The notes below the pieces were generated by a model. That model was given only the letters and a program-made list of their open reading frames with translations, was not told the origin of the DNA and did not search any database. From Hyphomonadaceae bacterium (GTDB lineage: Bacteria > Pseudomonadota > Alphaproteobacteria > Caulobacterales > Hyphomonadaceae): a stretch of DNA of 64,000 nucleotides. The stretch lies in the NCBI GenBank assembly GCA_947474455.1, contig CANJIL010000006.1, forward strand, positions 4,037 through 68,036, in the 5' to 3' direction. How positions within the stretch are numbered: the first letter of the stretch is position 1; each line of letters begins with the position of its first letter. Below, piece after piece: positions 1 to 64,000 of this stretch. The translations under genes were made by a program, and so were the position numbers.

Positions 1-887
1 ATGAAATCAATCCACAGCAGCCGGTAGCGTGTCGAAAAGCGATGCTGTCTCACCAGTTTCGCTTCTGCCGAAGACAGGCGGCGCGAAGCCAGTAGCCGGC
101 TGTCGGCGGCCTCCAGCGCGGCAAGGTCTTTCCGATTATGCATCAGCGATAGCGAATTGCTGCGCATCACGCTGACATAGCCTGTCCACGGAATCAGCCG
201 CATCTTGGCGCCAAGGCTCAGTGCGCGGGCGTAAATGTCGTAGTCCTCGCCCAGCCGCATGCTCTCGTCATAGGAAAGCCCATGCCGCTCAAGGAAGGCG
301 CGGCGCATCATCGGCTTGAGAAAGCCCAGCTCTCGCCGCATGCGCGAGCCTCGGGTAATGTTGTTTCCCACGAAGAAGCTGAAATCGACGTCGATGGGCG
401 CAGCATTTCTGCGTTCGAACCAGAGCATACGTCCCGCTGCCCCCGACTGGCCTTCCGGGGTCTGCATCAGGTCGTCGGCGATTAGGTCGTAACCCTTGTC
501 CGACAGCGCCATCATGGGTCCAAGTCGGCCGGGCTCGAAGAAATCATCGCTGTCCAGAATTGTGATCCACGGCGCCTTGCTGGCCCGGATCGCAACGTTA
601 CGGGCGCGCGAGGGCCCCGAATTGGCATCCAGGACCAGAACGGTCAGCCGGCCTGTGCCGTCGTCTGCCGCCCGGGCGGCGGTCAACGTCGCTCCGTCAT
701 CATTTGATGCATCGTCCACCACGACCACTTCAGCCGTTTCCGGCTGGGCGAGGGCGGATGCGATGGCGCGGGTGATCGTTCCCGCGGCCCGCCAGGCGGC
801 GATCACCACCGTGACTTGGCGACGCACGGGTTCGTTAACGCCTGCGGGCGCATTCAAGCCGGAGGTGATCGAGGGGTGAGCGAGCAT
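1..887 (-). CDS. glycosyltransferase family 2 protein (3' end runs off the window)
   Basis: Own translation of minus strand from ATG at 887: MLAHPSITSG..VTVVIAAWRAAGTITRAIASALAQ..VVVVDDASNDDG..ILDSDDFF..GEDYDIY, typical GT-A fold motifs. No stop before position 1. Track ORFs 282..485 and 496..879 (+) are shadows of it. Confidence 0.75.
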   Translation of the reverse strand, partial: MLAHPSITSGLNAPAGVNEPVRRQVTVVIAAWRAAGTITRAIASALAQPETAEVVVVDDASNDDGATLTAARAADDGTGRLTVLVLDANSGPSRARNVAIRASKAPWITILDSDDFFEPGRLGPMMALSDKGYDLIADDLMQTPEGQSGAAGRMLWFERRNAAPIDVDFSFFVGNNITRGSRMRRELGFLKPMMRRAFLERHGLSYDESMRLGEDYDIYARALSLGAKMRLIPWTGYVSVMRSNSLSLMHNRKDLAALEAADSRLLASRRLSSAEAKLVRQHRFSTRYRLLWIDF

Positions 888-1150
888 GGTCGTCGGGGCT
901 GCAAGATCGCCGCCAGCACTGGCGATTCGGGGGTTTAACGCTTCATAGGCAAGTAATGCCGGTTACCGTATCTGGTCGTTGAAGTTCTCCGCCAAGTCCT
1001 GATGACGCTGACTCACGGCTTTGTCGTGCTTCTACAGGTCGCCCGCTGGGTGAAACTGTATTATCCATCGGTCTTGAACCCGCTTTAATGCAGGCTCAAC
1101 TACTGGAGGACACTAATCTCCAGACACGTGCACTCAGGAGGAACGGGCCT

Positions 1151-2356
1151 ATGCCCTGGAACGACAACAAGGGCAGTGGCGGCGGCGGTGGTCCCTGGGG
1201 CGGCGGCGGCAACAACAATGGCGGCAGCGGCGGTGGGGACAGTCCATGGGGCAAGCCCGGCGGCGGTTCGGGCGGCGGCAGCAAGGGTGGCAGTGGTGGC
1301 GGCGGCAAGGATCGCCCTGACCTTGAGGAAACGCTGCGCCGCATGCAGGAACGCTTCAAGCGTAAGGACACGGGCGGCGCGGGCGGCGGATCGCGCGGCG
1401 GTGGCGGCGGCCTGGGAGGACGCGGCGGGCGGAGCTTCGGCATGGCCGGCCTCGTCATCATTCTTGCCATCGGCATCGTCGGCTGGCTGTTCACTGGCAT
1501 CTATCAGGTGAACGAACAGGAGCGTGCTGTCGTCATGCGCTTCGGCATCTTCCATCGCTACGAAGAACCGGGCTTCCGCATCCGCCTGCCCAACCCGATC
1601 GAGCGCCACATCGTCGTGCCGGTCAACACCGAGATCCGCACCGAGATCGGCGGCAGCCAGGCCACCAATCTGATGCTGACGGGCGATGAGAACATCATCG
1701 ACGTCGACTTTGTCATCAACTGGCGGGTCTACGAACCACGCGACTATCTCTTCAACGTCGTCGACACCGAAGGCGGCGATCCTGACAACCACGTTCTCGT
1801 CGAGCAGATCGGTGAAAGCGCGATGCGCGAAGTGGTGGGCACCTCGGCGTTCGAGCCCATCACCACCAGCGACCGCACGACCGTCGAGACCCGCGTGCGC
1901 GACCTCATGCAGCAGACGCTGAACTCCTACAAGGCGGGCATCGAGGTCATCTCGATCTCGCTGCGCGGCGCGTCGGCCCCGGAAGAAGTGGTCAGCGTCC
2001 AGCGCGAAGTCTCCAGCGCCGAACAGGATAAGGCCAAGCGCGAGGCGGAAGCCATCGCCTACCGCAACAAGGTTGTGCCCGAGGCCGAAGGTCAGGCCCA
2101 GCGTACGATCCAGGAAGCCGAAGGCTACAAGGCCGCTTCCGTCGCCAACGCCCGCGGTGAAGCTGATCGCTTCAACCTCATCTACGAACAGTTCAAGGCC
2201 GCGCCCCGCGTCACCCGCGAACGCATGTTCATCGAGACGATGGAGCGCGTCGTCGGACGCACCGAGCAGACAATCCTCGACAGCAGGTCCGGCGCGGTTC
2301 CAATTCTGCCGCTCGACCAGCTGCGCGGACGCCAACAACCGCAGCAGGGGCAATAG
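1151..2356 (+). CDS. hflK: FtsH protease modulator HflK (SPFH/band-7), Gly-rich N-terminus
   Basis: Track ORF 1088..2356. MPWNDNKGSGGGGGPWGG.. is the usual HflK N-terminus. AGGAGGAA lies about 7 nt upstream of the ATG at 1151, so the internal start is preferred. TM segment then SPFH domain; followed directly by hflC. Confidence 0.9.
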   Translation: MPWNDNKGSGGGGGPWGGGGNNNGGSGGGDSPWGKPGGGSGGGSKGGSGGGGKDRPDLEETLRRMQERFKRKDTGGAGGGSRGGGGGLGGRGGRSFGMAGLVIILAIGIVGWLFTGIYQVNEQERAVVMRFGIFHRYEEPGFRIRLPNPIERHIVVPVNTEIRTEIGGSQATNLMLTGDENIIDVDFVINWRVYEPRDYLFNVVDTEGGDPDNHVLVEQIGESAMREVVGTSAFEPITTSDRTTVETRVRDLMQQTLNSYKAGIEVISISLRGASAPEEVVSVQREVSSAEQDKAKREAEAIAYRNKVVPEAEGQAQRTIQEAEGYKAASVANARGEADRFNLIYEQFKAAPRVTRERMFIETMERVVGRTEQTILDSRSGAVPILPLDQLRGRQQPQQGQ

Positions 2357-2358
2357 CC

Positions 2359-3243
2359 ATGCAGAGGCTCCTCATCATCGGCGGCGTCATTGCTGCGGCG
2401 GCGATCATCGTTCTCGCAAACGCTTTCTACATCGTCTCGCAGGACCAGCAGGCCATCGTGCTGCGCTTCGGCCAGTACCAATACGCCGTCAACGCCGACG
2501 GCGCAGAACGCAAGGCTGGCCTGCACTTCAAAGTGCCGGTTGTCGAGAACGTGATCTACTACGACCGCCGCAACATGGGCTTCGACCTGGAATCGGCGGA
2601 GATCATCGCCGCCGACCAGCAGCGTCTCAACGTAGATGCCATCGCCCGCTGGCGCATCAAGGATCCGACCCAGTTCTTCCGCGCCGCGACCAGCATGGAA
2701 AACGGCCTCGCCCAGCTGCGCCAGCGCTTCAACGCAGCGCTCCGCGGCGAACTCGGCAAGGTCAGTCAGCCCGACATCATCTCCGGCCAGCGCGCGAGCG
2801 TGATGCAGCGCATCCGCACCGCCCTGCAGGCCCAGATGACGACGCTCGGCATCGAGATCATAGATGTCCGCATCCGCCAGGCCGACCTGCCCGAAGCGAA
2901 CTCCCAGCGCGTCTACGAGCGCATGAAGTCCCAGCTCCAACAGAAGGTGAACCAGTACCGCGCCGAAGGCGAAGGCCTCTACCTGTCGATCGTCGGCGAA
3001 GCTGACAAGCAGGTCGAAGTGATCCTCGCCGAGGCCAACCAGAAGTCGCAGGTTCTGCGAGGCGAGGGCGACGCCGAGCGGAACAAGATCTACGCGTCCG
3101 CCTATGGCAAAGACCCGGAGTTCTTTTCATTCTACCGGTCGCTCGAGGCCTACGACAAGGCGATCAAGGCCGGCACGCCCTTTGTGATGTCACCGGACAG
3201 CGACTTCTTCCGCTACTTCGGCAGACTCGACGGCCGCCGTTAG
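2359..3243 (+). CDS. hflC: FtsH protease modulator HflC (SPFH/band-7)
   Basis: 294 aa with an N-terminal TM (LLIIGGVIAAAAIIVLANAFYIV) and an SPFH domain. Starts 3 nt after the hflK stop, the conserved hflK-hflC order. Confidence 0.9.
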   Translation: MQRLLIIGGVIAAAAIIVLANAFYIVSQDQQAIVLRFGQYQYAVNADGAERKAGLHFKVPVVENVIYYDRRNMGFDLESAEIIAADQQRLNVDAIARWRIKDPTQFFRAATSMENGLAQLRQRFNAALRGELGKVSQPDIISGQRASVMQRIRTALQAQMTTLGIEIIDVRIRQADLPEANSQRVYERMKSQLQQKVNQYRAEGEGLYLSIVGEADKQVEVILAEANQKSQVLRGEGDAERNKIYASAYGKDPEFFSFYRSLEAYDKAIKAGTPFVMSPDSDFFRYFGRLDGRR

Positions 3244-3252
3244 TCAAGCTGC

Positions 3253-3286
3253 GGCGAGCAATGGCTTTCACGGCGCATTGCTCGCC
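3253..3286 (+). terminator. hairpin downstream of hflC (11-bp perfect stem GGCGAGCAATG/CATTGCTCGCC)
   Basis: Seen directly 10 nt after the hflC TAG. There is no clear T-tract, so the terminator call is tentative. Confidence 0.4.
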
Positions 3287-3630
3287 TCACAGCGGCGCCT
3301 TACCTTTCTTGCAGAGCGCACGGGCCCGACCCGCATGCCGGACTCCTGTCCCGAATTTCCTGCAGACGAGCTCGACGAAACGCGAGAGTTCGCGCCGCCC
3401 CCGGCGCACGCTGGTGCTCAACGGTCCCGCCTTGACCTCCGGCCTCGCCAAACTACTTGCGGACAAGAACGAAGAACAACGCCGCGCGCCGCCGTTTCGC
3501 CGCTCTATGCAGATCCCGCGAAACTCCCGCTCGCACTGTTCTTCTGCGAGACTATCGACCCGCTGATCGACGACAGCAGCTTGATGGCCGGGCGCTGAAA
3601 CGCCGCCAACAGCAACGCCCGTTTCTAAAG

Positions 3631-3894
3631 TTGTCGAACCGCGCCCGATGGACCATCCTCATCGGTTTCACGCTTGTCGTCACCGTCGCCTGCGCCGCCC
3701 GGCCAATGGGCGGGCTGGATTCGCCCGCCTTCTTCAACGGCGTCATCGACGGCTTGCTGGCGCCGGTCTCCTTTGTCTTCAGCCTCTTCTCCGACACGGC
3801 GCACATGTACGCCTTTCCGAATGTCGGCCGCCAGTACGGTTTCGGATTCCTGCTCGGGATCGGCTGCTGGGCGGCGGTTCGACCGTTGTGGTGA
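3631..3894 (+). CDS. small membrane protein, unknown function
   Basis: C-terminal part of track ORF 3457..3894: SNRARWTILIGFTLVVTVACAA..FFNGVIDGLLAPVSFVFSLFSD..YGFGFLLGIGCWAAV has 2-3 hydrophobic helices. The Arg-rich 5' part of the ORF looks non-coding. The TTG start at 3631 is a guess. Confidence 0.4.
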   Translation: MSNRARWTILIGFTLVVTVACAARPMGGLDSPAFFNGVIDGLLAPVSFVFSLFSDTAHMYAFPNVGRQYGFGFLLGIGCWAAVRPLW

Positions 3895-3898
3895 GACG

Positions 3899-4342
3899 TT
3901 AGCGCTTTCTCGGCTGGGTTGGCAGCGCCAGATAGGCCGCCTCGCTCATTGTCGAGAATGCCTCTATCAGCCATACGCCGTTTTTCGTCTCGCCAAGCTC
4001 GATCGTGTAGACATCGCCGTCCACCGGATAGCCCACCCGAACTATCGCATCGTTACGCTCATAGCGCGGCTGGTCGACCTTGCCGCCATCCCTCGCCAAA
4101 AGCTCCACCATCTCTGGCACGAAGATGCTTTTGTATTCTTCGCTTGCCGCGCCGCCCGCCAGTGCGCCCTTCACCACATCGAGATTGATCTGATCCAGCA
4201 GCGGCAGCATGCGCGATAGGTCCCGCACATTGTAGGCAGCGACGAACCCGCGCGTCACCGAAGCGGGGTCTTTCATGTCCACCGGCGCCGGGCGACCACA
4301 GGCGGCCGATGCAAGAGCCGCCAGTGCAGCAAGCCTTCGCAT
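3899..4342 (-). CDS. lipoprotein, unknown function
   Basis: 147 aa. Signal peptide with lipobox MRRLAALAALASAAC. Good GC3 coding pattern. Its ATG abuts the ald stop codon (ald's TGA ends at 4342, where this ATG begins). Confidence 0.6.
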   Translation of the reverse strand: MRRLAALAALASAACGRPAPVDMKDPASVTRGFVAAYNVRDLSRMLPLLDQINLDVVKGALAGGAASEEYKSIFVPEMVELLARDGGKVDQPRYERNDAIVRVGYPVDGDVYTIELGETKNGVWLIEAFSTMSEAAYLALPTQPRKR

Positions 4343-5457
4343 CAGGTCTCCAGCCAGCCCGGCTTGCCGAAGGGCAGGTCGAGGTCATGCGCCACGGCGG
4401 CATGGGTGATCTTGCCATCGGCGACGTTCAGCCCCTCGGCCAGGTGAGGATCGGTCTTCAGCGCCTCGCGCGTGCCCTTGTTGGCGAGGTCGAGTGCAAA
4501 CGGCAGCGTCACATTGTTTAGCGCATAGGTCGATGTGCGCGGCACGGCGCCCGGCATGTTGGCCACGCAGTAGTGCAGGATGCCGTCGATCTCGTAGATC
4601 GGGTCATCGTGCGTGGTCGGCCGCGACGTCTCGAAACACCCCCCCTGGTCGATCGAGATATCGACCAGCACGGCGCCCGGTCGCATGTCCTTGAGATGCG
4701 CGCGCGTCACCAGCTTGGGCGCTGCAGCGCCCGGGATCAGCACGGCGCCGATCACGAGATCGGCTTCCAGGACGGCGCGATCGATTGCCGCCTGCGTCGC
4801 GTAGACCGTGTCGACCGCCCCCGCGAACTGCACGTCGAGTTCCTCCAGCCGTGGCATCGACCGGTCGAAAACCGTCACGTTCGCCCGCGCGCCGTTCGCC
4901 ATCTCCGCCGCATGCACGCCGGCGACGCCGCCGCCGAGGATGACCACATTGGCCGGCGGCACACCCGGCACGCCGCCCAGCAGAAGGCCGCGTCCGCGCT
5001 TCGTCTTCATCAGCGCATACGCGCCGACATTGATCGACATCCGCCCCGCCACCTGGCTCATCGGCTGCAGCAATGGCAGGCGACCCGCGCGGTTCGTCAC
5101 CGTCTCGTACGCAATGCACGTTGCTCCCGATTTCATCAGCGCTTCGGCTTGCGGCTTGTCGGCGGCCAGGTGCAGGTAGGTGAACAGCGTGTGGTGCGGA
5201 TTCAGCATCGCGCACTCGATCGGCTGTGGCTCCTTCACCTTCACGATCATCTCGGCAGCGGCGAACACATCCGCTGCCGTGCCCAGCATCTGCGCGCCTG
5301 CCTTTAGATAGTCCGAGTCGGTTGCGCCCAGCCCCATCCCGGCGCCTGACTGTACAAACACGTCGTGCCCGGCCCGCGTCAGCTCCATCACGCTCTCCGG
5401 CGTGAGACCGATGCGGTATTCCTGCGTCTTTATCTCTTTCGGAACGCCAATCTTCAT
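4342..5457 (-). CDS. ald: alanine dehydrogenase
   Basis: 371 aa. MKIGVPKEIKTQEYRIGLTPESV.. and the Rossmann motif VVILGGGVAGVHAA are the classic Ald signature and length. Confidence 0.93.
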   Translation of the reverse strand: MKIGVPKEIKTQEYRIGLTPESVMELTRAGHDVFVQSGAGMGLGATDSDYLKAGAQMLGTAADVFAAAEMIVKVKEPQPIECAMLNPHHTLFTYLHLAADKPQAEALMKSGATCIAYETVTNRAGRLPLLQPMSQVAGRMSINVGAYALMKTKRGRGLLLGGVPGVPPANVVILGGGVAGVHAAEMANGARANVTVFDRSMPRLEELDVQFAGAVDTVYATQAAIDRAVLEADLVIGAVLIPGAAAPKLVTRAHLKDMRPGAVLVDISIDQGGCFETSRPTTHDDPIYEIDGILHYCVANMPGAVPRTSTYALNNVTLPFALDLANKGTREALKTDPHLAEGLNVADGKITHAAVAHDLDLPFGKPGWLET

Positions 5458-5576
5458 GCCGCTCTCCTCAGCCGTTGGGGCTGCTTATGCCAGAATCCAG
5501 CGCTTCAGCGCCAGAGCGTTGCGCGGTGAGTTATGCCCATTTCGGTGCGCAGGAAGACGCTGCATAGAAAAAAGCA

Positions 5577-6440
5577 TCAGTGGCCATGCGCTGGTCGTGC
5601 ATCTAGCGTGGTTAGAAAGGCGCGGAGGTCCTTCGCGGTTGCATTCGACAACTGCACCATCGGCGTGTGCCCGCCGCCGGGATAGATCACCAATTGCGCA
5701 CCAGGAATCGCAGCCGCGATTGCGCGCGCGTCATCAACCGGGATTATCGCATCCTCTTCGCCCGCCATCACCAGCACTGGGATACGCAATGCGTGAAAGT
5801 CTAGCGGCGTCCAGGGCCGCGCTGGGCGTGTGTCCTGGGTCAGCAGAATATCGCGATGTCCCTCCGCCATCGCAAGACCGACATAGCGGTCGACAATCTC
5901 ATCCGTGACGAAGGATGCGTCGTGGTAAGCCGATCTGAGCCCCCAGCCTGCGAAAAGACGTGGGTCGAACAGCTTGATCAACCAGCGCCCCACCGGCTTG
6001 TTAAGCAGCCCGACAAGCGGTGGGGGTCCACTATCGCTCCGGGGCCATCCGGCCGTGTCGACCAGCACTAGCCCGTCGAGCGGGTCACCATATGCCATGG
6101 CATACGCCAGCGCCACTGCACCGCCCATGGAATTGCCGGTCAGCACGAAGGTGCGCAATCCTGTCTCGTCCGCCAGCGCACCTATCAGCGCCGCGTTGCT
6201 TTCCAGCGTCGCCCGGTATTCAGCCGATGTCTGCGTGAGCCCATGTCCCGGAAGGTCTATTGCGACCAGTCGATAGTCAGGCGCCAGCTGTTCCACCCAT
6301 GGTCGCCAGGCGTGAATTGACGCCGCAAAGCCATGCACCAATATCAACGCCCGTCCCTCACGATTGCCCTCGTCCGTGTAATGGATGCGGACGCCCGGTT
6401 CGGGCTCAAACGTGCGTGAGGACGGAAGACCGTAGCGCAC
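5577..6440 (-). CDS. alpha/beta-fold hydrolase
   Basis: 287 aa. HG oxyanion motif (LILVHGFAAS), nucleophile elbow GNSMGG, C-terminal GGH. Confidence 0.85.
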   Translation of the reverse strand: MRYGLPSSRTFEPEPGVRIHYTDEGNREGRALILVHGFAASIHAWRPWVEQLAPDYRLVAIDLPGHGLTQTSAEYRATLESNAALIGALADETGLRTFVLTGNSMGGAVALAYAMAYGDPLDGLVLVDTAGWPRSDSGPPPLVGLLNKPVGRWLIKLFDPRLFAGWGLRSAYHDASFVTDEIVDRYVGLAMAEGHRDILLTQDTRPARPWTPLDFHALRIPVLVMAGEEDAIIPVDDARAIAAAIPGAQLVIYPGGGHTPMVQLSNATAKDLRAFLTTLDARPAHGH

Positions 6441-6690
6441 GGTCAGATCGGCATGGGATATTTCCGCGCGTCGTGCAGGCTGCCATTGTCCCGGCAGGCA
6501 CGAATGCTCCAGCTAGCGCTACTAGGATGCCTCTTGCGCGATTGCCCAGTCCGCGTCTCCGTCAAGCCAATCCGCGCACTGATACACTATGGATCCCATG
6601 CACCAATAACTCATGTGCGGCAACGCGGCGCGGAGCCGTCGTTTCGCGATGCGCTAGGGTTTTCGCGTTGCTGGGCAACTGGAGAGACGC

Positions 6691-7269
6691 ATGTCACCGG
6701 GCCACGTTGCGCCCCTGCGCGCGTTCCTTGCGGACCGGCCAGCGACATGGGGCCTTGCGGGCGTGCTGGCGGGAAGCTGGCTGATCGCCGCTTCCTCCTG
6801 GATTTCGACTCCGATGTATCCGGTGCCCATGACGCTGCAGACCTTCGCGATCCTGCTCGTCGCCGGCCTCGCCGGGGCGCGCCTCGCGGCGGCAAGCGTC
6901 ATCACCTGGCTCGCGCTGTCGGCGATAGGTCTGCCGCTGCTGGCCGACGGGGCAGGCGGCCTCGATCCATTCTCAGGCCCAACCGGCGGATATCTCGCCG
7001 GCTTCGTCATTGCCGCCTTCGCCTGCGGTTGGCTCACCGAAAAACCCGCCATGCGCGGCTGGCTCCCCATGATGGTCGTCTTTCTTCTCGGCCACGTCAT
7101 CATCCTCACCGCAGGCTGGCTCCGCCTCGTCGCGCTCCTCGGTCCGCAACCCGCTTGGGACATGGGCGTCTCTCCCTTCCTCGCCGGCGCCATCCTGAAA
7201 TCAGCCCTCGCCGTCGCCATGGTGAAACTCCTGGAGCCGTGGGTAAGGCGCGCGGTCAGGGTTGATTGA
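6691..7269 (+). CDS. bioY: biotin transporter BioY
   Basis: 192 aa, 5-6 TM. PVPMTLQTFAILLVAGLAG..GPTGGYLAGFVIAAF are characteristic BioY motifs. Confidence 0.85.
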   Translation: MSPGHVAPLRAFLADRPATWGLAGVLAGSWLIAASSWISTPMYPVPMTLQTFAILLVAGLAGARLAAASVITWLALSAIGLPLLADGAGGLDPFSGPTGGYLAGFVIAAFACGWLTEKPAMRGWLPMMVVFLLGHVIILTAGWLRLVALLGPQPAWDMGVSPFLAGAILKSALAVAMVKLLEPWVRRAVRVD

Positions 7270-7289
7270 TCTGGCGTCAGTAAGCACGC

Positions 7290-7346
7290 CCTCGTCCTTC
7301 GAGACGAGCCCTTCTGGCTCTCCTCAGACCGGCGGGCTACGAGGAG
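7290..7346. repeat. GC-rich palindromic intergenic element (REP-like)
   Basis: CCTCGTCCTTCGAGACGAGCCCTTCTGGCTCTCCTCAGACCGGCGGGCTACGAGGAG has nested inverted repeats (CTCGTC/GACGAG, CCTCGT/ACGAGG). It resembles the common alphaproteobacterial intergenic palindromes. Confidence 0.4.
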
Positions 7347-7684
7347 AAAATTTTAGGAAGTCCCGTTCCGCAGTCGGGCGACGGCATCAGGAAGTGAAGG
7401 TGCAAATCGCCCCCGACACTCACATGGCTTGCGAGCGGTGACGTCAATTGCACACCGTCCAGCTCACTTGTGAGCAAATCGACAGGCATGGATTCGCCTT
7501 GCCGAGATCGAAACGTCGTTAGGCTCGCAATCCGGTCGCCATGCGCTTATGCAAGCGTTGCGATGGCCTCTTCGCACTTGCGGCGATCATCCTCAGGGAT
7601 CGGCCTTCTTCAAACCCTAAGAAACGATCCTGCGTACGAACATCCTGCGACCACGTCTGAGAACCAGAACCCGTGCTCCAATAC

Positions 7685-9388
7685 CTAAGCCGCCTCAGTT
7701 TCCGCCTCGTCCTCGCGCTGCTTGTCCTCCAGACCGCGCCGCTCAAGCTCGTCGGCGATCCACGCTGCAATCACCTTCTGCTCGACGCCAAGTTCCGTCA
7801 GCAGGTCCGTCACCAATTCAACACCGCGCGGCTCAGCATGCGCAAGATGCGCGCGGAACCCTAGGCCGGCCTGCCGCACACGCTCTGCGGCTGTCATCAC
7901 CGCAACGAAGCGTGGCGGCGGCTTGCCGCCCGCCGCCGGACCGGTCTGCGGCGCCGCAAGGCCTGATCCGCCCAGCACGATCGCCCGCGCCCGCGCCACG
8001 CCGATTGTCTCCATGAGCCGCGCGTCCTTCGCATCGCCAAACACGATCGTGTAGCCGTCCGACGCCGCCGACACAAAGCGCTCCGGCGCGGCCTCCACGG
8101 CGACATAGGGAATATGGTGATCGCGCAGTGCATCCGCCGCCAGCCGCGCCTCGGGTGTCATGCCGAAGATCAGCACCGGCTCCTCCTGCGCCGCATCGGC
8201 CGCGTCAGTCGCGATCGTCTTCGATCTCTCCGCCAGCAGCTTCGCGATATGCAGGCCGAGCGACGTCCAGATCGGCGCGGCCACCAGCGTCACTGCCACC
8301 GCCGCGGTGATCACGCCCGCCCAATTGCCTGGCATCGCCCCCGATATCGACGCGATCCCTACCACGACCAGCGTGAACTCCGATCCCTGGCCCAGCAGGA
8401 AGCCGAGCTGCGTCGCACCCGGTATCGCCCAGCCATTCAGCCGCGCCGCCGCGAACACCACCACCGTCTTGAGAATCACGATAACCAGCGCCGTCAGCAG
8501 CACGGCCGGCCAGATCGCGGCCATCGCCGGCAGGTTCACGCCCATGCCCACGCTCATGAAGAACAGGCCCAGCAGCAGCCCAGCGAACGGCTTCACTTCG
8601 CTCTGCACGACATGGCGATAGGGCGTATCCGACACCGCCATGCCCGCCAGGAAGGCGCCCAGCGTCAGCGACAGGTCCGCCCGCGCGCTCGCCGCGCTCG
8701 CCGCCAGCACGATGAACAGCGCCACGACCGTGAAGGTCTCGCGATTGTCCGTCGCCGCCAGCGACCTGAACAGCGGCCGCACCACAAACCGCCCGGCGAG
8801 GATCGCGAGCGCCAGCGCCACCACCGCCTTGCCCAGCACAATCAGCGCCTCCATGCCCAGCATGTTCGGATCACCGCCCAGCGACGCTGCAAAGGTGAGC
8901 AGGAAGATCGCGACAATGTCCTGCGCCACCAGCACCGCCGTGGCCGAGCGCCCCATCGGGCATCCCGGCTGGTTTCTGTCCGAAAGTATCCGCGCCACCA
9001 CTGCCGTGGATGAGAGGGCGAGCGACACGCCCACTAGCGCCGCCACTGGCCAGGGAAACCCGAACGCCACCCCGATTGCAGCAAACGCTCCGCCGCACAG
9101 GATTATCTGCAGCGGCGCCAGCCCGATCATGTCGTCGCGCCGTGTGCCTATCTCCCGCAGCGAAAAGTGCAGGCCGATGTCGAACAGCAGGAACACCACG
9201 CCCAGGTCGGCGAGGAAGTGCGAGGTCTCATTGTTCTGGACGAGCCCGAAGCCCGACGGGCCGATCACCAGCCCGGCCACCAGATACCCTACGATCGGGC
9301 TCAGCCGCACGGCGCGCGAGGCCAGCGCTGCGGCGAGCCCTGCGCCCAGATAGATGATCGCCGGCTGGAGGGTTTCGACCGCCGTCAT
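7685..9388 (-). CDS. monovalent cation:proton antiporter-2 (CPA2, Kef-type) with C-terminal TrkA-N/RCK domain
   Basis: 567 aa. The N-terminus LSPIVGYLVAGLVIGPSGFGLV is the CPA2 signature. About 12 TM, then a soluble domain (VLIFGMTPEARLAADAL) and an acidic tail. Confidence 0.88.
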   Translation of the reverse strand: MTAVETLQPAIIYLGAGLAAALASRAVRLSPIVGYLVAGLVIGPSGFGLVQNNETSHFLADLGVVFLLFDIGLHFSLREIGTRRDDMIGLAPLQIILCGGAFAAIGVAFGFPWPVAALVGVSLALSSTAVVARILSDRNQPGCPMGRSATAVLVAQDIVAIFLLTFAASLGGDPNMLGMEALIVLGKAVVALALAILAGRFVVRPLFRSLAATDNRETFTVVALFIVLAASAASARADLSLTLGAFLAGMAVSDTPYRHVVQSEVKPFAGLLLGLFFMSVGMGVNLPAMAAIWPAVLLTALVIVILKTVVVFAAARLNGWAIPGATQLGFLLGQGSEFTLVVVGIASISGAMPGNWAGVITAAVAVTLVAAPIWTSLGLHIAKLLAERSKTIATDAADAAQEEPVLIFGMTPEARLAADALRDHHIPYVAVEAAPERFVSAASDGYTIVFGDAKDARLMETIGVARARAIVLGGSGLAAPQTGPAAGGKPPPRFVAVMTAAERVRQAGLGFRAHLAHAEPRGVELVTDLLTELGVEQKVIAAWIADELERRGLEDKQREDEAETEAA

Positions 9389-9465
9389 TGCCGTCCTCCT
9401 CTCCCTATTACACCGCCCCGTTGTCTGTGCCCCGGCTCTGCTTAACGGGCGCCTTCGCGAACGCC

Positions 9466-9504
9466 TGAAAACGAAGAAGCCGCCGCGAAATCCGCGGCGG
9501 CTTC
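9466..9504 (-). terminator. rho-independent terminator of the porin gene
   Basis: 12-bp perfect stem GAAGCCGCCGCG/CGCGGCGGCTTC (9476-9504). On the minus strand it is followed by TTCGTTTTC. Lies 65 nt downstream of the 9569 stop. Confidence 0.6.
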
Positions 9505-9568
9505 ACTGTTTCGACGGCCATGCCGTCAGGCAACCGTTATTTCAGTCCCGGCCGCAGCCAGCCCAAAA

Positions 9569-10276
9569 TTACAGGACCTTCTTGATCGAGAAGATCACGC
9601 GATCGTCGTAGATCGGAACATTGTCCACGTCCGTGCCGACATAGCGGAGGTCGAAGCCAAGGCCCGCGGCGGAGTAGGTGCCGCCGACGTTCCAGGTCGT
9701 GTACTCGTCTTCGCCGCCGAAGAAGCCGGGGGTATCGACGTTCTGCATGCCGACCGCGCCAGAGAAGGAGAGTTCGGGGCTGGCCACAAACGCGCCGTTC
9801 ACTTCGTAGTACCAGGCATCGCCCGTCTCGTTCTGGAAGTCCGGCGAGTAGGAAATGTTGCCGCCGAGCGTGAACTGGCTGGACAGGGCGATCGAGGGCT
9901 TGAAGTAAACTTCGTAGAAGTCGAGGTCGCCGCCGACATCGTCATCCGCGCTCGGGTACAGATAGCCGAGAACGCCGATATCCATTGCGACCGGGCCAGC
10001 AGCAAACTTGTAGCCGCCATAAACGTCCAACTCCATGTTGGCGCCGCCATAGCCTGGGAAGTTGATGTTCGACGCCCATGTGCCGACATAGAGGCCCGAG
10101 CCGCCGAACGCGACGTCGAAGCCGCCCTGAACGGCGGGAGCTTCCGTCGTCTGCGAAATGCCGCGGAAGGCATAGTCGGACGTGAGGGCGATGTTGCCCG
10201 TTACGGTGACGTCCTGTGCGAACGCGGGAGCGGCCGCGGCCACTGCTATAAATCCAGATACCAAGAGGTTGCGCAT
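9569..10276 (-). CDS. TorF-family putative outer-membrane porin (TIGR02001-like)
   Basis: 235 aa. Signal peptide ..AAAPAFAQD, then GNIALTSDYAFRGISQT..PAVQGGFD and alternating beta-strand pattern, ending in an aromatic-rich strand. Confidence 0.75.
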   Translation of the reverse strand: MRNLLVSGFIAVAAAAPAFAQDVTVTGNIALTSDYAFRGISQTTEAPAVQGGFDVAFGGSGLYVGTWASNINFPGYGGANMELDVYGGYKFAAGPVAMDIGVLGYLYPSADDDVGGDLDFYEVYFKPSIALSSQFTLGGNISYSPDFQNETGDAWYYEVNGAFVASPELSFSGAVGMQNVDTPGFFGGEDEYTTWNVGGTYSAAGLGFDLRYVGTDVDNVPIYDDRVIFSIKKVL

Positions 10277-10622
10277 TATTAGATCCTTTTCCCCTCACGT
10301 TGAACCGACCCGCAGACGCGGCTTTATGCAGGCCGGGCGCGCTGGGGCACGCACCCGTCCTCTGCAGATGACCTTGGCGATTGGCGGGAACACACAGGAA
10401 GCAGATCAGCCAAACCCGGGCCGCCTCCCTCCCAAGCGCACAAATTCATGACAGCCCTTGGGGCAACCGCCTCAATATTAGGCGGTGAACTGGCGGCAAC
10501 TCGTGCCAGACGAGATGGATTTCGCTGGTGATTACAGCAAACTCCCGGGAAGACTCGATCCGGCGTCGATCGAATCGGTGGCCGGTATTGCGGAAACAAT
10601 CCGCGTGAGCCATCTGGTGCGC

Positions 10623-11090
10623 ATGAATTCACCTTCAAAACCTCCCGGACTGACACAGCTCGGCGGACTGGCGCCGCAGCCGGCATCACCTGACCAGGCT
10701 GTGCTAGAACGCGTGGCAAATCCTCACCCCGGCACTCTTTATCTGGCGCGCTTTGCCGCCCCCGAATTCACGTCGCTCTGCCCCGTCACCGGCCAGCCCG
10801 ACTTTGCCCATCTCGTCATTGATTATGCGCCTGCTGCCTGGATCGTGGAGAGCAAGAGCCTCAAGCTCTATCTCACCTCCTTCCGCAACCACGGCGGCTT
10901 CCACGAAGACTGTACGGTCGCGATCGGCAAACGCCTCGTCGACACACTAGCGCCGACCTGGCTCCGCATCGCCGGCTACTGGTACCCGCGTGGCGGCATG
11001 CCCATCGACGTCTTCTGGCAGACCGGCAAGGCGCCAGACGCTCTCTGGGTCCCCGACACCGGCGCTGTGCCCTACCGTGGCAGGGGCTAG
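10623..11090 (+). CDS. queF: NADPH-dependent 7-cyano-7-deazaguanine (preQ0) reductase
   Basis: Track ORF 10485..11090. The catalytic-Cys motif [13 protein letters not shown] and the QueF motif ESKSLKLYL are present. The internal ATG at 10623 gives the usual ~155 aa type-I size. Confidence 0.9.
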
Positions 11091-11155
11091 CAACCACGAG
11101 GACGTGCTCACCACACACCGTTGCCCACACAAGCGCGGCGCCCCATACGACCGCC

Positions 11156-11917
11156 ATGCGCGGAGCCATCGCCTCAATCTATCGTCACCCGGTAAAGGGT
11201 CTCACGCCCGAACCGATGCGCTCGGTGAGGCTCGAGGCCGGCGCCTATTTCCCGCACGACCGCGAATACGCCATCGAGGTTGGCCCCTCGCGCTTCGATC
11301 GGGAAAATCCAACCCACATCCCGAAACAGCGCTTCACTGTTCTTGCGCGCTTCCCCTCACTTGCTCGCGTGAAGACGCGCCTCGATGATGCGACGGGCCT
11401 GTTCCATATCGGGGATGCCCACGGCTTCGGCATCGAGACGAAACTCACCACCTCTGATGGCCGCGACGCGCTCGAGCGTTTCCTGCAGGCTTTCCTTGGC
11501 GAGGATGCGTCGGGAAGACTCCGGGTGCTCGAAAGTCCCTGCGGACATCGCTTCATGGATCACCCGCAGGGCCATGTCTCGGTGATGAACCTCGCCAGCG
11601 TCCGTGCGGTGGAGCAGGCGGTCGGCCAGCTCCTGGATCCGCTCCGCTTACGCGCCAACATATATGTCGATGGTCTCAAGCCATGGGCCGAAGACGAATG
11701 GGCGTTCGGCCAGAGGATCCGCGCCGGCGAAGCGGAACTCGCCATGTTCAAACCCATCGTCCGCTGCGTCGCCACCCACGTGAACCTAGACACGGGCGAG
11801 CGCGACATCGACATGGTCGGCCAACTCCGCGATCACTTCGGCCGCGACACGCTCGGCCACTATGTCTCGGTCGCCGCGAGCGGAGAGGTCGCAACTGAGG
11901 CTGAATTCGTGGCGTGA
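11156..11917 (+). CDS. MOSC domain-containing protein (YcbX-like)
   Basis: 253 aa. IYRHPVKGLTPE at the N-terminus (MOSC_N beta-barrel), and RANIYVDG..FKPIVRCVATHVN with the conserved Cys of MOSC. Confidence 0.8.
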   Translation: MRGAIASIYRHPVKGLTPEPMRSVRLEAGAYFPHDREYAIEVGPSRFDRENPTHIPKQRFTVLARFPSLARVKTRLDDATGLFHIGDAHGFGIETKLTTSDGRDALERFLQAFLGEDASGRLRVLESPCGHRFMDHPQGHVSVMNLASVRAVEQAVGQLLDPLRLRANIYVDGLKPWAEDEWAFGQRIRAGEAELAMFKPIVRCVATHVNLDTGERDIDMVGQLRDHFGRDTLGHYVSVAASGEVATEAEFVA

Positions 11918-12012
11918 AGTCTGTGCGTCCGCCCCATGGTTCGACGGACGTACGCTCACGCGTGCTGCTCACCACCGGGGCGTGGTAACGAACGCGAGCA
12001 ACAAGGGGAGTC

Positions 12013-12035
12013 ATCCTCGGGCTCGTCCCGAGGAT
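12013..12035. repeat. short perfect palindrome (ATCCTCGGG-N5-CCCGAGGAT), REP-like
   Basis: Seen directly. A second looser palindrome lies at about 12081-12109 (GTCACTCTCGGGGCAAGCCCGAAAATGAC). Both sit in the 690-bp gene-free gap. Confidence 0.4.
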
Positions 12036-12199
12036 CAGACAACGGGGGGCTGGCGACGAATGCCACCGCAGCAACCCGGCGTCACTCTCGGGGCAAGCCC
12101 GAAAATGACGGCGCGAGCGACCAACGCCCGAAGCGCCAGTGCGGGGCGGGCGTGATAGCCGCCGCCGGCCATCGACTGCCCCAGCTCGCGTCACGGGAC

Positions 12200-12208
12200 T
12201 TATCCACA
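12200..12208 (+). promoter_or_regulatory. perfect consensus DnaA box TTATCCACA
   Basis: Exact 9-mer. A 7/9 relative (ATCTCCACA) lies at about 12269-12277. Function not established. Confidence 0.3.
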
Positions 12209-12607
12209 GAACGTGGTTTCCGCAGCGTTTTCTGCAAAAAACACCGTCTCAAATCGCTGTTATTGTGAATCTCCACAGGGTGTTGCCCAAAGGCTGCCCC
12301 AGCCTATCTGGAGTCCTCAGGTCGACCCAATCGGCCGCAAAAATGGGGCTAATCGTAAACGCGGAAGTTAACGCAGCTCGCCTGCCAGGAGATCCGGGAC
12401 CGAGCCGGCAGCCCTTGGCGCGGGATTTGCGAGACACCCCAAACCAAACCCCGGGCTTGCCCGGTAACAAAGGGCCATCTAGGTCGGCTGGACGTCGCGC
12501 AGTCACATAATCGAACAGCGACGGGGATCGGTTGGAGTGTCACTTCCGGACGCGCGCGGGCGTCCAAGCCGCATTGTTGGTTTACGAAGATTAAGGGGAA
12601 GCCTGGG

Positions 12608-13663
12608 GTGTTAAACCTCCCGAAAGCTCTCGGACTTATCCTGGCTCACATGCAGACCGCGGCAACAGCGGTCGTCACGTGGTGGTCGAGGATGTCTGTA
12701 GCCGACAAACGGCAGACCCGTCAGCGCGTGCTGACGATCGGCGCCTGCGCGGCCGTGTTCGCTTTCGGCGGGCCCCTCATTGCCCAGCGTTTCGGCGACC
12801 AGAAGGCCCAGGAGGCCTATCGTGCCGACGCTATCGTTCTCGCTCAATCGATCGCCGCCGAAGCCGCAGCCGACAGTCAGCAGCCCGTCCGCCTCGTCTC
12901 CTTCACCAACAAGGCCAGCCCGGCAGCGCTTCTCGATCATGTCTCCCACACTCCAGCCGCCGCCGACCCCGGCGTTAGCTTGCGCTCGCGCGATAGTTTC
13001 GCCATCCGCGGCCTTGTTGGCTTCACGCTTGAGAACCTCGGCAATGGTCGCAACGGGCAGGACGAGGCCGATTGCCTCGCCGAGGCCGTTTACTACGAGG
13101 CCCGCTCGGAAGACACGATCGGCCAGATGGCCGTCGCCGAAGTCGTCATGAACCGCGTGCGCGACCCGCGCTTCCCCAAGACCGTGTGCGCCGTGGTTTA
13201 TCAGGGCCAGTACCGCGACACCGGCTGCCAGTTCACCTTCACCTGCGATGGCTCCCTCGCGCATAAGCCGGAGCGAGAAGCCTGGGACCGGGCCAAGGCC
13301 GTGGCGCTCAACGTGATGCTCGGCCTCAACAAGCCCGTCACCAACCAGGCGACCCACTATCACACCGACTATGTGAACCCGTACTGGAAGGCGGGCATGG
13401 TCGAGACGGATGTCGTCGGCACGCACATCTTCTACCGCTTCCCGAGGACCGGCAAAGAGTGGACCGGCGCCCGCATCGCGCTTGAAGCGCAGGAGATGCA
13501 GGAAAGCATTGTCCCGGCGCCTGTCTTACTCACGGTGGGCGGCGAGGAACCTGCCACGCTCGAAGCGTCGGTAACCGGCTCGCTCGTTCCGGTATCGGTC
13601 GAGCCAGCCGACATCCCGGCCATCGTGCCTGCGACCCAAGTCGCCGACACTCGGCCGCTCTAA
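12608..13663 (+). CDS. cell-wall hydrolase, SleB/Hydrolase_2 domain, with N-terminal membrane anchor
   Basis: 351 aa. CLAEAVYYEARSE..QMAVAEVVMNRV..FPKTVCAVVYQ..QFTFTCDG..ATHYHTDYVNPYW is the SleB-type domain. GTG start at 12608; later starts are possible. Confidence 0.8.
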   Translation: MLNLPKALGLILAHMQTAATAVVTWWSRMSVADKRQTRQRVLTIGACAAVFAFGGPLIAQRFGDQKAQEAYRADAIVLAQSIAAEAAADSQQPVRLVSFTNKASPAALLDHVSHTPAAADPGVSLRSRDSFAIRGLVGFTLENLGNGRNGQDEADCLAEAVYYEARSEDTIGQMAVAEVVMNRVRDPRFPKTVCAVVYQGQYRDTGCQFTFTCDGSLAHKPEREAWDRAKAVALNVMLGLNKPVTNQATHYHTDYVNPYWKAGMVETDVVGTHIFYRFPRTGKEWTGARIALEAQEMQESIVPAPVLLTVGGEEPATLEASVTGSLVPVSVEPADIPAIVPATQVADTRPL

Positions 13664-14523
13664 CTCTCGAAGTCCAATCCAACATCAAGATTGATCGCCG
13701 AGTGGGTCAGCGCGCCCGCAGAAATGTAATCCACGCCGGTCAGCGCGATTGCCTTGACCGTCTCAAGCCGAACGCCGCCTGAAGCTTCGGTCTTGGCAAT
13801 ATCACCAACGATCTCCACAGCCTCCGTCAGCATCGCCACAGACATGTTATCGAGCAGCACCGCATCCGGCCTGTAGGGCAGGGCCTCGCGCAGCTGCCCC
13901 AGCCCATCCACCTCGATCTCGATTGCGCGCAGATGCCCAACCGCCGCCCGCGCTCGCTTGAGGGCGGTCGCAACCCCGCCCGCGGCCGCAATATGATTGT
14001 CTTTGATCAGGATCGCATCATCCAGCCCCAGCCTGTGGTTCAACCCGCCGCCCAGCCGCACCGCGCGCTTCTCCAGCGCCCGGAACCCTGGCGTCGTCTT
14101 CCGAGTGCAGGTGACCTTGGCATTCGTTCCTTTCGCTTCAGCCACGAAGCGCGATGTCAGCGTGGCGACGCCCGACAGTGAGCCGACAAAGTTCAGCATC
14201 ACGCGCTCGGCCATCAGAACCGATCGCGCCGATCCTTCGACCCGGACGAGTGCATCGCCCTTGGCGAACGGCACGCCCTCTTGAACCAGGGTCGTCCACA
14301 CCGCCTCCGGATCGACCAGGCGCAGCGCCAGCCGCGCCGCATCATAGCCGGCGGCGACACCCCCCTCCCGCGCCGCCATCACCGCACGCATGCGGGCGCC
14401 GCCGGGGATCACCGCATCGGTCGTGATGTCTCCCCCCCGTCCGAAGTCTTCGGTGAGGGCGAGGCGAACGAGCGGCTCGATGATAACGTCGGGCAAGAAA
14501 GGAATGGGCAGGAGGTCGCTCAC
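13660..14523 (-). CDS. nadC: nicotinate-nucleotide pyrophosphorylase (carboxylating)
   Basis: Track ORF 13660..14643. A GTG at 14523 preceded by GGAAGGAG lies 1 nt after the nadB TGA and gives ~287 aa. LTEDFGRGGDITT and the C-terminal TIM-barrel motifs are present. Confidence 0.9.
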   Translation of the reverse strand: MSDLLPIPFLPDVIIEPLVRLALTEDFGRGGDITTDAVIPGGARMRAVMAAREGGVAAGYDAARLALRLVDPEAVWTTLVQEGVPFAKGDALVRVEGSARSVLMAERVMLNFVGSLSGVATLTSRFVAEAKGTNAKVTCTRKTTPGFRALEKRAVRLGGGLNHRLGLDDAILIKDNHIAAAGGVATALKRARAAVGHLRAIEIEVDGLGQLREALPYRPDAVLLDNMSVAMLTEAVEIVGDIAKTEASGGVRLETVKAIALTGVDYISAGALTHSAINLDVGLDFES

Positions 14524-14524
14524 G

Positions 14525-16054
14525 TCAGACTCCTTCCGCGATTGCGGAATGCTGGATAAGGGGATCGCCGTCATCGCCACGGCGGATGAAGGTGCGATGG
14601 GGCGCAAGCGTCTCCGGATAATCCGACCGGTAGTGTCCGCCACGGCTCTCCAGCCGCGCCAGCGCTCCCGCCGCGATCAGCCGCGCCGCCATCAGGGCCC
14701 GCGCCGGCCCCACATTCGCGAACGCCGCCTCCATCCAGCCTAGCGTCGCCGCCAATCCGCGCGCCTCACGCACCACGCCCACTTGCGAATGCATCCGCTT
14801 GCGCAGCTCGATCATCGACAGCTCATTCATCTCCGGCGGCGCAATCGCGCTGGCGCCAATCGGTGGTGTCAGCGTTGCGCCCTTCAGTCTGCGCGCAGCC
14901 CGCTCAGCGAACACAACAGCTTCAAGCAGCGAGTTCGACGCCAGCCTGTTCGCGCCATGCGCACCGGTCGAAGCGCTCTCGCCGCAGGCTGACAGGCCCT
15001 CAAGCGAGGTCCGCGCCCACAGGTCCGTCACCACCCCGCCCATGTGATAGTGCATCGCCGGCGCAACCGGTATCGGCGCCACGCGGGGATCGACGCCTGC
15101 CGAACTGCAAGCGGCGAACACGGTGGGGAAATGATCCGGGAAATGCGCGCCGATGGCCTTGCGGCAATCGAGAAACGCCCCGCGTCCTGCTTCCCGTTCG
15201 GCGTGGATCGCGCGCGCAACCTCGTCGCGCGGCGCCAGGTCGCCAAGCTTGTGATAGTCGCCCATGAAGGCGCGGCCAGTCGCATCGATGAGATGCGCGC
15301 CCTCGCCACGCAGCGCTTCGGTCGCCAGAGGCGCCGGGTCGCGACCGATGTCGATTGCCGTTGGGTGGAACTGTACGAACTCCGGATCGCCAATCAGCGC
15401 ACCTGCGCTATAGGCCATCGCCACTGCATCGCCCTGCGAGGATTTTGGATTGGTGGTGATCGCATAGAGTCCGCCCGATCCGCCCGCGCACAGGATTGTC
15501 TCTGCTGCACGAAGCTGGAAAGGGGCGCCGGCCTTCCAACGCGCCAGCACGCCAGCCACGCGCCCATTCGAATCCTGCAGGAGCGCCAGCGCTTTCACCC
15601 CCTCAATCATCTCGATGTGGGAGGATGCGGAGACAGCATAGGCAAGCGCTTCCATGATCGCCTTGCCGGCAAGGTCGCCAGACACCCGCGCCACACGCGC
15701 GCGCGAATGCGCCGCCTCAAGCGACAACGCCAGCTCGCCATCGGCGGTGCGGTCGAAGGGGACTCCAAGCTCCAGCAGGTCGCACACGCGCGCCGGTCCA
15801 TCCTGCGCGATCAGCTTGGCCACGACCGGATCAACAATGCCTGCGCCTGCGGCGAGCGTGTCGGACGCGTGTAGCGAGGGTTCATCCTCGAGCGACAGCG
15901 CTGCGGCAAGGCCGCCCTGCGCCCAGGCGGATGCAGCCGCCTGTCCGATGGGTGCGAGCGCGATGACGGTGCATCGCCGTGGCGCCAGTTTGAGCGCGAG
16001 GAAAAGGCCAGCCAGTCCTCCGCCGACGATGAGGATGTCGCGAGTGGACGTCAA
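14525..16054 (-). CDS. nadB: L-aspartate oxidase
   Basis: 509 aa. FAD motif DILIVGGGLAGLFLAL, RSHSxxAQGG-like region, HYxMGG (HYHMGGV), LESRGGHYR near the C-terminus. Confidence 0.93.
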   Translation of the reverse strand: MTSTRDILIVGGGLAGLFLALKLAPRRCTVIALAPIGQAAASAWAQGGLAAALSLEDEPSLHASDTLAAGAGIVDPVVAKLIAQDGPARVCDLLELGVPFDRTADGELALSLEAAHSRARVARVSGDLAGKAIMEALAYAVSASSHIEMIEGVKALALLQDSNGRVAGVLARWKAGAPFQLRAAETILCAGGSGGLYAITTNPKSSQGDAVAMAYSAGALIGDPEFVQFHPTAIDIGRDPAPLATEALRGEGAHLIDATGRAFMGDYHKLGDLAPRDEVARAIHAEREAGRGAFLDCRKAIGAHFPDHFPTVFAACSSAGVDPRVAPIPVAPAMHYHMGGVVTDLWARTSLEGLSACGESASTGAHGANRLASNSLLEAVVFAERAARRLKGATLTPPIGASAIAPPEMNELSMIELRKRMHSQVGVVREARGLAATLGWMEAAFANVGPARALMAARLIAAGALARLESRGGHYRSDYPETLAPHRTFIRRGDDGDPLIQHSAIAEGV

Positions 16055-16061
16055 GGGATCA

Positions 16062-16535
16062 TCACCCGACCAGATCCAGACGCTTGCGGAATTTCACGGG
16101 AGCCTGACCATACGATTTGAACATCCCATCCATCTCGTCGCCCCGCCAGTTGATCTTCACGGAGAAATGGTCGGCCGCGTAGCGTTCGCGCATCAAGTCC
16201 AGCATATCGGCGGGCTCGACATTGGCGATCTTGTCCACGTGGCTGGTGATCGTTACGTCGTAACCTGTCTGCATGGCGACGCAGCTCTGCTCGGTGTGTA
16301 CTGCCTTCGGCAGGCGAAGCGTGCAGGCCCACACGGCTTTGAATGTGCATTTGTAAGCCTTGTCCGCCGTTTGCGTGATCGTCATGTCGCCATCCAGAGT
16401 GCAGCCATAGCCCATCGGTTTGGTCTTGAACCCCCAGCTGCCGACAGGCGTAGGCGCCTTCTTCATCTGCGCATCGGCGCTTTGCAATGCGAGCGTTGCC
16501 GCGACGATGCAGGGTATGGTGGTGCGCCATGTCAC
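16062..16535 (-). CDS. exported 4-Cys protein, paralog 3 of 3 (unknown family)
   Basis: 157 aa. Signal peptide ..ATLALQSADA, then GSWGFKT, CTLDGDMTITQT, YKCTF, C, QSCVA, and ends DLVG. GTG start overlaps the stop of the upstream paralog (GTGA). Its stop is 7 nt before the nadB start. Confidence 0.7.
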   Translation of the reverse strand: MTWRTTIPCIVAATLALQSADAQMKKAPTPVGSWGFKTKPMGYGCTLDGDMTITQTADKAYKCTFKAVWACTLRLPKAVHTEQSCVAMQTGYDVTITSHVDKIANVEPADMLDLMRERYAADHFSVKINWRGDEMDGMFKSYGQAPVKFRKRLDLVG

Positions 16536-17017
16536 CCGACGAGATCCTGGTCGCGCCAGAAACGGACGCCCGCCTCGCGGGTGGAGTGGAAGACGCCAAT
16601 CAGCTCGCTCTTCTCCGGGCGCACCTTGAAATGATCTGGAGCGTAGGCCTGCGTGGCGAACATCGAGGTTTTGAAATCAGCCGGGCCGGCATCGAGGATG
16701 CGATCGATGGTCGAGGTGATAACGATCTCGCCCTTTTCCATCTTCGCTGTGCAGGACTGCTGCACCCTGGTGAAGGTGGGCCCTTCCGCGCGGGCGCAGT
16801 CCTCACGGCTGACGAATCTGCACGCATAATCGCTCGTCTTCGCAGTGCGTGTGAACGTAATGTCGCCGGTGATGATGCAGCCCTTGTTGGGCAGCACGTC
16901 GGTCTTGAACTTCCATGCGCCGGAAATGTCCGTCTGCATCTGCGCCGACGCCGGCCCGGCGGAGACGAGACCAACGGCGAGAATGGCCGCGAGGCCGAGA
17001 CGTCGAGCGCGCTTCAT
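16532..17017 (-). CDS. exported 4-Cys protein, paralog 2 of 3 (unknown family)
   Basis: 161 aa. Signal peptide MKRARRLGLAAILAVGLVSAGPASA, then GAWKFKT, CIITGDITFTRT, YACRF, C, QQSCTA, RFWRDQDLVG at the C-terminus. Confidence 0.75.
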   Translation of the reverse strand: MKRARRLGLAAILAVGLVSAGPASAQMQTDISGAWKFKTDVLPNKGCIITGDITFTRTAKTSDYACRFVSREDCARAEGPTFTRVQQSCTAKMEKGEIVITSTIDRILDAGPADFKTSMFATQAYAPDHFKVRPEKSELIGVFHSTREAGVRFWRDQDLVG

Positions 17018-17038
17018 GTCGTCCCCGCGATCGCCATG

Positions 17039-17518
17039 CTATCCGACCAGTTCGACATCGCGCCAGAACCGCGCCTTCAGGTGGCGCTGTTCGTCGTAAT
17101 GCTCGCCGTTCATCTCAGCCTTGTTGTTAGACAGCTGCACAATGAAGTTGTCAGCGAGATACCAGTCTTCGGGATTTGGAACCGCCGGGCGGCGTTCGAT
17201 CACCTTGTTGACTTTCGATTTGATCGCGACCTGCTTGCCGATGCGCTGCGCGGTGCACGACTGCTGCACCTTGATGTACAAATTGCCGTTGATCTTCCCG
17301 CAGATCTGCTCGGACACGAACAGGCAGGTGTAGGTGTTCTTGATCTTGGTCTGGGTGAAGGTCATCCGGCCGGTGATCTGGCAGTCGTTGTCAGCGAACT
17401 TCGACGTGTCGAACAACCAGTCGCCCGCGATGTCATCCGCAAACGCCGGCATGGCGGCGGTCAGCACCATGGTGCAGCCAAAGATTGCCGCCAGCCGTTT
17501 GAGCGCGCTGCGCTTCAT
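17039..17518 (-). CDS. exported 4-Cys protein, paralog 1 of 3 (unknown family)
   Basis: Internal ATG of track ORF 17039..17722 gives 159 aa. MKRSALKRLAAIFGCTMVLTAAMPAFA, then GDWLFDT, CQITGRMTFTQT, YTCLF, C, QQSCTA, RFWRDVELVG. The ATG overlaps the nadA TGA (ATGA at 17515-17518). Confidence 0.75.
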   Translation of the reverse strand: MKRSALKRLAAIFGCTMVLTAAMPAFADDIAGDWLFDTSKFADNDCQITGRMTFTQTKIKNTYTCLFVSEQICGKINGNLYIKVQQSCTAQRIGKQVAIKSKVNKVIERRPAVPNPEDWYLADNFIVQLSNNKAEMNGEHYDEQRHLKARFWRDVELVG

Positions 17519-18657
17519 ATGATCTCGACCGGAACGAAGACGTCGCGCCCCACCTTGAACTTCGGAAACACTTTCGGCTGCTTCAGCGCGAGCATCGCGT
17601 CGATCGCGGCCTTGGCGCGAATGCGGATGTCCTCCGGCACCGTCACCTCGTGCTTCATGTGCAGGAGAGCGTCGTAGATGTTCTCCAGCGAGATGCGCTT
17701 CATGTGCGGGCAGAGGTTGCATGGCTTCACGAACTCCACGCCGGGGTTGTCCGCGGCGACGTTATCGCTCATCGAACATTCGGTCAGGAGGACGACCTTC
17801 CGGGCGCCGGACTCCTTGACGTGGTTCGACAGGGCCGATGTTGAGCCTGCAAAGTCGGCTTCTTCAAGGACATCCGGAGGACATTCCGGGTGCGCCAGCA
17901 CAATGGTTCCCGGGTGGGCGTCACGGATTTGCCGCACATCCTCGCCCGTGAACTTCTCGTGGACCTCACAATGACCCTTCCATGCGATGATTTTCACGTC
18001 CGTGTTGGCGGAGACGTTGCGGGCGAGGAACTCGTCGGGAACCATGATTACACGGTCGACGCCCCACTCTCTGGAGACATGTTCCACGACCTGCGTCGCG
18101 TTGGACGAGGTGCAGGTGATGTCGCATTCGGCTTTCACATCAGCCGTCGTGTTGACGTAGGTGACGATCGGCAGGCCGGGGTATTCCTTCCGGATCAGGC
18201 GCACGTCCGCCCCCGTGATCGAGGACGCCAGCGAGCATCCCGCGCGCATGTCGGGGATCAGCACTGTCTTGTCAGGGCTCAGGATTTTCGAGGTTTCGGC
18301 CATGAAATGCACGCCGGCCTGGACGATGACCTTCGCGTTGGTTTTCGCGGCTTCCCGGGCGAGCTGGAGCGAGTCGCCACGGAAATCGCCGACCAGACGG
18401 AAGACGTCCGGCGTCATGTAATTGTGGGCGAGGATAACGGCGCCGCGCTGCTTCTTGAGCTTGTTGATGTGGAACACGAAGGGCGCGACCGCCGGCCACT
18501 CCATCGGCGTCACGAAGTCCTTCACCTGCTCATAAAGGTGGTCCACAGCGGCCTTCACCTCGTCGGTGTAGGCAAGCCCGCGTTTCTCTGCGGCGGTGGG
18601 CCTGCGGCGGGCGGCGGGTATATCGCAGCCGGGACCGAATTCGATAACGCGGGCCAT
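17515..18657 (-). CDS. nadA: quinolinate synthase
   Basis: Track ORF 17515..18792. The ATG at 18657 (MARVIEFGPG..) is preceded by GGAAGGA. The 45 upstream codons contain two palindromic boxes and look like a leader. AVILAHNYM, VHFMAETSKIL and CPHMK-type motifs are present. Confidence 0.9.
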   Translation of the reverse strand: MARVIEFGPGCDIPAARRRPTAAEKRGLAYTDEVKAAVDHLYEQVKDFVTPMEWPAVAPFVFHINKLKKQRGAVILAHNYMTPDVFRLVGDFRGDSLQLAREAAKTNAKVIVQAGVHFMAETSKILSPDKTVLIPDMRAGCSLASSITGADVRLIRKEYPGLPIVTYVNTTADVKAECDITCTSSNATQVVEHVSREWGVDRVIMVPDEFLARNVSANTDVKIIAWKGHCEVHEKFTGEDVRQIRDAHPGTIVLAHPECPPDVLEEADFAGSTSALSNHVKESGARKVVLLTECSMSDNVAADNPGVEFVKPCNLCPHMKRISLENIYDALLHMKHEVTVPEDIRIRAKAAIDAMLALKQPKVFPKFKVGRDVFVPVEII

Positions 18658-18698
18658 ATCAGTCCTTCCGGCTCCGACAGGGCGGGGATCGCCATTGT

Positions 18699-18715
18699 AC
18701 TCATAGTGAGCATAA
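18699..18715 (-). promoter_or_regulatory. candidate NadQ operator, proximal box (TTATGCTCA-CTA-TGAGT on coding strand)
   Basis: Imperfect palindrome CTCA-N3-TGAG flanked by TTATG, centred about 50 nt upstream of the nadA ATG at 18657. Near-identical to the box at 18778-18794. Confidence 0.5.
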
Positions 18716-18777
18716 GATGGGCCCGAAAAAATGCCTTTCAAGCGAAAGGCGGCATCCGGTTTGTCAGCCCCACTTAA

Positions 18778-18794
18778 ACTCAACTTGAGCATAA
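18778..18794 (-). promoter_or_regulatory. candidate NadQ operator, distal box (TTATGCTCA-AGT-TGAGT on coding strand)
   Basis: Same 9-mer TTATGCTCA and the same TGAGT half-site as the proximal box, 79 nt further upstream. Lies between the nadQ stop (18848) and nadA. Confidence 0.5.
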
Positions 18795-18847
18795 CTAGCG
18801 TCTCATAAAACTGTCACTTCGTCGAGGGGAATAATTTGCCGGGTTTG

Positions 18848-19801
18848 TCAGCCGTGCGGGGTCTGCACTCCAGACACATGCCCCTCGCGCAGCGCCTCGT
18901 GGCGGAAACGATAGAGTTCGGCAGGCCGGCCGCCAGTCGCCTGAGTAAAGGCGCCAAGACCTACGACAAGCTCAGCGCGATCAAGCGCGCGGCGGAAATT
19001 CTGCTTGTGCAGAGGCAGGCCGAGAATTGCCTCGACGACTCTCTGCAGATCGGAAAGCGTGAAACGCTCCGGCATAAGCTCGAAGACCACCGGACGGTAT
19101 TTGATCTTGCCGCGCAGCCGGCCGATGGCGGTCGCGAGGATGCGGCGATGATCCGAGATCATCGCTTCGCCAAGCGCTGCGGGCGGGAGTTTCGAGCGCT
19201 TGCGGCCGCTATCGCGTGACGCCTCCGAGGCAAGGCCCGCTTCGTAAAGCAGCTCGTAGCGCTCCAGCGTCCGTTCCTCGATCCATGGCTGGCCATCGAG
19301 GCCGAAATCGCGGTGCACGCGGGCGAACCGGTCGCTGGCGTTTTTACCGCCTTGATCCGCCCACTCGACGAGGGCAGGAGCGATGGCCTGGTCAATAATT
19401 TCCGGGCGGCCTTTGCGGTGGTCCTCCCACGGGAAATAGCGATGCCAGTCGCGCCACACGGCGTCGAAGGCGGAGATATCCGTGCGCTCCGGCGTCAGGC
19501 CAAGATAGCCTACCGAGATAAGCCTCGCTCCCGAAGGCGCATCGTCGAGTTCGGCCTGTGGCAGCTCACGGCCGAGGTCGCCAAAAGTGTAGAGTTGTTC
19601 GACATAGCCCGGCTCAAACCCCGTCTGGGCGTGCACCCACTCGCGCAGGCCCAGTTCGAACGTTCGATGACCTGCCGGATCAAACCGGCCGTGCGGCAGG
19701 CCCGTTGCGCCGTCCGCATGCCGCGTCGCCAGAGCGTAGGGCGCATCGGCATCGGCGGCGACGATCACAGCGGACAGGCCGACAGCAATTGGCGTGGTCA
19801 T
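18848..19801 (-). CDS. nadQ: Nudix-related transcriptional regulator of NAD synthesis (NadQ/NrtR-like)
   Basis: 317 aa. N-terminal Nudix-like fold without an obvious intact Nudix box. The C-terminal winged-helix segment FTLSDLQRVVEAILGLPLHKQNFRRAL is typical of NrtR/NadQ regulators. Sits immediately upstream of nadA. Confidence 0.7.
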   Translation of the reverse strand: MTTPIAVGLSAVIVAADADAPYALATRHADGATGLPHGRFDPAGHRTFELGLREWVHAQTGFEPGYVEQLYTFGDLGRELPQAELDDAPSGARLISVGYLGLTPERTDISAFDAVWRDWHRYFPWEDHRKGRPEIIDQAIAPALVEWADQGGKNASDRFARVHRDFGLDGQPWIEERTLERYELLYEAGLASEASRDSGRKRSKLPPAALGEAMISDHRRILATAIGRLRGKIKYRPVVFELMPERFTLSDLQRVVEAILGLPLHKQNFRRALDRAELVVGLGAFTQATGGRPAELYRFRHEALREGHVSGVQTPHG

Positions 19802-20322
19802 GGCCGGCTGCTGAAAGAAGAGGGAATCGAGAAGGCCCGCGTCTCACCGGATATCTCGCCCCGCCCGATGGCGGCGACAGCCTTCGCCATGCGTCCGCCG
19901 CGCCCGAGAACATCGTCAGCATGGCCAACGAGCCGTGCGTTTGGCCAAGCCATGGGCGAAGCTTTGCGGATCGTCCAGGCGATCTCCTCTTCATCCGTCC
20001 TGGGATTGTGGACGCAGGCCGTGATGAAGGCGCTCGCGGTGGAGCGGGAAATCCCGGCCCAGCAATGGATCAGCAGAGGGGCGACCCTGTCCCAGCCCTC
20101 GACGAACCGGATCACCCGTTCAGCATCGGTTTGGCTGGGCGCCTGCCAGTCGCCAATGTCGGCCGTGATGTCGTGGACTGCCATCTGCAGGTGGAGATCT
20201 CCGCCCACGTCGGCGAAGTGAGGAAACGAATCGTAAGGACTTAGCAGGCTAACCACACGCGACGGCTTCAGCCTCCTGGCCATTTCGGGAGCGGCTGCGA
20301 GAGAGCAGATCCAGATTGTCAT
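19798..20322 (-). CDS. PTP-loop (HCxxGxxRS) phosphatase-family protein
   Basis: 174 aa. LLIHCWAGISRSTA is a Cys-based phosphatase P-loop. Its stop overlaps the nadQ start by 4 nt. Confidence 0.75.
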   Translation of the reverse strand: MTIWICSLAAAPEMARRLKPSRVVSLLSPYDSFPHFADVGGDLHLQMAVHDITADIGDWQAPSQTDAERVIRFVEGWDRVAPLLIHCWAGISRSTASAFITACVHNPRTDEEEIAWTIRKASPMAWPNARLVGHADDVLGRGGRMAKAVAAIGRGEISGETRAFSIPSSFSSRP

Positions 20323-20331
20323 GGCGCGAGA

Positions 20332-20979
20332 CTAACCCTTTGCTGAGGCTGCATCGACCTCGGTTATCAGCGCCGCGAAACGCCGCAGGAAAAGCGTCTG
20401 GGCCTCGGTCGGTGACAGCGGCGTCATGTCGGGAGGTCCGCCCGGCGGCGGGTGGCCGAAGAAGTTCAGCGCCTCGTCAATATCGAAGCCGGCGAGCCGG
20501 GTTGCTTCGAAGAAGGCCGCGCACTGGTCTGCTTGTTTGACGCGCGCCTTCGCGTCGTCGCTCATATGCGGCGTCAGACCAAAGCGCAGACGGATGGCGG
20601 CCTCAAGCCGCGCTTCGAACTGGCGATAGTCGACGCCGAGCGCCGTCTTGAAGGGCGAGATCATGTCGCCGATCACATACTCGGGCGCATCGTGCAGCAG
20701 CGCGCCGAGCAGGTCGGAAGCGGAAGTCGTCGACCAGAGACGGCCGACAAGAGATTCGACCAGTACGGAATGCTGCGCCACGGAAAAAGCATGCTCGCCT
20801 GTAGTCTGGCCGTTCCAGCGTGCAACGCGCGCAAGGCCGTGCGCGATATCCTCGATCTCGATGTCGAGAGGAGAGGGGTCAAGCAGATCAAGTCTGCGGC
20901 CTGAAAGCATGCGCTGCCAGGCTCGCGGCGAGCCCGGCGTAAGTGTCGTTTTCCAGCTGCTGGATCCGCTCTTTCCCAT
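20332..20979 (-). CDS. HD-domain phosphohydrolase (YfbR-like 5'-nucleotidase family)
   Basis: Track ORF 20332..21036. AWQRMLSGRRLDLLDPSP..IEDIAHGLARVARWNGQT..AQHS..LLHDAPEYVIGD shows the H..HD..D metal ligands. The start at 20979 (M20) is chosen so the conserved AWQRML lies inside. Stop is 9 nt before the phosphatase start. Confidence 0.8.
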   Translation of the reverse strand: MGKSGSSSWKTTLTPGSPRAWQRMLSGRRLDLLDPSPLDIEIEDIAHGLARVARWNGQTTGEHAFSVAQHSVLVESLVGRLWSTTSASDLLGALLHDAPEYVIGDMISPFKTALGVDYRQFEARLEAAIRLRFGLTPHMSDDAKARVKQADQCAAFFEATRLAGFDIDEALNFFGHPPPGGPPDMTPLSPTEAQTLFLRRFAALITEVDAASAKG

Positions 20980-21069
20980 AAGACAGCACCTGCCATCGAA
21001 ATAGTTTCGGCTGCAAGCGGAACCGCAGACTCGCAATCACGTTCGCCATGTGCAGAACGCCAGCGCTCC

Positions 21070-21354
21070 ATGAGCGTGCCAGGCCGAATGGCCAAAGCGT
21101 ACCTCTCAAAAATCTTGCTCGCTTACCTCTGTGAAAGTTTTGCGAGAGGCTTCGTTAATTCGCATGGGTTAGCTTCATTCCAAGTCGCGGGAGAACAGCG
21201 AGACATGTGGGAGTTGATGGTGGACGCAGCGCAAACCCCCGCGCTGCAGTGGGCGGTGATTGCCGCTGCGGTGCTGATCTATCTTGTGAAGGTTATCAGC
21301 TCAGCCGAAGGGCTCCTCATGGGGGATATGTACCAGGACGAACTGGACACCTGA
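21070..21354 (+). CDS. small hypothetical protein with one TM (possibly only 21205..21354)
   Basis: Track ORF. The C-terminal half MWELMVDAAQTPALQWAVIAAAVLIYLVKVI.. has one TM. Lower GC and weak coding signal. Followed by two hairpins. Confidence 0.3.
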   Translation: MSVPGRMAKAYLSKILLAYLCESFARGFVNSHGLASFQVAGEQRDMWELMVDAAQTPALQWAVIAAAVLIYLVKVISSAEGLLMGDMYQDELDT

Positions 21355-21439
21355 TCGCATAGGCGGGAGAGGCTTTCGCCTCTCCTCCCGCGAAAACGTG
21401 TTCTGAATAGACGCCGGCAAAGGCGCGGGTGATGACGGG

Positions 21440-21470
21440 AGGGCGGCCTTACAGGCCGCCCTTCTGATTC
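21440..21470 (+). terminator. hairpin AGGGCGGCC-N5-GGCCGCCCT followed by TTCTGATTC
   Basis: 9-bp perfect stem seen directly. A second imperfect hairpin lies at about 21363-21391. Confidence 0.4.
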
Positions 21471-21544
21471 GGGCCGATCCTTGCGTCTGCTTGGAGAATC
21501 CAGCCTGCGGGTCTAGACAGCGCCAGATCTCCTGGAGCTGTCCG

Positions 21545-22882
21545 ATGTCTCCTACGTTCGATCTCATCCTCAAGGGCGGAAGCGTTGCGACGCCGGGCGG
21601 CATCGCTGTTGCCGACGTGGCCGTCAGCAAGGGCCGCATCGCGGGAATCGGATCGTTCGACGCGTCGCAGGCAGGCGAAGTGTTCGAGGCAACGGGGCTT
21701 CACGTATTGCCTGGCGTGATCGACAGCCAGGTTCACTTCCGCGAGCCCGGCCTCGAATGGAAGGAAGACCTTGAAAGCGGCTCGCGCTCGGCAGCCCTTG
21801 GCGGCGTGACTGCCGTGTTCGAAATGCCGAACACCGACCCGCCCACCACCTCGCCGGAAATGGTGGAAGACAAGTTGGTGCGTGCGAAAGGGCGCATGCA
21901 CACGGACCACGCCTTCTACGCCGGTGCGACGCACGACAACACCGATCTGCTGCCGATCATGGAGCGCATGCCGGGCGTGTGCGGCGTGAAGGTTTTCATG
22001 GGCGCGTCCACGGGCCAGCTGCTTGTCGAAGACGACGAGGGCGTCGAACGTGTTCTGAACGCGATTTCCCGCCGGGCCGCGTTCCATTCCGAGGACGAGT
22101 ATCGTCTCGCCGAGCGCCGTAAGCTGGCCCGTCAGGGCGACTGGACGTCTCATTGCGAAGTCCGCGACGCCGAGGCTGCGATCTCGTCGACCCGGCGCCT
22201 GCTGCGCCTCGCGCGCAAGGCCGGAAAACGCATCCACGTACTCCACGTTACGACAGGCGAGGAGATGGAGATGCTTGCCGCCGCGAAGGACATCGCCACA
22301 TGCGAGGTCACGCCCCAGCATCTGACGCTTGTCGGACCCGAGGATTATGTGCGCCTGAAGGGCTATGCCCAGATGAACCCGCCCATTCGGGATGCGCATC
22401 ATCAGGCCGCGTTGTGGAAAGCGGTCAACGAAGGCATGGCTGACGTGCTCGGCTCGGATCACGCGCCGCACACCATAGAAGAAAAGTCGCGGCCGTATCC
22501 TGCCTCTCCGTCCGGCATGCCCGGCGTGCAAACGCTCGTGCCGGTCATGCTGACGCATGTGGCGGACGGCAAGCTGAGCCTCGAGCGCTTCATCGAACTC
22601 ACTAGTGCAGGCCCACAACGGGTGTTCGGCATCGCCGGCAAGGGACGTATCGCGCTGGGCTATGACGCTGATTTCACCGTTGCGGATATGAAAGCCCGCA
22701 GAACGATCACCCGCGAATGGACGGCTTCGCGCTGTGGCTGGACTCCGTTCGACGGCATGGAAGCCAAGGCGTGGCCGGTTGCAACCTTCGTGCGCGGATC
22801 GCTGGTCATGTGTGACGACGCCCTGGTCGCGCCGGGCAGGGGCGAACCCGTGCGCTTCGTCGAAACGCTGACGCACGCCTGA
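21545..22882 (+). CDS. cyclic amidohydrolase, dihydroorotase/allantoinase-like
   Basis: Track ORF 21491..22882; ATG at 21545 gives MSPTFDLILKGG... GVIDSQVHFREPGLEWKEDLESGSRSAALGGVTAVFEMPNT is type-I DHOase-like, but the first His of the HxH metal motif is Gln. Confidence 0.85.
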   Translation: MSPTFDLILKGGSVATPGGIAVADVAVSKGRIAGIGSFDASQAGEVFEATGLHVLPGVIDSQVHFREPGLEWKEDLESGSRSAALGGVTAVFEMPNTDPPTTSPEMVEDKLVRAKGRMHTDHAFYAGATHDNTDLLPIMERMPGVCGVKVFMGASTGQLLVEDDEGVERVLNAISRRAAFHSEDEYRLAERRKLARQGDWTSHCEVRDAEAAISSTRRLLRLARKAGKRIHVLHVTTGEEMEMLAAAKDIATCEVTPQHLTLVGPEDYVRLKGYAQMNPPIRDAHHQAALWKAVNEGMADVLGSDHAPHTIEEKSRPYPASPSGMPGVQTLVPVMLTHVADGKLSLERFIELTSAGPQRVFGIAGKGRIALGYDADFTVADMKARRTITREWTASRCGWTPFDGMEAKAWPVATFVRGSLVMCDDALVAPGRGEPVRFVETLTHA

Positions 22883-22883
22883 C

Positions 22884-23590
22884 TTGGTCGAGCATCGCAA
22901 CGGTCTCAACCGGGCGTTGTTCTGGCTCTATTCCGGACACAGCCGACGGCCGTCGATCTTTCGCTGGTCGATGCTGGTATTCAACCTCGTCACGATCGCG
23001 GCATTTCTTGTCTGCCCGCTGGTGTTCTGGCGCGACGGTTTCCCGGCCGCGACGGGCGAGTGACTATGGATCGGCATTGTCATCGCGGAGGTAGCTGCGC
23101 TGGATTCCATGGCCCTCTCGTGCATCGAGCGACGCAAATGGCGGTTCTTCACGTCCTGCTCGAACCTCGCGAACACGCCATGTCGACCTGGCCGCACCGC
23201 AACGCGCTCGTGATCTCGAATGTCGTCAACCTGATCGTCTTTGTGTTCTTCATGACCGCCCTTGTCTTCGTGACCCGGGTCAATCACAACCGCGAGATCA
23301 GGAGTTATCCCGAGGCACCCTATTTCACCGTCGGGACGCTGACGACCGTCGGTCTTGGCGTGGTAACTCTGCCGGATACCGTTGGACGCCTGATCACGAT
23401 AGCGATCATGGTGCTCGGCCTCACCCCGTTCCTGGAGCTGATCCGCGCCATTGCAATCGGGGACAAGATGCGCTGGCCATGCCCCGCTTGCGGTCTCCCG
23501 CTGCATGACCGCGATGCAGCCTACTGCTAGCGTTGCGGCGCCGGACTGTTCGAAGGCAACGGGGATGTCGAGACCTTGCCGCAGCAGTAA
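22884..23590 (+). pseudogene. disrupted K+-channel-family gene (2 frameshifts plus an in-frame TAG in a C-terminal zinc ribbon)
   Basis: Three frames carry consecutive pieces. Piece 1 is ..LFWLYSGHSRRPSIFRWSMLVFNLVTIAAFLVCPLVFW (stop 23061). Piece 2 is WIGIVIAEVAALDS... Piece 3 is track ORF 23060..23530 with the pore YFTVGTLTTVGLGVVT and inner helix GRLITIAIMVLGL. The tail reads CPACG..AAYC-TAG-RCG. Confidence 0.5.
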
Positions 23591-23805
23591 CTCCCCCGCT
23601 GCCACAGGTTCGTGAGATTGGTTCGATTATTTTGTGAATAGAACCGGCGACGGATCGGACTGTCCCTCGTCGTTCGAGACCAGTCAGGGAAGCGGCGGGC
23701 TGACCGCGCGCCGCTTGATCGGGAGCCGGCCACCTCCCCAAGGGTTCTGGCCCCAGCCTCGTGCGCGCGGAGAGAATATCTCCGTCCCCGGATGCGCGCC
23801 CAAAC

Positions 23806-23840
23806 AGCCGGTCCCGCTAGTGTCGGGACCGGCTTTTTTC
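23806..23840. terminator. bidirectional-type terminator hairpin overlapping the kinase stop codon
   Basis: 11-bp perfect stem AGCCGGTCCCG/CGGGACCGGCT followed by TTTTTTC on the + strand. The loop contains the TAG (23817-23819) of the minus-strand kinase. Confidence 0.5.
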
Positions 23841-26042
23841 TTCACCTACCTGCCCGACAGCAGTTCCGACCATGAAAGGCGCGATCGCCTGCGCCAGTTC
23901 GCGGACGTTGATCGGCTTGCCCACAACTCCTTCGAACCCCGCCGCGGCGTAGGCGGCGAGATCTTCGGGCGCGAGCTTGGCCGTGAGCGCGATGACGGGC
24001 GTCCGCCGGTTCGGGCAATCGCGGTCGGTCCGCAGGCGGCGGAGCGTTTCGATGCCGTCCATGTCGGGCATCACGATGTCCATCAGGATAACGTCGAAGA
24101 CCTCGGTGGCGCACAGGTCGAGCGCTTCTTCACCGGATGCGCATGTGATGACGTCGATCCCGAACTTGGCGAGCAGAAGTTCGGCGATACGTCGGTTGTT
24201 CTCGTTGTCGTCGACACAGAGGACACGTTTGCGATTCCACGCCGGGTGGTCGTGCTTTTCAATGGATTTACCTACCGAGGAGCTCGCGCGGTCTGCGCTC
24301 AATGAGAGCCTGAAGTGGGCGCCGCTCGGGGGAGCTGGGTCCAGCGTCAGGTCGCCGCCCATGAGGCGAGCGAGCCTGCGGGAAATGAACAGACCAAGCC
24401 CGGTGCCGCCGTGGCCGGCGTTGCTGGGCGCCTGCTCGAAGGGTGCAAAGATCCTCTCGGCGAGCGCATCCGGCACGCCGGGGCCTGTATCAATAACGCT
24501 TAGTGCGATCTCGGCGCGGCCATCGCGCGCGTCGTGGGTCGTCACGACCACGGTGACTGTGCCCGTATTCGTGAACTTGATGGCGTTGGATAAGAGATTG
24601 CCGATGATCTGGCGCACGCGCCCCGCATCGACCATGAGCGCGCTACCCTCAGCGCCATTGCAGTCCACCTCTAGCGCCAGACCCTTGCTTCCCGCCTGTG
24701 GCCGCCAGAACTCGACCGTGCGCTTCACCAGCGCGCGGAGATCCGTGGCTGAATAGGAGATGTCGACCTTGCCGGCGTCGATCTTCGACACGTCCAGCAG
24801 GTCGCTGACAATCGTCAGCAGGCCCCTGCCGGCGTCATCGATCAGACCGATGAGTTCGGTCGTTTCGCGATCATGTCCGCTGCGCTTGAGCACCTCGACA
24901 GAACCCAGGATGGCGTTGAGGGGCGTGCGCACCTCATGGCTCATCACGGCGATGAAGTCGGACTTGGCCTTGTTCGCTTCGCGCGCACGGTCACGGCCTG
25001 ACCGCAACGCCTCCTCCGCCGCCTTGACGAAGTTTATGTCCTGCAGTGAGCCGGATATGCGTGTCGTGCCGTCAGGGTTCTGAGAATAGCGCGCGCGCAC
25101 GGAGAACCAGCGATAGCCGCGGGTCTTGGTTTTCAGACGGACGTCGATGCGCAGGCGGGACATGCGCCTGCGAGCCAGACCGAAAGCCTCTCGCAACGTT
25201 GTCACGTCGTCAGGATGGATGAAGCGGTCGGGTTTGCGGAACACGCTCTCAAGCTCGTCATCGGAATAGCCAGCCACGCTCTGGAAGCTTTCCGACGCGT
25301 GGAACCTGCGTAGGTCCGCATCCGGCACATCCCAGAGGCCGACCCGCGCCGCTTCAAGCGCGACGCGGCTGCGCAATGCGTTCTCGACGATGACGTTGTT
25401 GGCTTCCTCCAGCTGGTTGAGTGAATAGTCGCGGGCGATGTTGGCCATCCAGGCGATGCCGCCGATCGTGACCGACGTGAACAGCATGCTCATGCACGCC
25501 ATCAACACGTGCGTCTGCGGCGAATATGTCGTGGGAATGCCGAGAACGCCCAGCGCCGTGAAAACACAGAACAGGATCACACACGCGCCAGTCACGAGAA
25601 TGATCGGGCGCATCCGATCGCGGGCATAGAGCGCCGTGACGCCAATCACCGAGGGCAGTGAGCCTGCGACCGGCGCAACGATGCCGCCATGGCGGTATGA
25701 AAGGATTGCAATCGAGAGAAGATGAAGCAGCAAGAGCCAGTCCATCAAGGCGCGCGGGTCGCGCCGGCGGCGGATCTGCAGGAAGCCGTAAACGCAGCCG
25801 GAAACGTTGAACGCCGCGAGGACGTGATGTTCGATCAGCGTTGGATTCACGATCAGCAGGATGAGGAAGCTTGTCGCCCAACCCATCGTGGCGGCGAGGC
25901 ACACATATCCAGCGGCGACCTGGCGCGTGGCGTCGGAATCGTCGCTGAATTGCCGCACGTCGGCATAGAAGCGCCGCCTCAGCCGGCCGGTGAAGAAAGC
26001 GGCAATGATTGCGCGTGCGCTCCCGAACACGGCGCTTTGCAT
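23817..26042 (-). CDS. hybrid sensor histidine kinase/response regulator with multi-TM N-terminal domain and PAS
   Basis: 741 aa. About 6-7 TM helices, a PAS-like region, the H-box FIAVMSHEVRTPLNAI, N/G boxes (NLLSNAIKFT, GGTGLGL), and a C-terminal REC (VLCVDDNENNR..DVILMDIVMPDMDG). Confidence 0.88.
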   Translation of the reverse strand: MQSAVFGSARAIIAAFFTGRLRRRFYADVRQFSDDSDATRQVAAGYVCLAATMGWATSFLILLIVNPTLIEHHVLAAFNVSGCVYGFLQIRRRRDPRALMDWLLLLHLLSIAILSYRHGGIVAPVAGSLPSVIGVTALYARDRMRPIILVTGACVILFCVFTALGVLGIPTTYSPQTHVLMACMSMLFTSVTIGGIAWMANIARDYSLNQLEEANNVIVENALRSRVALEAARVGLWDVPDADLRRFHASESFQSVAGYSDDELESVFRKPDRFIHPDDVTTLREAFGLARRRMSRLRIDVRLKTKTRGYRWFSVRARYSQNPDGTTRISGSLQDINFVKAAEEALRSGRDRAREANKAKSDFIAVMSHEVRTPLNAILGSVEVLKRSGHDRETTELIGLIDDAGRGLLTIVSDLLDVSKIDAGKVDISYSATDLRALVKRTVEFWRPQAGSKGLALEVDCNGAEGSALMVDAGRVRQIIGNLLSNAIKFTNTGTVTVVVTTHDARDGRAEIALSVIDTGPGVPDALAERIFAPFEQAPSNAGHGGTGLGLFISRRLARLMGGDLTLDPAPPSGAHFRLSLSADRASSSVGKSIEKHDHPAWNRKRVLCVDDNENNRRIAELLLAKFGIDVITCASGEEALDLCATEVFDVILMDIVMPDMDGIETLRRLRTDRDCPNRRTPVIALTAKLAPEDLAAYAAAGFEGVVGKPINVRELAQAIAPFMVGTAVGQVGEEKSRSRH

Positions 26043-26181
26043 GGCGGGGTCGGCTGGGATTGGTTTGATCCTTCTCGGGTGGGTTACCAGCGTGCCAGAA
26101 AAATTTTACGACAACCTTGCCGGATCTTAAGGTGGGAATGCGGGGGCGGTTCACAGACGATGCGGGCCGCGGGGCGGCAGG

Positions 26182-26586
26182 TCAGTTAAGATAGCTCCGC
26201 GCGATGGCGTCGGAGAGTTCCTGGCCGCGGCGGGCGATGCCGGCTTCGATGCCGGGCATCCTGTCGTTGCAGGCCGTGGTTTCGCGGTTCTGACTTCGAT
26301 AGCCACGGTTGAAGCCGTCCGTCAGGGCGGCCCGGCGGGAACCCGAAGGCGCCTCGATCGCCATCAGGTTCAGCATGTAGTTCCGCCAGGTCGAATCCTT
26401 GTCGCCGTTGCACAGCGTGCGAACCGCATGGGCGCGACCAAGCACTTCGGCAAGATTGGCCACCATTTCGATGGGCGCCTGGGCGACAGGGATCTGCGGC
26501 TGCTGTGGCTGCTGCGCATGCCCGGACAGCCCAAGGGCAAGACAGGCGAAAACGGCTGCGGAGAAGATTCGACGAGTCATCAACAA
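26182..26586 (-). CDS. TIGR02301-family exported protein (conserved alphaproteobacterial, unknown function)
   Basis: 134 aa. Signal peptide, then LAEVLGRAHAVRTLCNG..WRNYMLNLM..FNRGYR..C, which matches my memory of TIGR02301. Confidence 0.65.
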   Translation of the reverse strand: MLMTRRIFSAAVFACLALGLSGHAQQPQQPQIPVAQAPIEMVANLAEVLGRAHAVRTLCNGDKDSTWRNYMLNLMAIEAPSGSRRAALTDGFNRGYRSQNRETTACNDRMPGIEAGIARRGQELSDAIARSYLN

Positions 26587-26668
26587 TCCTAACGTCCTCC
26601 TGCCATTCGCGCAAAACCATGGCTAAGGCTTGCTTTTTGCGCGCCGATAGGCGTGAACAGACAGTCAG

Positions 26669-26755
26669 GCGGGCGTGGTGGAACTGGTAGACGCAGCGGA
26701 CTTAAAATCCGCTTTCCGCAAGGAAGTGCCGGTTCAAGTCCGGCCGCCCGCACCA
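26669..26755 (+). tRNA. tRNA-Leu (anticodon UAA), CCA encoded
   Basis: Cloverleaf read by eye. Acceptor GCGGGCG/CGCCCGC, anticodon stem AGCGGA/TCCGCT with loop CTTAAAA, long variable arm TTCC-GCAA-GGAA, T-arm GCCGG-TTCAAGT-CCGGC, then A-CCA. Confidence 0.95.
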
Positions 26756-27958
26756 TTATCCGAGCATCACGATATCGACCAGATCGTCTGCTGCGGCCGC
26801 CGCGGCGTTGGCGGGCCGGCGGATCAGAGCGTTTGCCGTGAGGAACGGGGATAGCAAAGAGGAATCCTGATTGTCAGCCGCCTGCACCGTGGCGCGGCCG
26901 TCGGGCCCGAGAGTGAGAATTGCGCGAAGGTATTCGGCGCGTCCGCCGGTTTTCGGAACGGCGGTGGTGGTATGGGCGCGCTGGACGGATGCGGCAGGCG
27001 CCGGAGCGGAGGTCAGGCTCTCGATCAAAGGGCGCAGGAAAAGCTGCGCGGTGACCATCGCCGCCGCAGGGTTGCCCGGCAGGCCGAGCGCTAAGGTCGA
27101 CGCATTTGCGGAGAACCAGGTCGGCTTGCCAGGTTTTACCGCGACCTTCTCGAAGACGGGGGCGAAGCCTTCTGCCGCGAAGGCGGAGCGGACGACGTCG
27201 TAGTCGCCCACGGAAGCGCCGCCGATCGAGACAATGACATCGCACGGGGCCGCGATGCGTTTACGCACATCCTCTTCGGTGTCGCGCGACACGCCGAGGT
27301 CGAGCGGGATGGCTCCCCAACGGCGAATCAAGGCGAGAAGGGCGGGTTGGATCGAGTTCACGATCTGGCCGGTCGCGAGCTCACTTCCGGGCGCTGCGAG
27401 TTCGTCTCCATTGGCGAGCACGCCGATCCGTGGCGCCTTGCTGACCACAACACGCGCGACATTGCCGGCCGCCGCCAGCGAGATCACGCCTTCATTCACG
27501 ATCAAGCCGGCGGGCACGAGTTCCTTACCGTTTGAGAAGTCGAGACCCGCGCGGCGGATATTTTCCGGCTTCGACTGTTCGATCGTGATCGTGACGTGGT
27601 CGCCTTCGCGTTTCGTGTCTTCCTGGATCACGATGTGATCGGCGCCTTGCGGCGCATGGGCGCCTGTGAAGATGCGGATGGCTGCGCCCGGATTGAGGCG
27701 GCCGGAGAAGGGCGTTCCGGCGCGGGACTCGCCGATGACCAGGAGGGTTGCTCCCACCTTCATGTCGGCGTGTCGAACGGCGTAGCCATCCATTGCGGAA
27801 ACGTCGGCAGGCGGCTGGGAGACCCTTGCGACCACAGGTTCGGCAAGGCGGCGGCCTACGGCGGCGGCGAGGAGGACGATTTCGCGGCCCAGGGCGTGTT
27901 CGCGCGCGTGGCCAGCGATCAGGTCCAGCGCCTGTTCGACGGTGGCCATGCGGATCAT
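26756..27958 (-). CDS. moeA: molybdopterin molybdenumtransferase
   Basis: Track ORF 26756..28105; ATG at 27958 (MIRMATVEQALDLI) gives ~400 aa. SAMDGYAV, the GDELA..PG..IVNSN-like segment and SIGGASVGDYD are MoeA hallmarks. Confidence 0.88.
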   Translation of the reverse strand: MIRMATVEQALDLIAGHAREHALGREIVLLAAAVGRRLAEPVVARVSQPPADVSAMDGYAVRHADMKVGATLLVIGESRAGTPFSGRLNPGAAIRIFTGAHAPQGADHIVIQEDTKREGDHVTITIEQSKPENIRRAGLDFSNGKELVPAGLIVNEGVISLAAAGNVARVVVSKAPRIGVLANGDELAAPGSELATGQIVNSIQPALLALIRRWGAIPLDLGVSRDTEEDVRKRIAAPCDVIVSIGGASVGDYDVVRSAFAAEGFAPVFEKVAVKPGKPTWFSANASTLALGLPGNPAAAMVTAQLFLRPLIESLTSAPAPAASVQRAHTTTAVPKTGGRAEYLRAILTLGPDGRATVQAADNQDSSLLSPFLTANALIRRPANAAAAAADDLVDIVMLG

Positions 27959-28022
27959 GTGCGGTCCCTTTCCAGAGTAGCCCGGGCGTCGTGTCTGGTG
28001 CACAATAGCGCCGTGGAAGAGG

Positions 28023-28508
28023 ATGACCATGGCTGACAAGTTGACCCATATCGACGCCGACGGCCGTGCGCGCATGGTCGATGTTTCGGAAAAGGCTGCG
28101 ACCAAGCGTGTTGCAACGGCGAAGGGTCAGGTCCTGATGTCGGCGCGGGCGCTGGAACTGGCGCGCTCGAAGGGCGGCAAGGGCGATGTGCGGGCGACCG
28201 CCGAGATCGCGGGCGTGATGGCGGCCAAGAAGACCTCCGACCTGATTCCTATGTGCCATCCGCTGGCGCTGTCGAATGTGAAGGTACGGGTTGACGAACT
28301 TGAGGATGGGTCGGGCATCGGCGTTGTTGCGGAAGTTGCGACGACGGGTCCGACGGGGGTGGAGATGGAGGCGCTGACGGCTGTGTCGGTGGCGTGCCTT
28401 ACGATCTACGACATGCTGAAGGCGGTGGACCGCGGCATGCGGATCGAAGGCGTGAGGCTGCTGTCGAAGTCGGGCGGGGCGAGCGGGGATTTTGTCGCCG
28501 AGGCGTGA
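28023..28508 (+). CDS. moaC: cyclic pyranopterin monophosphate synthase accessory protein
   Basis: 161 aa. [50 protein letters not shown] are MoaC signatures. Divergent from moeA. Confidence 0.92.
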
Positions 28509-28959
28509 GGCGCGATCGCGCAGGCGAGTGCTGGGTTGTGGTATGGGGTTGGATGCGCCGCTAGAGAAGCGCGCTGTTTCGGCCTTCGCTTGCGCTGGGG
28601 CGTTCGCTCATCGATTTGGTCCACTGGACCAGTTCGCGCCTCCCGCGCCGTCGCTCACCCCGGTAGGGCTGGGCTATCGCGTATGGTTGAGGAGGGAGCA
28701 GAGGGCGTCATTGCTCCATGCGGCGCGCCGTCTCGGCGCCGTCGTCGGCCAGGGCTTGTCGCATCGGCGCCGCTGCGGCTCCCGGCCAGACGCTGTTCGA
28801 CCCGGGCAAGAGTGTTCGGCCGATTGGGTTTGAGGCGAGCCCCGTTGGAATCTGGTGGGCCTTATCCCCCATCTTTCTTCGCTGTGGGTTGAACTCAGGG
28901 GTGAAGGCTTTTGGGCTGTCCCAGGAATTGGGAATGGCTCCGATGCCCCAATTCGGAGG

Positions 28960-29514
28960 TCAGGACGCGGCGCTGGCTTTGGCGATGCGGTCGGCGCGGT
29001 CGCGGGATAGCGTGTCGCGGCGCATCTCTTCGCGGCGCAATATGTTGTCGCGGAACAGCCAGGCGCAGAGGAAGCCGGTGACGCCGCCGACGATGGCGTA
29101 GAAGAGCTGGCCGCTGAACAGGCCGGCGCTTTCAGGTGCGGAAGCGAACAAGAAAGCGTTGACCATGCCGATTGCGGCCGCGCCGGCGTGGAAAGGTGAG
29201 CTTTCCGGCGCGAAGGGCGAGAGCAGAGCGACCCAAACGCCTGAAATGGCGGCGGCGAAGGCGGTTGCGATGTAAGCGGCGCTGAGCGCATTCCAGGTCG
29301 CCTCGACTATCGCCGGTCCGGCGTCGCCCGCCGAGGTTATGGCGTTGCAAGTCAGCGCGACGAATGCGCTGCCGCAGACCAGCGCCAGGCCCGCGAGGGG
29401 GGCGACGATGGCGTAGCTGATCGCACATGGCACGATGGTCGCGCCAATGTGCTGCATCACGACGCGGCGATGTGCGGCGCTCTTGAAGACAGGCTGTGCG
29501 GCTGCCGTTGCCAT
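28960..29514 (-). CDS. hypothetical multi-TM membrane protein
   Basis: Part of track ORF 28960..29655 from MATAAAQ... 4-5 hydrophobic helices (IVPCAISYAIVAPLAGLALVCGSAFVAL..). Start uncertain (29457 also possible). Confidence 0.45.
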   Translation of the reverse strand: MATAAAQPVFKSAAHRRVVMQHIGATIVPCAISYAIVAPLAGLALVCGSAFVALTCNAITSAGDAGPAIVEATWNALSAAYIATAFAAAISGVWVALLSPFAPESSPFHAGAAAIGMVNAFLFASAPESAGLFSGQLFYAIVGGVTGFLCAWLFRDNILRREEMRRDTLSRDRADRIAKASAAS

Positions 29515-29714
29515 GCAGGAATGATCGCGCACACGCATTAACGCGTGCTGCGAGCGATAGGTCAAATTGCGGGGGTGCGGTTCACAAGTTGTAAGGCGCG
29601 CTGGCGGGCACCCCCTCGTGGTTCGACGGGTGCTGCGCAGGACTATGTGCTGCACCGCTGCTCACACCATGAGGGCTATTCTTGCGTTTGCAGCGGGCGC
29701 GCTGCAGTGCCAGG

Positions 29715-30953
29715 TTACGCGAACGCGACGATCATCTTGTCCACGGTGCGGATGGCCCCGGGGTTGAGGGTGGGGTTGGGGCCGACGATGCGCGTGTTGG
29801 GGGCGAGGCGGGCGATGGCGGCGAAGGTTTCCTCGAGTTCGACGCGGGCGAGGGCTTCGCCGGCGCAGCGGTGGGTGCCGGCGCCGAAGGCGAGATGCCA
29901 GCGCTGCTGGTCGGTGCGGTGGATGTTGAAGGTTTCGGGGTCGGTGTAGACGTCCGGATCGCGCAGGACTGACAGGATCGAAACGGCGATGATAGCGCCA
30001 GCGGGAATGAGAAAGCCCTCGACCTCCATGTCGTTGAGGGCGACGCGCGGGATACCAGACACCACGGGTTCGACGCGCAGGCCCTCCTCAACGGATTTCT
30101 TCTTGAGGCTATCCGGATTGGCGATGAGGTCGGCCCATTGTGCCGGGTGTTGCAGCAACTGTGACAAAGTCATGCACATCGAGTTTCGCGTGGTGTCGGA
30201 TCCGGCGAGGATGAGGCCGACAATCTGGGCGCGGATCTCGCCTTCGGTCATGTCGCCTGATGCAGCAGTGGCGGCGACATAGTCGGAGAGAAAGTCCCCG
30301 CGCGGGCTGGCGCGGCGGTCAGCGAGCAGCCTGTCGACATAGGCGTTAAAGTCGGTGAGGCTCTGCTCGATCTCCGCGCGGCGATCGAGGTTGACGAAGC
30401 CGATCGATTCCGCCGTGTCGGAAATCCATTTCATGAAGACGGGCAGGTCCGAGCGTGGGATGCCCAGCACGTCGGCGATGATGCGGGCGGGGAGCTGCGC
30501 GGCAAATTCGCGGACGAAGTCGAACGGGCCCTTGCCGAGACGTTCGCTGATGATCTCGGCAGCGATGGCGGCCGCCGTGGGCCGCATCGCCTCCATTAGC
30601 TTGAAGGCGAAGGTGCGGGCGACGGGCTGGCGGCGGCGCTGGTGTGCGTCGCCGTTCGCGAAGAGCATGACCTGGGCGATGAAGTCGTAGATCGGGCCCT
30701 CGAAGATGCCTTGCAGGAGTTTGAGTTCGGTTTCGAGCTGGCGGGTGTTTTCCGGCGAGACGATCTGGTCGACCGTGCGGGCGCGCAGGGCGAGCACCAT
30801 GAAGCCCATGCCCATCGACACCTTCACCAGCGGCGTTTTCGCGCGAAGGTCACGGAACATGGCGTAGGACGACGCCTCCGGGTCCTGCAGCGCCCAGTCG
30901 AGGATGGGGATATCATTGTAGGTTTTGAGGGCGGCGACGTCGCTGGCCATCAA
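29715..30953 (-). CDS. cytochrome P450
   Basis: 412 aa. I-helix LILAGSDTTRN, ExxR (EEGLRVEP), heme-thiolate loop FGAGTHRCAGEALAR. Confidence 0.9.
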   Translation of the reverse strand: MMASDVAALKTYNDIPILDWALQDPEASSYAMFRDLRAKTPLVKVSMGMGFMVLALRARTVDQIVSPENTRQLETELKLLQGIFEGPIYDFIAQVMLFANGDAHQRRRQPVARTFAFKLMEAMRPTAAAIAAEIISERLGKGPFDFVREFAAQLPARIIADVLGIPRSDLPVFMKWISDTAESIGFVNLDRRAEIEQSLTDFNAYVDRLLADRRASPRGDFLSDYVAATAASGDMTEGEIRAQIVGLILAGSDTTRNSMCMTLSQLLQHPAQWADLIANPDSLKKKSVEEGLRVEPVVSGIPRVALNDMEVEGFLIPAGAIIAVSILSVLRDPDVYTDPETFNIHRTDQQRWHLAFGAGTHRCAGEALARVELEETFAAIARLAPNTRIVGPNPTLNPGAIRTVDKMIVAFA

Positions 30954-31143
30954 GGGCTCCGATCATCCTGACGGCGTCACGTACTTGAATTTGGCGGGCG
31001 CGGGAAGGCGGAAGGAACCAGCGGCAAAAATTTCGCCCGTTCTCGGCGCGCGGGGACCACCGCACGCGCCGAGAGCGGGCTGGCGCCCGGCGAGCCGCGC
31101 GCGTCCTGATTGTGATGCTGGACCGTTCGGGTCCCGAAAGCGA

Positions 31144-31171
31144 CCCGGCCCGGTCTTTCGACCGGGCCGGG
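31144..31171 (-). terminator. rho-independent terminator of rpoH
   Basis: 12-bp stem CCCGGCCCGGTC/GACCGGGCCGGG with loop TTTC, 8 nt downstream of the rpoH stop. On the minus strand it is followed by TCGCTTTCGGG. Confidence 0.6.
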
Positions 31172-31178
31172 TTTGATT

Positions 31179-32072
31179 CTAGTTGGCTTCCACCAGTCCT
31201 TGTTCGTGTGCAGCTTCGCGCATCGCTTTCTGGAGCTTCTCGAAGGCCCGCACCTCTATCTGGCGGATACGCTCACGGCTTACATTGTATTCGACCGAGA
31301 GGTCTTCCAGCGTGGTGGGCGCTTCTTTCAGGCGCCGCTCGGTGATGATGTGGCGCTCGCGTTCATTGAGCGATTCCATCGCGCGTTCGAGCAGGCTCAT
31401 CCGGGCCGAGAACTCGTCGGTTTCGGCAAGGCGTTCGGCCTGGCCTGGAGTTTCGTCGGCGATCCAGTCCTGCCATTCGGCTTCGCCGCCTTCCATCCCG
31501 CCGATCGGGGCATTGAGGGAGGCGTCGCCGCCGGCCGACATGCGGCGGTTCATCGAGGTCACTTCATCCTCGGTGACGCCCAGCTTTGTAGCGATCGTCG
31601 TGAGGTTCTCCGGACGCAGGTCGCCTTCCTCCATGGCGGAGATTTCACCCTTGAGGCGGCGCAGATTGAAGAACAACTTCTTCTGCGCGGCGGTCGTGCC
31701 GAGTTTCACCAGCGACCACGAGCGCAGGATGTATTCCTGGATCGCGGCGCGGATCCACCACATGGCGTAGGTCGCAAGGCGGAAACCCTTGTCCGGGTCG
31801 AACTTCTTCACGGCCTGCATCAGGCCGACGTTACCTTCGGAAATGACCTCGCCCATGGGCAGGCCATAACCGCGATAGCCCATGGCGATCTTGGCCACGA
31901 GGCGCAGGTGCGATGTCACCATCTTCTCGGCGGCTTCGCTGTCCTGATGCTGCGACCAGCGCTGGGCGAGCATGAACTCTTCGTTCTTCTCGAGCAGCGG
32001 AAACTTACGGATTTCAGAGAGGTAACGCGACAACCCTTGTTCGGGGGAGAGTGCGATTGCGAGGCTTGCCAT
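31179..32072 (-). CDS. rpoH: RNA polymerase sigma-32 (heat shock)
   Basis: 297 aa. LVTSHLRLVAKIA, EGNVGLMQAVKKFDP, and the RpoH box QKKLFFNLRRLK. Confidence 0.93.
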   Translation of the reverse strand: MASLAIALSPEQGLSRYLSEIRKFPLLEKNEEFMLAQRWSQHQDSEAAEKMVTSHLRLVAKIAMGYRGYGLPMGEVISEGNVGLMQAVKKFDPDKGFRLATYAMWWIRAAIQEYILRSWSLVKLGTTAAQKKLFFNLRRLKGEISAMEEGDLRPENLTTIATKLGVTEDEVTSMNRRMSAGGDASLNAPIGGMEGGEAEWQDWIADETPGQAERLAETDEFSARMSLLERAMESLNERERHIITERRLKEAPTTLEDLSVEYNVSRERIRQIEVRAFEKLQKAMREAAHEQGLVEAN

Positions 32073-32486
32073 GTCAGTCTCCTTCTTTTCTTTTCGTCCG
32101 CGCTGCCTTTTGGGGAGGAAGGCTCGCGGCTCTTATTGTACCCCGGTCGTCAGGGTCCTCCGGACCGCAACGCCGCTGATTAACTAAGGTTCTTGGCAGG
32201 ATTGTGGTCTCGCCCCCGGTCCGTCGTTGTCAGCAGATGGGGAGAGGGTAACCCTCCTTAAAGAGGGGAGCGGATCGATGGTTTCTCAGTGCATCGAAGA
32301 GCGCGCCTATTAAGTGACTGTTCAAGTCGGTTTTCGGGGATTTGGCGACGCCGGCGACAAGATTGGTCCCAAAAAGTACGATTCTGGGGGCTGACGGGCG
32401 AATCGCGTCCAGATTCTGGCTGGTGCTGGCGCGAGTTCGTGCCACACTCGCTCCACCACAATGCGCTCCAGAGACGGAGGAGCAGC

Positions 32487-33035
32487 ATGCTTGCTGCAGG
32501 ATCGCGGGCCGGGGGGCTTACGATCGCGGGACTGGCTCTTGCCGGCTGTTCCGCACTGACATTGCCTGCCTTGCCCAGCTTTGTTGCGCCGCCAGAAATG
32601 CCGGCAGAGCCGGAGCCTGGGCGGGCGCCCGCGGCTAATCCGGCCAGCTCGATCAACCTGCCCAGTCCGACCAGCCCACCGGCCGGCCCGCTGGTCAGCA
32701 CTGAACGCCCCGCTTTCTTTGTTCTGTGGAAGCCTGACCTGCCCGGGATCACGCAACGGCCAAGCGTAGCGCCGAACACGCCGCTGCCCCAATATCCAGC
32801 CGCAGCCATGCGCAAAGACGAGACGGGCGTTACCTCGCTGGAGTCCTGCCTGACGGTGGATGGGCGCCTCGTGGACATCCGCCTCGCGCAGTCGTCCGGC
32901 TCGAAGACGCTGGACGATGCGACGCTGACGTGGGCCAGGACGGCGAAATACCAGCCAGCCAAGTTCAACGGCGAGGCCGTGGCGATCTGCGGCTATCGTT
33001 TCGATTACCAGTGGCAGTTCGAAACGCAGCGTTAG
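32487..33035 (+). CDS. TonB C-terminal-domain lipoprotein
   Basis: Internal ATG of track ORF 32289..33035. Lipobox LALAGCS, Pro-rich linker, then PQYPAAAMRKDETGVTSLESCLTVDGRLVDIRLAQSSGSKTLDDATL..AKYQPAKFNG (TonB_C fold). Confidence 0.7.
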   Translation: MLAAGSRAGGLTIAGLALAGCSALTLPALPSFVAPPEMPAEPEPGRAPAANPASSINLPSPTSPPAGPLVSTERPAFFVLWKPDLPGITQRPSVAPNTPLPQYPAAAMRKDETGVTSLESCLTVDGRLVDIRLAQSSGSKTLDDATLTWARTAKYQPAKFNGEAVAICGYRFDYQWQFETQR

Positions 33036-33042
33036 GCGGCGC

Positions 33043-34119
33043 CTATTGCGGCATCGCGCGAAGGGCGTCGATCAGTTCGGCCATGTCGGCCGGCGGGGGG
33101 CGTTCGAAGCGAAGGGGCTTCTTCGTGATCGGATGTTCGAACCCGAGGATGGCGGCGTGCAGGGCCTGGCGTTCGAAGTTTTTTGCGGTAGCGGCGGCGC
33201 GCTCGATGGCGGGGCCTTTGCCTTCGGCTTTCAGCCAGCGGTGTTTGCCATAGGTCTGGTCGCCGAGAACAGGTGCGCCGATGTGGGCCATGTGAACGCG
33301 GATCTGGTGCGTGCGTCCGGTTTCGAGGCGGCATTCGACGAGCGCGGCGGCCGGCTGGGTTCCGGTTGCGTCGAGGCGCCCGAAGGTTTCCAGCGCGCGG
33401 TAATTCGTGATGGCGATCTTGCCGGAGGGCGTTTCATCTTCCTCGCGGCTGTTGTCGTTAGACCAGTGGTCGGCGCGGAAATGCTTGTCCTTCATCACGG
33501 CCATCTTCTTCCGGTCGCTGGGCGAGCGGGCGATGTTGGTCTCGATACGGCCGACCAGAGGGCGCGGCGCGCCGCGCGTGACAGCAAGATAAGCGCGCTC
33601 GATATCGTGGGCGGCGAACATGGCGGTGAGCGCGGTGTGCGCCGCCTCGCTCTTGGCCGCCACCATCACGCCTGACGTATCCTTGTCTAGACGGTGCACG
33701 ATACCGGGGCGGGCGACGCCGCCAATGCCGGTGAGCTGCGCGCCACAATGAAAAAGCAGAGCGTTGACCAGCGTGCCGCGTTCCGATCCGCCAGCAGGAT
33801 GCACGACGAGGCCTGCCGGCTTGTCGATGACGATGAGGTGCTTGTCCTCGAAGACGATGTCGAGCGGGATGTCTTCCGGCTGGGGTTGCGCATCGACGGG
33901 GGCGGGAAGATCGATGGTGTAGGTCGCGCCCGGCAGCACCTTGGCGCTGGCGTCGCCGGCGGGCCGGCCGTTGGCCGTGACGCGGCCTTCCTCGATCAGC
34001 ACCCTGAGACGCGAGCGGGACATGCCTGTTCCTGCGTCGGCGAGCCATTTGTCGAGGCGCACGCCCGCGGCCGCCGTGGGGGCGATAATCGTCAGGGGCT
34101 CAGGCGGTTGGGCGGTCAT
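33043..34119 (-). CDS. rluD: 23S rRNA pseudouridine synthase, RluA family (RluD-like) with S4 domain
   Basis: Track ORF 33043..34938 is over-extended. The ATG at 34119 (MTAQPPEPL..RLDKWLA) gives 358 aa. Catalytic HRLDKDTSG and RTHQIRVH are present. The extension overlaps phoD antisense. Confidence 0.9.
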   Translation of the reverse strand: MTAQPPEPLTIIAPTAAAGVRLDKWLADAGTGMSRSRLRVLIEEGRVTANGRPAGDASAKVLPGATYTIDLPAPVDAQPQPEDIPLDIVFEDKHLIVIDKPAGLVVHPAGGSERGTLVNALLFHCGAQLTGIGGVARPGIVHRLDKDTSGVMVAAKSEAAHTALTAMFAAHDIERAYLAVTRGAPRPLVGRIETNIARSPSDRKKMAVMKDKHFRADHWSNDNSREEDETPSGKIAITNYRALETFGRLDATGTQPAAALVECRLETGRTHQIRVHMAHIGAPVLGDQTYGKHRWLKAEGKGPAIERAAATAKNFERQALHAAILGFEHPITKKPLRFERPPPADMAELIDALRAMPQ

Positions 34120-34188
34120 GCTTTCGTCGCAGCGCGGTGCAAGGTAGGGATTCGTATGGGCCACTAGCCCAGTGCAGAGGATTAATCC

Positions 34189-35883
34189 ATGACCAGGCTG
34201 ACACGGCGCGGCGCTTTGGGCCTTGGCGTAGCCGGGTTGAGCGCCGCCGCCTGCACCACGACGGGCGAGGCTGGCTATAGGGGCAAGGCGTCTTTCGGGC
34301 ATGGCGTCGCCTCGGGCGATCCGACACAGACGGCCGTGGTGATCTGGACGCGGGTGACGCCCGCAGCGGCGGGCGCGATTCCCGTGAAATGGAGCGTGTC
34401 GCGCGAGGCCGGCCTGAAGAGTGTGGTGAAGACCGGAACTTTCGTTACGGGGCCTGAGCGCGACTACACGGTCAAGGTGGATGTCGATGGCCTCGAAACG
34501 GGGCAACAATACTACTATTGGTTCTCGGCGGGGCAGGCTTCGTCGCCGGGCGGCGCGACGCGGACGCTGCCGGCCAGCGGCACGGCCGAGTACCGGATGG
34601 CAGTGGTGTCGTGCTCGAACTGGCCGTTCGGGTACTTCAACGCGTATCGCGAAATCGCCAAACGCGCGCAAGCGGACGGTCTCGATGCGATCATCCATCT
34701 CGGGGACTACATCTACGAGTACGGCGTGACTGGCTATGGCGGGACGGTGGGCAAGGAGCTCGGGCGCAACCACTCTCCCGAAACCGAAATCGTGTCGCTG
34801 GCCGACTATCGGACACGCCATGCGCAGTACAAGTCGGACCCGGACCTGCAGGCCGCGCACGGCGTCGCGCCTTGGTTCTGCACCTGGGACGATCATGAAT
34901 CGGCCAACAACTCGTACCGCACCGGCGCGGAGAACCATCAGCCGGAAACCGAGGGCAATTGGACCGATCGCAAGGCGGCGGCGGTGCAGGCCTACCTAGA
35001 GTGGATGCCGGTGCGCGATCCTGCGCCGGGAAGGCCGCGCGAGGCGATCTGGCGCAAGTTCGACATTGGCGATCTGGCGACGTTGTTCCTGCTGGAGAGC
35101 CGGCTGGTGGGCCGCGGCGAGGATCTGACGTTCGACGAGATGTTCATGGCGCCGGACGTCGAGCGTCCTGCGATCGTCGAACGGCTCAAAGCGAAAATCA
35201 ACGATCCGCAGCGGACCATGCTGGGGGCCGAACAGGAAGCGTGGCTGGCGGATGAGCTGAAGAAGTCGACGGCGGCGAAGAGGCAATGGCAGGTCCTCGG
35301 CAACCAGGTGACCATGGCCAAGGTCCAGATGCCGGACCTGCAAACCGGACTGTCGCCGGAGAAATACGCAAAAGTTTCGCACGCCTCGAAGCGGTACTAT
35401 TCGACAGCCCGTTATGGCTTTGAATGGAACCTCGACGCATGGGCTGGCTTTCCTCTGGCGCGGGAACGGCTGTATGCGGCCGCAAAGGCAGCGAACGCGC
35501 GGCTGGTGACGCTGACTGGGGACACCCACACGGCGTGGGCAAACGAGCTGCATGACAATTCCGGCCAGCGGCGCGGCGTTGAGTTTGGCTGCACGTCGGT
35601 CACTTCGCCGGGCGCAGGCGACAACATGCCGTTCGAGGAGTTGAACTGGCTGATGCCGGAGGCGAACAGGGAAGTGCTGTACTACAATGCTTTCGCCAAG
35701 GGCTTCACGCTGCTGACGCTGAAGGCGGACCAGGTAGAGGCCGACTTCATCATGGTTTCGACGATACGATCGCGGGACTATTTTGCATCAAGCAATGCGC
35801 GCTTCCTAGCCCGACCCAACGAGGTCGGTGGCATGGGCGGGCTGCAGAAAGTGCTGGGCCCGACAAGCATCAGGTCCGGATGA
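34189..35883 (+). CDS. phoD: alkaline phosphatase D family protein, Tat-exported
   Basis: 564 aa. Twin-arginine signal MTRLTRRGALGLGVAGLSAAAC, FGHGVASGDP, metallophosphatase motifs GDYIYEY and WDDHE. Confidence 0.9.
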   Translation: MTRLTRRGALGLGVAGLSAAACTTTGEAGYRGKASFGHGVASGDPTQTAVVIWTRVTPAAAGAIPVKWSVSREAGLKSVVKTGTFVTGPERDYTVKVDVDGLETGQQYYYWFSAGQASSPGGATRTLPASGTAEYRMAVVSCSNWPFGYFNAYREIAKRAQADGLDAIIHLGDYIYEYGVTGYGGTVGKELGRNHSPETEIVSLADYRTRHAQYKSDPDLQAAHGVAPWFCTWDDHESANNSYRTGAENHQPETEGNWTDRKAAAVQAYLEWMPVRDPAPGRPREAIWRKFDIGDLATLFLLESRLVGRGEDLTFDEMFMAPDVERPAIVERLKAKINDPQRTMLGAEQEAWLADELKKSTAAKRQWQVLGNQVTMAKVQMPDLQTGLSPEKYAKVSHASKRYYSTARYGFEWNLDAWAGFPLARERLYAAAKAANARLVTLTGDTHTAWANELHDNSGQRRGVEFGCTSVTSPGAGDNMPFEELNWLMPEANREVLYYNAFAKGFTLLTLKADQVEADFIMVSTIRSRDYFASSNARFLARPNEVGGMGGLQKVLGPTSIRSG

Positions 35884-35935
35884 TTTGGGCGATCTTGCCC
35901 GATAAACGTCAGGAAACCCTGGCAATCTCGGGTGA

Positions 35936-38314
35936 TTGCCGGCCCACCGGAAATGCCGCATTAACGCGCTGGGAATAGTCTGCGCCCTGGGTTCTCCATC
36001 GCCATCGCGCCAGGGGCTTGTGACTTTGTCAGATACCACCGGGATCGACGCCGCGGCGTTGCTCGAGCAGCTTGGGGCGCTCGGCCTGGCGGCGATGCGT
36101 GTCGACGAGGACAATCAGGTTCGCGGTGCGAACGACGCTTTCCTGCACCTGACTGGCGTGGGCGCCGCGACAATGAACGGCGCCAGCCTCACCGAGTTTC
36201 TCGAATCCGCGTCCGCCGAGCACAAGTCGTATGGCGATGGCGTCGTCTATCGCTTCTCGCATGCCAGGGGCGACCGCTGGCTGCGGCCGAAGCGCGGGCG
36301 GGGGCAGGTCCACGGGGTTGTCATCTTTTCGGACGTCACGGCCGAGTGGTTGATGCTGGGCAAGCTGGTCGCCTCGATCGATGTACGCGACAGGCTGATG
36401 CGCGATGCGGATATCGGGATGTTCCGCTACAGCCCGGATGACAAGACCTTCCACTTCTCCGATGCTCTGGTGAAGCGTGGCGCACCGCCACCAGTCTCCC
36501 GGCTCGAGGAAAGTGTCAGGGATCTGCATCAGGACGACGTCGAGAAGGATGCGCAGGTGCGTGATCGGCTGACCGCCGAGGGCGGGACGGCCACGCTGCA
36601 CCTTCGACGCCGAAAGCCGGATGGCGCATGGCGGCACACGCTGGTGCAGTTCACATCGGGCCGGAAGCTGCCCTCAGGCAAGTTCGAAATCTTCGGGCTG
36701 TCGCAGAACATAACCGAGCTGGTCGATGCACGCGACCAGGCGGCGGTGATGCATGACCGCCTTGAGATCGCGATGTCTGCGGCGAACGCGGGGGTCTATG
36801 AGATCGACCTGCGCTCGTCAGAGCGCTGGACCTCGCCGCAGTATCAGGATCTGGCTGGCCCCGAAGCGTTGGCGCGCCATTCGACGCGCCCGTTCGGGAT
36901 GTACCACGACGACGACATTGCGGCGGTGCGCGAAAGCTGGGAGCGCTGTCTGCGGTCGCAGGGCGTCGAGTCGATCGATACGCGGCTCTACCGACCGAAC
37001 GGCGACGAGCAGTGGGTGCGTATGTTCATGCGCGTGCAGCGCAACGAGCACGGCGTCCCGGTGCGGGCCGTGGGCTTGATGCTGGATATACAGGAAGAGA
37101 AGCAGGCCGAGCTGGCGCTGCTCGAAGCCAAGCGGCAGGCCGAGGCGGCGACTGTCGCCAAGTCGAACTTCCTCGCTTCGATGAGCCACGAAATCCGAAC
37201 GCCGCTGAACGGCGTGCTCGGCATGGCGCAGTCGCTGGTGAATGACGGCTTGCTGAGGGACCAGCGCGAAAAGGTCGATGTGATCCTCGAGTCGGGCAAG
37301 ACGCTGACAGCGCTGCTGAACGATGTCCTCGACCTGTCGAAGATCGAGGCGGGCAAGATGGAGATCTCCTGCACCGATGGCGACCTGGTGCAGACATTCG
37401 AGCGCCTGCGCCAGCTGTTCCTTTCGAAGGCGGTGGAGCGCGGGCTCAACATCGATCTCGACATTGCGCCGGGAATGCCGGCGATGCTGAACTATGATCC
37501 GGTGCGCGTGCGGCAGTGCGTGGGCAACCTACTGTCCAACGCCATCAAGTTCACCGAGCGCGGCCATGTGAGGATGGCCGTGACATCCTCGGAAGTTATG
37601 CCCGGCCGGTGGGGGATCCGGGTGGCGGTCAGCGATACGGGCATCGGCATGACCGACGCCGTCCGGTCGCGACTATTCTCGACCTTCACCCAGGCGGATG
37701 CGACGATCACGCGGCGGTTCGGCGGCACCGGACTTGGCCTGGTGATCACGCGACAGCTCGCGCACCTCATGGGCGGAGACGTCGCCGTCGAAAGCGAGGC
37801 GGGCATAGGCTCGACCTTCACGCTGACGTTCATGGCGGATGCGGTGAATGAGACGGCGCCAGCGGCGCAACATGAACCGACGTTGCTTGCGCCGAATGAA
37901 ACGGCCATCAAGCGCCTGCGCGGCATCAAGATCCTGCTGGTGGACGACAACGCGGTGAACCGCCAGGTGGTGAAACTGTTCCTGGCGCAGCTTTCGCCGG
38001 TGTTCGTCGAGGCGGTGAACGGGCAGGAGGCGATCGACCGCCTGCATGGCGCGGCGTTCGATCTCGTGCTGCTCGATGTGCACATGCCGGTCATGGACGG
38101 CAAGGAAGCGATCCGGCACATCCGTGCGAGCCGCGAGGCTTGGCGCGACCTGCCAGTGATCGCACTGACGGCGGATGCGATGAGCGGCGACCGCGAGAAG
38201 TATCTGGCTCTCGGCATGTCGGATTATGTGTCCAAGCCGCTCGATCAGCGCGAACTCACGTCGAAGATCGAAGGCGTCATGGGCGTGCGGCCGCTGATCG
38301 CGCAGGCCGCTTAG
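35936..38314 (+). CDS. cytoplasmic hybrid sensor histidine kinase/response regulator with tandem PAS domains
   Basis: 792 aa with no obvious TM. PAS-like repeats, H-box FLASMSHEIRTPLNGV, NLLSNAIKFT, GGTGLGL, REC (ILLVDDNAVNRQV..DLVLLDVHMPVMDG). The true start may be the GTG at 36020. Confidence 0.88.
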   Translation: MPAHRKCRINALGIVCALGSPSPSRQGLVTLSDTTGIDAAALLEQLGALGLAAMRVDEDNQVRGANDAFLHLTGVGAATMNGASLTEFLESASAEHKSYGDGVVYRFSHARGDRWLRPKRGRGQVHGVVIFSDVTAEWLMLGKLVASIDVRDRLMRDADIGMFRYSPDDKTFHFSDALVKRGAPPPVSRLEESVRDLHQDDVEKDAQVRDRLTAEGGTATLHLRRRKPDGAWRHTLVQFTSGRKLPSGKFEIFGLSQNITELVDARDQAAVMHDRLEIAMSAANAGVYEIDLRSSERWTSPQYQDLAGPEALARHSTRPFGMYHDDDIAAVRESWERCLRSQGVESIDTRLYRPNGDEQWVRMFMRVQRNEHGVPVRAVGLMLDIQEEKQAELALLEAKRQAEAATVAKSNFLASMSHEIRTPLNGVLGMAQSLVNDGLLRDQREKVDVILESGKTLTALLNDVLDLSKIEAGKMEISCTDGDLVQTFERLRQLFLSKAVERGLNIDLDIAPGMPAMLNYDPVRVRQCVGNLLSNAIKFTERGHVRMAVTSSEVMPGRWGIRVAVSDTGIGMTDAVRSRLFSTFTQADATITRRFGGTGLGLVITRQLAHLMGGDVAVESEAGIGSTFTLTFMADAVNETAPAAQHEPTLLAPNETAIKRLRGIKILLVDDNAVNRQVVKLFLAQLSPVFVEAVNGQEAIDRLHGAAFDLVLLDVHMPVMDGKEAIRHIRASREAWRDLPVIALTADAMSGDREKYLALGMSDYVSKPLDQRELTSKIEGVMGVRPLIAQAA

Positions 38315-38479
38315 CGACACGATAAGTCCTGAATTGTACGAGTCTGGAACCCGAGGGAACTCAGTTCGTCCCTCACTGCAAGACATGTGGCTTTCAACAA
38401 TTTGAATTGAAGGACGGGCGCACGGCAGGGGCGGACGCCTGGCGGCCAACGTATGCCAAGCCGCAACCTGATATCGAAG

Positions 38480-38724
38480 CTAGAGGGCTTTTTCCCCGTC
38501 AGACATGAGCTGTGAACTGGCCTCAACCAGATAGTACGCAAGCGGATCAATCTCGACGCAGCCGACGCGTTGATCGGCGAAGGCGACAAACACACCTGTG
38601 TGGATCTGTTGGAGGGAGGATATCGTTGCGTGCACGCTTCGTGCTGGGAGGTTCGGGGCAGATCGTCAACTTCGCCCAGCCGGGCGACTTCCTTTGCTAC
38701 AAGGTGCTGATGTTCCAGAAATAG
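38480..38724 (+). pseudogene. relic of a Crp/Fnr-family regulator (cNMP-binding beta-roll only, frameshifted, no HTH)
   Basis: Own translation. One frame reads ..RKRINLDAADALIGEGDKHTCVDLLEGG; a second frame reads ISLRARFVLGGSGQIVNFAQPGDFLCY. These match the Crp pattern eGD..vy.v..G.v.l...G..QIv.f..pGDf. A stop follows and the DNA-binding domain is absent. Confidence 0.3.
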
Positions 38725-38786
38725 GAGTTTGACATCGTTGCGCGCAAGCGCTGTGGGAGCTGGAGACAAAGAGCCTTCATCGACGA

Positions 38787-39489
38787 CTAGGCCCGTCTCG
38801 CAATCAGCCAGCCGCCGTGATGGCCGCCATGGTTGGTGTGGCGCTTGACCACGTGGTCGAAGCCGGCAGCTGTCAGGCGCCGCATGACCTCGCTGAGCGA
38901 ATAATCGTACATGCGGATGAGGTGCGCCGCGTCGCCATCGGTCAGACGATCCAGGCGGCGGCGCAGATGCGAAAGAAGGCTGTTCTTCGGCGCGGCGCCG
39001 TCGCGCCATAAGGTGATCTGCAGGCTGAGGAAGCAGTCCGGCCCCGTGCGTGACAGGGCAAATTCGAGCTGGCGCCGTCCTTCATCGTGCGAGATGTGCT
39101 GGAACACGATGTAGGAATTGATCCACGCGAACGGTCCCGGCGGCAGTGTTGTCGAGAACTTCGCATTGGGCGGCAGCCTCGCAGCGGGCAATGGCCAGCA
39201 TGGGGTCTGCGACCTGCGAACCGGTTACAGCGGGCATCACTTTCGCGATTGCCATAGTGAGCCTGCCCACGCCGCAGCCGATATCAAGCGCGCGGCCGCT
39301 CGAGGGGCGCGCGCCGACATACTGGTCGAACCTGCCGAGCAGGCCTTCGATGTCGCCTACACCGGACGCATAGAAATCGCGGCGGCGTTCCCCTGTCATG
39401 ATGTCGGTCCGGAAATTCGGATTCGACAGCACGCCGAAAAACGGGTCGCGCTGGGCTATGATCTCCCAATCGTGCTTGTCGTGGTCCAC
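38787..39489 (-). pseudogene. class I SAM-dependent methyltransferase split by one frameshift (near 39176-39186)
   Basis: Track ORF 39082..39489 carries motif I ALDIGCGVGRLT and post-I DPMLAIAR. Track ORF 38787..39191 continues in another frame with PPNAKF..FAWINSYIVFQHI. The two overlap by 110 nt. Confidence 0.6.
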
Positions 39490-39498
39490 ATGCCGGCT

Positions 39499-40563
39499 CT
39501 ACGGCTTCAGCACGACGCGTCCGACGATCATGCCTTCGCGCAGCTGGTTGAGCGTGGCGTCGGCCTGATCGAGCGGGCGCATTTCCACGGGGATGGGCGC
39601 GATCCTGCCGGCGCGGACAAGCTCCATCATTTCGCGCGTTTCGCCGAGCGATCCGGTATAGGAGCCGACGATCGAGAAAGGGCGGCCTGAAAAGGCAGGG
39701 ATCGGCGCCGAGAATTTGCCGCCAAAAAGGCCGACCACAATGATCTCGCCGCCCCGGCGGATGGCGCCGTTGGCGAAGCTGAGCGAGGCCGTGGCGCCGA
39801 CAAAGTCGACCGCCGCGGCTGCACCGCCGCCGGTGTCGGCCTTCAACGTCTTCGTGATGCCGGCTTCACTTGTATTGTAGACGGCGTGTGCGCCGGCAGC
39901 CATCGCGGCGTCGAGTTTCTTCGGATCGATATCGCAGCCGATGATCCTGTTGTTCGGGAAGAGGGCGCGGGCGAATTGCAGGCCCATCATGCCCACGCCG
40001 CCGAGGCCGACGATGGCGATGCTCTCGCCCTCATAGGCGGTGCGGATCTTCTTGAGCGCGGAGAAGGCGGTGATGCCGGAACACATGTAGGTGGCGGCGA
40101 GGCCTGCCTGCACGCCCGTGGCGTCGAGCAGGTATTTCGGATGCGGGACGAGCACGTATTCGGAATAGCCACCGGCGACATGGATGCCGATCTGGCGCGG
40201 CTTGGAGCAGATGTGTTCCTGATCACGCTTGCACGCTGCGCACTCCCCGCAGCCGATCCAAGGAAAAACAACGACGCGCAGGCCCGGCTTGCGTCCTTCG
40301 AGCAGCGCTTTTGCGTCCGGACCGCTAGCGACGAGCGAGCCTTCGATCTCGTGGCCTAGCGTGTGGGGCAGCGGGCGGCCTTTGGTCCAGTCCATCTTGT
40401 CGCCATCGCCGAGGTCGACATGCCCGTCCTGCAGGTGCACGTCGGAATGACAGACGCCGCAATGACTGATCTTTACGAGGACTTCGGTTCCGGTCGGCGT
40501 CGGAATGTCAGAGGTGATTTCCTGTAGCGGCTCGCCATAGGCGATGATGGCTTGGCTTTTCAT
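39499..40563 (-). CDS. zinc-dependent alcohol dehydrogenase family protein
   Basis: 354 aa. CGVCHSD, GHEIEG, structural-Zn Cys cluster GCGECAACK, Rossmann IVGLGGVGMMG. Confidence 0.9.
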   Translation of the reverse strand: MKSQAIIAYGEPLQEITSDIPTPTGTEVLVKISHCGVCHSDVHLQDGHVDLGDGDKMDWTKGRPLPHTLGHEIEGSLVASGPDAKALLEGRKPGLRVVVFPWIGCGECAACKRDQEHICSKPRQIGIHVAGGYSEYVLVPHPKYLLDATGVQAGLAATYMCSGITAFSALKKIRTAYEGESIAIVGLGGVGMMGLQFARALFPNNRIIGCDIDPKKLDAAMAAGAHAVYNTSEAGITKTLKADTGGGAAAAVDFVGATASLSFANGAIRRGGEIIVVGLFGGKFSAPIPAFSGRPFSIVGSYTGSLGETREMMELVRAGRIAPIPVEMRPLDQADATLNQLREGMIVGRVVLKP

Positions 40564-40678
40564 GGCGCAGTCCTCCGCGGGTGACGTGCTGCGTTAGCAT
40601 GTGCGCGGCGGATGAGAATAGTTGCCAGAAAATGCGACGTGATCGCCGGGAGCGCCGGCGACCACGGTATAGGCCGCG

Positions 40679-40978
40679 TTAGCGGGATGTGACTGCGGGC
40701 TCGACAGCTGCGGGCTCGCTCTCGGCGCGCGTTGTGGGGAGGGCGCGCGGAGGAGGTCCAATGTACCGGAGCAGTTGGCGCACATGATCGTCCTGCGTCA
40801 ACGTTTCATCGGCGGACATGTTGAGCGGGACGTTCTGGGTCTCGGCAACCATAGGGGCGGGCGCGGGCGCGGCGTTTATGGTCCGCTGGTTCGAGGTCTG
40901 GGCGAAAGTGGGAGAAGAGAGCAGCACTGCGATGACGAGCGCAGCGCCAGTGGCGAGAATTGCATTCTTCATGGTCAT
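40679..40978 (-). CDS. small secreted protein, unknown function
   Basis: 99 aa. Signal peptide MTMKNAILATGAALVIAVLLSSPTFAQ, Pro/Ala-rich. GC3-rich codons. Confidence 0.45.
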   Translation of the reverse strand: MTMKNAILATGAALVIAVLLSSPTFAQTSNQRTINAAPAPAPMVAETQNVPLNMSADETLTQDDHVRQLLRYIGPPPRALPTTRAESEPAAVEPAVTSR

Positions 40979-41002
40979 CCCCGTTTACGAGTATGAACTA
41001 TC

Positions 41003-41532
41003 TCACCCGTGTGCGGCGGATTGCGGTAGCAAATTGGGGTGAAGCTGCGGCGAAAAATTAATTGCACAGCGCAGCGTTAATATGCGGGCATCGCTCTTGT
41101 CAGAGCTTTTCGTTGAAGTCGCGATTGAGCGTTGCCTGGCCGATGCGGATGACAGCGGCTTGCGGCTTGGCACGATGAGCAGTCTACGATCCTGCGCACC
41201 CATTACGCAGAGCACGTCGCGCGGACCTGACTGAATGAACAGCCAGGCGAGATCAAATCCTTGTGCAAGGCGTCTTCGGGCGTTTTGTCGTGAACAAAAT
41301 TGGCGCGAAAGGTTTCGGGGTTGGGCGGCAGGGGCCAGTTGTGCTCGGCGATCGTGCGGCTGTCCTCGATGATCAGGAAGTCGGTCGTCTTCTATGAAGC
41401 GACATAGCTGACCACTTCCTCCAACGCAGCCGCGTTCCATTGGCCGACTGGCGCAACGTGTTCGGCGGGCGCGGACGCGACGCAGGCCGACACCGCGAGG
41501 GCGGCGGCGAGTGCGGCGAGCGGTCTGCACAT
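41003..41532 (-). pseudogene. decayed lipoprotein/serine-hydrolase-like gene downstream of hisI
   Basis: Own translation from the ATG at 41532: MCRPLAALAAALAVSACVASAPA..WNAAALEEVVSYVAS, then TAG (41392-41394). It continues KTTDFLIIEDSRTIAEHNWPLPP.., and later pieces (VMGAQDRRLLIV, ILTLR) are in other frames. The resemblance to beta-lactamase-fold N-termini is weak. Confidence 0.35.
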
Positions 41533-41534
41533 GG

Positions 41535-41915
41535 TCAGCCTTCTTTCAGGCCTGCTGGCGAAGCGATGCGGTAGAAGCAGGAACGGCGGCCGGTGTGGCA
41601 GGCGGCGCCAGTCTGGCGGACTTTCAGGAGGACGGCGTCCTGATCGCAGTCGATGCGGATCTCGACGATGTGCTGCTCGTGGCCGGACGTGTCCCCCTTG
41701 CGCCAGAGCGCCCGGCGCGAGCGCGACCAGTAAACTGCGCGACGGGTGTCGATGGTGAGTTGCAAAGCCTCTGCGTTCATCCAGGCGAGCATGAGTACGT
41801 CGCCACTATCCGCATCCTGCGCGATGGCGGCGATGAGGCCATCAGCGTCGAACTTCGGGCGAAGCTCGACGGTCTCATCCTGGGCGGAGCTGGAAAGGGG
41901 CGGTGCGTAGGTCAT
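41535..41915 (-). CDS. hisI: phosphoribosyl-AMP cyclohydrolase
   Basis: 126 aa. [60 protein letters not shown]. Confidence 0.92.
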
Positions 41916-41966
41916 GCTGTCTCTTACGACGTGATGTTCAGAACGTGAAGCTTGTAAGCAATCGCC

Positions 41967-42875
41967 ATGAGACGGTTGATCCTGGGGATAGCAGCGGTTC
42001 CATTCGCGGCATGCGCGCTGGCGCCTCAGCCGACGTCATCAGCCAGCGGTTTCGCGTGTCCGCATGCGGGGTGGGGCCGCGGTCGGCTGGACGGGCTGAA
42101 AGCGGACGGGTTCGAAATCGCGAAGGAGGCGGAACGGCAGGCGTCTGCGAGGGCGGTCACGACATGTCTGGCGAACCCTGATCCGGCGTTGCGCGACGGG
42201 ATTGCTTTTGAAGCGCTGGCGCACATGCTGCGCGCGAAGGAGCTGAGCGATGAGACGAAGCGGGCATTGCTTGTTGATCTGACGAAGCGGCTGGCGGCGC
42301 CGGACCCGTCGGGATTCGAGCAGCCGTTTGCGGCGCTGGCGCTGTCGGAAGTGGTGCGAGCGGATAGGATCGAGGCGTTTCTGAGCGAGGATGAGCTGGT
42401 GAAGCTGCTGGTCGATGCGCAGCACTGGTTCATCAATGTGAGGGACTATCGCGGGCTCGATGGGCGCGAGGGCTGGCGGCATGGTGTGGCTCATGGGGCT
42501 GACCTGCTGATGCAGCTGACGCTCAACCCGCGGATCGATGCGGAAGGGCTACAGGTGATCGTGTCGGCAGTCGGGGTGCAGGCGGCGCCGAAAGGACATG
42601 CCTATGTGTTCGGCGAGAGCGAACGGCTGGCTCGGCCGATTCTGTTCGTGGCGGCGCGCGGGGTGATGGATGATGCGAAGTGGACCGAGTGGTTCAAGGC
42701 GATGGCGACCCCAGCACAAGGTCTCGATATTTATGGATCGCAGGAAGGGCTTGCCTGGAAACACAATACAGAGGCGTTCCTGAGGGCGCTGTACGTCGAT
42801 GTCACACTAGGCGACGATAGAGGGGACGACGTGATGTTATCCGGCTTGGGCGAAGCGCTGCGCAAGATGCCATAG
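41967..42875 (+). CDS. lipoprotein with helical-repeat domain (DUF2785-like, from memory)
   Basis: 302 aa. Lipobox [24 protein letters not shown].. and [12 protein letters not shown] resemble DUF2785. Unverified. Confidence 0.55.
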
Positions 42876-42905
42876 GCTTGCGCGTGCTTATGGGGGAAGG
42901 GGTCT

Positions 42906-43328
42906 GTGGAGGATGGCTCGAATGACTATGTTCTCCTGCTGTCGCTCGCGACGCGCGAGGAGGCGGAAGTTGTCGCCGCGGCTTTTCGGGCGGATGGAGT
43001 CGACGCGTTCGTTGAGAGAACCAATCACCTGGGGATGGAATGGTTCTACGCACTTGCGCTGGGTGGCGTGAGGATCTTCGCGCCCAGAAGTCAGGCTGTT
43101 GAGAGCAAACAGCTGATACGTGAACGCATCGAGGAAAACGCGAATGCGTTCGCTGATGAACGCGTTGCACCACGTGACAGATGGAAAATCTGGTTGCTGA
43201 TCGCGTGGCTTTACGGCCTGCCATGGCTTTTGATGCTGATTGGATCTTGGTCGTGGCCTGAAGATGAGAAGCATCATCCCTTGGAATGGATCGGAGGCGT
43301 TACGCGCGCGCCGGTTTTACAGCGGTGA
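42906..43328 (+). CDS. DUF2007-like domain protein with C-terminal TM segment
   Basis: 140 aa. N-terminal YVLLLSLATREEAEVVAAAFRADGVDAFV (beta-alpha-beta 'putative signal transducing' pattern), then WKIWLLIAWLYGLPWLLMLIG. Confidence 0.5.
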   Translation: MEDGSNDYVLLLSLATREEAEVVAAAFRADGVDAFVERTNHLGMEWFYALALGGVRIFAPRSQAVESKQLIRERIEENANAFADERVAPRDRWKIWLLIAWLYGLPWLLMLIGSWSWPEDEKHHPLEWIGGVTRAPVLQR

Positions 43329-43431
43329 TCGCGTTGGCGGCATGGTCCGACGCCATGCCGTCATTCTGTCGCTGGAGCTAGCGTCCTTCGTCCGCTCTGC
43401 TAGTCTGGCGCTGTCAGCGTGGGGTGTTCGA

Positions 43432-44703
43432 GTGAAGCGTTTCGTGATCTGCTTCGACGGCACGTGGCAGAAGCTCAAGCAAGAGAAGCCAACCAATATC
43501 GCGATCATCGCCCGCAGCGTGGCGCATACGAACACGCTGGAGGATGGCCGCGAGATTCCACAGATCGTGATTTACAGCCCCGGCGTCGGGTCGAACATCG
43601 ACGCGCTTGGCAAGGACGGCTTCGTCGACGGCATGACGGAGTGGCTCAACAAGATGCTGGGCGGCGTCTTTGGCGAGGGGCTCGAGGACAATATCGTCGA
43701 GACCTATCTGCGGCTCGCTTTTAACTACGAAGCGGGCGACGAGATCTATGTGTTCGGGTTCAGCCGCGGTGCGTTCTGTGCGCGGAGTTTCACCGGCCTG
43801 ATCAGCAATGCAGGCATCGTCAGTCGCGTGCATGCGGAGCGTGCGTGGGATGCGTTCCGGCTTTATCGTTCGCGGCCGGGGCCGAATGCGAAGCAGTTCG
43901 AGCGTGATGACTATGATCGGGCGCGGCGGGAGTTCCGCAGGCTGTATGGCAAGGGCGTCAGGGCGGCGGATGGGACCCGCATCAAGTCGGATGAGCAGGT
44001 CAAGGTCGCGTATCTCGGCATCTTCGACACGGTTGGCCAACGCGGCATTCCGAGCGCGCTTGGCGGTTTTGCGCTGTCGGTGAACAAGCGCTTCGGCTTC
44101 CACGACATGATGATCGGTTCGAACGTACTGGCGGCGCGCCATGCCGTGTCCATCGATGAAAAGCGGTTGGGCTTTCCCCCGACGCTGTGGGAGGGCGTGG
44201 AGGAGGCGAACCAGCGGTCGCATTGCGTGACCGGGCGCATCCATTACCAGCAGCGCTGGTTCGTGGGGACGCATGGCGACATTGGCGGCGGGGAAGGATC
44301 GCCGCTGTCCGCTGCTCCGCTGAAATGGATCGCGGAAGGCGCGGCCGAATGCGGGCTGCGGTTTTACGCCAGGTATGGCGACGATGAATCGCCGTTGGAC
44401 CAGGCAGTCCGCGAGGCGGGGCAGATGTTCAAGGCGCGGATCTCGCAGCCGAAATTCTGGGATTCGCTGTCGCCGATGAACTATCCGGTTTATACGCGGC
44501 GCATCTGGGCGGCGAACGTGCGCAAGGAACAGCCGACGGCGGACTATGTCGCGCATGTGCTTGATCCCACTGTGAGCATGCGGGTGGCGGCGAAGGACCT
44601 GAGGCCGCGGTACAAGCCGGCGCCGCTGAAGCCGTTTGCGAGTATCCTGTACCCGCCGCCGCCGAAGGCGGCGAAGCGCGGGAAGGCGGAGAAGGCCAAG
44701 TAG
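43432..44703 (+). CDS. DUF2235-family alpha/beta hydrolase (Tle1-phospholipase-like domain)
   Basis: Track ORF 43240..44703. KRFVICFDGTWQK is the usual N-terminus of DUF2235, so the GTG at 43432 is preferred (ATG 43342 possible). Nucleophile elbow FGFSRGA; GxHxDIGGG motif as HGDIGGG. Confidence 0.8.
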   Translation: MKRFVICFDGTWQKLKQEKPTNIAIIARSVAHTNTLEDGREIPQIVIYSPGVGSNIDALGKDGFVDGMTEWLNKMLGGVFGEGLEDNIVETYLRLAFNYEAGDEIYVFGFSRGAFCARSFTGLISNAGIVSRVHAERAWDAFRLYRSRPGPNAKQFERDDYDRARREFRRLYGKGVRAADGTRIKSDEQVKVAYLGIFDTVGQRGIPSALGGFALSVNKRFGFHDMMIGSNVLAARHAVSIDEKRLGFPPTLWEGVEEANQRSHCVTGRIHYQQRWFVGTHGDIGGGEGSPLSAAPLKWIAEGAAECGLRFYARYGDDESPLDQAVREAGQMFKARISQPKFWDSLSPMNYPVYTRRIWAANVRKEQPTADYVAHVLDPTVSMRVAAKDLRPRYKPAPLKPFASILYPPPPKAAKRGKAEKAK

Positions 44704-44922
44704 GACGCGCGGGCGCGTTCTCGCAGGTGGGCGTGTCGGGGGATTTGGTTTGGGTGCGCCTTGGGGCGCTGGGGTGGGCGCGGACCTGTCCCAGCTCAGC
44801 CCGACTTTCGCCGGGACGAGCGGAACGGTGAGCTCGCGTTTCCCGTGCTGGGCCAGCCGGGATTCTCGGCACAAGGCCGCGATCGAGCCCCGGGGGCGTG
44901 CTTGGGGTGCTGTTTTTCACCA

Positions 44923-45014
44923 TTCCCGCTGGCGCGAAACGGAGAGCGGGAAGCCAGAGGTTGCGGCCTTGGTCCCTGGGTTCCCGCTCGAGGCCCTTCA
45001 GGCTTCGGCGGGAA
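44923..45014. repeat. two copies of palindromic unit TTCCCGC-N-GCGGGAA within a 430-bp gene-free stretch
   Basis: TTCCCGCT-N14-AGCGGGAA (44923-44952) and TTCCCGC-N20-GCGGGAA (44981-45014). A third copy lies at 52744-52775. Confidence 0.45.
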
Positions 45015-45131
45015 AGACGGGTGAGGCGGAGACGAAGACAGGCGCCCCAGTTTGTGCAGCTTACGTTCGTGTTCAAGTCGGTAAGGTCAACACGGCCGCT
45101 GAGCTTTCGCGCCTTGCTGAAAGCGTGACGC

Positions 45132-45746
45132 CTACCGCCCCGCCAGCCGCATGAAGCGCTCACGCAGCTCCTGGTCAGTCTTGAAGACGCCGGAGAACTG
45201 GGTAGTGATCGTGGAGACGTTCGGGTGGTGGACGCCGCGGGTTGTCATGCATTCGTGCTTGGCGTCGATCAGGACGGCGACGCCGTGTGGGGCGAGTGAA
45301 TTCTGGATGGCGTGCAGGATCTGCGACGTCATCGTTTCCTGGGTCTGCAGGCGCTTGGCGTAGATCTCGACCACGCGGGCCAGCTTTGAGATGCCCACCA
45401 CCTTTTCGGTCGGCATGTAGGCTACGCACGCCTTGCCGAGGAAGGGGGCCATGTGGTGCTCGCAATGCGATTCCACATCGATGTCGCGAAGCATGACGAT
45501 GTCGTCATAGCCTTTCACGTCGCCAAATGTCTTGGACAAGAATTCTTTCGGGTCCTGGCGGTAGCCCTCGAACCACTCCTCGTAGGCGTCGACGACGCGG
45601 CCGGGGGTGTCGATCAGGCCTTCGCGCTTGGGGTCATCTCCCGCCCAGGCGATCAGGGTGCGGACGGCGTCTTCAGCTTCGTCCCTTGAGGGGCGCTTGA
45701 AGGGTTCGGTTTCGGCCTTGGCCTTGCCTTTGATCACGGCGTCCAT
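45132..45746 (-). CDS. folE: GTP cyclohydrolase I
   Basis: 204 aa. DTPGRV, SHCEHHMAPF, VVEIYAKRLQTQE, VLIDAKHECMTTRG. Confidence 0.93.
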   Translation of the reverse strand: MDAVIKGKAKAETEPFKRPSRDEAEDAVRTLIAWAGDDPKREGLIDTPGRVVDAYEEWFEGYRQDPKEFLSKTFGDVKGYDDIVMLRDIDVESHCEHHMAPFLGKACVAYMPTEKVVGISKLARVVEIYAKRLQTQETMTSQILHAIQNSLAPHGVAVLIDAKHECMTTRGVHHPNVSTITTQFSGVFKTDQELRERFMRLAGR

Positions 45747-45949
45747 GGCCGATCCTTCCGTTACTGGGGCAGGAAATCAGTCGATTTCAACGCCCGGGCA
45801 TCACGACACCCTTGTTGTACGCAACCGCGCCAGGCCCGGATTGATTGGGTATGGCGTGCGTGAGACATAGGCACCTCTCGCGAAAACGCCAGCCTGTCTG
45901 ACCGCAAAACACTTATTGAATATTCCTAACGGAACGAAAAGACCGCCTT

Positions 45950-47323
45950 ATGGACATTCGTCTGCACAATACACTGACACGCGAAAAGCAGGCCTTTTCG
46001 CCCCAAAACCCTCTGCGGGTGACGATGTATGTCTGCGGACCGACGGTCTATTCCTATGCCCATATCGGCAATGCGCGGCCTCCCGTCGCATTTGACGTGC
46101 TGTTTCGCCTGCTGCGCCTAAAATACGGGGCGGAACATGTAGTTTACGCCGCGAACATCACGGATGTGGACGACAAGATCATTGCCGCCTCGGCGGCAAC
46201 GGGTCAGCCGATTGCAGAGCTAACCGCGCATTTCGAGCGAAAGTACCGCGAGGACATCGGGGCGTTGGGCGTGATCGAGCCGAATGTGAGGCCGCATGCG
46301 ACCGAGCATATCCAGGGCATGATCGAGATCATCAGCGAACTGGTGGCCAAGGGTCATGCCTACGCCGGCCAGCACGGCGTCTTGTTCCATGTGCCGTCGA
46401 TGGCGGATTACGGGAAGCTGTCGGGCCGCAACCGGGACGAGATGGTGGCGGGCGCGCGCGTTGAGGTGGATGCGGGGAAGCGCGATCCGGCGGACTTCGC
46501 GCTCTGGAAAGCAGCCAAGCCGGCCGAGCCGAAGGAGGCGCGCTGGGACTCGCCCTGGGGCGAGGGGCGGCCGGGCTGGCATATCGAGTGCTCGGCCATG
46601 GCCAAGGCGGTGCTGGGAGAAACGATCGACATTCATGCCGGCGGGCTCGATCTTATCTTTCCCCACCATGAGAACGAGATCGCGCAGAGCGAGTGCGCCC
46701 ATGGCAAGCCGATGGCGCGCTACTGGCTACACAACGGCTTCCTCTCGATGGACGCCGAGAAGATGTCCAAGTCGCTGGGCAATGTGAAGCTGATCCACGA
46801 CCTGCTCAAGCTCTATAGCGGCGAGACGATGCGACTAGCGTTGATGTCGGCGCATTATCGCCAGCCGCTGGACTGGACGGAGGCGCTGCTCACCCAAAGC
46901 AAGGCGACCCTGGACCGGCTCTACAATGCGCTGCGGCGGATGAAAGATGTGGAGCCCGCAGATACGGGCGCGCCGCAGGGCGTCCTGTCGGCGCTATGCG
47001 ACGATCTCAATACGCCGCTGGCGCTGGCGGAGCTGTCGGCGCTCGCGAGCGAGGCGAACAAGTCTGGGGTTCAAGACTGGCCGCAGATCAAGGGACAGAT
47101 GCTGGCGGCGGGCGCACTGCTGGGACTTCTGCAGCACGATCCGGATGACTGGGCGCGCGGCGATGCGGCGGACGCCCGCCGAATCGACGCGGCGGTGGCG
47201 GCGCGTATGGCGGCGCGCAAGGCGAAGGACTTCGCCGAGGCCGACAGGATCCGCAAGGAGCTGGCGGCGGAAGGCATCGAGATCATGGACGGGGCCCACG
47301 GCTCGACGTGGCGGCGCCTCTAG
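45950..47323 (+). CDS. cysS: cysteine--tRNA ligase
   Basis: 457 aa. YVCGPTVYSYAHIGNAR (HIGH), GWHIECS, KMSKSLGN. Confidence 0.95.
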   Translation: MDIRLHNTLTREKQAFSPQNPLRVTMYVCGPTVYSYAHIGNARPPVAFDVLFRLLRLKYGAEHVVYAANITDVDDKIIAASAATGQPIAELTAHFERKYREDIGALGVIEPNVRPHATEHIQGMIEIISELVAKGHAYAGQHGVLFHVPSMADYGKLSGRNRDEMVAGARVEVDAGKRDPADFALWKAAKPAEPKEARWDSPWGEGRPGWHIECSAMAKAVLGETIDIHAGGLDLIFPHHENEIAQSECAHGKPMARYWLHNGFLSMDAEKMSKSLGNVKLIHDLLKLYSGETMRLALMSAHYRQPLDWTEALLTQSKATLDRLYNALRRMKDVEPADTGAPQGVLSALCDDLNTPLALAELSALASEANKSGVQDWPQIKGQMLAAGALLGLLQHDPDDWARGDAADARRIDAAVAARMAARKAKDFAEADRIRKELAAEGIEIMDGAHGSTWRRL

Positions 47324-47414
47324 CACACGAGGGCGCGGCGCCAACGACGTTTGACCGCACAGCAACGTAGCCTATGCTTGCAATGCTTGGGACGGGTCCA
47401 GGGAGGGTCATGTC

Positions 47415-47840
47415 ATGAGAGTGTTGCTGGGTATAGGCGCGGTGTTGTTCGCGACAGCTTGCGCCACTAATCCGATCCAGGGCGGGCCGCGACCGCCTCA
47501 GGGGCCCGGGCCAGGCGGCACACAGTTCGGTTTCTGGGATCGTGACGCCGAAGGCGCGGTCGACGCCAGTTTCCGGTCGTACGTCACGCGCGTCTATGAT
47601 CCCGCCGACGAAGCGACGGCGCGCACGACGCTGCAGACGGACGGTTTCAACTGCAGGGACGGCAACCGGCCGGACGGGCGGCCTGTGCCGACGCTGGAGT
47701 GCGAGCGCATCTATTCTGTGGAAGATGACGTGCATGCGTGGACGGTGCAGTTCTGGCCCAATGAGCGCGAGCCGCGCGCGCATTACTCGCGGACGCACGT
47801 TCGCGACACCACCAAGAACTACAACGACAAACGGAACTAG
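47415..47840 (+). CDS. lipoprotein, unknown function
   Basis: 141 aa. Lipobox AVLFATAC. GC3-rich. Its stop is 6 nt before the CHAD gene. Confidence 0.6.
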   Translation: MRVLLGIGAVLFATACATNPIQGGPRPPQGPGPGGTQFGFWDRDAEGAVDASFRSYVTRVYDPADEATARTTLQTDGFNCRDGNRPDGRPVPTLECERIYSVEDDVHAWTVQFWPNEREPRAHYSRTHVRDTTKNYNDKRN

Positions 47841-47845
47841 CGACC

Positions 47846-48706
47846 ATGAGCTTTGTGTTGGCCCCTCACGAGACGCCCGGCGCCGGGCTGACGCGCGTGA
47901 TCCAGGAACAGGTTGCGAAGCTGTCGGTCGAGTGCATGGAAGCGGTGCAGGACGCAACAGCGTTCGCCCACAAAGCGCGCGTGCGGTGCAAGCGGATACG
48001 CGCCGCGTTGCGGCTGGCGAGGCCGATGATGGCCGCCAAGGCGTTCCGCAAAGACAACATGTGGTGGCGCGACCAGGCGCGGCTGCTGTCAGACTTGCGC
48101 GATGCGGGGGCGCGGCTTGAGGCGCTCGAAACGCTGCGGCCGTTCCTGGCCGCTCGTATCGGGACGGAGATGACGCGTAAGTTGGGCGAGCTGTTCGAAC
48201 AGCAGCGGCAGGCCACGGACGAAGCGGCGGCGATCGGCGCTTTCATCGAGGGTATGAACAAGCGCAGCGAGACGCTTATCCCTAAACTGCCGGCGGGCAG
48301 CCGGGAGGACATGACAGAGGCGCTTGGCGACACCTATCGCATGGCGCGGATCGCGATGCGGGATGCCTTGAAGGACGAGCAGCCGGAGCTGCTGCACGAA
48401 TGGCGCAAGCAGGCGAAGTATCATGCGCTGCAGGCGCGGCTGATGCGCTCGTATTTTCCGGATCTGCTGGACCAGCGTGTGGCGGGGGTGCGTGATCTCG
48501 CGGAGTTGCTGGGCGAAATGCAGGACATTGAGGTAGTGGCGGCAGGCGCGGAGGACTGGCGGGAAGGTCCGCGCGGGTTCTCCGATGTGCTGAAGGCGCG
48601 GCGGACCGCGCTGGTGATGGGCGCGCGCGCAGCGGGCGCGGCCCTGTTCGCGGAAAAGCCGAAGGCGTGGGTGGGCCAGCTTATGCCTCCCGTGCTGGCG
48701 GAATAG
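47846..48706 (+). CDS. CHAD domain-containing protein
   Basis: 286 aa, all-helical. HKARVRCKRIRAALRLARP and LHEWRKQAKYHALQARLM are the paired basic CHAD motifs. Confidence 0.8.
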   Translation: MSFVLAPHETPGAGLTRVIQEQVAKLSVECMEAVQDATAFAHKARVRCKRIRAALRLARPMMAAKAFRKDNMWWRDQARLLSDLRDAGARLEALETLRPFLAARIGTEMTRKLGELFEQQRQATDEAAAIGAFIEGMNKRSETLIPKLPAGSREDMTEALGDTYRMARIAMRDALKDEQPELLHEWRKQAKYHALQARLMRSYFPDLLDQRVAGVRDLAELLGEMQDIEVVAAGAEDWREGPRGFSDVLKARRTALVMGARAAGAALFAEKPKAWVGQLMPPVLAE

Positions 48707-48720
48707 GACGGGAGTCTGTG

Positions 48721-49659
48721 ATGAGGCGACTGGCAGCGCTCGCGCTCGCACTTCTGGCGGGCGCGTGCATGAAGATGCGCATCGACGAGGCCGCCGTGTT
48801 CGACCCCGTCGTGTTCGACAGCAGGCTGGCGCAGGAGTCCGGGCAGGTCATGCAGGGCGAGGTCGCGTTCCGGTCCGAGGGGGATTGGAGCAGCGTGTGG
48901 CGCTCTCATGCAGCCAATTACGAGTTTCCGAAGACGCCTGCGCCCTATGTGGCGGCAACGGTTGAGCATGGGCGTTCCGCCAGCGACGATGGCGGGCTGG
49001 CGTGGACGACGATCACGCACGCAGCGCCGAGCAACACGCTGATCGTCCGCTGCGGCGGCAACGCCTCGACGCGGCAGCACAGCGGCTATCACTACGCCAT
49101 GAGCACGGTTCCGTATGGCGACGTGCTGATGTTCGATTATCCGGGCTACGGCGAGACGGGTGGTAAGGCGACGCCGCAACGTTTCCAGACCATGTCGGAC
49201 GAGCTTGCGCCGTTGGTGCGTGAGAAGGCGGCGGACCGGCGCATCGTGCTGTGGGGCCATTCACTCGGCGGCATGGTGTGCAGCGAGCTGGCGGCGCGGG
49301 TGCCGGAGACTTCTGCGGTCATCATCGAGACGTCCGCCCGCAACGCCCGCGAGGTCGCGCAGGCGTGGACGCCGTGGTATGCGTCGCTGTTCGTCAATAT
49401 CGAGATCGCGCCTGGATTTGGCGACGTCGACGTCGCCGACGCACTGAAGGGCTTCAAGGGTCCGGTACTGGTGCTGGGCGCCGAAAACGATCAGACGCTG
49501 CCGGTGCAGCTCGCCCGTTCGGTGGGCAAGTCGCTGAAGGATGAAGGCGTCGATGCCATCTACACGGAGTTCAAGGGCGGCGGGCATTCCAACCTGATCA
49601 TGCATCCTGACTTCGCCCCGACCATCAAGGCGTTTTTCGCGAAGGTGACGGGGCATTAG
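48721..49659 (+). CDS. alpha/beta hydrolase lipoprotein
   Basis: Internal ATG of track ORF 48667..49659. Lipobox ALLAGAC, nucleophile elbow WGHSLGG, C-terminal GGGH. Confidence 0.8.
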   Translation: MRRLAALALALLAGACMKMRIDEAAVFDPVVFDSRLAQESGQVMQGEVAFRSEGDWSSVWRSHAANYEFPKTPAPYVAATVEHGRSASDDGGLAWTTITHAAPSNTLIVRCGGNASTRQHSGYHYAMSTVPYGDVLMFDYPGYGETGGKATPQRFQTMSDELAPLVREKAADRRIVLWGHSLGGMVCSELAARVPETSAVIIETSARNAREVAQAWTPWYASLFVNIEIAPGFGDVDVADALKGFKGPVLVLGAENDQTLPVQLARSVGKSLKDEGVDAIYTEFKGGGHSNLIMHPDFAPTIKAFFAKVTGH

Positions 49660-49761
49660 CGGCGACGGCGCACGGCCAGAACGCATTGTTAGAACGTATA
49701 TGAAGCCTCCGGCCGCCGACCGCACTTGATCGGCGGACGGATACGTCCGATCTAGATCACC

Positions 49762-50202
49762 ATGTTCGGCGACCTATATCACAATCGCGTCCTGGAGCTG
49801 GCGGCGGACATTCCACATGTCGGGCAGATTCCGGACGCGCAGGGATCGTCGCTGAAGGTCTCGCGCGTGTGCGGATCGACTGTTCAGGTTGATGTAAAGC
49901 TGGACGCCGAGGGCCGCATCGCGGAGATCGCCGTTGATCCCAAGGCATGCGCGCTGGGGCAGGCGGCGACATCCATTCTGGCGCGGCATGCGGTGGGGCG
50001 TTCGCTGCCGGAGATCGAGGCGGCGCGCGATGCGCTGCGCGCCATGCTGAAAGACGGCGGCGAGCCCCCGGACGGCGCGTTCTGGGAATTGCGCCATCTT
50101 CTGGCAGTGCGGGATTACCCGCCGCGGCACACGTCCACCCTGCTGGCGTTCGAGGCCGCGGTTGAGGCGATGAAACAGGCGCTGGATAAGCGCGCGGGTT
50201 AG
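49762..50202 (+). CDS. NifU/IscU N-terminal-like iron-sulfur cluster scaffold homolog
   Basis: 146 aa. LYHNRVLELA..NP.CG-like VSRVCGSTV, DPKACALGQAATSIL. Size and pattern are SufU/IscU-like. Confidence 0.7.
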   Translation: MFGDLYHNRVLELAADIPHVGQIPDAQGSSLKVSRVCGSTVQVDVKLDAEGRIAEIAVDPKACALGQAATSILARHAVGRSLPEIEAARDALRAMLKDGGEPPDGAFWELRHLLAVRDYPPRHTSTLLAFEAAVEAMKQALDKRAG

Positions 50203-50578
50203 CGCGGCGCGTCTGTTGTCTGATAGACCGAGAAGAGGCGGCCGTCAGGGTCGGTGAGGTCTGCGGACCAACCGCCGGGCGCGTGGCTGACGGGCGTGAC
50301 GATGGTTGCGCCCTTTGTTGCGAGGCCCGCCACGACCGCGTCGATGCCGCCCTCTTCCAACGTGTAGACGACGGTCGGCGTCTGACCTGGCTTCATATCG
50401 GCGTTCTTGAAGAAGATCAGGCGGACGCCGCCCGCCGTGGCATCATCAAGAAGTCGCCGTTCTTCTCGTCAGGCGTGCGTTGGACATCGAGGCCGAGGAC
50501 GTCGCGGTAGAAGGCCTCGGTGCGGTCGATGTCGGCAACGAAGTAAACAATGTTTTCGATCTTGAGCTTGGCGAGCAT
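50199..50578 (-). pseudogene. VOC/glyoxalase-family gene split by one frameshift (about 50420-50450)
   Basis: Own translation from the ATG at 50578: MLAKLKIENIVYFVADIDRTEAFYRDVLGLDV..GDFLMMP, then an early TGA. The remainder, GGVRLIFFKNADMKPGQTPTVVYTLEEGGIDAVVAGL..PGGWSADLTDPDGRLFSVYQ, is in another frame (track ORF 50199..50396). Confidence 0.55.
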
Positions 50579-50594
50579 GGGTTCTCCTGAACTG

Positions 50595-51190
50595 TTACCC
50601 GCCCGTGTGTTGCCGCAGACCCGGGATTTGTGAGCGGCTGATCACAAAAAGATGCCCGTCGGGATCGTGGCTGGCGAGCAAGGCTTCGTTGCGGCGTGTC
50701 GAGTCAAGCAGGGCGCGGCGTATGCGGCCGAAAGCCAGCGCGCCGGTGGGGCCTGCTTCCGTTGCGCCGGCGCCGGCGCGCTTCAGTTGCGAGATGCGCT
50801 GGCGCAGGGCCTCGCCGGAGAGGTTGAGCAGCCAGCCGATCTCTTGCCGGGTGTGCCCGCTGAGGGCGAGCAGAGCAGTGACGCGCAGCGCGGGAGACAG
50901 GTGGGCGAGTTCAGGGGAGGCCGCTGTGGCATTGGCCGCGGCATTGGGTTGAGCCTCATTCCAGCCGGTTTCGCGACGGCGGCGCAGGCGGCTGAGCGGG
51001 CGTCGAACGCGGCGCGCTTGCCGATGACGCCGGATAGCCATCGACGCGTTTCGGGCGCGGCGAGGTCGTTGCGGCCGGATTCGAGGGCCGCGAGCAGGAC
51101 CGTCTGCAACAGATCGTCCGCCTCGTCTGGCCGGCGGGAGGCGCGGCGGGCGAGGGCGTAAAGATCGGCAAAGGCGCGCGGAGCGGGCAT
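50595..51190 (-). pseudogene. ECF-type sigma-70 family gene split by one frameshift (about 50985-51000)
   Basis: Track ORF 50783..51190 carries region 2 (DEADDLLQTVLLAAL..RRWLSGVIGKRAAFDARSA). Track ORF 50595..51041 carries RRRRETGW.. and the region-4 HTH (LSPALRVTALLALSGHTRQEIGWLLNLSGEALRQRISQLKR) in another frame. Confidence 0.55.
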
Positions 51191-51301
51191 GGCGTTATGT
51201 TAGCGCGGAGTGATCTGCTGTCGAAGGCCATGTGCGCGGTCTCGTAAAAAATCGGACTGCATATAATTGACTAAGTCCACTAACGTGGCGAAACCTTCTT
51301 T

Positions 51302-52243
51302 ATGGCCGCTCCATCACAATCGCACATCGCCTCTGTTCGCCGCTTCAACCGGTTCTACACCCGCGAAGTGGGCGTGTTGCGGAAGAACTTTCTTGATACG
51401 CACTGGTCGCTTGCCGAAATGCGGGTGCTGTTCGAGATCGCGAACGGCAAGGACGTGGCCGCGAGCGATATCGGCAAGGGGTTGGGTCTCGATGCGGCTT
51501 ATCTGAGCAGGATGCTGCAGAAGTTCGAGCAAGAAGGACTGGTGACGCGCACGCGCTCGAAGGCGGATGCGCGGGTGACTTTTCTCGGGCTGTCGGCGAA
51601 AGGCCGGAAGCAGTTTATGACGGCGAACGAGCGGCAGGTGCAGCAGACGACGGGGATGCTGGAGCGGTTGAAGCTTGCCGATCGCGAGCAATTGGTTGAA
51701 GCGATGGGGGTAATCGAAGCCTTGTTGAGCGATCATGCGCCGGCTGAGTCGCGCTATACGTTGCGCGAACCGGGGCCGGGCGATCTTGGCTGGATGGTGC
51801 AGCGGCATGGCGAACTTTATGACGAGGAGTATGGCTGGCGCGGGCCGTTTGAGGGGATGTGCGCGGGGATCGTCTCCGACTTCGTGAAGACTTTCGATCC
51901 GAAGCTGGAGAAGTGCTGGATCGCCGAGGTGGACGGGCGGCGTGCTGGCTGTGTGATGCTGGTGAAGGATGACCCCAAGGCGAAGAAGGCGAATGTGGCG
52001 CGGATACGCCTGCTGCTGCTCGAGCCGTTTGCGCGCGGGCTGGGGCTGGGGCGTCGGCTGGTGGAGGAGTGTATCGCGTTCTCCAGAGCCAGGGGCTATC
52101 GGCGCGTAACGCTGTGGACGCACAAGGAGCTGACGGTGGCGCGAGCGATCTACGCCAAGCTCGGCTTCGTGAAAACGGCCGAGGAAAGCCACGCCGACTG
52201 GCACGGTAAGGCGACGAGCGAGTTCTGGGATCTCGATCTTTAG
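51302..52243 (+). CDS. bifunctional MarR-family HTH regulator / GNAT N-acetyltransferase
   Basis: 313 aa. The N-terminal winged helix (SLAEMRVLFEI..ASDIGKGLGLDAAYLSRMLQKFEQEGLV) is fused to a GNAT core (RLLLLEPFARGLGLGRRLVEECIAFSRARGY). Confidence 0.85.
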   Translation: MAAPSQSHIASVRRFNRFYTREVGVLRKNFLDTHWSLAEMRVLFEIANGKDVAASDIGKGLGLDAAYLSRMLQKFEQEGLVTRTRSKADARVTFLGLSAKGRKQFMTANERQVQQTTGMLERLKLADREQLVEAMGVIEALLSDHAPAESRYTLREPGPGDLGWMVQRHGELYDEEYGWRGPFEGMCAGIVSDFVKTFDPKLEKCWIAEVDGRRAGCVMLVKDDPKAKKANVARIRLLLLEPFARGLGLGRRLVEECIAFSRARGYRRVTLWTHKELTVARAIYAKLGFVKTAEESHADWHGKATSEFWDLDL

Positions 52244-52284
52244 GGGTTTCTGCCCGGTTTGCCTGTTGGCCTGACCGTTGTTAT

Positions 52285-52599
52285 ATGCCGCCCATGGCTG
52301 AGGCCTCTGCATACAAGCCCGTGATGGGCGCCCTGTTGAAGGGCTACAAGGCGACGTTGTCACCGGCGTTTGTCGCGCTGGGCGTGCGTTGCCGGCATGA
52401 ACCTTCATGCGCGGAGTATTGCGCGGAATGCGTGTCGAAGCATGGCGCCTGGGCGGGGTCGTGGATGGGTTTGGCGCGGTTTGCCCGCTGCCGCCCCGGA
52501 GGATCGCACGGGTGGGACCCGGCGCCGACCCTCACTAGCACCGGCGCGCGGTGGTTCGCGCCCTGGCGCTATGGCGTCTGGAACGTGGACCGGTCCTGA
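52285..52599 (+). CDS. yidD: membrane protein insertion efficiency factor
   Basis: 104 aa. YKATLSP...CRHEPSCAEY..E.V.KHG is the YidD motif; the C-terminal tail is longer than usual. Confidence 0.8.
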   Translation: MPPMAEASAYKPVMGALLKGYKATLSPAFVALGVRCRHEPSCAEYCAECVSKHGAWAGSWMGLARFARCRPGGSHGWDPAPTLTSTGARWFAPWRYGVWNVDRS

Positions 52600-52675
52600 A
52601 CCGCCCGCCCTTAAATTCTCTGGACCAGTCGAAGCATCAAGTGCGGAGTTAGGGTCTGCCCCTTCTTCATCGTCA

Positions 52676-52775
52676 TTCCGGACACGCCGAAGGCGCGAGC
52701 CGGAACCCAGGGGCTGCGAATGCAGCGCTCTGGGCTCCTGAGATCCCGCTCTACGCGCTTCGGGTTTGGCGGGAA
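52676..52775. repeat. REP-like palindromic units between yidD and thrS
   Basis: GTCATTCCGGACACGCCGAAGGCGCGAGCCGGAACCCAGGG (TTCCGG..CCGGAA, 52676-52705) and TCCCGC-N19-GCGGGA (52744-52775). Same family as 44923-45014. Confidence 0.45.
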
Positions 52776-52859
52776 TGAGGGAGAGATGATGGCGAGAAGG
52801 TGGGTTCAACGAGACGCGAAATCGACCTACACCTCCCCCGGAACACGAAAGACGCGACC

Positions 52860-54797
52860 ATGATCAATGTATCATTCCCAGATGGCTCGAAGCGGGAATA
52901 TCCCGAAGGGTCCACGCCGCTCTCGATTGCGGAGAGCATTTCGAAGTCGCTCGCCAGGCGCTCGGTAATTGCCGTGGTCAATGGCGAGCTGCGCGACATG
53001 AAGCGGCCATTGGATGGCGATGCGGCGCTTGAGCTGCTGGACATCAGTTCGAAGGACGGGCTGGAGCTGCTGCGCCACGATGCAGCGCACGTGTTGGCGC
53101 AGGCGGTGCAAGAACTGTTTCCCGGCACGCAGGTGACGATCGGACCTGTGATCGAGGACGGATTCTATTACGACTTCGCGCGCAGCGAGCCTTTCTCGAC
53201 GGAGGACTTCGCCAAGATCGAAGCGAAGATGAAGGAGATCGTCGACCGCGACCTGCCGATCAACCGCGAGGTCTGGTCGAAGGACGATGCGATTGCGCAC
53301 TTCAAGTCGATCGGCGAGGACTACAAGGCGCAGATCATCGACGACATCATTCCGCCAGGAGAAGCGATCACGCTGTACAGCCATGGCGGCGTGTGGAGTG
53401 ATCTCTGCCGTGGGCCGCACCTGCCGTCGACGGGCAAACTCCCGAAGGCCTTCAAGCTGATGAAGCTGGCCGGCGCGTACTGGCGTGGCGATCATCGCAA
53501 CGAGATGCTGCAGCGCATGTACGGCACGGCGTGGGCGAACGAGAAGGATCTTGAAGCCTATCTCAAGCGCCTCGAAGAAGCCGAGAAACGCGACCACCGT
53601 AAGGTGGGCCGCGAGCTCGACCTCTTCCACATGCAGGAAGAGGGCAAGGGTATGGTGTTCTGGCATCCCAAGGGCCTGACGCTGTGGCGGACAGTCGAGA
53701 GCTATGTGCGCCGGCGTCTTGATGCGGCGGACTATATCGAAGTGCGCACGCCGCAGGTTCTGGATCGCAAGTTCTGGGAACAGTCGGGCCATTGGGAGAA
53801 GTATCGCGACAACATGTTCATCGCGGAGACGGCGGAGGACGAAGTTCTCTCGCTGAAGCCGATGAACTGCCCGGGCCATGTGCAGATCTTCAAGCAGGGG
53901 CAGAAATCGTATCGCGATCTGCCGATGAGGATGGCGGAGTTCGGGGCGTGCCATCGCTACGAGCCGAGTGGGGCGCTGCACGGGTTGATGCGGGTGCGAG
54001 CCTTCACGCAGGACGATGCGCACATCTTCTGCCGCGAAGACCAGATCGAGAGCGAGACGGCGCGCTTCATCAAGCTTGCCTATTCAATCCATCAGGATTT
54101 CGGGTTGGTCACGGATCACGTGAAGCTGGCGACGCGGCCTGAGCTGCGCGCCGGGAGCGACGAGTTCTGGGACAAGGCCGAGATGCAGATGCTGTCTGCA
54201 GCACGGGCGGCGGGCGTGGAGCCGGTGATCGCGGCGGGCGATGGCGCTTTCTATGCGCCGAAGCTCGACTTCGTCATCAAGGACGCCATCGGCCGCGAAT
54301 GGACGATCGGCACGATCCAGCTGGATTATGTTCTGCCGGATCGGCTCGACGCGGAATATGTCGGCGAGGATGGCGGCAAGCATCGCCCCGTGATGCTGCA
54401 CCGTGCGATCCTTGGCTCGCTGGAGCGTTTCATCGGCGTTCTGATAGAGCACTATGCCGGTGCGTTCCCGATGTGGCTGGCGCCGGTGCAGGTGGTCGTG
54501 GCGACGATCTCGGAGTCGGCGGCGGAGTATGCGCAGCAGGCGGTTGCCGAGCTCAAGGCGGCTGGTCTGCGCGTTGAGCTCGACGGACGCAACGAGAAGA
54601 TCAACTACAAGGTGCGGGAGCATTCGCTGCAGAAGGTTCCGGTCATTGCGGTGGTCGGCGCCAAAGAGGCGGAGGAGCGCAAGCTGGCGCTGCGCCGTTT
54701 TGGATCGCAAGGGAACGAAGTCGTTCTGCTCGACGATGCCAAGACGTTCCTCGCTGATGAGGCGCTACCGCCTGACCTGAGGCGGGGCAAAGGATGA
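52860..54797 (+). CDS. thrS: threonine--tRNA ligase
   Basis: Track ORF 52800..54797; ATG at 52860 ([17 protein letters not shown] domain) gives 645 aa. HDAAHVLA, class-II motifs and the anticodon-binding domain are present. Confidence 0.95.
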
Positions 54798-54985
54798 CCA
54801 TCGAGGTCAGCAACCCGCGCGATGCCTCCGAAGCTTCAGATGCGCTTGGACGTGTGCGCCAATTCAGTTGTTTCTGGCCGGAAACGGAAGACGAAGCTGG
54901 AAGTCAAATCGTTGCCAACACAGCGCTAAAATACTTGCGGCTTGTGCGCGAGACTGCGGCGGGCGTGACAAGGCCGGTCTTATGA
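54794..54985 (+). CDS. 63-aa hypothetical protein coupled to thrS and the downstream GT2
   Basis: Its ATG overlaps the thrS TGA (ATGA), and its own TGA overlaps the next ATG (ATGA at 54982-54985). No recognisable family, so coding status rests on the couplings. Confidence 0.4.
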
Positions 54986-56490
54986 CTGCTTCCCGCCATA
55001 TCCGGGATCAGGCGCGTGTATTGAACGTGCGCCTGAGACTTGGCCTCACCGATCTTGTTGCGATTCAGGCGTGGGCCAACCAGACGATCGCTGAGGATGG
55101 CGGGACACATGCGGACCTGACGGATCTCTGCCTTGCGACCAATGCGGGCGAGAGGATCACGTTGCGTCTGCTGTCGGGTGTGGGCGGGGCGCCGACCGCT
55201 CTGGATACGATGCGGGCGTTCGGAACGTTGCGTGTTGACGAGCAGTCGCAGGAGGAGTTGAGCCGGCTGGCGCATGCGCTTGATCCTGTCCTGAAGGAGA
55301 TCGAGGCGGCGGGCGGTGAAATACCGGACCTGTTGGAGCCGGCGATGACGCTGGCGGAGGATTTCCATGTGGCGCGGTCACACGGTGAGGGCGCCGTCAC
55401 CGATGTCGAAGCGGAGATGCGGGCGGTTCTGCATGCCGTGAAGGAGTTTGCTGCGGAGTTGCTGCAGGAGCCGGCGAAGCCATTCGCCGCGCAGCTCGCG
55501 AGCACCGTCTCTGCGATCGTGGTGAGCTACCACACAGGCGAGGTGCTGTTCGATTGCCTTGCGGCGCTGGAGCGTGATCCGGCGATCAACGAGATCGTGC
55601 TGGTGAACAACGGCAACCCGGTCGAGATTCTTGAACGTGTCGAGGATGCGTATGGCCGGTCGGACAAGGTGAAGCTCACGGGCGGAGGTGTGAACCGCGG
55701 GTTTGCGGCCGGCGTCAATCTCGGTGCGGCGCAGGCGACGGGGCATTGGCTGCTGATCGTGAATCCGGATGCGGTTCTGCAGACGGGAGCCGTCGTTGCA
55801 CTCGAGGGAGCGCTGGCGGGGGCGGCTGACCCGGCCATTGCGGGCGGCAAGATCTTCGGGCGCGATGGCAAGGAGCAGCGTGGCTCGCGCAGGCGGCGGC
55901 TGACGATGAGGTCAGCGGCGGCGACGTTCCTGGGGCTCGGTTGGCTGAAGGCGCTGAACCCGGGCTTCGTCAACATCAACCGCAACGAAGAGCTTGAGCC
56001 GTCGGACGCCGTGGCGATGGACGCGGTGAGCGGCGCGCTGATGTTCCTGTCACGCGACAGTTTCGCGCGGTTGGGCGGGTTTGACGAAGGGTACTTCCTG
56101 CACGTCGAGGATATCGATCTGTGCAGGCGCGCCGAGGCCGAAGGCGGCACCGTGATCTACACGCCCCTGGCTGCGGCGCTGCACTACGGGGCGACTAGCG
56201 ATGCGCCCCTGCTGGAAGTCGAGCGCCACAAGGGCGCGGGGCTGAACCGCTATTTTCGCAAGTTCGCGGAGACGCCGAGCGAGAAGCTGGCGGCGCGGGT
56301 GCTGGGTCCTATGATTGGCCTATTGCTGTCAATACGGGCGCGGTTGCGGCGCCGTCAGCGGTCAAGTTCCGGAGCGTCCGCATCTTCCTCGTCCGTCGAT
56401 GGCCGCAGATCGGGCGGTGTGGCGCCGGATGGGCAGCCGCCGGGTTCCACGACGGCCGCGACCAGGACCGACGGGTCGCCGTTGGAATAG
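54982..56490 (+). CDS. glycosyltransferase family 2 with ~210-aa N-terminal domain of unknown function
   Basis: Internal ATG of track ORF 54868..56490. The GT-A core starts at VSAIVVSYHTGEVLFDCLAAL..VLVNNGN..NRGFAAGVNLG..LIVNPDAVL..EDIDLCRR. The preceding 210 aa match nothing I recognise. Confidence 0.8.
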   Translation: MTASRHIRDQARVLNVRLRLGLTDLVAIQAWANQTIAEDGGTHADLTDLCLATNAGERITLRLLSGVGGAPTALDTMRAFGTLRVDEQSQEELSRLAHALDPVLKEIEAAGGEIPDLLEPAMTLAEDFHVARSHGEGAVTDVEAEMRAVLHAVKEFAAELLQEPAKPFAAQLASTVSAIVVSYHTGEVLFDCLAALERDPAINEIVLVNNGNPVEILERVEDAYGRSDKVKLTGGGVNRGFAAGVNLGAAQATGHWLLIVNPDAVLQTGAVVALEGALAGAADPAIAGGKIFGRDGKEQRGSRRRRLTMRSAAATFLGLGWLKALNPGFVNINRNEELEPSDAVAMDAVSGALMFLSRDSFARLGGFDEGYFLHVEDIDLCRRAEAEGGTVIYTPLAAALHYGATSDAPLLEVERHKGAGLNRYFRKFAETPSEKLAARVLGPMIGLLLSIRARLRRRQRSSSGASASSSSVDGRRSGGVAPDGQPPGSTTAATRTDGSPLE

Positions 56491-58274
56491 TTGAAGGCGA
56501 AGCGGCGCGCGAGACGGATGCAGCGGTCGGCTGCGGCGGCGGCCTGCACGAGTTCGCCCAGGGCCTTCTTGCCGTCTGCGTCGCCAACATTGATCAGCCA
56601 GGCGGGGCGGTTGTCTTCGGCTATGGCGGGGATCACGGGCGTGGACTCGCCGGGCAGGGTAATCTTGTTGCCGAGTTCGAAGACCAGACTGGGTTCGGCG
56701 AAGGAGATGGCGCGGACTATCTTCGGCGCGCGGCCTTGGCAGCCGGAGGCGCGCCATTGCTGCGAGCCTTCGGGCAGGGCGCAGATCTCCTTCAGCGCTG
56801 AGAGCGAAGCGTTGGTTGACAGCATCCATGACTGGTTCGGCAGGATCACGGCGCGATAGCCTACGCCGCCGACAACGGAGCAGGCGACGAGCCCGGCGAT
56901 GAGGCCGATCGGATTCTTCTTCACCAGCGCGTAGATCGTGCCGCCGGCGGCGAGGAGGATCAGGATGGTGGGCCAGAGCCAGAGGTAGGTCGAATCCCAG
57001 GCCTGTTGCCAGGTGGCGGCGACACGGTCAGCGAGCGCGCCAAAATCGCTGGCGGCATCGGCGCGGATGTCGCCCAGCACCCAGGGCGTGGGCGCGATTG
57101 CAAGAACGAGAGTGACCGCGGCGAAGAGGCCGAGGGAGAGCCAGCGGCCCTGCTTCCAGTCGTTGGTGGAGAACCAGTGGTCGGCGGCGGCGCCAGCCAA
57201 CAGGGCGAAGGCAGGGTACATGGGCAAGGTGTAGTGGACGAGCTTGGTCGGCGCGATCTCGAACACGATCCAGGACGGCACGATCCAGCAGGCGAGAAAG
57301 CGCCACGCGGCGGCTTCGCGTTCTTCCCAGGCCGCTGCCGTGGCGGAGCGTGCGGTGCTGGCGCTGTCCTTGTTGCGGCGCGATGGAAAGAGCTTCGAGA
57401 CGGCGAGCCAGATCCCGGGGATCAGCAGCAGCGTTCCGGGCCAGAACAGGAGCGGGAGCGCGGCGGTGTGCATGCCGGGCGGGCCGCTATGGCCTTCTGC
57501 GGCTTCGACCAGTTTTGGCGCAAGATCGACGCGGACGGCTTCGGAGAGGAAGTCGCCCTGCGTGGCGATCTGGACGGCGATGTACCAGGGGATGGTGAGG
57601 ATGCAGAACAGGCTGAGCCCGACCCAGTAGAGCAGCGGGCGCGCCCATGCGAGCCTGCGCTCCCACAGGAACAGCGCGGCGATCGTCGAGAAACAGACGA
57701 GAGGCGCGATGGGCCCTTTGAGGAGCACGCCGAAGGACAGGCACACCCAGAACAGCACGCCGTGCCATTTGCCGCCGGTTCCAGCGCGCATGTGGGCCAG
57801 CGCGCCCATGCCGAGCACAAGGATCCCGCACTGGGCAGCGTCCGTCTTTGCGATGTTGGCTTCGGTGGTGAGGAGCAGGGTTGTGCCCACGATCAGCGCG
57901 CCGAGGAAGGCTGCACGGCGATTGAACAGGGCCGTGCCTGCCCACATGGTCCCGACGGCAGCGAGAATGGCGCCGAGCATCGAGGGGATGCGGTAGTCGG
58001 CGATATTGCGTTCGGCTGCGCCGGAGGTGATGGCGACAATGGCGGACTGGAACCAGTGGATCGCGACCGGTTTCTTGTTCCGCAGATCGTCATGGTAGCG
58101 GATCACGACATAATCGCCGCTTTCCAGCATTTCGGACGAGGCTTCGGCAAACCGCCCTTCGTCACGGTCGAGCGTGGGCAGGGCAAACAGGCCCGGCAGC
58201 GCCAGCAGGAACACCAGGCCCGCCAGAACGGCGTAGGCCCAGCGGCTTTCGGTCAACCGGTCGAACGAGGCCAT
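56355..58274 (-). CDS. ArnT/PMT-like polyprenyl-phosphate-sugar-dependent glycosyltransferase (GT39/GT83 type)
   Basis: Internal ATG of track ORF 56355..58490. LPTLDRDEGRFAEASSEMLESGDYVV....KPVAIHWFQ is the first-loop DE motif of the family. About 11-13 TM plus a C-terminal soluble domain. Confidence 0.85.
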   Translation of the reverse strand: MASFDRLTESRWAYAVLAGLVFLLALPGLFALPTLDRDEGRFAEASSEMLESGDYVVIRYHDDLRNKKPVAIHWFQSAIVAITSGAAERNIADYRIPSMLGAILAAVGTMWAGTALFNRRAAFLGALIVGTTLLLTTEANIAKTDAAQCGILVLGMGALAHMRAGTGGKWHGVLFWVCLSFGVLLKGPIAPLVCFSTIAALFLWERRLAWARPLLYWVGLSLFCILTIPWYIAVQIATQGDFLSEAVRVDLAPKLVEAAEGHSGPPGMHTAALPLLFWPGTLLLIPGIWLAVSKLFPSRRNKDSASTARSATAAAWEEREAAAWRFLACWIVPSWIVFEIAPTKLVHYTLPMYPAFALLAGAAADHWFSTNDWKQGRWLSLGLFAAVTLVLAIAPTPWVLGDIRADAASDFGALADRVAATWQQAWDSTYLWLWPTILILLAAGGTIYALVKKNPIGLIAGLVACSVVGGVGYRAVILPNQSWMLSTNASLSALKEICALPEGSQQWRASGCQGRAPKIVRAISFAEPSLVFELGNKITLPGESTPVIPAIAEDNRPAWLINVGDADGKKALGELVQAAAAADRCIRLARRFAFNYSNGDPSVLVAAVVEPGGCPSGATPPDLRPSTDEEDADAPELDR

Positions 58275-58488
58275 CACGCGTGGAAAAATCCTTGGCGAAC
58301 CGCTGGGGAAACCGCCCAGCCCGGCCGATTCGGAAGCTTCCCTGGCCGGAATGGCGGGACCATAACGGCTCTTTTTACGGGCGTCGCCGGGTTTTGTTCT
58401 CCCGCGGCGCGAAGCCTCTCGGCAGGGTGACCTTGCGGTTACACGCGAGCCCTCGCAACCTTGCCAAGGGGCGGCTATAGGACATGTC

Positions 58489-59259
58489 ATGGATTCACGT
58501 GTTCAAACGGAACGGATGATGGCCTCAATCGAGGGACGCCCTGAATTCAGCGTCATATCGCCCGTTCGCAACGAGGCGGACAACGTCGAGGCGCTGGCGC
58601 GCGAGATATCGCAGGCGCTGGCTGGCCGCGCATTCGAGATCATTTTCGTCGATGACTGCTCGCAGGACGATACGCGGGCGCGGCTGTTTGCCTTGAAGGA
58701 CAAGATCCCTAACCTGCGGATCGTTGGCCATCGCAAGAATGCGGGACAAAGTCGAGCTGTGCGCACAGGCGTGCTTGCGGCGCGGGCCAATGTAATTCTG
58801 ACGCTGGATGGCGACGGGCAGAATGATCCGGCCGATCTGGCGGGCCTGTTGGGCCAGCTCAATCGGGCGGATGCTCAGGGCGATCTGGCTCTTGTGCAGG
58901 GCCGGAGGGACAAGCGGGTCGATAGCAGCTGGAAGAAACTCGGGTCGCGATTCGCGAACAATGTCCGGCGCGCCATGCTGCGGGACAAAAACGCCGACTC
59001 AGGTTGCGGCATGCGGGCGTTCAAGCGCGAGGCTTATCTTCAGCTTCCTTACTTCGACCACATGCACCGTTATCTGCCCGCCCTGATGCAGTCCGAGGGA
59101 TTCATGGTCGAGGAGCGGGCAGTGGGGCACCGGGTGCGCAAGCACGGACGGTCCAACTATACCAATTTCGGCCGTCTTGCGGATGCCTGGTCGGACATGC
59201 AGGGCGTCATGTGGCTAAGAAAACGGCGGCGTTCGCCCGGCGGAACCGACGAAATCTAG
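58489..59259 (+). CDS. polyprenyl-phosphate glycosyltransferase, GT2 (ArnC/DPM1-like)
   Basis: 256 aa. FSVISPVRNEADNVE..IIFVDDCSQDDT..NAGQSRAVRTG..LDGDGQNDPAD. The true start may be M10/M11 (58516). Divergent from the ArnT-like gene. Confidence 0.88.
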   Translation: MDSRVQTERMMASIEGRPEFSVISPVRNEADNVEALAREISQALAGRAFEIIFVDDCSQDDTRARLFALKDKIPNLRIVGHRKNAGQSRAVRTGVLAARANVILTLDGDGQNDPADLAGLLGQLNRADAQGDLALVQGRRDKRVDSSWKKLGSRFANNVRRAMLRDKNADSGCGMRAFKREAYLQLPYFDHMHRYLPALMQSEGFMVEERAVGHRVRKHGRSNYTNFGRLADAWSDMQGVMWLRKRRRSPGGTDEI

Positions 59260-59412
59260 GTTAGACCTGGGGCGCTTAGCGCAAGTGGACAGCGCGGGAC
59301 GGAGGGCTTTCAATTGGCCTGGATTTTCGGTACCGCTCTGGGTGTCGAAGCGATGGACAAGCGCGCCCGGCAACGGAGCGGGCCGACCGGCGGGCCGAAC
59401 AGGGGATCACCA

Positions 59413-59853
59413 ATGCGCGTTATCTTCGGGATTTTCCCGCTGCTGGCCATTCCGGTCATCATCTACAACATGATGGCTTTTACGGGTGGCGGTGAAGACG
59501 TGAACGGCGTATCCGCTATGGCCATGCAACTGGCCGACCCCTCGCGCGGGATGGCGGTGTTCGGTGCCTGGCGCGTCACTTCGGGCGACATTCTGATTAT
59601 CCTGTCCATGGGGTTCTTCTTCGTCGAAATCCTCAAATCGACGTCCACGGGTTCTGCGACCATCGCAAACCACGCGGTGTCGATGCTGGTGTTCATCGTC
59701 TGCCTAATCGAGTTCCTGCTGCTCAAGAACTTCCAGACGTCGGTATTCTTCATCCTAACCATCATGTGCCTGCTCGACGTGCTGGCGGGCGTGGTGGTGA
59801 CGATCATCTCGGCGCGTCGCGACTTCACGGTCGGCGACGGCGTTCCGCGCTGA
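59413..59853 (+). CDS. 4-TM membrane protein, unknown function
   Basis: Internal ATG of track ORF 59314..59853. MRVIFGIFPLLAIPVIIYNMMAF.., four hydrophobic helices, 146 aa. Confidence 0.6.
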   Translation: MRVIFGIFPLLAIPVIIYNMMAFTGGGEDVNGVSAMAMQLADPSRGMAVFGAWRVTSGDILIILSMGFFFVEILKSTSTGSATIANHAVSMLVFIVCLIEFLLLKNFQTSVFFILTIMCLLDVLAGVVVTIISARRDFTVGDGVPR

Positions 59854-59914
59854 TCCTGCGTCTTGCCTGGTGGCGTGACGTGCTTCACGACTGGGCCTGA
59901 GCGAGGGTGAAGCC

Positions 59915-60292
59915 ATGGGCATCTTCTTTGACCAGGACTGGTTTGACGCCCGGCTGAAAGCGGCCGGGCTCACCCATGCCTCCATGGCTCAGGCTGCGGG
60001 CATGACGATCGATGAGATCGACATGGTGTTCCGCGACCAGCGCGAGCTTGAAGGTCCCGAGGTGCATGCGATCGCGCTTATCCTGTCGGTGGAGCCGAGC
60101 GAGGTCGCCGACAGGGCGGGTCTGTCCGACCCGGGGGCCGCCGCCGCTGCGCCTTTGCTGCGGCCAGCCCGCGGCGTGGAGCCTGCCGGCTTCGTGGTGA
60201 CGCGCGAGGTGATCGGAGGCATACACGAGCGGCTCGACCGTCTGGAGCGGCTGATCGAGGTCGTGATCCAAAAGGTCGACCGACTTCGGTAG
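59915..60292 (+). CDS. hypothetical protein with possible HTH segment
   Basis: 125 aa. LTHASMAQAAGMTIDEIDMVFRDQRE resembles an XRE-type helix-turn-helix, with a C-terminal coiled segment. GC3-rich codons. Confidence 0.45.
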   Translation: MGIFFDQDWFDARLKAAGLTHASMAQAAGMTIDEIDMVFRDQRELEGPEVHAIALILSVEPSEVADRAGLSDPGAAAAAPLLRPARGVEPAGFVVTREVIGGIHERLDRLERLIEVVIQKVDRLR

Positions 60293-60484
60293 CGGCGGAT
60301 TATCAAGCACCGTAGCAGGCGGCGTTCGCGCGCCCTCGTGGGTCGACGGACGCGGACTTTGGCGGCTGCTCACCGTGAGGGCTACCATACCGGCACAAGT
60401 TGCACCTCGTGCGAGCAACCAGCGAAGCTGGCGCCCGTTGAACGACGAGGGCGTGATCACCGCCGATACTGCCGATCGACTGCT

Positions 60485-60760
60485 TCAGGCCGACTGGATC
60501 ACAGTCGCGCTGAGAGGGGTGCGGGATTCGGGCTTGTTGTAGGCGCGGCGGGCCTGCGACGGGGAGACCTTGGCAGGGGTGACCTGGCCGAGGATGTGGG
60601 CGCCGAAGGCTGGGGCGAACCAGACATGCGCCTCGTGGCGAGCGCGCGATGCGGCCTGTGCTGCTTCGAAGCGACGGTCCGCTGCGGCGGCGCGACGGTC
60701 TTCGAACCGCTGGCGGCGGTCCTCATTCCGGAACACGTAAGGTGCGGGTTCGACGCGCAT
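60485..60760 (-). CDS. hypothetical Arg/Ala-rich 91-aa protein
   Basis: Track ORF with GC3-rich codon pattern. No family recognised. Confidence 0.35.
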   Translation of the reverse strand: MRVEPAPYVFRNEDRRQRFEDRRAAAADRRFEAAQAASRARHEAHVWFAPAFGAHILGQVTPAKVSPSQARRAYNKPESRTPLSATVIQSA

Positions 60761-60841
60761 GCGTCATCAACTGCAAGCGCCGCGCCGCGTTCCGTTTACA
60801 GCCGCGCACTCTGCAGAAGAGTGGTTAATGCAGCTGCTTGG

Positions 60842-61480
60842 CTACTGCGGCTTGTCCTTCTCGGAGGTCGGCGTGTAGCTGCCGGTCGCGATTCGTGCGA
60901 GCTGCGTCTGCATATCGAGCATCTGCTGCTGCAGGGCGCGTATCGCATCGATGCCGGTGGGCGGTGAGGCGGGTTTCGGGGCGGCGCCGGGAGCCGCCGG
61001 ATCAATGTTTGTTGGCGCCGGTACGAAGGGCGCGAAGAACTTCATAGTGTCCTCGAACATCGCCATGTTCTTGCGGACCTGTTCGTCGAAGGCTTTGGCG
61101 CGTTCTTCGTTGCCGAGTGCGGTAGTCATGTACTCGCGCCATTTTTCCTGCTGCTGCCCGAACGTCTTCATCGACAGTTCGAGGTAGGCAGGCAGCATCG
61201 TCTGGAAGTTATCGCCATAGAACTGGATGAGCTGGCGCAGGAACGAGACGGGCAGCACCCCCTCCTTCTTATTCTCCTGCTCGAAGATGATCTGGGCCAG
61301 AACGGCGCGGGTCAGGTCCGCGCCGGTCTTGGCGTCCTGGACGATGAACTCCTTGCCCTGGCGGGTCAGCTCGGAGAGGTGCTCGAGCGTGACGTAGGCG
61401 CTGGCTGAGGTGTCGTAGAGCCGGCGGTTCGCGTATTTCTTGATGACGATCTTCTCGTCGTGCCCGTTCGACTGAGTCAA
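60842..61480 (-). CDS. phaR: polyhydroxyalkanoate synthesis repressor
   Basis: Track ORF 60842..61597. VIKKYANRRLYDT..YVTLEHL is the PhaR N-terminus. The TTG at 61480 with GGGAG 5 nt upstream gives ~212 aa. Confidence 0.88.
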   Translation of the reverse strand: MTQSNGHDEKIVIKKYANRRLYDTSASAYVTLEHLSELTRQGKEFIVQDAKTGADLTRAVLAQIIFEQENKKEGVLPVSFLRQLIQFYGDNFQTMLPAYLELSMKTFGQQQEKWREYMTTALGNEERAKAFDEQVRKNMAMFEDTMKFFAPFVPAPTNIDPAAPGAAPKPASPPTGIDAIRALQQQMLDMQTQLARIATGSYTPTSEKDKPQ

Positions 61481-61609
61481 AACGCACTCCCATCGGGTTG
61501 CGGCGCCGCTGTCTGGTTCCCCAACGACAGCTCCCGTTACGGCCGCATTAAATCCTGTTGAGGCGCCTTGTAGCACGAGTTTTACGCACCTGCACACTCA
61601 TTCGGCTTG

Positions 61610-61624
61610 TGCAGCATGGCTGCA
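61610..61624. promoter_or_regulatory. perfect inverted repeat TGCAGC-ATG-GCTGCA in the phaR/phaB divergent region
   Basis: Seen directly, flanked by further TGC-rich sequence (GCACCTGCAC). Candidate PhaR operator. Confidence 0.35.
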
Positions 61625-61718
61625 GCAAATTTTCATCCATTGGGGTGAGTGATACAGGCAAGATGTCATCAAATCAGCTATAGACTTCACCAGCTTGTAA
61701 GCGAAAGGACTGGGCGGC

Positions 61719-62441
61719 ATGACGAGCGTTGCGTTGGTTACTGGGGGAACACGCGGCATCGGGAGGGCGATCACTGAGCGTCTTGTCCGCGATGGGTTCA
61801 AGGTCGCCGCCAACTATGCGGGCAACGAAGAAGCGGCGGCGAGCTGCAGCAAGGAGCTGGGGATCAGCTGCTACAAATGGGATGTGGGTGACTATGACGC
61901 CTGCGCCGCCGGGATTGAGCGTATCTCCGGTGAACTTGGCCCTATCGAGATCCTGGTCAATAACGCTGGCGTGACCCGCGACGCCACGCTGCACCGGATG
62001 ACCCGGCAGCAATGGGATGACGTGATCCGGATCGATCTTACCTCGGCCTTCAACCTTTGCCGCCTGACCATTGAGGGGATGCGCGAGCGGAATTATGGCC
62101 GGGTGATCAACATCTCGTCCGTCAATGGCCAGAAGGGCCAGATCGGGCAGGTGAACTATTCGGCCGCCAAGGCGGGCCTGATCGGATTCACCAAGGCGCT
62201 GGCGCAGGAGAATGCCAAGAAGGGCATCACCGTGAACGTGATTTGCCCCGGCTATATCGATACGGAAATGGTGCAGGCTGTGCCGGAAAAGGTTCTGGAA
62301 GGCATTATCGCTACGATCCCCGTCGGACGGCTCGGCAAGGCCGAAGAGATCGCAGCGTGCGTCTCGTTCCTGGCCGGGCCCGGCTCGGCCTTCATAACTG
62401 GAGCGACGCTGACGGCCAATGGCGGGCAGTACATCGCTTAA
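61719..62441 (+). CDS. phaB: acetoacetyl-CoA reductase (SDR)
   Basis: 240 aa. ALVTGGTRGIGRAI, NISSVNG, YSAAKAG. Divergent from phaR. Confidence 0.92.
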   Translation: MTSVALVTGGTRGIGRAITERLVRDGFKVAANYAGNEEAAASCSKELGISCYKWDVGDYDACAAGIERISGELGPIEILVNNAGVTRDATLHRMTRQQWDDVIRIDLTSAFNLCRLTIEGMRERNYGRVINISSVNGQKGQIGQVNYSAAKAGLIGFTKALAQENAKKGITVNVICPGYIDTEMVQAVPEKVLEGIIATIPVGRLGKAEEIAACVSFLAGPGSAFITGATLTANGGQYIA

Positions 62442-62604
62442 CTGGAAATCAGGGTTTGCGCGGCGCCCGTGCAACTGTGCGCCGCAGCAAGCTACTACCT
62501 TGTTTTCGCTGAACCGCCGGGACTTGCCTCCGCCGCTGAAAGGCCCCATCGTGGACAGCGGGGCTCGGCATTCGAACAAAGAAATGCCCCCTTTGCCGTG
62601 CTTT

Positions 62605-63393
62605 ATGGCTGGGATGATGGTAAAAGAATTTCATGCCCCTGCGGTGCGCGCCGCAGTCCTTGTCCTGATAGCAGCGGCGGCTTTGGGATTCGCGACACCG
62701 GCCTTTGCGCAGGACACCCAGGCCGCCCCGACCTTCGCCTCCACCCGCTCACGCGCCGCCGGACCCGCTACGGGCGGGATGCGGTATGTCGACATGGGCT
62801 CGGATAAGAACGCGGGCTTCGTGCTTGAGCAGCGCGGGTCGATGGTGCTGCTGAAGGTGGATGGCAGCGAGAATGTGCTGACGTTGATGCCGGTGCCTGG
62901 ACAACGCGGAGACACCTTCTTCATGGATTATGCTGGCCGGATGGTTCTGCGCGTGACGCAGCAGGGCAATGTGGTGTCCTACATCCACAATGCCTCGGGC
63001 TCGCCGGCCGAGCCTATGGCCAAGGCGCCGCCGATCACTCCCGGAGCGATGACGGCTTCTCTCGACAAGCTGCGTGCGACTGCCGCCGCAGAGCTGTCGA
63101 AGCTGGCCGGACGTGAGGTGACGATTTGGGGGACCCAGTCCTTCGCAAGCGACGAGGCGTGGGCGGCCGATGCGCTGAACATCCTCGTGCTGGGCGTGAA
63201 GAACGCCAACGGGCTGGCTGGCAAGGCGGCCTCGAAGCTGGAGAAGGTCACGGTTCGCAGGGGCAAGTCGCCGAGGGTGAGCTTCAAGGATGGCGAGCTG
63301 GTGCTGGATGTGAATCCGAATGACGGCTGGTCGGGGCGCGTGACGCCCGAGGCGATCACCAATTCGCTGACTCAGGCGCGCAACGCGGGCTAA
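62605..63393 (+). CDS. secreted protein, unknown function
   Basis: Internal ATG of track ORF 62419..63393. Signal peptide AVLVLIAAAALGFATPAFAQD. Start ambiguous (62605-62617). Confidence 0.6.
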   Translation: MAGMMVKEFHAPAVRAAVLVLIAAAALGFATPAFAQDTQAAPTFASTRSRAAGPATGGMRYVDMGSDKNAGFVLEQRGSMVLLKVDGSENVLTLMPVPGQRGDTFFMDYAGRMVLRVTQQGNVVSYIHNASGSPAEPMAKAPPITPGAMTASLDKLRATAAAELSKLAGREVTIWGTQSFASDEAWAADALNILVLGVKNANGLAGKAASKLEKVTVRRGKSPRVSFKDGELVLDVNPNDGWSGRVTPEAITNSLTQARNAG

Positions 63394-63809
63394 GTTGGTG
63401 GCAGCCAATCTGGCGGCGCCATTTCAAACCCTGCGAAATCGAAGCCGGGCGACACCGTGCAGCCGACGAGTGTCCATGCGCCGAGGCTGCGCGCGGCCTG
63501 CCAGTGGTGCGGTTCCACAATGACCTGCGGGCGCTGTCCGGCGGCGAGATCCGGGCCAAGGATATGGGTGGAGACGCCGCGGCCCGGCGACAGCGAAAGC
63601 TCGATCGGGTCGCCAGCGTAATGGTGCCAGATCTCGGTCGCATCGACCCGGTGCCAGTGAGAGCGGTCGCCTGCGCCGAGGGCGTAGTAGATCGCGGTGC
63701 CGGGCGAGCGCTGGACTTCGGGCGAAGGGATGCGGTGCATCTCGGCATACCAGCCGCCTTCGGGGTGCGGCTTGAGGCCGAGAATGCGGATGATGTCTTC
63801 AAGAGTCAT
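63390..63809 (-). CDS. cupin domain protein (DUF985 family)
   Basis: 139 aa. LGLKPHPEGGWY.E..RS..........TAIYY.L..G..S.WHR...DEIWH-like pattern. Its ATG overlaps the gloB TGA (ATGA). Confidence 0.85.
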   Translation of the reverse strand: MTLEDIIRILGLKPHPEGGWYAEMHRIPSPEVQRSPGTAIYYALGAGDRSHWHRVDATEIWHHYAGDPIELSLSPGRGVSTHILGPDLAAGQRPQVIVEPHHWQAARSLGAWTLVGCTVSPGFDFAGFEMAPPDWLPPT

Positions 63810-64000
63810 AAGAACCTGTTCTTCCGCTCGCGCACTTCGGCAAACGTTGCGACCACATCTCCCGGGTGGCCGACGAAGGCCTGGAGGGCCGGGTCGTCGG
63901 CCCGGAGGAAGGGGTTGGCTTTTTTCTCGCGGCCGATGGTGGTGGGGACGGTGGGGATGTTGTGAGAGCGCTTGGCGGCGACGTCTTCGGAGTAGGCGAT
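63806..64000 (-). CDS. gloB: hydroxyacylglutathione hydrolase, C-terminal part (5' end outside the window)
   Basis: Own translation of the minus strand: ..IAYSEDVAAKRSHNIPTVPTTIGREKKANPFLRADDPALQAFVGHPGDVVATFAEVRERKNRFL-stop. T.G.EK..NPFLR is the GloB C-terminal signature. Confidence 0.8.
   Translation of the reverse strand: MAYSEDVAAKRSHNIPTVPTTIGREKKANPFLRADDPALQAFVGHPGDVVATFAEVRERKNRFL

Follow-up and report, generated by a model that had tools for sequence, protein, structure and literature searches.

Envelope proteins encoded together with NAD genes have been described in Bordetella and in the Enterobacterales. The periplasmic proteins Bug69 and Bug27 of Bordetella are encoded in nadQ-nadC clusters and bind quinolinate at sub-micromolar affinity (PMC11452294). 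They are exported, soluble, two-lobed Venus-flytrap proteins of the TctC type (~300 aa) from Betaproteobacteria that rely on quinolinate salvage, they are encoded under NadQ without a transporter partner nearby, and their function was assigned largely from genome context, plus the binding of quinolinate in vitro. In the Enterobacterales, the conserved core of the NadR regulon consists of nadA-pnuC (PMC5343134), with an envelope salvage gene directly after nadA under an NAD repressor. The locus investigated here lies in a window of 64 kb (the whole stretch of DNA that was analysed) and resembles both arrangements. Three genes, referred to as X1, X2 and X3, follow nadA under NadQ and encode proteins predicted to be exported and soluble, and no transporter partner is encoded nearby. 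The likeness to the Bug proteins is confined to this genomic logic. X is a predicted beta-barrel of 130 aa rather than a Venus flytrap, its hosts have a full de novo pathway, and its genes stand between nadA and nadB in one to five tandem copies. Unlike PnuC, a polytopic inner-membrane transporter, X is a predicted soluble exported barrel, and the regulator is NadR for nadA-pnuC but NadQ for the X operon. The features of the locus are as follows:

13660-14523, minus strand: nadC, quinolinate phosphoribosyltransferase (287 aa, GTG start)
14525-16054, minus strand: nadB, L-aspartate oxidase (509 aa, TTG start)
16062-16535, minus strand: X3 (157 aa, GTG start overlapping the X2 stop)
16532-17017, minus strand: X2 (161 aa, ATG start)
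17039-17518, minus strand: X1 (159 aa, ATG start)
17515-18657, minus strand: nadA, quinolinate synthase (380 aa from the conserved ATG)
18695-18715: NadQ box 2, reading TTATGCTCACTATGAGTACAA on the minus strand, ~40 nt upstream of the nadA start
18733-18750, minus strand: hairpin between the NadQ boxes, 7-bp stem GCCTTTC gctt GAAAGGC, then T7
18774-18794: NadQ box 1, 21-bp palindrome reading TTATGCTCAAGTTGAGTTTAA on the minus strand
18848-19801, minus strand: nadQ (317 aa), last gene of the upstream p234-p174-nadQ cluster

The gene order is nadA-X1-X2-X3-nadB-nadC. The nadA product matched Pfam NadA (2.8e-109) and NCBIfam NF006878 (above cutoff), and its true start is the ATG at 18657 (MARVIEFG), which is kept across loci; the longest open reading frame (425 aa) overshoots it. 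The nadB product was identified by the NCBIfam L-aspartate oxidase model NF005701 (1.6e-205, 683 bits vs. a cutoff of 528) and the nadC product by TIGR00078 (1.9e-89, 299.5 bits vs. a cutoff of 198.4). The GTG start of nadC is preceded by GGAAGGAG, and its product is 283–290 aa long across related loci. All junctions are tight. The nadA TGA shares ATGA with the X1 ATG (17518-17515, −4 nt), X1 and X2 are 21 nt apart, X2 and X3 overlap by GTGA (16535-16532, −4 nt), the X3 stop is followed after 7 nt by the nadB TTG at 16054, and the nadB stop after 1 nt by the nadC GTG at 14523. Judged from these junctions, the X genes lie inside a predicted nadA-X(n)-nadB-nadC operon and appear to be translationally coupled to it. 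Counts of promoter-like and terminator-like sites inside the operon were at chance level, and because of this and of the junction distances (−4, +21, −4, +7 and +1 nt), X1–X3 are very likely co-transcribed with nadA, nadB and nadC.

Regulation was assessed from the region upstream of nadA. The nadQ product matched the ‘NADQ transcription factor’ of PDB entry 7q91 over its full length (E 3.3e-83) and Pfam NrtR_WHD at its C-terminus only (4e-22). Both boxes have one mismatch each to the published NadQ consensus, ttATRCTCannntGAGYATaa (PMC5343134), and they are the only two matches in 64 kb, vs. 0.02 expected. Box 1 overlaps a −10-like TATGCT within a promoter-like site (18817-18788). Every locus that contains nadA keeps the boxes, which covers an alignment of 32 loci as well as distant ones. 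Because the two boxes precede nadA, we place the X genes in the NAD regulon, and with two operators standing before the operon they should be expressed upon lifting of NadQ repression, i.e., when the cell needs NAD. The conserved hairpin between the boxes looks like a terminator or attenuator. Across 21 sequences, 92.5% of its cells were paired, two pairs showed compensatory changes, and its covariation score was 0.155 vs. 0.074 in shuffles. The 3′ arm bears a conserved TTGAA, possibly a −35 box. An Rfam search of 12–22 kb at E ≤ 1 gave no match, either to the hairpin or to the nadA-motif NAD+ riboswitch. The whole 64-kb window carries one tRNA only. In some loci, an alpha/beta-hydrolase and an opposite-strand protein with a signal peptide are encoded between nadQ and nadA; transporters were not found among these genes.

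The three X proteins are paralogs with 31–36% identity (E 7e-14 to 7e-30). The comparison of X1 with X2 gave E 7e-30 and that of X1 with X3 gave E 7e-14, far past chance. Signal peptides were predicted at residues 1–27 of X1 (17438-17518, cleavage AFA|DD), 1–25 of X2 (cleavage ASA|QM) and 1–22 of X3 (cleavage ADA|QM). A first-strand GxWxF motif is present in each (GDWLFDT, GAWKFKT and GSWGFKT), as are four invariant cysteines and a C-terminal end (D/E)LVG. The signal-peptide strings, first-strand motifs, cysteines and ends were all found as quoted by an earlier reading made from sequence alone (the sequence-only reading), and the placement of the open reading frames between nadA and nadB, their ATGA and GTGA overlaps and the 7-nt gap to nadB were likewise read as it had claimed. 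Its proposal that X1–X3 are tightly coupled to the operon is borne out by the junctions described above.

Among 300 family-sized proteins, the motif GxWx[FYVW] was present in 286, and 280 of these carry exactly four cysteines after it, at a spacing of C-x17/18-C-x7-C-x10-16-C. A heuristic signal-peptide scan of the 286 motif-bearing members found a net-positive n-region in 268 (~94%), an h-region hydropathy ≥1.8 in 278 (~97%) and an AXA-like site in 283 (~99%), and X1, X2 and X3 passed all three parts. The signal peptides keep their character across the family and not their sequence, which agrees with the export claimed in the sequence-only reading. Two variants of export were considered and rejected. 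Lipobox-like strings are not conserved in the family and X1 is not regarded as a lipoprotein because the cysteine of its signal peptide is not conserved; RR pairs as expected of Tat export are not conserved either. Besides the four cysteines, the family signature comprises QSCTA and YAxD(N/H)(F/W), and Q86, Y120, D123 and R153 are nearly invariant polar residues.

No named family was recovered, as the sequence-only reading had supposed. X1–X3 had no match in Pfam at E ≤ 1 and none in NCBIfam, and a Pfam scan of 127 members at E ≤ 10 returned scattered weak matches, none of them significant, with no lipocalin among the 25 families listed. PADLOC gave no match for X1–X3 or the two upstream genes, so that no known defence protein model fits, and a search of PDB sequences with the family profile returned noise only (a red fluorescent protein, E 0.4). 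A homolog search started from distant members yielded 7 proteins only, as signal-peptide words swamped the candidates. The X family comprises ~340 clusters at 50% identity, all in Hyphomonadaceae-like Alphaproteobacteria. X1–X3 are genuine genes under purifying selection. The dN/dS of X1 was 0.07–0.16 vs. 0.10–0.13 for nadA, a constraint equal to that of nadA, and the values for X2 and X3 orthologs were 0.15–0.31 and 0.24–0.44, respectively. The X genes have a GC3 of 0.77–0.85, like nadA and nadB, and therefore show no sign of recent transfer. X1 is the core and most conserved paralog and always comes first after nadA. In the genome scan it was the sole copy at single-copy loci; X2 was missing from many two-copy loci, and an X3-type copy stood last before nadB in most multi-copy loci.

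The linkage to nad genes extends across the family. In ~60 loci examined, one to five X copies adjoin nadB and/or nadA in all but one. These include 39 of 40 species genomes, a lower bound because the locus scans used narrow subfamily alignments and recovered pattern-matching relatives only; the fortieth (L043) is a truncated contig with two X copies only. In all eight metagenome loci, X either adjoins nadA and/or nadB or lies on a stretch too short for a decision, and seven of nine distant representatives adjoin nadB or nadA. In another distant representative (P0306), a truncated gene of 443 aa, probably nadB, comes after X. X also stays beside nad genes in distant lineages whose flanking genes differ: one has no nadQ nearby (L048), and another has the order Redoxin-X-nadB without nadA, with X and nadB overlapping by 4 bp (L052). 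A single family member has no nad genes around it (TPP_N-TPP_C-X-X), and some lineages have a Macro-domain gene or an alpha/beta-hydrolase between X and nadB. No transporter gene was consistently linked to X among the mapped loci. Conserved linkage in homologs had been set as a test by the sequence-only reading and is strongly present; the arrangement, which it described as an insertion, is not specific to this genome but normal throughout the clade. None of what it had named as counting against itself, such as a clear match to a characterised family unrelated to NAD, homologs scattered without nad linkage or the lack of signal peptides, was found. The X genes are an ancestral, clade-wide operon component, and the conserved linkage suggests that NAD metabolism has an envelope component that has gone unrecognised. 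We regard the overall anatomy, i.e., an exported barrel, operon and regulon membership, and family-wide nad linkage, as highly probable.

The mature part of X1 was modelled with AF2 at a pLDDT of 93.7 and a pTM of 0.84, with eight strands. We are confident in a predicted fold of an eight-stranded up-and-down beta-barrel of ~130 residues, the antiparallel architecture common to the calycins (lipocalins, FABPs, ToxS/VtrC, nitrophorins and the Cap15 barrel). The PDB structures resembling the model are small ligand-binding barrels, with VtrC, FABPs and apoM also among the matches listed. The best TM-scores to calycins were 0.51–0.56, and no Foldseek E-value was below 1e-3. Individual TM-scores were 0.52 for ToxS, 0.55/0.65 for the Cap15 cyclic-dinucleotide receptor and 0.50 for nitrophorin, with 0.44–0.50 for nitrophorins and C8gamma. 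A TM-score of ~0.5 between model and structure indicates a common topology only. The structural search suggested by the sequence-only reading thus found a calycin-like barrel of loose likeness. Of the lipocalin-like character proposed there, only the general barrel topology is supported, as X has no lipocalin HMM match, no C-terminal helix in the model and a TM-score of ~0.5. X has no significant HMM match to any calycin family, its first-strand GxW is the sole lipocalin motif (SCR1) in common, and it has its own signature. The model has a single helix, of 4 residues, which sits between strands 5 and 6, and it lacks a C-terminal helix packed against the barrel. Some bacterial calycins, such as ToxS and VtrC, reside in the periplasm, and X is predicted to be exported likewise. 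The four cysteines of the modelled barrel probably form two cross-strand disulfides, C46-C73 and C65-C88, a pairing read from the strand register of the models alone. Judged by sequence periodicity, the first strands turn mostly hydrophobic residues inward, and the ligands of the structures nearest to the model are lipids, bile salts or haem, not small polar pyridines.

By analogy with the systems introduced above, we propose, at a probability of roughly 0.35, that the X proteins serve in the periplasm as binders of small ligands and catch pyridine precursors at times of low NAD. After export, the mature proteins would adopt a calycin-like, ligand-binding barrel fold in the periplasm and form the envelope arm of the NAD regulon. 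An exogenous precursor (nicotinate, nicotinamide, nicotinamide riboside or quinolinate) would be captured and then held, or passed to an inner-membrane transporter encoded elsewhere, and the paralogs may differ in ligand or act jointly. NadQ control and the published precedents make scavenging more plausible (PMC5343134, PMC11452294). Scavenging is not obviously needed, because these organisms have a complete de novo pathway. Precursor capture could also take a bolder form, which we think unlikely: a new class of periplasmic vitamin-B3/NAD-precursor binder, a disulfide-stapled mini-calycin whose paralogs diverged to different pyridines. Nicotinate, nicotinamide, nicotinamide riboside and quinolinate would then be split among the paralogs, and the proteins would be functionally comparable to avidins for biotin. 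Oligotrophic Hyphomonadaceae-like bacteria would thereby gain a route for scavenging or hoarding under NadQ control, non-homologous to any known salvage component.

A function unrelated to NAD is a serious rival to precursor capture, if a somewhat doubtful one. X would then be an exported envelope protein, e.g., for hydrophobic-ligand binding or envelope upkeep, that entered the nadA-nadB gap in the clade ancestor, duplicated there and was kept because rearrangements of an essential operon are selected against. All X loci come from one alphaproteobacterial clade with a syntenic nad operon, and the conserved position could in part result from how hard it is to lose a gene from within an essential operon. 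The synteny of the whole region, the unrelated passengers in the same gap in some lineages (Macro-domain, alpha/beta-hydrolase), the member with TPP_N-TPP_C neighbours, the lipid and bile-salt ligands of the structural neighbours and the lack of a linked salvage transporter are all consistent with a hitch-hiking gene. However, X1 is constrained to the same degree as nadA, and X stays directly 5′ of nadB, its stop codon often overlapping the nadB start, also in lineages that lack nadA or nadQ. This placement is kept at ~60% nadB identity and 25–35% X identity. Expression dependent on NadQ would serve a function unrelated to NAD poorly, and internal promoter-like sites occur at chance level only.

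The NadQ regulon membership would also suit a role in NAD biology other than precursor capture, which we consider improbable: a sensor or buffer like ToxS/VtrC that would report external pyridines or nucleotides from the periplasm, NAD/NMN processing, or the handling of exported quinolinate. The nearest folds include the sensory barrels ToxS and VtrC and the nucleotide-binding Cap15 barrel, and the four nearly invariant polar residues could make a specific site. Against this, no ToxR- or VtrA-like membrane partner is encoded nearby, X has no catalytic motif or enzyme-family match, and topology is all that a TM-score of ~0.5 has in common with these barrels. A thiol-redox or metal-binding protein using the four cysteines, or a cytoplasmic NadA-NadB scaffold, is very unlikely. 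The near-invariance of the cysteines (exactly four in 280 of 286 members), the TlpA-like Redoxin gene directly upstream of X in one lineage and the position of X between the genes of two enzymes that hand over unstable iminoaspartate speak for such roles. The redox idea gains nothing from the cysteines, since X has no CxxC or other redox motif and their spacing is typical of cross-strand disulfides; in the models, each pair (46/73 and 65/88) is placed on adjacent antiparallel strands, as expected of structural disulfides. The family-wide signal peptides would take X out of the cytoplasm and out of reach of NadA and NadB. Distant membership in the Inh/APRin periplasmic metalloprotease inhibitors has an equally slim chance. 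The Inh/APRin/LupI proteins (PF02974) are small periplasmic eight-stranded barrels with a signal peptide and a first strand ‘aGxWxl’, as predicted for X, with a cysteine at the start of strand 2 in a disulfide and the motif ‘AGxWxL...C.L’ in common, and Pfam PF02974 ‘Inh’ was the most recurrent weak match (5 of 127 members, best E 0.0053). These matches are sub-threshold, and profile-profile alignment (hhalign) against APRin, Inh and LupI gave a probability of 6.6% over 20 columns only, on which grounds membership was rejected. Inh-family structures were not among the best 50 Foldseek matches, and the X profile missed the Inh-family entries in PDB sequences at E ≤ 10. In the Inh family, an N-terminal trunk enters the active site of the protease; in three Inh-family sequences this trunk is conserved as SSLxL, and it has no counterpart in X. 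Inh proteins have one disulfide and this inhibitory trunk, whereas X has a putative two, no trunk and ~25 more residues. No serralysin-type protease gene was found among the mapped neighbours of X.

The function of X can be tested now. Genetic tools exist for Hyphomonas neptunium, and the X proteins are small and soluble, so purification should be easy. In this cultured species, a 2016 regulon reconstruction lists the ‘hypothetical protein HNE_0691’ in the NadQ regulon, a probable X homolog. Literature searches on HNE_0691 and on nad operons with lipocalins returned nothing relevant. Few areas of bacterial physiology have been mapped as well as NAD metabolism, yet its core operon harbours a strongly conserved, strongly selected family with no name, Pfam model or proposed role. 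If X does not bind pyridines, it would be a clear case of an unrelated gene persisting for long inside an essential operon. If X binds pyridine precursors, it would define periplasmic vitamin-binding proteins of a new, non-homologous kind and would add an extra envelope step to the NAD homeostasis of abundant aquatic bacteria.

NadA, NadB and NadC (quinolinate synthase, L-aspartate oxidase and quinolinate phosphoribosyltransferase) were identified by matches that all exceed curated thresholds. Between nadA and nadB lie X1, X2 and X3, three tandem paralogs for four-cysteine proteins with predicted export signals.

The nad operon of the window
17515-18657, minus strand: nadA, starting at the conserved ATG at 18657
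17039-17518, minus strand: X1, 159 aa
16532-17017, minus strand: X2, 161 aa
16062-16535, minus strand: X3, 157 aa, GTG start
14525-16054, minus strand: nadB, TTG start
13660-14523, minus strand: nadC, GTG start

The longest nadA reading frame (425 aa) extends beyond the conserved start across the regulatory region. The close coupling described in the sequence-only reading was confirmed, with nadA and X1 overlapping by ATGA (17518-17515), X2 and X3 by GTGA (16535-16532), and 7 nt separating the X3 stop from the nadB TTG. X1 and X2 are 21 nt apart, and the nadB stop is 1 nt from the nadC GTG. Convergent to nadC is a gene (12608-13663, plus strand) whose 351-aa product contains a Hydrolase_2 domain of the SleB-like cell-wall hydrolase kind; this position is kept in nearly all related loci and is probably synteny only. 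The sole gathering-level Rfam match in the whole window was a tRNA gene (26669-26752, plus strand).

X1 showed 36% identity to X2 (E 7e-30) and 31% to X3 (E 7e-14). Measured against orthologs in related genomes, the dN/dS of X1 (0.07-0.16) was in the range of nadA (0.10-0.13) and nadB (0.06-0.13), and X2 (0.15-0.31) and X3 (0.24-0.44) were under weaker, yet still purifying, constraint. The GC3 of the three genes (0.77-0.85) agreed with that of the flanking enzyme genes, and X1 of the window was 100% identical to a Hyphomonadaceae MAG protein (locus tag ABL956_10720). X1-X3 are real genes under selection.

A scan of one genome per species (185,579 species) with X1-subfamily patterns yielded 40 species, comprising uncultured Hyphomonadaceae, Caulobacterales and unclassified Alphaproteobacteria, together with a MAG of Hyphomonas sp. 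Every locus of sufficient length had the order HD-domain gene, DSP-phosphatase-like gene, nadQ (the NAD-biosynthesis transcriptional regulator), nadA, one to five X genes, nadB and nadC, with a cell-wall hydrolase gene lying opposite. Single-copy loci held the X1 type, two-copy loci were mostly X1 plus X3, and larger arrays also had copies of the X2 type or additional X3-like ones. In distant representatives, with 25-35% identity to X1 and nadB about 60-67% identical, the same nad linkage appeared in different surroundings.

Gene orders at distant loci
nadA-X-X-nadB
clpP ... nadA-X-nadB-nadC, with no nadQ nearby
nadQ-nadA-X-Macro-nadB-nadC, in Hirschia sp. (L050, MAG PAQI01000011.1)
HerA-like ATPase, TlpA-like Redoxin, X, nadB, with a 4-bp X/nadB overlap (L052, 5390-7601, and L053)
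X-X-X-nadB-nadC
nadA-X-nadB
X-X-X, then a cut 443-aa gene, probably nadB
nadA, four small genes, then a cut 495-aa gene, probably nadB

One of the four small genes in the last locus was a confirmed X, and three were family-sized with no Pfam match. Eight more metagenome loci were consistent with the linkage. At L052 and L053 no nadA lies upstream and no NadQ box was found within 6 kb, so X keeps with nadB even though nadA and its operators are elsewhere. The lone exception to nad linkage that was found is an X pair following a split TPP-enzyme gene. Linkage of X to nadB and nadA is family-wide. In Hyphomonas sp. ih12 (L045, CP051229.1) the first X copy spans two reading frames (6914-7390), either a frameshift/pseudogene or a MAG sequencing error, and the second is intact. 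The 176-aa Macro-domain gene of L050 (6462-6992; an ADP-ribose-binding or processing domain) overlaps the X stop and is another NAD-metabolite-related passenger in the X-nadB gap. An alpha/beta-hydrolase gene lies between the last X and nadB in two metagenome loci (L054, 5479-6285, 268 aa; and L057), showing that the nadA-nadB gap tolerates extra genes.

The regulator upstream of nadA is NadQ rather than NrtR proper. It matched the solved NadQ structure 7q91 over its full length (E 3.3e-83), and NrtR models matched only its C-terminal winged helix. The published NadQ operator consensus, ttATRCTCannntGAGYATaa (PMC5343134), occurred exactly twice in the 64-kb window against 0.02 expected, both times between nadQ and nadA (box 1, 18774-18794; box 2, 18695-18715), and box 1 overlaps a -10-like hexamer. 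Two boxes precede nadA in every locus examined, including distant ones. Because nadQ lies upstream and both boxes lie ahead of nadA, the X genes are predicted members of the NadQ regulon, embedded in a putatively NadQ-controlled operon. The supplementary regulon table of PMC5343134 assigns one 'hypothetical protein HNE_0691' of Hyphomonas neptunium ATCC 15444 to the NadQ regulon, probably an X homolog in a cultured strain.

Within the intergenic region (18695-18850) the two operators flank a conserved 7-bp hairpin followed by T7 (18750-18733, minus strand), which matched no Rfam family. Across loci, 92.5% of cells were paired, with 2 covarying pairs and some compensatory changes in the stem. 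A terminator-like hairpin placed between a promoter-like site and a gene points to attenuation, or to insulation against read-through from nadQ. The 3' arm of the hairpin carries TTGAA, which may instead be a -35 box since it is conserved even in distant loci that lack the hairpin. Ahead of nadQ lie two minus-strand genes that almost every locus of the clade has at this position. The first (19798-20322) encodes a 174-aa DSP/PTP-phosphatase-like protein with weak Pfam matches to Tc-R-P, DSPc and PTP-NADK, and the second (20332-21036) a 234-aa HD-domain protein with a weak YfbR-like 5'-deoxynucleotidase match. Neither matched NCBIfam or PADLOC models. Encoded together with the regulator, the two are candidate phosphohydrolases, as yet undescribed, with a link to NAD or nucleotides.

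The sequence-only reading placed X1-X3 in no named family, and the searches gave none either: Pfam, NCBIfam and PADLOC models gave no match, a family profile found nothing among PDB sequences, and named public homologs are all annotated 'hypothetical protein'. Searching 1.84 billion representatives with the profile returned 340 cluster representatives at E<=1e-3 (216 at E<=1e-10). Almost all were 140-185 aa long, so genuine domain fusions were not in evidence; of the two long matches, one resembled a false positive from a repeat protein and the other an ORF of chimeric origin. The most distant members retain the signal peptide, G-x-W-x-F-x-T, four cysteines, Q-x-C-T-A, Y-A-x-D-(N/H)-(F/W) and, close to the C-terminus, F-x-R. 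A heuristic scan of 300 family-sized proteins, 286 with the GxW motif, agreed with the signal peptides claimed for X1-X3: a strongly hydrophobic h-region was present in 278/286, a net-positive n-region in 268 and an AXA-like site ahead of the GxW strand in 283. Exactly four cysteines, spaced C-x17/18-C-x7-C-x10-16-C, were found in 280/286; lipobox-like and twin-arginine-like strings were not conserved.

AlphaFold2 gave a full-length model at pLDDT 86, with disorder confined to the signal peptide, and a model of mature X1 at pLDDT 93.7 and pTM 0.84. Both models have eight antiparallel strands in up-and-down order and one 4-residue helix, so that the mature domain is confidently predicted to be a small barrel. 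By the strand register of the models, Cys 46/73 (strands 2/3) and Cys 65/88 (strands 3/4) would face each other across adjacent strands, a register that fits two probable structural disulfides. No close structural relative emerged: Foldseek gave no PDB match under E 1e-3, and the top TM scores of 0.50-0.56, all to small meander barrels, place the modeled fold only in the broad calycin-like class. These included the quinohaemoprotein amine dehydrogenase barrel domain, the Cap15 cyclic-dinucleotide receptor barrel, ToxS, erythrocruorin linker barrels and nitrophorins; FABPs, VtrC, UnaG and apoM scored lower.

Mature X proteins would act as ligand-binding barrels in the periplasm. Their ligand would be tied to NAD supply, since X would be made when NAD synthesis is de-repressed, and an exogenous pyridine precursor would be the simplest candidate. 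We put the probability of such a periplasmic binder at roughly 0.35. Its regulatory logic would be common to the nadA-pnuC operon, which forms the conserved core of the NadR regulon in enterobacteria (PMC5343134), and to Bug69 and Bug27 of Bordetella, periplasmic proteins whose genes accompany nadQ and nadC and which bind quinolinate with sub-micromolar affinity (PMC11452294). The main rival, which we rate only slightly lower, is an unrelated envelope function, with X merely persisting in a hard-to-rearrange operon. Clade-wide synteny, the other passengers in the same gap, the X locus outside a nad context and nearest folds that bind lipid or bile salt favor it, whereas the deep and tight X-nadB adjacency, a constraint on X1 that resembles that of nadA and the predicted NadQ-dependent expression argue against it.

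Other NAD-related roles (sensor, buffer or nucleotide handling) appear improbable. Periplasmic metalloprotease inhibitors of the Inh family, also calycins, were the most recurrent weak Pfam match (5/127 members, best E 0.0053); profile-profile comparison with APRin, Inh and LupI reached 6.6% probability over the first strand only, which leaves Inh membership unsupported, and an Inh-like inhibitor is a long shot. Redox, metal-binding and cytoplasmic scaffold roles, taken jointly, are highly unlikely.

That a binding protein can be exported and share its regulation with NAD genes is already known in general terms. The X family itself is undescribed and unnamed, its predicted fold has no close solved relative, and it is limited to one alphaproteobacterial lineage, with a putative function. 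A conserved secreted family at the heart of nadABC would be surprising to NAD-metabolism specialists and is readily testable.

Follow-up and report, generated by a model that had tools for sequence, protein, structure and literature searches.

A predicted HD hydrolase–phosphatase–nadQ operon and its conservation in Alphaproteobacteria

Gene layout and transcription units at the nadQ locus

The window, a 64,000-nt stretch of Hyphomonadaceae bacterium DNA, carries nine minus-strand ORFs running from 20979 to 13660, whose positions in the first-pass annotation were confirmed against the ORF list of the window. The run begins with genes for an HD-domain phosphohydrolase (HD), a Cys-based phosphatase (PTP) and the repressor NadQ. 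The ORF list and the sequence agree with the earlier description of these genes and their spacing: the TAG stop of HD is followed, after 9 nt, by the ATG of the phosphatase gene, whose TGA stop shares the motif ATGA with the start of nadQ, giving a 4-nt overlap. The features of the locus, in the direction of transcription, are as follows.

20980..21204, minus strand: predicted promoter region of the HD-PTP-nadQ unit, placed by inference
20332..20979, minus strand: HD-domain phosphohydrolase, 215 aa (ORF and match to PDB 2GZ4)
19798..20322, minus strand: Cys-based phosphatase, 174 aa (ORF; DSP/PTP fold; COG5350-type "predicted protein tyrosine phosphatase")
18848..19801, minus strand: nadQ, COG4111 repressor of de novo NAD synthesis (NrtR_WHD)
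18774..18794, no strand assigned: NadQ box 1, a palindrome matching ttATRCTCannntGAGYATaa
18733..18750, minus strand: terminator-like hairpin between the two NadQ boxes, with a 7-bp GC-rich stem followed by a U run
18695..18715, no strand assigned: NadQ box 2, nadA-proximal, a consensus match
17515..18657, minus strand: nadA (Pfam NadA, 365 bits), predicted first gene of the NadQ-repressed unit
13660-18657: predicted NadQ-repressed unit (nadA, three exported paralogs, nadB, nadC)

Comparison with relatives corrected the start of nadA from 18792 to a conserved ATG at 18657, and the spacer between nadQ and nadA is therefore 190 nt long, containing both NadQ boxes and the terminator-like hairpin. 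At the other end of the locus, the predicted promoter region is common to HD and a divergent small ORF, and this segment is conserved within the genus. A Pfam search with the three paralogs between nadA and nadB returned no matches.

The C-terminal part of NadQ is an NrtR-type winged-helix domain (PF21906, NrtR_WHD; 78.6 bits, cut-off 27), and its N-terminal half matched none of the curated models; NadQ is presented as a nucleotide (ATP)-responsive Nudix-like protein in the title of Minazzato 2022 (J Struct Biol). Using the published consensus (PMC5343134), we found two NadQ boxes before nadA in the window, against 0.01 expected by chance. These are the only boxes in the whole genome, both are conserved in relatives, and the related loci with boxes place them exclusively in the gap before nadA (33/33). 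Allowing up to three mismatches, no box was found before HD, PTP or nadQ in the window or the genome, and none preceded them in 100 related loci. In the published NadQ regulon table, HD and PTP are absent and nadQ is autoregulated in only 3 of 30 genomes. Because they lack an upstream NadQ box and are absent from this table, HD and PTP are placed outside the NadQ regulon on sequence grounds. Inspection by eye of the genus alignment upstream of HD revealed no recognizable SOS-type or other known operator. The locus otherwise shares with the NadQ regulon of alpha- and betaproteobacteria (Rodionov 2008, PMC2330246; Leyn 2016, PMC5343134) the NrtR-type wHTH signature, the operator consensus and the nadA-nadB-nadC target adjoining nadQ. 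No HD hydrolase or phosphatase is listed in those studies, however, and nadQ here, unlike in the published regulon, appears to close an operon that lacks an operator and also encodes two phosphohydrolases; we found no description of the HD-PTP-nadQ arrangement in the NadQ literature examined.

HD, PTP and nadQ are predicted to be transcribed together as a compact unit that has no NadQ operator, and their co-transcription is well supported; the ATGA overlap suggests translational coupling at the PTP/nadQ junction. Across the loci compared, in which gaps were extrapolated, the HD-to-PTP gap had a median of 35 nt (≤30 nt in 41 of 83) and the PTP-to-nadQ gap a median of ~35 nt (≤100 nt in 47 of 50, with a -4 overlap in seven). 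The nadQ-to-nadA gap, extrapolated in the same way, was never below 115 nt in 32 loci (median 409). The hairpin at 18733..18750 has a folding energy of -15.9 kcal/mol (z -2.74), its stem is conserved in four of five genus-level relatives, and it likely marks where the HD-PTP-nadQ transcript ends, or else it is part of the nadA leader. The NadQ-repressed unit is predicted to start separately, at nadA. A single operon of all nine co-directional genes is thus not supported: since nadQ and nadA are set apart by a gap of at least 115 nt, by the NadQ boxes and here by a terminator-like hairpin, the run appears to comprise two transcription units.

The HD hydrolase and the Cys-phosphatase

HD matched PDB 2GZ4 (Atu1052) with an E-value of 2.8e-74 and ~65% identity, and its family profile retrieved 2GZ4 (2.7e-84), OxsA (3.6e-7) and YfbR (4.3e-6), identifying it by sequence as an ortholog of Atu1052. 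PDB 2GZ4 is annotated as function unknown, and a literature search on Atu1052 and 2GZ4 found no paper and no reported activity. Across 22 orthologs, residues R54, W55, H70, H96, D97, E100, D105 and D151 are invariant. H70, H96, D97 and D151 make up an H...HD...D metal site that aligns with the YfbR motifs in a profile search (residue roles from PMC8177086), and the substrate residues R18/W19/D77 and catalytic E72 of YfbR are present as R54, W55, D105 and E100; in the profile search the RW motif aligned with OxsA and the HD..E..GD motif with YfbR. The metal-binding residues, the catalytic Glu, and the Arg-Trp pair and Asp that bind the sugar are invariant among HD orthologs and align with those of the E. 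coli 5'-deoxynucleotidase YfbR (PDB 2PAQ), OxsA and Atu1052.

HD differs from YfbR, however, in falling below the curated Pfam and NCBIfam cut-offs (YfbR-like PF12917, 24.1 versus 25.9 bits; NF003009, 15.9 versus 122) and in carrying a 35-residue N-terminal extension, invariant in the family and unmatched in YfbR, which could alter specificity. A weak HD_3 Pfam match was also present. Given these scores, HD would belong to a related but separate family of the Atu1052 type rather than being a YfbR equivalog, and it is a candidate YfbR-type mononuclear nucleoside-5'-monophosphatase, a substrate assignment that we infer purely from homologous residues. The Arg-Trp motif of YfbR and OxsA, and its Trp in particular, is reported to exclude ribonucleotides (PMC8177086); its retention in HD argues against NMN and NaMN as substrates.

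The phosphatase has the P-loop HCWAGISRS. Among 23 homologs, the HCX5RS loop (H86, C87, G90, R93, S94) is invariant together with D51, P127, N128 and D136, and D51 would serve as the general-acid Asp. Its AF2 model (pLDDT 96.6) found atypical DUSPs and MKPs as the best Foldseek matches (DUSP8, 15, 18, 28 and MKP5; probability 1.0, TM ~0.6), and the modelled structure identifies it as a DUSP-fold Cys enzyme. The phosphatase has the fold of the catalytic domains of atypical DUSPs and MKPs, and of PTPMT1, and shares their HCX5R(S/T) loop and the invariant Asp upstream of it. In contrast to the DUSPs, to which it is ~15-20% identical, it has P-N and Asp motifs of its own that are invariant, and it is a bacterial protein nearly always paired with HD, a pairing seen for no characterised DUSP. 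It scored under all Pfam cut-offs (PF22785, Tc-R-P, 26.9 versus 27; PF00782, DSPc, 18.7 versus 33.5; PF22741, PTP-NADK, 16.1 versus 27 bits), and at E ≤0.01 these models matched 14, 21 and 1 of 23 family members, respectively. Assignment to a curated Pfam subfamily was rejected, as the matches were generic to the DSP superfamily; Atlas look-ups likewise gave only generic names, and a literature search for COG5350 found it only within one phosphatome survey. We found 3647 homologs. The family is almost confined to Alphaproteobacteria: the non-alphaproteobacterial genomes of a 401-genome phylum sample contained only four matches, weak or moderate, with uninformative neighbours (a methyltransferase, NADH dehydrogenase subunits and unnamed ORFs). 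The neutral, MKP-like P-loop would suit a protein and a nucleotide substrate equally well.

Conservation of the arrangement in Alphaproteobacteria

In ~25 of the 33 sampled alphaproteobacterial genomes with both HD and NadQ, spanning ~18 families, the genes are colinear, as HD-PTP-nadQ in 13 and as HD-nadQ in 12 more. HD-nadQ adjacency thus stands at ~76%, at least as frequent as that of nadQ and nadA (13/20). At phosphatase-anchored loci, the gene directly before PTP is HD in 73 of 77 informative cases, and nadQ lies downstream of PTP in 40 of 80. The trio is intact in ~20 loci with nadABC elsewhere, and the HD-PTP pair occurs without adjacent nadQ in ~30. In the class sample, ~19 of 25 PTP orthologs come from genomes that also have NadQ, compared with a base rate of ~21%, and all 10 further genomes checked had both proteins. 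An HD ortholog without NadQ was found in 33 sampled genomes and NadQ without HD in ~29; the neighbours of HD in 20 NadQ-less genomes included no recurrent partner.

The arrangement is far beyond chance and recurs across many alphaproteobacterial families. The linkage proposed in the first-pass annotation is real, operon-like and kept well outside close relatives, and so survives the first of the refuting conditions set there; the co-occurrence that the annotation suggested examining is evident for PTP and NadQ. That the adjacency is meaningless, reflecting chance neighbours or mis-called ORFs, is extremely improbable: the three proteins are strongly conserved with catalytic or DNA-binding motifs intact, and the order recurs, with operon-like spacing, in well over 50 loci. 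We also considered gene fusions as Rosetta-stone evidence. Nine longer phosphatase forms were found, seven of them PTP-NadQ read-throughs, but at least four of these are close relatives with Arg-rich, out-of-frame joints, which suggests frameshifted assemblies, and the forms were rejected as evidence; a 567-aa HD-NadQ ORF is doubtful on the same suspicion.

Tag-to-HD and YgfZ-to-Tag packing (Pfam names) is as tight as that of PTP to nadQ, placing HD-PTP by gene order within a longer ygfZ-tag-HD-PTP-nadQ array of unrelated housekeeping genes. The arrangement is ancient in Alphaproteobacteria, with an apparently ancestral ygfZ-tag-HD-PTP-nadQ array followed by nadABC; PTP was lost several times over, and nadQ-nadABC became detached in some Hyphomicrobiales lineages.

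These patterns bear on the idea that the phosphatase acts on protein, either NadQ or another protein such as HD, imposing post-translational control on NAD repression with HD as an unrelated passenger. Its fold and HCxAGISRS-type loop most resemble those of protein-directed DUSPs and MKPs, and translational coupling to nadQ would fix the stoichiometry of the two products. However, PTP tracks HD more closely than nadQ, it was repeatedly lost while HD and nadQ stayed joined, NadQ works in many genomes without it, and the conserved neighbourhood showed no cognate kinase. We regard this explanation as quite improbable.

Relation of the pair to NAD metabolism

The first-pass annotation had proposed an undescribed pyridine-nucleotide step. 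On a reading of this kind, pyridine or ADP-ribose nucleotides would be substrates of HD, PTP or both, for instance through a 5'-nucleotidase for NaMN/NMN, a 2'-phosphatase for NADP(H) or a hydrolase of ADP-ribose phosphates; alternatively, the enzymes would make or destroy the NadQ effector, and the operon would link repressor supply to trimming of the NAD pool. Such a role is favoured by the tight and often overlapping PTP-nadQ junctions in 50 loci, the retention of the trio where nadABC is elsewhere, the frequency of HD-nadQ adjacency, the co-occurrence of PTP with NadQ and, by its paper title, the ATP-responsive Nudix-like nature of NadQ. A weak phosphatase match to PF22741, a model of DSP phosphatases fused to NAD kinase (E 0.0076), points the same way, although a single family member of the 23 matched it. 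On the other side, HD retains the Arg-Trp pair said to exclude ribonucleotides, the operon has no preceding NadQ box and lies outside the regulon, and the HD-PTP pair is also found where nadQ is not adjacent, its spacing to tag and ygfZ being just as tight. Genomes with HD but not NadQ, and the reverse, also occur in the sample, and synteny by descent is a confounder that the few matches outside Alphaproteobacteria do not break. Taken together, a pyridine-nucleotide role is possible but doubtful, and is disfavoured for HD in particular. More specifically, the two enzymes might form a two-step phosphatase system dedicated to an NAD-linked nucleotide; an example would be the NADP(H) 2'-phosphatase long sought in the bacterial cytosol, acting alongside a 5'-nucleotidase for pyridine or adenine mononucleotides. 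The substrate or product of this system would be the in vivo NadQ ligand, so that the operon would set both repressor level and signal; we consider this version unlikely.

We lean instead, tentatively, towards HD and PTP as a (deoxy)nucleotide clean-up pair that rides with nadQ by descent and is not a step of pyridine-nucleotide metabolism. The conserved Arg-Trp pair of HD would select 2'-deoxy or otherwise non-ribo sugars. The phosphatase would be a dependent partner of HD, because it is almost never found without HD upstream, and may take a second phosphomonoester off small nucleotide substrates of the same class; together, the two would most likely act in (deoxy)nucleotide dephosphorylation or house-cleaning. 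The compact HD-PTP-nadQ unit would supply the NadQ repressor, nadQ having neither its own promoter nor its own operator and riding on the HD-PTP operon, and the link would amount to shared constitutive transcription inherited by descent. Several points count against the clean-up reading. A regulator that is co-transcribed with enzymes usually has a functional tie to them, the trio is intact where nadABC is elsewhere, and PTP occurs almost only in NadQ-positive genomes; in addition, the N-terminal extension of HD is invariant and the P-loop of PTP equally suits a protein substrate.

Physical or operonic joining of an NAD repressor to nucleotide enzymes has precedents in NrtR, a Nudix-derived repressor whose gene clusters with NAD and ADP-ribose genes, and in NadR, which combines a repressor with NMN adenylyltransferase and ribosylnicotinamide kinase in one fusion protein. 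The enzymes in those systems have demonstrated NAD-related substrates and genes within the regulon, however, neither of which holds for HD and PTP. The Bordetella nadQ-nadC-bug69 cluster (PMC11452294) likewise joins nadQ to a non-canonical accessory gene suspected to serve NAD metabolism, but that gene encodes a periplasmic quinolinate-binding protein and lies downstream of nadQ, whereas two cytosolic phosphohydrolases lie upstream here.

The operon joins NadQ to two phosphohydrolases, and the HD type already has a crystal structure (2GZ4), offering a cheap entry point in tractable alphaproteobacteria. To our knowledge, bacterial NAD-pool trimming is poorly known, with gaps that include NADP dephosphorylation and the mononucleotide 5'-nucleotidases, and we know of no description of the physiological NadQ signal beyond "ATP-responsive". 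If HD and PTP prove to be deoxynucleotide house-cleaners, a widespread orphan of structural genomics, and COG5350 with it, would gain a function, and the operon would document a case of conserved co-transcription with a pathway regulator without membership of the pathway.

Transcription units around nadQ

The minus strand of the window carries the nine co-directional ORFs given in the first-pass annotation. Pfam and NCBIfam recognized the enzyme genes nadA, nadB and nadC and, in NadQ, an NrtR-type winged helix, yielded weak, sub-threshold matches for the HD gene (YfbR-like, HD_3) and weak DSP/PTP matches for the phosphatase gene, and gave none for the three exported paralogs of the nadA unit. 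The close packing claimed for the upstream junctions was borne out by the sequence: the HD stop codon TAG is followed after 9 nt by the phosphatase ATG, and the phosphatase TGA overlaps the nadQ ATG as ATGA.

Features around nadQ
20332–20979 (−): HD-domain phosphohydrolase (HD), 215 aa
19798–20322 (−): Cys-phosphatase (PTP), 174 aa
18848–19801 (−): nadQ, COG4111 repressor of NAD synthesis
18774–18794: NadQ box, consensus match
18733–18750 (−): terminator-like hairpin, 7-bp stem then U run
18695–18715: NadQ box, consensus match
17515–18657 (−): nadA

The published NadQ operator consensus, ttATRCTCannntGAGYATaa (PMC5343134), matches the window twice (~0.01 expected by chance), both times between the nadQ stop and the nadA ATG at 18657, a conserved start; the 3.29-Mb genome as a whole contains no further match. 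NadQ boxes were present in 33 of 100 related loci, every time just upstream of nadA, and in 0 of 100 upstream of HD, PTP or nadQ. The hairpin (folding energy −15.9 kcal/mol, z −2.74), whose stem is kept in four of five genus-level relatives, could be the end of the nadQ transcript or a leader element of nadA. It sits between the NadQ boxes, not after them, with box 1 and a promoter-like site (18817–18788) upstream of it.

Intergenic gaps (extrapolated)
HD to PTP: median 35 nt; ≤30 nt in 41/83
PTP to nadQ: median ~35 nt; ≤100 nt in 47/50, seven being −4 overlaps
nadQ to nadA: median 409 nt; never <115 nt

The published NadQ regulon comprises nadA/B/C, nadE, nadD, proA and one Hyphomonas hypothetical gene (Leyn 2016, PMC5343134); its table includes nadQ itself for only 3 of 30 genomes and contains no hydrolase or phosphatase (PMC5343134). 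Together, box placement, gaps and published regulon argue that HD-PTP-nadQ is an operator-free unit predicted to supply the repressor, and that the NadQ-repressed unit starts at nadA. Instead of a single nine-gene unit, the boxes, the hairpin and the wide nadQ-nadA gap thus indicate two transcription units.

Three further observations concern the flanks. The Hyphomonas hypothetical gene, HNE_0691 in the supplement of Leyn 2016, may be a counterpart of the exported paralogs that separate nadA from nadB. For nadC, the listed ORF opens with GTG at 14643 and shares 119 nt with nadB (14525–14643); extrapolated to this start, nadC alignments overrun the nadB stop by ~100–140 nt in 25 of 25 related loci (~−1600 in one), so that the true start probably lies ~40 codons further downstream. 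Divergent from HD, a 49-codon ORF (21205–21354, +) with a Shine-Dalgarno-like GGGAGA and a single hydrophobic helix is kept in five of five genus-level relatives, among which the putative 225-nt promoter region common to both genes is also conserved.

Conservation of the gene order

Among 301 genomes evenly drawn from the class (E 1e-5 or better), 57 matched the phosphatase, 79 HD and 67 NadQ; the unpublished, NadQ-positive genome G279 enters the last count only. HD-PTP-nadQ is colinear by coordinates in 13 of these genomes, with one further probable case across a contig break, and HD directly precedes nadQ without PTP in 12 more. Conservation beyond close relatives, a check named in the first-pass annotation, was found: the HD-(PTP)-nadQ order, confirmed by tblastn on the loci themselves, occurs in ~25 of ~33 genomes with strong matches to both HD and NadQ, spanning ~18 families.

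The phosphatase profile retrieved 80 named loci, every one alphaproteobacterial, from groups including Hyphomonadaceae, Caulobacteraceae, Maricaulis, Parvularculaceae, Micropepsaceae, Parvibaculum and Hyphomicrobiales (e.g. Methyloceanibacter, Methyloligella, Roseibium/Stappia, Aestuariivirga, Pseudolabrys). Immediately upstream lies HD (73 of 77 informative loci) and immediately downstream nadQ (40 of 80), ~20 of the latter 40 having no nadABC nearby. A 401-genome phylum sample contained just four phosphatase matches outside Alphaproteobacteria, weak or moderate, with nothing informative among their neighbours. NadQ was encoded elsewhere in all ten checked genomes whose HD-PTP, or PTP alone, stands apart from nadQ. 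An HD ortholog without NadQ occurred in 33 sampled genomes; across 20 genomes lacking NadQ, no recurrent HD neighbour was found. Overall, an ancient, compact, operator-free operon that supplies NadQ is well supported.

Candidate PTP-NadQ and HD-NadQ 'fusion' ORFs (P0121–P0129, public proteins; L026, a related locus, 7151–8854) were rejected as evidence: in those read, the Arg-rich, out-of-frame joints look like the product of frameshifted assemblies, not of genuine fusion. Separately, in locus L061 (7983–11429) a distant phosphatase paralog (36% identity) adjoins nadC-nadA on the opposite strand, nadQ lying on another contig.

The co-occurrence of PTP with NadQ, and the retention of the trio where nadABC is not nearby, are the reasons why we retain, at rather low probability, the earlier proposal that HD and the phosphatase perform an undescribed pyridine-nucleotide step, possibly linked to the NadQ effector. 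However, the neighbourhood conserved across Alphaproteobacteria reaches well past the trio (loci L011–L150; window 12608–22882) and joins functionally unrelated housekeeping genes, so order alone cannot prove a shared pathway.

Array order
dihydroorotase-like (divergent), ygfZ/CAF17-type, tag (3-methyladenine glycosylase), FabH-like and Usp (in some), HD, PTP, nadQ, nadABC, SleB-like hydrolase, ppdK

The window has this array without ygfZ and tag, both its dihydroorotase-like and SleB-like ends being present. The Tag-HD and YgfZ-Tag junctions are packed as tightly as PTP-nadQ (≤30 nt in 32/41 and 28/44, respectively). Where nadQ is missing downstream, PTP is the last gene of the unit and ppdK comes next; nadQ-nadABC thus acts as a cassette that can come away, while HD-PTP remains with tag.

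A phylogeny of 110 HD sequences (FastTree) is only indicative because its backbone is weak. HDs from NadQ-less genomes fall mostly near its base, trio loci are scattered across one large clade, and HD-PTP-only rows cluster in a few Hyphomicrobiales clades. HD-nadQ rows sit singly among trio rows, which suggests that PTP was lost repeatedly.

The HD hydrolase and the phosphatase

HD is an ortholog of Atu1052 (PDB 2GZ4; E 2.8e-74, or 2.7e-84 with the profile), a structural-genomics entry of unknown function for which we found no paper. The family is highly conserved (mean column identity 58% within the class), with an invariant N-terminal extension and invariant R54, W55, H70, H96, D97, E100, D105 and D151. 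By profile alignment these residues fall on the OxsA RW motif and the YfbR H, HD..E..D and D motifs. YfbR is dNMP-specific, W19 sterically hindering ribonucleotides while R18 and D77 bind deoxyribose, and ribonucleotide exclusion has also been proposed for the corresponding Trp in OxsA (PMC8177086). By homology, HD is a candidate nucleoside-5'-monophosphatase disfavouring ribonucleotides, which speaks against NMN or NaMN being its substrate.

The phosphatase family has invariant H86, C87, G90, R93, S94 and D51, along with a family-specific invariant P127-N128...D136 motif. Its model adopts a dual-specificity phosphatase fold (pLDDT 96.6) closest to atypical DUSPs and MKPs (TM ~0.6, 13–24% identity), and it reaches none of the curated subfamily cut-offs. 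Activity on proteins is a minor alternative; we favour a nucleotide dephosphorylation pair with HD, since PTP depends on HD evolutionarily. A pyridine nucleotide would be a less likely substrate for the pair than a deoxynucleotide or a modified one, and nadQ would ride on the HD-PTP promoter by descent.

Two genomes of one family have no HD gene; in its place, flanked by tag and the phosphatase, they encode a HIT-domain protein of 206 aa (L057, 8378–8998 (−); matching place in L058, whose phosphatase has an in-frame TGA). This substitution is a weak hint that the phosphatase needs a nucleotide-binding hydrolase as its partner.

The HD-PTP-nadQ operon is unmentioned in the accessible NadQ literature. 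It falls within a known theme, the coupling of an NAD repressor to nucleotide enzymes.
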